Notes: generated by a model from the sequence alone, not told the origin. A stretch of DNA of 35,475 nucleotides from Octopus bimaculoides (GCF_001194135.2 NC_068991.1:25907272-25942746), one strand, 5' to 3'; positions 1 through 35,475 are shown, counted from the stretch's first letter. A program made the numbers and translations.

Positions 1-11819: not shown

Positions 11820-14460
11820 ATATNNNNNNNNNNNNNNNNNNNNNNNNNNNNNNNNNNNNNNNNNNNNNNNNNNNNNNNNNNNNNNNNNNNNNNNNNNNNN
11901 NNNNNNNNNNNNNNNNNNNNNNNNNNNNNNNNNNNNNNNNNNNNNTATATATATATATATCAGCATACATGAATATATAACGATTCTTAATTACATGTAA
12001 ATAAGCTGGATAACTTCAAATAGAATGTACTTGTTCTTGTATACGCTATGTTGATCTGATTAGGGCTGTCTTGGAGCTAGTAAAACGACAACTGCAACAA
12101 TAGCAACGACAACAATCAAGATCCACGGCAAAACACACTTGTTAATTTTGTTTTGTTTAGATTTTTATATTCGTTCATTAATTATTCGATCATTAACAGC
12201 AATTTGTGAAAAATAATGGGAATTGTATTGGTTAACTGCTCTGTAAAACTTATTGTCCTGATTTTATTTTATGTGTATACTGAGGTATTGAGAGGAAATA
12301 CAATCTTCCCCATACGGAATCACGATGACAATCTCATGTCAACGTTTTTAGCAAAAAACACTGCAGCTAGGCATATTGATATCACCACCAGATAGCAGAA
12401 TTTAACAGTAGTTTAACTGACATAACTCTGTTAAAGGAAAAAAAGAAGAGAAGTAAATGTAAAGATAGCCTTTCTCTGCGAAATATTGCTCAATCTTATA
12501 AGTGTCAGTTTGAAAGCGCGCTTTCAGATAAAGTGATAGCTTCTACAATACACATTAGGAAAAATATTCTTAATTATGACATTAATCTGACATTTGAAGT
12601 CACGAAAACAATGACAAAAAATATAGTTAAAATGGGTAATTTTTCAATAAGGCTATTTACAATAAAATAGTATAAGAAACACAACTTTGTGTCATCAATA
12701 TTTCTCTTCCGCGTTTCAGATTTATTCTGGACTTAGTATATATCTTATCTATACAACATGACATCGTATCAGCTGAAATTGTTTTGTTCAATGTGGATAA
12801 ATTTTGATCAATATCAGAACTGTCATGATCGGAAAATGCTATAAGCTTAGATAAACTTTGATAGATTTCAGCTAGTATTGATTGATCCATATAGTTTTTA
12901 ACTCTAACACACCACCTGGTGAAGTCATCAAACTCTTTGTTTGGGAGACCATTGCTCAGTCGATTAAGGAACTGTTATTGACTGAAATATATGCAGCTGT
13001 AGGCAATTTATCGGGAATTTCTTGGAAGATTTTTACAGATACATTTGATAGGCTTAGAAATTTTTGTTTCCTTGATTTGTTGTGGAAATATTGAATAGAA
13101 CAGTTCTGATTCAGGATAAAAGATGTGTCATGATGCGGTTGCTATGTATAGAAGGTTCAGTTTCGGTATTGGGTAGGTGTTACATCTTGATTCATTTCTA
13201 AAACTTGATTCTAACCCTAATGGTATATTTTCCATAATGTACAAATAGTGTTGGATTTCCAAAGAGCTGCACTGGATAGGTGATCTCAGAATTCAGGGGA
13301 TCACATGCCACATATTATTAATGAGATTCATGCCGTATAAAAATTCAATATTATTACATAATGCTATTGAGTAGAAGTAACATAGAACAGTAATAATGCT
13401 TGGCCGTGAAGGCAAGTATTTTGTTCTACAAAAGGGACTTGGAGTTCGGTGCTACTGTTAGGTTCCTTAGGGAAGTGTCAGTCTATTACTAAGAACATTG
13501 GTTTTTAGCAGACGACACACTTCCGAGTTGCGAGTGAAACTGTACGGACACTTGTTACAAATATACACACTTGTTTGTGTGTATGTGTGTATTTTATGAT
13601 TTCCTTATTCATAGCGGTTACAACGTATAACGTCTGTTACAAGTCAATGTATTCATGTCTTAAAGTAAAACCACTGGTAAGAATAGTGCATAATAAGAAT
13701 TATTGAACACTGAGTGAGATGGGGTTACGAGGTACGCAATAACTTAAAGCTTAAAGCTCTTTTTTCTATTAAAAAAACATGTAATCAGATCTGAGAGGGC
13801 GTGCATACAGCGGAAGCAGCTATATGCTAACGAGGCTGAGTACATAAATCCTTTTCCTTTGTTATTTATTCATAAAATATATATAATACGGATGTCAGTC
13901 TGTATGCGTTTCTATGTGTCTCTGTGTATGTGTGTCACTTACTTGCATGCTCTTGTATTCATGCAAACATTTTCAGAATCACTGCTTGAAAAACGATGTT
14001 TTTTGTTTTTGTCTCGTAACTCAGCGATTAGGTAAACAAATCAATACCCGGCATAAAACAACAATTGGGAAGGGTACAATAGACTAGTGCCCTTCAAAGA
14101 AGTGGCGAAGTATAGTGATAAACAGATGACTGAAACAAATGAGTACAAAACTGACAGTATCCATCTGTCTGTGTTTGTATGTATGTATGTGCCTGTCTGT
14201 ATTCTGTCATACATATATTTATGTATGTATGTATATATTTGTAACGACCTGGTAGTCATAATCCAAATCTACACAACCAAAAATAATGGGGTGAACCCAA
14301 AACAACAACACACCATGAAGGTTTTTAAAATATTATTAACAATTAAGTGTCAGCATACACAAACAACCTACATACAAACAAATATATTGAATAAATATCT
14401 TAATGCTACACTAGAGGTGCAGTCAAAATATTTACAAAGTAAAATAAATACAGTTTAGAC

Positions 14461-14650
14461 ATTTGGATTCAGAAATATGGTTTCATAAACTGGATTTCAT
14501 AAATTTGGATTCGTAAATTTGGTTTCATAAATTTGGATTCCGAAATTTGGTTTTCGAAATTTCGATTCCGAAATCTGGTTTCATAAATTTGGTTTCATAA
14601 ATTTGGTTTTTGAAATGCAGTTTCATAAATTTGGATTTCGAAATTTGGAC
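14461..14650. repeat. 14-bp minisatellite, about 13.5 units (ATTTGGTTTCATAA / ATTTGGATTCCGAA variants)
   Basis: Units parsed by eye at exact 14-bp period. Confidence 0.92.
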
Positions 14651-15413
14651 CTAAACATAAATAAATCTAATGTCAAAGCAACCACTGAAACTAAAATTTC
14701 ATGACACAAAACGGCTGTCAGACTACCTCAATAATTATAGTTAAGAGATAAATAGTCAAACAAATAATCTAGTTTGCTTTAAATTCACAGAAAACTACTT
14801 CATACTGAGTAACCATTAGACAAAATTTACAAAAAATTGGCTTCATAAAAAATTAAATTCATGAACCACTCTCGCTATTTATACAAATTTGTCAACCTTT
14901 ATCTTAACAGAAAATAGCTAGCAAAATTATTACACAACCTGCCACAAAGCAGGGTTCAACATTCACATAAATATTGCAATAACATAACTTAAGAGATGTT
15001 TGTACTCACCCAGATGTGACAGAGAAATAATTTAAATCTGACAAGCAAAAGTTCTGGCGAGTTCTTGGAGCATAAAATAAATCCATAAATGCCTAACACA
15101 AAGCACAGAGTGCATAAACTAAACAGGCAATTATAGCTTCCAGATTCCAATTGAACGACCTTGTCTCACAGAAGAAAACTGTAACTGTCACAAAAACCGA
15201 GTGTACAATTATCTCTGCTTATAATGGTTTGCTAAGGTCTAGTCAAATTCTTACAGTTTCACAGTTTGGCTATTTACACCTAACTTCCCCCATTTTGACA
15301 ATGGACTTGACCCTGACCTTACAGTGCAGCATGCAAAACTCTGTTTATCTGTTTACTTCTCAACATTTATAATGCAGTGTAGGTAACACTGACCAATGAT
15401 AATATTATTATTT

Positions 15414-15636
15414 AAGGCGGCGAGCTGGCAGAAACGTTAGCACGCCGGGCGAAATGCTTAGCGTATTTCGTCTGCCGCTACGTTCTGAATTCAAATTCCG
15501 CCGAGGTCGACTTTGCCTTTCATCCTTTCAGGGTCGATAAATTAAGTATCAGTTACGCACTGGGGTCGACTTAATTCGTGTGTCTGTCCTTGTTTGTCCC
15601 CTCTATGTTTAGCCCCTTGTGGGTAGTAAAGAAATA
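15414..15636 (+). mobile_element. tRNA-derived SINE, near full length (cephalopod type)
   Basis: A-box-like TGGCAGAAACGTT, B-box-like TTCAAATTCC, body GTCGACTTTGCCTTTCATCCTTTCAGGGTCGATAAATTAAGTA; related copies at 8785, 26285, 26715, 27402. Confidence 0.85.
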
Positions 15637-15706
15637 ATGATAATATTATTTCATGCTATACACATAAAACAGGCATAATTTTTAAGAAAAACTTAATTTC
15701 TTAACA

Positions 15707-15754
<48 letters not shown>

Positions 15755-15756
15755 CT

Positions 15757-16470
15757 ATTAGAAAATGGAGAATAATATGCTGTACCCAACGACTTGCAGA
15801 CAGTGTATTCCTTTGAATTAATTAACTTATTTTGTAACTATATATATATGTGTACTCACATATATATATATGATCGTGAATCATTGGACATCTAAGTATG
15901 GTTATGCACACAGACTTATATATTTGAGTGTCTATGACTATTTGTATGACCTCATGTACAGTTTGTAGGCTTTTTATGTGCCTTATATATTTATATTCTT
16001 CTATATTTTTATATTTTATATTTTCATTTTTCATTTATTTATTTGTTTATTTTATTTTTGCTGTAACCTTATCTTTATTTTTATTTTTTTAATTTTTACT
16101 TCTATTTCATTTTTGTTTTTATCTCTTACTGTATATCTGTATGGAATGTTTTGTGAATCTCTGAAGAGGCCTAGCGAATTATGCATGTACCCCTATTTCA
16201 GCATTTCATCCGCTAATTACTCCACCAGGAGCTATTCGGATAGAATGGGGCATGCCGACGCTAGGCCGAAACAACTGTAAGTTTATGTTTATTCTCAAAT
16301 TCCTAATGTACTTTTATTTGTAAACCCGGTTGTCAATATAACATGGTTCGTCATAAACACTTGTATTTTGTGTTTTTTTGTCACTTTAGTTACAAAATAA
16401 ATTAATTAATTCAACGGAATACACTGTCTGAAAGTCGTTGGGTACAGCATGTTATCCTCCATTTTCTAAT
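15757..16470. repeat. 84-bp inverted repeat pair (15757-15840 / 16387-16470) enclosing an HHR
   Basis: Manual reverse-complement alignment, 5 mismatches in 84 bp. Confidence 0.92.
16153..16286 (+). ncRNA. Type I hammerhead ribozyme with a 100-nt extended stem II
   Basis: CTGAAGA(16161-67)-GGCCTAGCG..82 nt..CGCTAGGCC-GAAA(16268-71)-C aact GTA; stem I GTGAATCT / AGTTTAT with one bulge. Confidence 0.78.
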
Positions 16471-16891
16471 TGATATATAAATTTAGGGTAAAACAACCCC
16501 CCTTTTACCCGCACCCACTTATTACACTTGGTATAACACTAGTGTAACAATAATTGGGTACCCTCCCAGCAGTATATTGGATAGATACTATCCCTTAGTG
16601 GGTTGAATCCTCAACCCCTAACTCTCTTGCATTANNNNNNNNNNNNNNNNNNNNNNNNNNNNNNNNNNNNNNNNNNNNNNNNNNNNNNNNNNNNNNNNNN
16701 NNNNNNNNNNATTAACAGTAACTGCATGATAAAGTGAAGTATATTTGCCATTTAAATGTGGCTGACCCCTAAGGATGGATATTACTGTTGCTTTTAGCCC
16801 CAGGAGAACATCTCCTCCAGCTGGCTTATCGACACACATCTGTGTCCTGTCTCTTTTTGCCAAGGGAAGTTATCCCTCCCATCTTGGCCTG

Positions 16892-16948
16892 CGATACGTA
16901 CGGACCCGAGTTTCAGGGTTATTTCCCTTCTTCAGCGTACGATAATCG
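16892..16948 (-). ncRNA. Canonical type I hammerhead ribozyme (minus copy)
   Basis: Reverse complement CGTACG-CTGAAGA-AGGG aaataa CCCT-GAAAC tcgg GTC-CGTACG; predicted cleavage between 16903 and 16902. Confidence 0.92.
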
Positions 16949-17340
16949 CCGACCTTCGATGAGAAGGACAATCCTTTGGCAAAATATAAGTCTTTTTCCA
17001 GTTATTTGAAGTTATTCACTGATATCAGGACACAGATGTGTGTCGATAAGCCAGCTGGAGGAGATGTTCTCCTGTGGCTAAAAGCAACAGTAACATCCAC
17101 CCTTAGGGGTCAGCCACATTTAAATGGCAAATATACTTCACTTTATNNNNNNNNNNATCCACCCTTAGGGGTCAGCCACATTTAAATGGCAAATATACTT
17201 CACTTTATCGTGCAGTTACTGTTAATACCTCGTTCAGAGATTTAACATTGCTTGTTTTCACTTTTCCGATATCAGTGAATAGCTTCACTGGAAAAAGACT
17301 TATATTTTGCCAAGGGATTGTCCTTCTCATCGAAGGTCGG

Positions 17341-17396
17341 CGATTATCGTACGCTGAAGAAGGGAAATAACCCTGAAACTCGGGTCCGTACGTATC
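17341..17396 (+). ncRNA. Canonical type I hammerhead ribozyme (plus copy)
   Basis: CGTACG-CTGAAGA(17354-60)-AGGG aaataa CCCT-GAAAC(17375-79) tcgg GTC-CGTACG; predicted cleavage after 17386. Confidence 0.93.
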
Positions 17397-17940
17397 NNNN
17401 NNNNNNNNNNNNNNNNNNNNNNNNNNNNNNNNNNNNNNNNNNNNNNNNNNNNNNNNNNNNNNNNNNNNNNNNNNNNNNNNNNNNNNNNNNNNNNNNNNNN
17501 NNNNNNNNNNNNNNNNNNNNNNNNNNNNNNNNNNNNNNNNNNNNNNNNNNNNNNNNNNNNNNNNNNNNNNNNNNNNNNNNNNNNNNNNNNNNNNNNNNNN
17601 NNNNNNNNNNNNNNNNNNNNNNNNNNNNNNNNNNNNNNNNNNNNNNNNNNNNNNNNNNNNNNNNNNNNNNNNNNNNNNNNNNNNNNNNNNNNNNNNNNNN
17701 NNNNNNNNNNNNNNNNNNNNNNNNNNNNNNNNNNNNNNNNNNNNNNNNNNNNNNNNNNNNNNNNNNNNNNNNNNNNNNNNNNNNNNNNNNNNNNNNNNNN
17801 NNNNNNNNNNNNNNNNNNNNNNNNNNNNNNNNNNNNNNNNNNNNNNNNNNNNNNNNNNNNNNNNNNNNNNNNNNNNNNNNNNNNNNNNNNNNNNNNNNNN
17901 NNNNNNNNNNNNNNNNNNNNNNNNNNNNNNNAAGTCTGTC

Positions 17941-17990
17941 ATACCGGCCATGACGAAGGGAAATAGCCCTGAAACTCGAGTCGCCTTTAT
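17941..17990 (+). ncRNA. Sister hammerhead motif with palindromic loop III and a 1-nt core defect
   Basis: GGC-C(A)TGACGA-AGGG aaatag CCCT-GAAAC tcga GTC-GCC. Confidence 0.78.
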
Positions 17991-18234
17991 ATATTTATAT
18001 ATTTGATCCTTTATATTGAACACTCAATATTTCATCTACATTCAATACTTTCTTTCATGGTGCCATCCATTTTTATTTTATTTTATTTTATATTGTATAT
18101 TGTATATTATATTATATATTGTATATTCCATATTCTATACCCCACATTAGTTCTGCAGGAATATAAATAAAACATAAAAAAACAGACAGTGTTGGAACTC
18201 TTTTAAACAAAATAATATATATATATATATATAC

Positions 18235-18420
18235 CCCCATCGCTTGACAACCGATGTTGGTGTGTTTAAGTCCACGCAATGTAGCGATTCGGCAATAGAA
18301 ACCGATAAGATAATTAGTAGGCTTGCAGAAAATAAATTCTGGAGTCTATTTGTTCGAGTAAAGGCGATGCTCCAGCAGGGCCGCAGTCAAATGATTCAAA
18401 CAAAATAGAGAAAAAAAGAA
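18235..18420 (+). mobile_element. SINE 3' half (second cephalopod-type family)
   Basis: TGACAACCGATGTTGGTGTG..AAAGGCGATGCTCCAGCAGGGCCGCAGTCAAATGATTCAAAC plus A-rich tail; related to 28925-29022. Confidence 0.7.
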
Positions 18421-18684
18421 TAAAAAAATATATCATTCGAAGTGTACAGTATCATAAACATTACGACTGATGTTACCAGTCCGTTTCCTGCTAGAGATTC
18501 AACAGAATGCTAGTTAACAATCTAGTTATGTAATCTTGCGTTCATCAGAGGTACCTAACCTGAAACTGATTGGTAAGATTGGCTGTAATGGAGATATAGT
18601 ACTATACACTTCGAATGATATACCCACTCAATTGACACATACAGGAGTGTATTTTTTTCTGACTTATGGACTCTTAGACGATTT

Positions 18685-18706
18685 ACACACACACACACAC
18701 ACACAT

Positions 18707-18738
<32 letters not shown>

Positions 18739-18757
18739 CTCCACACACACACACACA
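18685..18757. repeat. (CA)n microsatellite
   Basis: Direct reading. Confidence 0.95.
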
Positions 18758-19109
18758 GAGTAAAGAATTTCGTTGAAGAGATTTTCCCCACATGGTGTGT
18801 TGTAGTGAAATATATATATAACAAAAGAAGGAAAATGCACACAATTTATATAGTTTAACTTTATTTTATAAAATAGAATATTACGAAAAGCTACTGGCTT
18901 ATATATCCACACACACACACAACACAAACGCAGACACAAAAGAATGCGGATAATAAAATCCAGGCAAGTACTTTTCGAGGACTCTGTAATAACAACACCT
19001 GACTAAGTAGATCGCCGAGTGATAACCGTTGTGTATCAAGTGGTCCATACAATTACATTTGTATTCTTGTTCGATTAGCGAAACGTATGTACGAATTTCA
19101 AGATTTCAG

Positions 19110-19237
19110 TATACAGTAGTAACTCGGATTTCGAACAACTCTGATTACAACTAAATCGTGCTTATCTCCTGTATTTCTAATATTCATTTAATACAGAAGT
19201 ACCTAGGTTTACGAACGCCTCTGATAACGAATAAATC
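19110..19237 (+). mobile_element. Two tandem Tigger/pogo-like terminal fragments
   Basis: TA-CAGTAGTAACTCGGATTTCGAAC and TA-CAGAAGTACCTAGGTTTACGAAC resemble each other and 22801; TA+CAG start typical of pogo/Tigger. Confidence 0.55.
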
Positions 19238-19240
19238 GTC

Positions 19241-19282
<42 letters not shown>

Positions 19283-19329
19283 AGTTTTTTGTACTTCTCC
19301 ATATCTGTTAGTATAAACTTTATGTTTGT

Positions 19330-20543
19330 TGAGTAGTACCCTTCAGGCATTTTAACTCTTACAGTTGATTTCATTTTTCAAATTTTTCTCTCGATGGCCG
19401 AGCTCGTCACATAAGTCATCAGACATGGCTTATTTTCGTGACTGTCCTGCGAGGTTTGTGTGTATGCTTGTGTTTCTGTTAGTGTACATTCATCTGGAGA
19501 CTGTGGGTAGGTTGGGATATTTGTGGTTTTCTCGGGTGTTTGCGGCGGTGTGGTACACTGTGTGAGTGTTTTCTATATTTTTCCTGTGTATTGGGTGCTT
19601 GTGTGTTACCTGTTTCGTTTCGTTTAGTTTCTTCGGTGTGGGGTGGGATTTTTTAGTTCCTTTCTCTTTCTGCTCTGTACCTCCTGGAACGCTTCATCTG
19701 TACTTTCCACGTGTTTCTTCCATGGTTTCCTCTTTTATCTCGTCTCTCTTGCTGTTCTCTTCATCTCCTCCTCCGCTGGTATCTGGTTATTTAAAAGGAG
19801 GAAGCTCACCTTTATGTGCCCCCTCTTTCTGCAGTGGTAGCAGGTGGAAGGTCTCTCCTTCACCACCACTCGCAGCTTCACTTCTTCTGGTGGCATAATT
19901 TCCTCTACAATTTCTTCCAAGTCCCGTAAGGTGGCTTGAATTACAACTTCCAAGCCATATCCTCAACCGTTCAGTTGCCTTGTGCGAGTCACTTGCAGTA
20001 TTTTGGGTCCTCTTTTGTTCCCGTCAAAATTGTTGCAAGCAGCCAAAGCTCGGCTATCTCACGGGGTACCCTGCCAATCCTTATTCTCGCCAATCATTTA
20101 CCGAGATACGTTGGCAAGAGTGTCCACTCTTCCGTTGTCAGTAGCGTAGTGGAGTGCTTTATTGACTCCTCTGTCGTAGCAAAACGCACTTTCACTGAAC
20201 CGAATCTTCTTCCTCTACAAAAAATTGGATATCATTCTTGATTTCTTTCAGGCACTCTTCTATGGCTTCTTCAATTACCATTTCATATTTTCTTGCTCTT
20301 GACTCACAACGCTCTATAATCCACCATATTCTTATTTTTCATTTTTGTAGCATCTTCAGCGGGAGTCAGCTCTAGCCTTGACTCCTCTCTCTGAATTAGA
20401 TCCTTGCTCCTCTTCAAAATTTTCAAATCCACCTGTACCCCTTCCACTTCCAGCAGGTTAATGGTGGGTGTAACATTTTCGCGGCTTGCTACAGACGCGT
20501 AGCTCCTGGTTCGTATTTGCTCGGGTGTTTGTACCGCTTCCAT
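19330..20543 (-). pseudogene. gag/ORF1-like protein with zinc knuckle (L1/Tx1-type ORF1-like), frameshifted
   Basis: N-terminal RSYASVAS, RIRIGRVPREIAELWLLATIL, CYHCRKRGHIKVSF (CX2CX4HX4[C>F]), low-complexity P/T/Q tail. Confidence 0.65.
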
Positions 20544-20772
20544 AGCTCAATGCTATTTTCTTCCCCCGAATGGGGGAGAAAGCAAAAAACAATTCAAACA
20601 GTACAACAAGTAGTTAACTATAGTTCAACAGTTTCAACAATAGATAAACCCGTTAGGGAGAACCCTCAACAGAAGGTAACTTATCTGTAACGGAATCACA
20701 AGTGATTTAACATAGAACAACACGGTTTTTTACAAGCTCATAGACTCTCTCCACACACTCTGCGCATGTCCA

Positions 20773-20809
20773 TTTATATTGTGACAGTCCATTACGAGCC
20801 AGCCAATTA
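20773..20809 (-). promoter_or_regulatory. Candidate TATA box and CCAAT box upstream of the ORF1-like gene
   Basis: TATAAA on minus at 20773-78; AGCCAAT at 20801-07, about 30 bp further upstream. Confidence 0.4.
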
Positions 20810-20831
20810 GGGGTGTTCTACTTCCACACAG

Positions 20832-20864
<33 letters not shown>

Positions 20865-22800
20865 GTAAGGTAGATTCTAGGATGCAAGTGTAAGTATTTT
20901 GTAAGCTTTAAGCACTCCATAGCACGTATAGAAAACAAACAGATTTGACAGCATGTGATCAAGAACGATAACAGTTTATTTGTATCAAAGTTTACACGCT
21001 TTTTCGCTTATCGAAATTACCAGAAAATTCAATAAGCTGAAACTTTCTATATTGTAGTATCGCCCACGTTACCTTCTGTTTCGGTGATGAGTGACGATGT
21101 ATGTAATTTAAAAATCGCAATTGAGGGAGTGGAACGGATAAAATCAAGGCTACATATGTCTCCTAGTTCTCTAATCCTCTGATGTAACAAGTACTCCACA
21201 ATGGGTACTCAGCTAAGCTAGTCATCAAGCCTAATTGCTAAAATTATATGAACGTTACATTGTCCCAAGTTAACTTACCGCAGATGTAAGTTGAGTGGGT
21301 ATTCAAGACTTAATGAATAGGTTAACTGAGTACTTCTCGTTGAGTAAATACTACAACAGAGAACCGGCTATCTAAGAAACATATGTAGCCTGGTCTTTAG
21401 CCGTTCCACTGCCTTATTTTGGATATATATATATGTATGTGTGTGTGTGTGTGTGTCTGCGTCTGTGTGTACGTAATATGTATGTATGTATGCATGTAAG
21501 AGTGTATATATANNNNNNNNNNNNNNNNNNNNNNNNNNNNNNNNNNNNNNNNNNNNNNNNNNNNNNNNNNNNNNNNNNNNNNNNNNNNNNNNNNNNNNNN
21601 NNNNNNNNNNNNNNNNNNNNNNNNNNNNNNNNNNNNNNNNNNNNNNNNNNNNNNNNNNNNNNNNNNNNNNNNNNNNNNNNNNNNNNNNNNNNNNNNNNNN
21701 NNNNNNNNNNNNNNNNNNNNNNNNNNNNNNNNNNNNNNNNNNNNNNNNNNNNNNNNNNNNNNNNNNNNATATATATATATATATAAACACGTGCACACAA
21801 ACACACATACATATATATATAATCTACAAAGATGAAAGGAGAATTATATATTTTAATTCATATTAATAAATACTCCATAATTTGCTTGAATGTATTTCAG
21901 GTGAGATAGTATTAAGTAACACAACGGTGCGTTAATTCTATACCTTAATCAATCCTTATTTTTAAAGATACCAGTATTAAATAAATTTAGGAAAATCAAC
22001 ACTGGTAACTCTTTCTCTGAGCAACCACATCACAAAGAATGCAGGACAGAGAACCATCAAGGTATTGTAGCAGACTTCCCTCCGGTCTAAATCCAGCAAT
22101 GGGTGAAGGCAAGTATAAACATTAAAATAAATCAAATAATATTGAGATTTTGAAATATGTGGTAAGACTTTTTATCACTTTTAAAATTTCACTAACGTAG
22201 ACAAAATATGATAAGAATAGATAAGATAAATATATTCAAAGTATAACCAAAATATATTATTTAGGCTGCTAAGTTGCACCAGCGTGTAAGAAACATAAGT
22301 TTATTAAAGTTACAATGAGAAAAATAATCTGTAACTTAATCCTATTTATAATATATACTGTAAAACCTATTGATAAGAAAATATTTCAAATTCAAGCTAA
22401 GAATAAGAATTCATTACGTTTGTCATAACTGAAGGAAAACCACTAATAAAGAAAACATAATCAGACCTGAAATGTTCATCAACTGATAAAGTATGATAAA
22501 TTAAATTAATAAATACATACGGGATAATTAATTGTCTTTGGACGGCACAGAGTAGTCTACTAGTATATTCTGTTGGGTTCGCATCATATACTGTTCAGTC
22601 TCTGATGTGGGTGATAACGTTGTGTTTCTAGATCTGTATAAAACTATAGCTGGTTGTTTATGGGTCGTGTAACGTACATAATTAACGCAACATGGTATTC
22701 CGTAACACTAGCGTATCTGATATGCGGATCAGCAAATTATGGATTATTAATTATGAATTTAAAAAGTAGGATTTTCTATTTTTTCTTTGAGTTTGATACA

Positions 22801-22850
22801 ATACAGTAGTACCTCGGTTTTCGAAAAAATCTGATCACGAATAAATCGTG
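22801..22850 (+). mobile_element. Tigger/pogo-like terminal fragment
   Basis: TA-CAGTAGTACCTCGGTTTTCGAA..ATAAATCGTGCTT, similar to 19110 and 19190. Confidence 0.55.
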
Positions 22851-22868
22851 CTTTATATATATATACAC

Positions 22869-22899
<31 letters not shown>

Positions 22900-23599
22900 N
22901 NNNNNNNNNNNNNNNNNNNNNNNNNNNNNNNNNNNNNNNNNNNNNNNNNNNNNNNNNNNNNNNNNNNNNNNNNNNNNNNNNNNNNNNNNNNNNNNNNNNN
23001 NNNNNNNNNNNNNNNNNNNNNNNNNNNNNNNNNNNNNNNNNNNNNNNNNNNNNNNNNNNNNNNNNNNNNNNNNNNNNNNNNNNNNNNNNNNNNNNNNNNN
23101 NNNNNNNNNNNNNNNNNNNNNNNNNNNNNNNNNNNNNNNNNNNNNNNNNNNNNNNNNNNNNNNNNNNNNNNNNNNNNNNNNNNNNNNNNNNNNNNNNNNN
23201 NNNNNNNNNNNNNNNNNNNNNNNNNNNNNNNNNNNNNNNNNNNNNNNNNNNNNNNNNNNNNNNNNNNNNNNNNNNNNNNNNNNNNNNNNNNNNNNNNNNN
23301 NNNNNNNNNNNNNNNNNNNNNNNNNNNNNNNNNNNNNNNNNNNNNNNNNNNNNNNNNNNNNNNNNNNNNNNNNNNNNNNNNNNNNNNNNNNNNNNNNNNN
23401 NNNNNNNNNNNNNNNNNNNNNNNNNNNNNNNNNNNNNNNNNNNNNNNNNNNNNNNNNNTATATATAAAAGTAATTTTCGGAAAGGACTTAGAACCATTGG
23501 GAACAGAGGTGAGATACAATCCTCTACTTCCCGTGACAGAATATGAGGACTTGAAACCATACATGATCCGATAATGTAAGTTTAAATTTGATTTAAGAT

Positions 23600-24860
23600 C
23601 GATAAATATTTGTTAAACGGCATGTGGCAACGGAAGAGGCGGAAATTAGAAAAAGAATATGGAATGGAAGTTGAATTAAGATGTTGAACTAACCTTGCAG
23701 AAAGTGGCTGAGGAATGCCAACAAATAATATACCTTCGAGAAGATACTAGAAAAATAGAAGACAACAACAACAACAACAACAATAATAATAACAATTATG
23801 ATAATAAATAATATTGTACACACGTGTAAAGAATGTATTGAAAGAAAAAAACGAATGATAAATCCAAAACCATGCTATGACTCACGGTGTGTCAGGGGAA
23901 CGAGTTCAATTCTTGGGCGAAATTTCGCCAGAAATAAAACTTAAAGAAATGGCTCGGAAAACTAAGATAAAGGTATCTAAAAATACAATGAATCTGTTTG
24001 GTACAGATTTAATGGAAGAATTCGACCTGTGGGATCTACCATTGAATACGTTTTGTAATAAGGTGAATGTGTTAAAGTGTGTGTCAGATAATGCGTCGGA
24101 AAAATTGAAATTAAAATTAAAGATGTGCGCTGATGTGTTCTCAAGGAACTCGGAACACGTAAAAAACTCGAAGTGAAGTTTTAGTTGAAAGAAAATGCGG
24201 TGCCGATGTTCAAACCGAAAGGGAATGTGTCTTTTGCAGCGTTAAATGAAGTTGAGATGGAGCTAAAAAGATTGGAAGACATGGAGGTAACTGCAAAAGT
24301 AAACAGCTCAGAGTGGACGGCTCCTAAGAGTATGTGCGAACTTCTCAACAGGTCTTAATGATTGCTTAAAAAATTACAACTATCCACTTCCAAGGCCATA
24401 AGAAACATTTGATAAGTGAAATGGTGGGAAATTCTTTTCCAAGCTGGATTTGTCAGAGGCCTACCTCCAATTACTGGTAGATGAAGAATGCACTAAAGTA
24501 TTAATTAATACTCATAGAGGTCTGAACGGTTTCAAAAGACTGCCATTTGGGGTTAAGGTCGCATCAGCAATTTTTCATCAAGTGATGGACACGATGCTAG
24601 CAGACTGTGAGTTTTCGGTCCCATACTTGGAAACCATATTCATTAGAAGTGAATCGAGGGACCAGCATATTGAACATATAAGAAAATGTCTTTGGAACAA
24701 TAAGCGACTATGGATTTAAAGTAAGTGAAAATAAATGCAATTTTTTAAACGCAAATAAAGTTCATGAGACAGGTGATCAATGAAAACGGACGAATACCGG
24801 ACCATTCTAGGGTCGACGCGATGAAACATATGCTTGCTCCCACTAACAAAACAGTTTTGC
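23600..24860 (+). mobile_element. Ty3/Gypsy (Mag-like) LTR retrotransposon relic: gag, protease and RT fragments
   Basis: ELTLQKVAEECQQI (gag); NLFGTDLMEEFDLW (protease end); SEWTAP, YPLP, FFSKLDLSEAYLQL, INTHRGL..FKRLPFGVKVASAIFHQVMD (RT); no LTRs seen. Confidence 0.88.
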
Positions 24861-24861
24861 T

Positions 24862-26130
24862 TTCGCTAACCATGACAGCAACGTTCAATTCACAACGGAA
24901 TATAGAAAAGAACAGCTTCTATTTTTGGATATTATGATATTATGATATCATGATAAACAGTCAACAACCAAATTATAACTAACATCTATCATAAACCAAC
25001 GGACTCGAAGCAATATCTCCTTTTTAACTCATACCACCCGCAACACATCAAAATACATATTCCCTTTAATTTGGCAAAAAGAATTTGCACAATAGTGTCT
25101 GATAGAGCTACTCAGGACCTTCGCCTTCAAGACCTCAGAGCAACACTAACTGAAAGACAGTATCCACCCTCATTTATAGACGATATAATTAAGCGTATCA
25201 AGAAATTAGACATAAAAACACTAAGGACAACAAAACATAACACCACACCTCATCTCAAAATACTACTGTGTATATCAACTCACAACCCTAGAAACAATGA
25301 GGCATACAACACTATTGTACAAAATCTTCCTTTACTAACTAGTGACCCCAAAAATGAACAACATCTTGAAAGCACATAAATCCATCAAATGCAAAAAGAA
25401 ACACAAATCGCTAAAGAGACATCTAACAAATATGAAGCTTTACACAACAACCACGAAACCAACAGTTAAAAATTGTGGACGACAAAACGGTGGAGTATGC
25501 CCCAACCTACTAGAAAGCTCGAATTTCCTTTTCAAACAAGTAGAGAAGTTCATAATTTGAAACCAACTTCACTTGTTCCTCTGAGAATCTAATTTATGTA
25601 ATAACCTGCTCGGGTTGTGGACATCACTATATAGGACAGATGAGTATGACATTAAGACGGAGAACCACTCTACATAAAAAGCGGATCCGGTTCCGCAATA
25701 CAGACATATTACTTTAAGTGAACATATAGAGAAATGTGCAGGTAACATCAAACCAAATTTCACAGTTTTCCCCTTCTATAAGTTCAAAGATACAATTTCT
25801 ATACAAGAACGTTTAAATAAATTTATTCATCGAAAAATACAGAACACGTCTAAATATGCATGCATAACCAGCTTTGATCTTTTTACAGATTTTAATTCAC
25901 GATTACACGTCCATCACTGTACATATTTCTACCTACTACTCTAGCTTTTGAATTACACCCCCTTAGATTTTTATACATGTTGAATCATTCATTCATAAAC
26001 TCCACACACACACCATGGAGAAAAATTTTTTTCTGAAGAAAATACGTATTTAAATAAATTTGAATGTCATGATTAGCGAAAGCGAAACCCGACAAGCACA
26101 ATATAAGATATATTAAAAATTATATTAAAA
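24862..26130 (+). mobile_element. Penelope-like retroelement relic 3 (5'-truncated): RT thumb, Cys-rich linker, GIY-YIG, 3' region
   Basis: VQFTTEYRKEQLLFLDIMI, IYHKPTDSKQYL, NLAKRICTIVSD..LRLQDLRATLTER, CGRQNGGVCPNL, NFTCSSENLIYVITCSGCGHHYIGQ; right boundary approximate. Confidence 0.9.
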
Positions 26131-26284
26131 CTATGTAAAGTGTGTGCATTTTTCTCCTTTAATTTCTTATATATATTACAACTGACCACGTGGGGATAAT
26201 TGAAATTCCTCCCTTTTTGTTACTGTATGCACACACACATGCGCGCGTAGAAACATATATATGAATGTATGTACGTATGTATAA

Positions 26285-26385
26285 AACAGAGCGAGCAGAA
26301 TCGTTAGCATGTCGAACAAAAATACTTAAAAGTGTTTCATTATGTTTTGGGTCCAAATCCTCGGCAGCATTTGGACTCACTGCCC
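26285..26385 (+). mobile_element. Degenerate SINE head
   Basis: GAGCAGAATCGTTAGCATGTCGAACAAAAATACTT..GGGTCCAAATCCT. Confidence 0.55.
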
Positions 26386-26656
26386 ATTTTCGAGGACAAT
26401 AAGATATTCTGAACCTGTGGTCTGCTAGAATCGGGGGGGGGGGTCATGTTAGCAGTGCTATTCCAGAAATTCTTGAATGTTAATGAACGGACAATCTTCT
26501 TGGACCTAAATAGTAAGTTAGCGTTCCTGAACGGTAAGTTAGTGGACGTCAACTTAGAGTTCCTGGACGATTATACCCCGTCAGGATTTGTATAGCCTGA
26601 TTTAATAACGCTGATAATGATGATGTTGATATCGATTGTTATTATCCTTATCATCA

Positions 26657-26695
26657 TTCTTCTTCTTCTTCTTCTTCTTCTTCTTCTTCTTCTTC
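26657..26695. repeat. (CTT)n microsatellite
   Basis: Direct reading. Confidence 0.93.
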
Positions 26696-26714
26696 TCATT
26701 GTTATTGTTCGTAA

Positions 26715-26822
26715 CCCGACGTGCTGGCATAAAATCTGGCGGCATTTCGTCTGACTTTACGTTCTGAGTTCAAAAACCTCCGGGGTCGCCTTTGCTTTTC
26801 ATCCTTCCGAGGTTGGTAAGTT
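26715..26822 (+). mobile_element. SINE fragment (family of 15414)
   Basis: GGCATTTCGTCTGACTTTACGTTCTGAGTTCAAA..GGGGTCGCCTTTGCTTTTCATCCTTCCGAGGTT. Confidence 0.75.
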
Positions 26823-27401
26823 CCAGCTGAACACGAACTTGCTGGCTTTGGTCCAAAGTTTGACACCATTATTATTAACATTGGTCGCAGCAGCAGCAGT
26901 AGTAGTAGTAGTAATGATAAGAGTGTGATACCGACTTGATGAGGTGTGAAATTCTAAGCGCATAATCTGCAACGTAGAGCAGCTGATAGCTCCCATTTAT
27001 AGTCCATCTGTGTTTACGATATATCAAGTAATTGAAAAAGGATGTTGGAGAACAGTTGAAAGAGAAAACAAAAGAAAAACATCCTTGAATACATCGCATA
27101 TGATATTAGCAAAACTAATAGGAAATTGGTATTTTCTTTGTAACAATGGAGCTGTGCAAATAACGTTGGTCAATTAACAAAGAATAAAACGGAGAAATAT
27201 TTGCGTTGGAATAATTCACCGATATATCGTTGTTTTAGTTTACGTATCAATACAAACCAAATACATGAGATAGACATCTCAATATATTTCAAAACGTGGC
27301 AACTGACAGGCTGGAGTCATAATATATTCATAATTTCCCATTCCTTTACATTGTATCGCTCCCACGTACACATACTTATATAATATAATGTTTTTTTTTT
27401 A

Positions 27402-27591
27402 GGATACAAAGAGGTCGGGGATAGTCGATTATACCGGCTTCAGTATTCGACTGGTACTTATTTAATTGAAACCGAATGGACGAAAGGTAGAGTCCACCAA
27501 GATGGAATTTGAATTCAAAAGGTAAAGACCAAAGAAATGCTGCTAAGCATCATGCCCGGCATGCTAACGTTTCTGCCAGTTCACCACCTTA
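27402..27591 (-). mobile_element. SINE (family of 15414), reverse orientation
   Basis: Reverse complement begins TAAGGTGGTGAACTGGCAGAAACGTTAGCATGCCGGGC. Confidence 0.8.
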
Positions 27592-28003
27592 CATACTTAC
27601 ACAATATATTATTTTACTTCTATACAGTTTCAGACACTGGATTGCAGACATACGAACGTAACGTTGTTTTAGGGTTTCAGTAAACAAATAAACCCATAGT
27701 ACTTATTCAATGGAACTCGTTTGTCGAATAGCTTGTTTAAAGTTGCGCAAAGAAAAGACAAAAAAACCCCCACCAATTATAGTGCATTAGAGAACTAACT
27801 AAACACAAATTTGCACACAATATCGATGCACATACGCGCACGCAAGCCCACAGACACATATGACAAGCTTCTCAGAGTTTTCAATCCACCAAAAACATTC
27901 AAATAGCCCTAAGCGTGAACCCGAAATCGCGAGGATAAAAGGAAATCTTCTTAAACATACCGCTATAACATATAAATATACAAAAACACACGCATAGGCA
28001 CAC

Positions 28004-28004
<1 letters not shown>

Positions 28005-28050
<46 letters not shown>

Positions 28051-28322
28051 TGTATGTGTGTTTGTGTTGTATGTGTGGAAATGAAATTGTCTTCATTGAT
28101 CACCAAAAGATAGACATGCTATCTTTAGGCATTATATTTTCTTCTTCATTGCTTTGATAATTCTATTCTCTCTCTTCTTTTTTCTCTGTTTTTGGCTGTC
28201 TAAGTTGACTGATGAGCTATCATACCATCATGTATGTATAAGTGCGTACATTTTTTCCGTATAGAGTAATTATAAAAAAATATAGACATACGCATATATA
28301 ACTAAAAATATAGCCTTACGCA

Positions 28323-28393
<71 letters not shown>

Positions 28394-28470
28394 TACACAC
28401 ACCCATACACACACAAACATACACACACAAACTCACACATACACACAAACACACACACACATTCATACAT
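28005..28470. repeat. (TG)n (28005-28070) and (CA)n (28323-28470) microsatellites
   Basis: Direct reading. Confidence 0.93.
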
Positions 28471-28554
28471 ACATACAGATATGTGTGTATCTTGGAGCCT
28501 CCTGAATTACGTACACATTCAAATACCTTCAGTTGATGTACTTCTACCATAATC

Positions 28555-28710
28555 CTCAGGTAGAGTCAGCGAGATAGAGTACATAAAAATTCAGTTGATG
28601 GGCTTCCATAGAGTTTCCATCTACCTACATTCACACCCAATGTATGATTCGAATTGAGGCTTTAAAGTGTAGCGTCTGCCACAGATGACAGTGGATCGAA
28701 CCCGGCACCC
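28555..28710 (-). mobile_element. Probable tRNA-derived SINE fragment
   Basis: B-box GGTTCGATCC on minus at 28693-28702; body resembles recalled cephalopod repeats. Confidence 0.45.
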
Positions 28711-28924
28711 TATATATATATATGTGTGTGCTTGTGTGTGTCTGTGTGTGTGCGTGTTTGTGTGTTTGTGTATGTGCATAAGTGTGTGTGTATACATGGA
28801 TATATGCATGTATATGTATATATATATATATATTAACAGTAATACCATGAAAACAGAAGAATGAATGATACCTCGATATTATGTAAATAGAGGAATGCCT
28901 CGAAGCCCGTCGAACATATATTTG

Positions 28925-29022
28925 TAATTATCAGGCTTTAAAAATATGTTCTGGGGTTGATTCTATCGATTACATTCCTTCAAGGCCGTACTCCAGCAAA
29001 ATGACTGAAACGGGTAAAAGAT
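28925..29022 (+). mobile_element. Degenerate SINE 3' fragment (family of 18235)
   Basis: TTCTGGGGTTGATT..CAAGGCCGTACTCCAGCAAAATGACTGAAACGGGTAAAAGA. Confidence 0.6.
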
Positions 29023-29136
29023 TTTCTTCATATAATAAATAGTTTATCTTGAAAAAACTAAAGGAATATCTACTAATAACATTACACAGCTATAGTGGTT
29101 ATTAAAACAATGAGTTCATGGATGATCAATGGTTCA

Positions 29137-29189
29137 GATCGGTGCTGATGAATGGGAAAAACTCCCGAAATATGGCATATACGCCCATT
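29137..29189 (+). ncRNA. Candidate type I hammerhead ribozyme with no adjacent PLE coding sequence
   Basis: GATCGGTG-CTGATGA(29145-51)-AT-GGGA aaaac TCCC-GAAA-TAT ggc ATAT-A-CGCCCATT; stems I, II and III all pair. Confidence 0.65.
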
Positions 29190-32100
29190 ACCCATTTTCT
29201 TCTTCCTCGATCTCATTGTTTGTTTACATCTGACGTCTCAGATACGAAACGTCGTAACAAACTCATTACTGGCTAAAATTTCTATAGAAAATCAGTAGAG
29301 ATGGCATTAACACGTGATTTAAGAGCATTGCTAACAGAGTTGTACATGGTGTTGTCTTATGAAATTGTTTAACATACTTTATAGTATATTATGCTTGCAT
29401 AAAGAAATGCCGTGTCCCTGCAAGTTATTCATGTGTAGTTGATTGTTTCTCTTCAAATGTTTTGAGAAGACATTATCACACTACACCAACACAGTGAGGC
29501 ATGCTGTAACCTATAACATTTTAAATTTGCCTCTTCTGCTCTTCTCTTCGAGTCAATCTATTTAAAACAAATCAACTAGGGAGATCCTAACTCGACAACA
29601 TTGTTGACTCTTAGTCCTGCTTTAATTCTTTTCTGTCAAATATTTTATAATATTCTACAAGTCGAAATTAAAACTTGTCACATGTAATTGACACAATGTT
29701 TCAACCCACTTGTGTCTAGACGTACATTACACGAAGTGTATGTCTTTGCTTAATTTGGTATGACACGAATTGAAGGAGATGTGATTACCACCTGTACAGG
29801 ATTGAACGAACTTCAAAAGCCTTTTCTTAGTTCAACAGTCTAACACAGGAAATCGGTGAAGGTCACGATAATCTAACCAAGGCAATGCATGAATTTTACC
29901 TACTGGAAAATACGCAATCAAACCAGATACATAAATGACATTCATTTCAGGACTTGATAGCTTCTGAGAAATGTCTACAGTGTTGAGACAGTAATAAAGA
30001 ATTGTTCTATGTTATGCTGAAGTATTGTAATGTAATCAGTCTTGATACGACACCACAAGCACCAGACTATTGTTCAAAACCGATAGAAATCTGGAACGAC
30101 TAAGAAGGTTGCACCATTTAAGAATTATTTGTCGGAGCCAACGACTTTCACGTTGGTAAAGCAGCAGTAACCCAATCTTTGCCGGTTGTTTCTAACTAAA
30201 TCTACTCCACTGAAAACCATGTCTCTCACTCTCACTTTTACTTTCCCTCTCTTATTCTCTTTCTCTCAATTGCGCAGACTCAAAAACAGACACTCTCTCA
30301 AACATTCTTATATTCACGCAACTTAACATTACTAAATAACATCAATACTGTTGCATAAAATAAAAATAAACAACGGTTCATGGTTCATGCTGTATTGTAG
30401 CTATTTGCAGTCCTTTATTCTTGAATTAGCTGGAAATATGATACTTGTCTCAGATAAAAAGAAAGCTAAGCCATCAGTTAATTACACATTGCAAACTGCA
30501 GCGCCTAATTAATTGAATAATTATAATTGATACACAGCTGTCAGCTGCAGCATCGTCTAAAGAATATATTTCATTAGGTTAGCAGAATGAAATGCCGCAT
30601 TTTATTGTCTTATGAGCTGTCATACCATTTCAATTAAGGGATCGCTTCTATCACATGTGTATGGTGTGTTTCGCAGTGTGATATATAAGGAAAGATACAC
30701 CGAAGAGAACGATTGTTTTCTTTCATCACTTACTATCTATTGAAACAAATAGCTTAATACGAAATCAAATCTGCTCCACAAATGGCAATTCTTTCAAGAC
30801 GAAATCTGTTCTAACAAGCGTCTAAACTATTGAATCTATAAAAAGGAAATATTTCATGATATTATTTTATAGAATTATTCTAGATTTTTATTGAATAATT
30901 TAGAATCTGCAGTGTTAAAGGTTTTTCATATCAAAGAAACGAAATAGAATGTGAATGATTTATTCTTATCTCAATTATAAAACACATTTGCGAGAGAAAT
31001 TTCCATGGAGACACATATTTAATACACATATAGCTCAATGGACATATTTCACTATAATAGCGCTCCATATGGTTGGAATTTATATCCTAATTCTCTGGTG
31101 TCGATAATAACGATATGATTTCTCTACTATATATGTCTATGACCTCGAAAAATTTGGAATTTCCCCTTCGCATGAAAATAACAGCGGTTCGTAACATAGG
31201 AACATAACCACAAATTTTAGATGAAGAATATACACCATTGAAATCATCGGGGAATTTATGGACATGTTATCGGACTAAAAGAGATAAAAGGAAAGTCGAG
31301 AAACTTACAGGGTATTTCCAGTAAGATCTGGAAATATCAACCAGAAAGCATTTTGTGCAATGTTTTCCCATTTCTATCATACAAGAGCTTGATAAAAATT
31401 ACAATAGGAAAAAGAATTTTTGAAATCTATGAAATCTAGATGCCAAAACATGATAGGTTACAGCAACATTTAACGCGAATGAAAGAAGAGTTAATTAATT
31501 AATGGTCATCATCAGAATCAAATATTCATACCACTACATGCCAAGCAAACCTCTAATGCCAGCTGATATAGTTAAACAGTAATTGTAAGGTCAGACATGT
31601 CGCATTTAGCCGACAGGCTGGAGGAATACTGAAGTATAGAAGGATTTCAATAGTTTACGCATCTTGGAAAAAAATTTCGTTGTATAGATCTAAAAAAAAA
31701 AATCCTTCATCATATTTGTAATCCAGATATTTGTAACCCCCACCAACACCGTATTTTAAATTGTATTTTTACTGACAAGTTCCCGTAATGAAACTTTCTC
31801 CATATGCTTTCATATAAGAAGTAACTGTCCTTTATATTAACTATATGGTATTCATAAACGATGCATTTAACTCAAGTTATAACAACATATACCACATATT
31901 ATAACATACTTCTATCATGAAAAGGATGGTCTACCATGGTGTTAGTAGTAGTCGCTAAATAAAGATGGAGAAGTAAAGATATATTAAAGACCCGTATTTA
32001 CTATCAATATAGGTGTGCTGAAAATAACTGTCTAACATCAAAATGAAATACAGGAAATTAATTATTTCTCGCATAAGTTAAGTGGAATCAACAACTGCAA

Positions 32101-34324
32101 AAAAAAAAAAAAAAAAAAGAAATCCCCGAAAACGCTTTTACTATATTTGTTGATTTATTTCTTTAACATGTTTAAATATAAGTTTTATGATAACGTCTGA
32201 TGTTCGCTGATTAAGGAACAGAAGATGAAAAAAAAATAGAAGTTGTAAAAATGTAGTATACTCTTATGAATTATGAAAATGTATTTTTAGAAAGAGATGT
32301 TGTCCATTACATACGTGAAGCTATTAATAAAACACTTGAAGTCTTGATTAATCACGCATTTTTATGTATAGAAGTTCTAGGAACATTTCACTCCCAAAAT
32401 TATGTAAACGACAACCAAATGGTTGACGCCGTCTATCCTATCATTGGGGATAAGTGCTCTTCGTTGTAAAAACATAATTCTCGGTGGTTCAGATTACGTT
32501 GTAGTCTAAACATTTATGTAATGAAGGACCATGTCGGATGCTTACATTGCTTTGGAAAGTTCAAATCTGCGAAGTGCAGTATTCAGACTGATTTTTCTGT
32601 TCAGCTTATCATAATAGCAGTATAATTTTAATGGTTTTCCACCGACCTAGCGTGTCTCACTGTGATTCATGTCTTTTAGAGATATTATAAATGTAGTCTT
32701 AATATATCATATACTGGAGTAAGGTAGATACCACAATTTCTTGACCAAATTAACACAAAGTAATAAGACTAAATACAGTTATTTTATTATTTCGTCTACT
32801 CGCTGCTATCTTGAATTTAGCGTCACTAATTGTTAATGGGAAACATTTAGGAGATTCTCGATACTGGCGTTTCATACCTTCAGTGAATTGTTTCTGCGCA
32901 TGATAATATATTTGGTTTCCAAAGTCATAAGAATTCTAACGATTCAAGCATATGACTGCAATAAATCGGACAAACAATTTAGATATTAAATATACACCTG
33001 AGAGGACATAATTTCATTACAGGATAGGCCCCTATTATCAGCATTATAAGAGTGATAGTAACGTGCAAGATATGAGAAGCTTCTATTCTCAATGCTGCCT
33101 ATAAACATTATCAATGCTGCCTATAAACAAAAGTTTTGATTTAAATCGGTATCGACCCTTATATACTGCATTATGTGAAACCGTACCTGAACAAATCTTT
33201 AAGAATGGTAATGGAATCAAGAAGACAGTATGTTTGTTTAATGGACCTTCTCAATTTTCCACCAGCATGACTCACATTTCGCCATTTAGTGCTGCAATTA
33301 ACAGTTTCGTAATGACGGGGCTGTTTGCTTTTATTCCGTGGCAAATTGGTTGTCGGTTATCTTAACGATTCAACACTGCTTTTCATCATAGACATTTCAA
33401 GTGAGTTACGGCAATTTCCTAGATTTGATTAGAATAAGTAATAGGAATTTTGCATCAGAATTATATTACGCAAACTGAAATAAATTATTTAGCATTGGAT
33501 TTCTTCCATCAAGTACATATTTCATGATTTTACGTCGCATGGATTCTCTCCGCTACGAAAAGTCAGAAAAATGAACAAAGTGTGAAACAGATCAAGACAA
33601 ATAAGAGCGACACATATAGAAATGCAAGAGAGAGGGAGAGGAAAAAGAGAAAAAGGGAGAGAGTGGGGGAGGAGAAATTGAGAGTTATGTAAAAATAAAG
33701 AAGACAGGAAAGAAAAAGAAGTGTTTTAGAAAGGTTGAATTGTTCAGCGAAGTTTGATTGAACGCACATTGATCTCAAATATCAAGTTCGTTTCACTGAT
33801 AATGTGAGGATGTAAATCAATTGACAATGAAAATTACAAATAATACGTAATTTTAGCATCAAACATTTGATAGTCTTATTTTTATAAGCAATCCGTTGAA
33901 TGCTTCATTTATAAACTTTTTCCAAATTTGTATGTATATATATATTTGGGTGAATGTCTTTTTTCCCATTGATAGTGTTTTGGCGGTCATGATGGCTATA
34001 CTAAGTTTAGATGTTACAAAGTTGATCTCGATGACCAGAGATTTGATTTTTCAATAATATATATCTGCTTTGCTTTTCTAAGTTCATCCGAGAACAGTAT
34101 TGATTTTGCATTCAGACAGAAAGGCGTCTTCTTTAAGAAGCATTGTCAATTGATTTGAAAATACTAGGCATTAAGGGATTAAAATAATAATGATAACAAC
34201 AAAAACGCCAACAACAACAACAACAACAACAATGATAATAATGTTAATAATAAAAACACCCACAATGATAATAATAACAATATTATTATTCTTATTATTG
34301 TGGTTGTTATTATAACACCAGCAG

Positions 34325-34799
34325 AATGATCCTAGTTAGTCGACCAGACAATCGTTAAAGATAGGGAAGAAAATACTTGCAGACTAATAGATGTAAGTCT
34401 TCCCACTGATAAGAAAATATATCTGTAAGGGAATTTGACAAATTAAATAATATATTAAGACCTGGAAATGGAAATACAAGAGATGCGGCATCGTAAAGCG
34501 AGAACTCATCCTGTTATTGTGGGTGCGCTACGTATTATAGAAAAGGAATGTCAGAAACATCTAGATAATATCTCAGGAGAATCATGTCTCATAGAAATCC
34601 AAAAGATTGTGCTGACAAGTACTGCTCGCATCCTTAGAAAAAATCCTATCCATTTAAATGTCTGTGTTGTATTACTTAAAGATGTTTCGCCACTGCCCCT
34701 GTCACTTCTCCTCGCCAACTTTCAGTCATACCGTCACTCGCCTTAGGACGCTGGGGGTGTCTTAGCAAGTGACTGTAACAAACATGCATGTTAAAAGTA

Positions 34800-34800
<1 letters not shown>
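34325..34800 (+). mobile_element. 3' end of a REL-endonuclease non-LTR retrotransposon (R4/Dong-like) with 3' UTR
   Basis: RPD..KDREENTCRLIDVSLPTDK..K...Y.DLEMEIQEM..THPVIVGALRII..IQKIVLTSTARILRK is a PD-(D/E)xK REL domain; flanked by (AAC/AAT)n. Confidence 0.85.
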
Positions 34801-34932
<132 letters not shown>

Positions 34933-34934
34933 AA

Positions 34935-35150
34935 TACCCTGCAGTTGCTATCATGGCTCCTGAACATCACTGATTGGAAGTGCTATCATATACATTGTTT
35001 TGTCTTGGTATAAATGATGGGCTACAGTAAATATTCTGCTCAATACCACAGATTTGGTTGTCAGTTGCTTGATCATTACCAGTTGAGGATGTCCTCTAGT
35101 GGCTGATAATATGTGCATCTCTGATGACGAGCAGATGTAGTGGGGAGAGC
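34935..35150 (-). mobile_element. Probable interspersed repeat (SINE/LINE 3' end) whose tail is the adjacent microsatellite
   Basis: Resembles a recalled cephalopod repeat; not verifiable within this window. Confidence 0.4.
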
Positions 35151-35475
35151 GTTAATGATGTTCCAAATTATTATTATTATTATTTTATGTTTGACTTTTG
35201 TTTTGCATTTGTACAAGTTGGATCCAAGTCTCACCCAGAGACCTCAAGAGACAACAAGTTAGAAGTTCATGTAGGTGTTATGCCTAGGGTACCATATATT
35301 TGGATTTGTACAGTTTTGTTCAAGTGAATGTTTAAGAAACCATAAGAAAATTATGTGTTTGCTTTAAAATTTGAGATCACATAGACAGTATTTTACGTAG
35401 GATATGGGCAGTTCCCATGAGCACTATCTTTTGAACTTCAGCCATTTTGGGGTTTCCTGGAATCTGATCTAGGTA

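What the first reader, a model, noticed from the sequence alone, without database searches (positions are those of the whole stretch)
16711..17396. Retrozyme-like unit of about 352 nt with a canonical hammerhead, circularly permuted and inverted
Seen: four segments, A (139 nt), B (43), C (129, HHR at its 3' end) and D (41). The minus strand from 17026 reads C-B-A and the plus strand from 17026 reads A-D-C. Together they give one cyclic order A-D-C-B of about 352 nt, as expected for a tandem or circular monomer. The copies are about 97% identical by eye (about 6 substitutions and a 5-nt indel). The HHR core is perfect in both. Segment A is heavily paired: GACACA/TGTGTC (17029-44), AGCCA/TGGCT enclosing AGGAGA/TCTCCT (17049-79), and ACAGTAAC/GTTACTGT closing a multibranch loop. 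There is no RT or GIY-YIG remnant. Established: metazoan non-LTR retrozymes are non-coding tandem monomers of a few hundred nt with type I HHRs that yield circRNAs and are thought to use PLE machinery. Inference: this is such a family in a probable cephalopod, sitting among PLE relics that could mobilise it. I cannot tell whether it has been described. Three assembly gaps adjoin or interrupt it, possibly hiding collapsed copies.
Basis: partly seen in the sequence, partly recalled or inferred. Interest (0 to 1): 0.9.

Follow-up and report, generated by a model that had tools for sequence, protein, structure and literature searches.

The report
Octopus hammerhead-ribozyme retrozyme repeat
This is a 352-base non-coding repeat in an octopus genome that carries a self-cleaving hammerhead ribozyme; it fits the known animal "retrozymes", small RNA circles copied back into DNA by Penelope-like elements, so it is a new example of a known kind and not a new kind of element.

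Summary
16711-17026 (minus strand) reads C-B-A and 17026-17396 (plus strand) reads A-D-C. The copies differ by exactly 6 substitutions and one 5-nt indel, and together they close a 352-nt cycle.

The 10-N gap at 17147-17156 is an unmerged contig overlap, because an exact 52-nt duplicate flanks it.

Each copy has a type I hammerhead (HHR): helix I 6 bp, helix II 4 bp, helix III 2 bp plus a tetraloop. This is the published canonical metazoan architecture. About 0.04 such motifs are expected per window by chance.

- The core is not perfect. Pair 10.1-11.1 is A-U, not G-C, and no Rfam hammerhead model matches.
- Neither copy exceeds one unit, so tandem or circular order is inferred.
- A third, broken hammerhead relic lies at 17932-17982 and ends exactly at the cleavage site.

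The monomer folds strongly (z = -5.9), is 43.5% GC, and has no coding homologues. The host is an octopod.

The Penelope-like element (PLE) relics in the window are degenerate, lie 7-12 kb away, and carry a different, minimal hammerhead. The head-to-head inversion matches published PLE insertion architecture.

No other copy of the family was reachable, so copy number, tandem arrays, circular RNA and cleavage remain untested.

Verdict: a new member of the metazoan non-LTR retrozymes.

The parts
16711..16849 (-). Segment A of the minus-strand copy (139 nt, branched hairpin domain). It is cut at its 3' end by the 76-N gap 16635-16710.
   Evidence: 97.1% identical to plus-strand A with no gaps. The hairpins appear in the MFE fold.
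16850..16892 (-). Segment B (43 nt), seen only in the minus copy. It forms the 3' strand of the long extension of helix I and pairs with the 3' half of C.
   Evidence: The MFE pairs monomer positions 1-48 with about 270-319.
16893..17026 (-). Segment C of the minus copy (134 nt), containing the type I HHR at 16941-16897. The predicted scissile bond lies between 16903 and 16902.
   Evidence: Descriptor hit with H1=6, H2=4, H3=2. HHR plus flanks fold at z = -6.1.
17026..17146 (+). Segment A of the plus-strand copy, first 121 nt. Position 17026 is the head-to-head junction with the minus copy (0-1 nt of microhomology).
17147..17208 (.). Assembly artefact: a 10-N gap plus an exact 52-nt re-read of 17095-17146. 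It should be collapsed.
   Evidence: family D1, 100% identity, spacing 62. Colinearity with the minus copy after collapse.
17209..17226 (+). The last 18 nt of segment A of the plus copy.
17227..17267 (+). Segment D (41 nt), seen only in the plus copy. It links A to C.
17268..17396 (+). Segment C of the plus copy (129 nt), containing the type I HHR at 17348-17392. The predicted scissile bond lies between 17386 and 17387. It is cut 10 nt after the site by the 535-N gap.
17932..17982 (+). Third, diverged relic of the same HHR lineage. Helix II, GAAA and helix III match at 29 of 32 positions, and the differences fall only at N7, loop 2 and loop 3. An 11-nt deletion removes the 5' strand of helix I and C3, so the ribozyme is dead. 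Homology stops exactly at GTC, the cleavage site, followed by AT-rich flank.

Best explanation
The locus holds two partial copies, in opposite orientation and joined 5' end to 5' end, of a 352-nt non-coding, non-autonomous retroelement of the metazoan 'non-LTR retrozyme' kind, in an octopod genome.

Inferred life cycle (none of it shown here):
1. Longer-than-unit transcripts are cut by the type I hammerhead after GUC, before CGUACG. Cleavage probably works best as a double hammerhead between neighbouring units, because helix III is only 2 bp while ACUCGGGU is self-complementary.
2. The 352-nt linear RNA has its two ends held together by helix I, which continues into a rod of about 45 bp formed by segments B and C.
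3. A host RtcB-type ligase closes the circle.
4. RT and GIY-YIG endonuclease of an intact Penelope-like element elsewhere in the genome copy the RNA into AT-rich or microsatellite DNA.

The head-to-head inverted arrangement is the published signature of PLE-type integration: an inverted 5'-truncated copy abutting the 5' end of the direct copy. It does not have to be a misassembly.

Shown here: the sequence anatomy, fold statistics, host, absence of coding capacity, and co-occurrence with PLE relics that carry a different hammerhead.

Inferred: cleavage, circularisation, mobilisation, and the tandem order itself.
For: - Cyclic closure: two independent copies (6 substitutions plus one indel apart) close a 352-nt cycle.
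- HHR architecture: helix I 6 bp, helix II 4 bp, helix III 2 bp plus a 4-nt loop. This equals the 'canonical metazoan type I' description in PMC4209133. Chance expectation is 0.037 per window.
- Conservation: the third relic keeps the HHR helix II/III/core stretch at 29 of 32 positions, with changes only at positions free to vary, while the upstream sequence has diverged and carries deletions.
- Fold: monomer MFE -122.1 kcal/mol against a shuffle mean of -87.7, z = -5.9, with 0 of 100 shuffles as good.
- Stem substitutions: 2 of the 3 substitutions in predicted stems are U.G <-> C-G changes that keep pairing at the RNA level only.
- Composition and size: GC 43.5% and 352 nt, against published <45% and 150-450 bp, and 350-390 bp in mussel.
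- No coding signal: no homologue among 5.8 billion proteins.
- Dimer: cofolding gives a double hammerhead with an 8-bp helix III at -29.5 kcal/mol, against 2 x -13.7.
- Context: octopod host and PLE relics. The PLE 3' region has its own minimal HHR, matching the published co-existence of retrozymes and PLEs with atypical HHRs.
- Arrangement: PLE insertions often carry an inverted 5'-truncated copy and break short-read assemblies.
- Precedent: O. sinensis locus L003 shows another HHR-bearing 475-nt unit in a tandem-plus-inverted arrangement ending in (TA)n.
Against: - Rfam: no hammerhead model matches, even at E<=10. The same was true for the L003 HHR, so the negative may reflect model insensitivity to these variants.
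- Core: pair 10.1-11.1 is A-U, a departure from the 15-nt conserved core.
- Monomer fold: the single-motif active fold lies 7.7 kcal/mol above an alternative in which CUGA pairs with loop 3.
- Unit length: neither copy is longer than one unit, so tandem or circular order rests on overlapping two inverted copies.
- Copy number: the only other trace of the family is the 51-nt relic at 17932-17982 in this window; no full copy was found in the rest of the window, in 132 kb of octopod loci, or in metagenome or viral collections. Copy number could be very low.
- Assembly: the piece is a small island between assembly gaps, so the join at 17026 could be chimeric.
- PLE link: no sequence similarity to the termini of the PLE family present in the window.
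Confidence: 0.72

Rival explanations
1. The segments are part of the pseudo-LTR or terminal region of a longer autonomous (or internally deleted) Penelope-like element. The 'cycle' is then the usual PLE partial tandem, not a small retrozyme.
For: PLE pLTRs carry HHRs, occur in direct or inverted form, and cause assembly gaps. Retrozymes and pLTRs are phylogenetically intermingled in Xenopus. A 535-N gap follows the plus copy. L003 shows an HHR unit directly 3' of a PLE copy.
Against: C-B-A and A-D-C close the cycle in 352 nt with no room for an ORF. The nearest RT relics are 7 and 11.7 kb away. The PLE family in the window has a different, minimal HHR (helix I 5 bp, bulged A plus 5-bp helix II, palindromic ACGU), and its 3' region shows no similarity to the unit. 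The estimated 535-nt gap is too small for an RT-EN ORF, though gap sizes are only estimates.
Confidence: 0.1
2. It is a dead relic or low-copy satellite fragment. The hammerhead-like motif no longer cleaves (or never did), and no RNA circle is made. The structure reflects ancestry only.
For: A10.1-U11.1 instead of G-C. No Rfam match. The active monomer fold is disfavoured by 7.7 kcal/mol. The minus copy carries a stem-breaking G-to-A change and a 5-nt insertion. The third copy is clearly dead. No other copies were found.
Against: All 13 invariant core nucleotides are intact in both copies, and both HHRs are identical over the 45 nt compared although the copies differ elsewhere (only about 1 change is expected there, so this is weak). 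Another octopus HHR (L003) also has A-U at 10.1-11.1. Weak single-motif HHRs that cleave as dimers are the rule in amphibian retrozymes and PLEs.
Confidence: 0.13
3. The inverted, permuted layout, though not the repeat family itself, is an assembly artefact: a short-read assembler joined reads from different genomic copies in opposite orientation.
For: The 686-nt island lies between a 76-N and a 535-N gap and contains a demonstrable unmerged overlap. The assembly has 8 gaps in 35 kb. PLE-type structures are known to confuse short-read assemblies.
Against: The arms differ at 6 positions plus an indel, so this is not a fold-back of one molecule. The junction is a clean base-level join with no N. 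Head-to-head joins are the expected PLE architecture. An analogous layout is present in a chromosome-scale O. sinensis record.
Confidence: 0.3

Closest known systems
Metazoan non-LTR retrozymes, especially those of the mussel Mytilus galloprovincialis (PMC7229834)
   Same: A non-coding unit of about 350 nt (mussel 350-390 bp). One type I HHR per unit, in one polarity only. GC below 45%. A highly self-paired predicted RNA. Co-existence with PLEs that carry atypical HHRs. Mollusc host.
   Different: No sequence similarity could be tested. Here only two copies of about 0.9 unit each, in inverted orientation, and one relic are seen, not a head-to-tail array. Pair 10.1-11.1 is A-U. Expression and circularity are unknown.
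Newt satellite 2 and axolotl retrozymes (HHR_Amex1/2)
   Same: Units of about 330-350 nt. Type I HHR with a very short helix III (1-2 bp plus a tetraloop) that favours cleavage as a double hammerhead. The self-complementary helix III segment ACUCGGGU here plays the same role.
   Different: Vertebrate host with 10^5 copies in long arrays. G10.1-C11.1 is, from memory, the usual pair there.
Minimal HHRs in pseudo-LTRs of Penelope-like elements (Cervera and de la Pena 2014; Lunse et al. 2017)
   Same: Type I topology, probable dimeric action, tandem or inverted genomic layouts, and HHRs 100-700 bp apart on opposite strands.
   Different: PLE minimal HHRs have helix I of 4-5 bp, helix II of 6-8 bp with a bulged 5' nucleotide, and little or no helix III, and they flank an RT-EN ORF. 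That type is present in this window at about 3645-3695 in the PLE relic, and it is not the type carried by the 352-nt unit.
Plant LTR retrozymes
   Same: Non-autonomous, HHR-processed, and thought to spread through circular RNA.
   Different: Type III HHRs inside LTRs, with PBS and PPT, 600-1000 nt, GC above 55%, mobilised by Ty3/Gypsy machinery.

Membership tests
Metazoan non-LTR retrozyme | Type I hammerhead with the conserved catalytic core and three helices | tested here: met
   CUGANGA, GAA, A15.1-U16.1 and C17 are all present. Helices are I 6 bp, II 4 bp, III 2 bp. Chance expectation is 0.037 per window. Caveat: 10.1-11.1 is A-U, not G-C.
Metazoan non-LTR retrozyme | Short (150-450 bp) non-coding unit without LTR, RT or EN | tested here: met
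   The cycle is 352 nt. The only long conceptual ORFs (100 and 102 aa) have no homologues. No similarity to the PLE proteins mapped in the window.
Metazoan non-LTR retrozyme | Head-to-tail tandem copies (dimers to large multimers) | tested here: inconclusive
   The cyclic order A-D-C-B is inferred from two inverted copies of about 0.9 unit each. No stretch longer than one unit is visible, and gaps flank both copies.
Metazoan non-LTR retrozyme | Low GC (<45%) and a stable, highly self-paired RNA | tested here: met
   GC 43.5%. MFE -122.1 kcal/mol, z = -5.9. 60% of bases are paired in the circular fold.
Metazoan non-LTR retrozyme | Expressed as circular RNA of about 170-400 nt; HHR self-cleaves | not testable with these tools
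Metazoan non-LTR retrozyme | Host genome also holds Penelope-like elements | tested here: met
   RT relics at 1462-3008(+), 3949-5029(-) and 24978-25232(+). Pfam RVT_1 matches their relatives. PLE-type minimal HHR in the 3' region consensus.
Rfam hammerhead families (Hammerhead_1 and relatives) | Covariance-model score at or near the gathering threshold | tested here: not met
   No hammerhead family is reported at gathering score, or at E<=10 on 901 nt or 81 nt. The L003 HHR also gave no match.
PLE pseudo-LTR | Repeat directly flanking an RT-GIY-YIG ORF and sharing the element's terminal sequence | tested here: not met
   The nearest RT relics are 7-11.7 kb away. No similarity between the unit and the PLE 3' region. 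The cycle closes in 352 nt.
PLE pseudo-LTR | Minimal HHR (helix II 6-8 bp with a bulged base, helix I 4-5 bp, helix III absent or palindromic) | tested here: not met
   The unit's HHR has helix II of 4 bp and helix I of 6 bp extended to about 45 bp. The minimal type is seen instead in the PLE relic.

The most novel reading that the evidence does not exclude
The locus may be a fossil of a single PLE-type 'twin-primed' integration of a retrozyme. Two cDNAs would have been primed from the two ends of one target break, meeting 5' to 5' at 17026. The direct arm would end exactly at the hammerhead cleavage site (17982, GTC followed by AT-rich DNA). If so, the template was a self-cleaved linear RNA whose 3' end is the GUC cyclic phosphate. 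This would be direct genomic evidence for how PLE machinery mobilises retrozymes, which is still only inferred from co-occurrence and pLTR similarity.
Probability: 0.2. Interest if true: 0.6.

Novelty: new member of a known kind. Interest (0 to 1): 0.38.

Why it matters
Retrozymes are among the most abundant small circular RNAs in some invertebrates, yet how they move is still argued from correlation with Penelope-like elements.

No paper in the searchable library links retrozymes with cephalopods. This unit, together with the two other hammerhead-bearing repeats noticed here, suggests octopus genomes hold several such families next to PLEs with a distinct minimal hammerhead.

Octopuses edit double-stranded RNA heavily, so a 352-nt, largely double-stranded circle would be an interesting substrate. 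That idea is speculative.

The head-to-head junction and an end at the cleavage site would, if they recur genome-wide, give testable footprints of the integration mechanism.

For assembly curators, the locus shows that these elements create gaps and unmerged overlaps.

Tried and rejected
- Rfam scans of the whole window (gathering score), of 16500-17400 and of 16880-16960 (E<=10) gave no hammerhead family. The independent L003 hammerhead also gave none, so I treat the negative as uninformative about activity but report it.
- I looked for other copies and found none. Exact and degenerate HHR patterns were run against JGI metagenome contigs (twice) and IMG/VR. The two long conceptual ORFs of the circle were searched as proteins, in the hope that gene callers had translated array contigs. 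BLASTN of the monomer was run against 132 kb of octopod DNA fetched around PLE proteins.
- Pfam on the window's RT-like ORFs and on the GIY-YIG-like remnant found nothing. PLE identity therefore rests on homologues with RVT_1/DUF8422, on motifs read by eye, and on the minimal HHR.
- A simple fold-back (palindromic read) artefact is rejected because the arms differ at 7 places.
- A protein-coding reading is rejected.
- tRNA-derived SINE: no tRNA was found in the window.
- My first Python shuffle routine timed out. The z-scores come from strand folding instead.

Full report
**1. The observation**

Reading 16300-17900 and running repeat detection shows three inverted-repeat blocks centred on 17026, plus one exact direct repeat.

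BLASTN of the reverse complement of 16711-17026 against the plus strand from 17026 gives two alignments:
- Segment A: 139 nt, 97.1% identical, 4 substitutions, no gaps.
- Segment C: 134 versus 129 nt, 94.8% identical, 2 substitutions and one 5-nt indel.

Segment B (43 nt) occurs only in the minus copy and segment D (41 nt) only in the plus copy. The minus copy reads C-B-A and the plus copy reads A-D-C. The only arrangement that holds both with single A and C is a cycle A-D-C-B of 352 nt.

One qualification: each copy is about 0.9 unit long. No head-to-tail repeat longer than one unit is actually seen, so the tandem or circular order is an inference from overlapping two copies.

**2. The gap flagged by the scan program**

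17095-17146 and 17157-17208 are 100% identical 52-mers, 62 nt apart. That distance is 52 nt plus the 10 N. Removing the gap and one duplicate gives an ungapped 139-nt alignment to the minus copy. The gap is an unmerged contig overlap and nothing is missing.

The whole piece is a 686-nt island between a 76-N gap and a 535-N gap. The window has 8 gaps in 35 kb.

**3. The ribozyme**

Both copies carry CGUACG-CUGAAGA-AGGG(AAAUAA)CCCU-GAA-AC(UCGG)GU-C^CGUACG.
- Helix I is 6 bp, helix II is 4 bp, and helix III is 2 bp with a tetraloop.
- Cervera and de la Pena describe 'canonical' metazoan type I hammerheads in exactly these terms: helix I 6 bp, helix II 4 bp, helix III 1-2 bp with a 2-4 nt loop (PMC4209133).
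- Under a first-order Markov model of the window, my strict descriptor is expected 0.037 times per window, and 0.003 times with helix I of at least 6 bp.
- It found nothing else in the window or in 132 kb of octopod DNA, apart from one independent hammerhead in L003.

Two caveats apply. First, pair 10.1-11.1 is A-U, not the usual G-C, so 'perfect core' is overstated. Second, no Rfam hammerhead model matches, even at E<=10 on an 81-nt slice. The L003 hammerhead, which also has A-U at 10.1-11.1, is likewise missed, so the models may simply be insensitive to this variant.

The single-motif active fold is 7.7 kcal/mol less stable than an alternative that pairs CUGA with loop 3. Two motifs cofold spontaneously into a double hammerhead with an 8-bp helix III (ACUCGGGU is self-complementary with G.U pairs): -29.5 kcal/mol against 2 x -13.7. 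This is the behaviour known for newt, axolotl and PLE hammerheads.

**4. The RNA as a whole**

- Numbered from the cleavage site, positions 1-48 pair with about 270-319. Helix I therefore runs on into a rod of about 45 bp made of B and the 3' half of C. This would hold the two cleavage ends together.
- The linear MFE is -122.1 kcal/mol against a shuffle mean of -87.7 (sd 5.8). That gives z = -5.9, with 0 of 100 shuffles as good.
- The 108-nt hammerhead region has z = -6.1.
- The opposite polarity folds less well (-99.8 against -117.1 as circles) and has no ribozyme.
- Of the six substitutions between the copies, three fall in predicted stems. Two are U.G <-> C-G changes that keep pairing only at the RNA level, and one breaks a pair in the minus copy. 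This is suggestive but anecdotal.
- GC is 43.5%.

**5. A third copy**

Right after the 535-N gap, 17932-17982 aligns to the end of segment C.
- The helix II, GAAA and helix III stretch matches at 29 of 32 positions. The differences fall only at N7, loop 2 and loop 3, which are free to vary. The loop 3 change makes ACUCGAGU a perfect palindrome.
- The upstream part is diverged and has 5-nt and 11-nt deletions. These remove the 5' strand of helix I and C3, so this ribozyme is dead.
- Homology stops exactly at GTC, the cleavage site, followed by AT-rich DNA resembling a microsatellite.
- This could mark the 3' end of an insertion templated by self-cleaved RNA. It is one case, and the relic is much more diverged than the two main copies, so it may be an older, separate insertion.

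**6. Host and neighbours**

- The ORF at 1444-2241 matches uncharacterised Octopus sinensis proteins at 75-83% identity, and many ENA proteins with RVT_1 and DUF8422.
- tblastn maps RT relics to 1462-3008(+), 3949-5029(-) and 24978-25232(+). They are broken by stops and frameshifts, and the nearest ones lie 11.7 and 7 kb from the unit.
- Window DNA matches O. sinensis PLE copies at 83-89% identity.
- I aligned the 3' regions of four such copies. The consensus folds as gACAC-CUGAUGA-A-GGCUG(...)CAGCC-GAAA-CG-UU^GUGUu.
- That consensus is a PLE-type minimal hammerhead: helix I 5 bp, a bulged A, and a palindromic ACGU helix III. It is decayed differently in each copy.
- So the PLE family present here carries a different hammerhead from the 352-nt unit.
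- The unit also shows no similarity to that PLE's terminus.
- This is the situation described for mussels and other invertebrates: retrozymes with canonical HHRs alongside PLEs with atypical ones.

**7. The inversion**

The 5' end of the minus copy (start of C) abuts the 5' end of the plus copy (start of A) at 17026, with 0-1 nt of microhomology.

Craig et al. state that PLE insertions often have an inverted 5'-truncated copy immediately adjacent to the 5' end. They add that such structures cause problems in short-read assemblies, and that PLEs favour microsatellites (PMC8557442). Cervera and de la Pena saw paired HHRs 100-700 bp apart on opposite strands.

In O. sinensis record CM016871.1 (locus L003), a different HHR-bearing unit of 475 nt shows the same style. 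It has 1.2 direct copies plus inverted partial copies, ends in (TA)n, and lies just 3' of a PLE copy.

The arms here differ at seven places, so a fold-back artefact of one molecule is excluded. A chimeric join between two genomic copies cannot be excluded, and I give it about 0.3.

**8. What could not be done**

No DNA-level search of cephalopod genomes or transcriptomes is available.
- HHR patterns found nothing in metagenome or viral contigs.
- The two conceptual ORFs of the circle (100 and 102 aa) found nothing among 5.8 billion proteins. This also argues against coding capacity.
- The monomer is absent from the 132 kb of octopod loci I could fetch.

Copy number, arrays, expression, circularity and cleavage are therefore open.

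**9. Comparison and verdict**

The unit meets most listed features of metazoan non-LTR retrozymes (PMC7229834):
- type I HHR;
- non-coding unit within 150-450 bp;
- GC below 45%;
- strongly self-paired RNA;
- PLEs in the same genome.

The tandem criterion is only indirectly met and the RNA criteria are untestable here. It does not meet the criteria for a PLE pseudo-LTR.

[quoted passage not shown] No searchable paper mentions retrozymes in cephalopods.

I rate it a new member of a known kind, with moderate interest.

Noticed in passing
window 3600-3745 (HHR-like core about 3645-3695); L001 10770-10915; L003 12290-12420; L005 9815-9960(-): The 3' region of the PLE family in this window carries a PLE-type minimal hammerhead. 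The four-copy consensus is gACAC CTGATGA A GGCTG..CAGCC GAAA CG TT^GTGTt. Every individual copy is broken in a different way (window: GAAATTTTGCGG; L001: G12 to A; L003: helix II deleted).
   Followed up: partly
window 1462-3400(+) and 3949-5029(-): Two degenerate PLE-like RT relics lie tail to tail, with an (AAT)n microsatellite near 3500-3580. The first has a GIY-YIG-like remnant readable by eye at about 3050-3170 (LFYSI*CSRGKLYKGET..EEHRK), but Pfam does not detect it. The two relics are only about 22-26% identical to each other's relatives at the protein level, so they belong to different families.
   Followed up: partly
L003 12413-13436 (Octopus sinensis CM016871.1): A second octopus hammerhead element. 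The unit is 475 nt, with a well-formed type I HHR at 12868-12915 (helix I 7 bp, II 4 bp, III 4 bp; A-U at 10.1-11.1). There are 1.2 direct copies plus inverted partial copies (98.8%, 81% and 78% identical). It ends in (TA)n and lies just 3' of a PLE copy. It has no similarity to the 352-nt unit outside the core.
   Followed up: partly
window 29119-29324(+); L004 26406-26614(-): A third repeat family (75% identical between the two loci) conserves CTGATGA-NN-GGGA..TCCC-GAAA, followed by a near-palindrome TATG(G)CATAT and A^CGYCC. Helix I changes keep pairing (U.G to C-G, G-C to G.U). It may be another PLE-type hammerhead with two unpaired bases before helix II. It did not pass my descriptor.
   Followed up: partly
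window 15411-15651: A SINE-like repeat of about 230 nt with 8 matches at 86-91% identity in O. sinensis loci L001, L003, L004 and L005. ARAGORN found no tRNA in the window.
   Followed up: no
window 25187-25946; L003 3455-4172(-): Another interspersed repeat shared with O. sinensis (80% over 765 nt), next to the RT fragment at 24978-25379.
   Followed up: no
window 34468-34746(+): A 92-aa ORF (…PVIVGALRIIEKECQKHLDNISG…IQKIVLTSTARILRKNP) that, from memory, resembles the C-terminal tail common in invertebrate retroelement polyproteins. Pfam found nothing.
   Followed up: no
window 5368-5658, 6965-7796, 11824-11945, 21513-21768, 22900-23458: Five further assembly gaps, several inside (TA)n, (CA)n or (TATG)n-type microsatellites. 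The long 'YIYIYI' ORFs in the ORF list are translations of these repeats.
   Followed up: no
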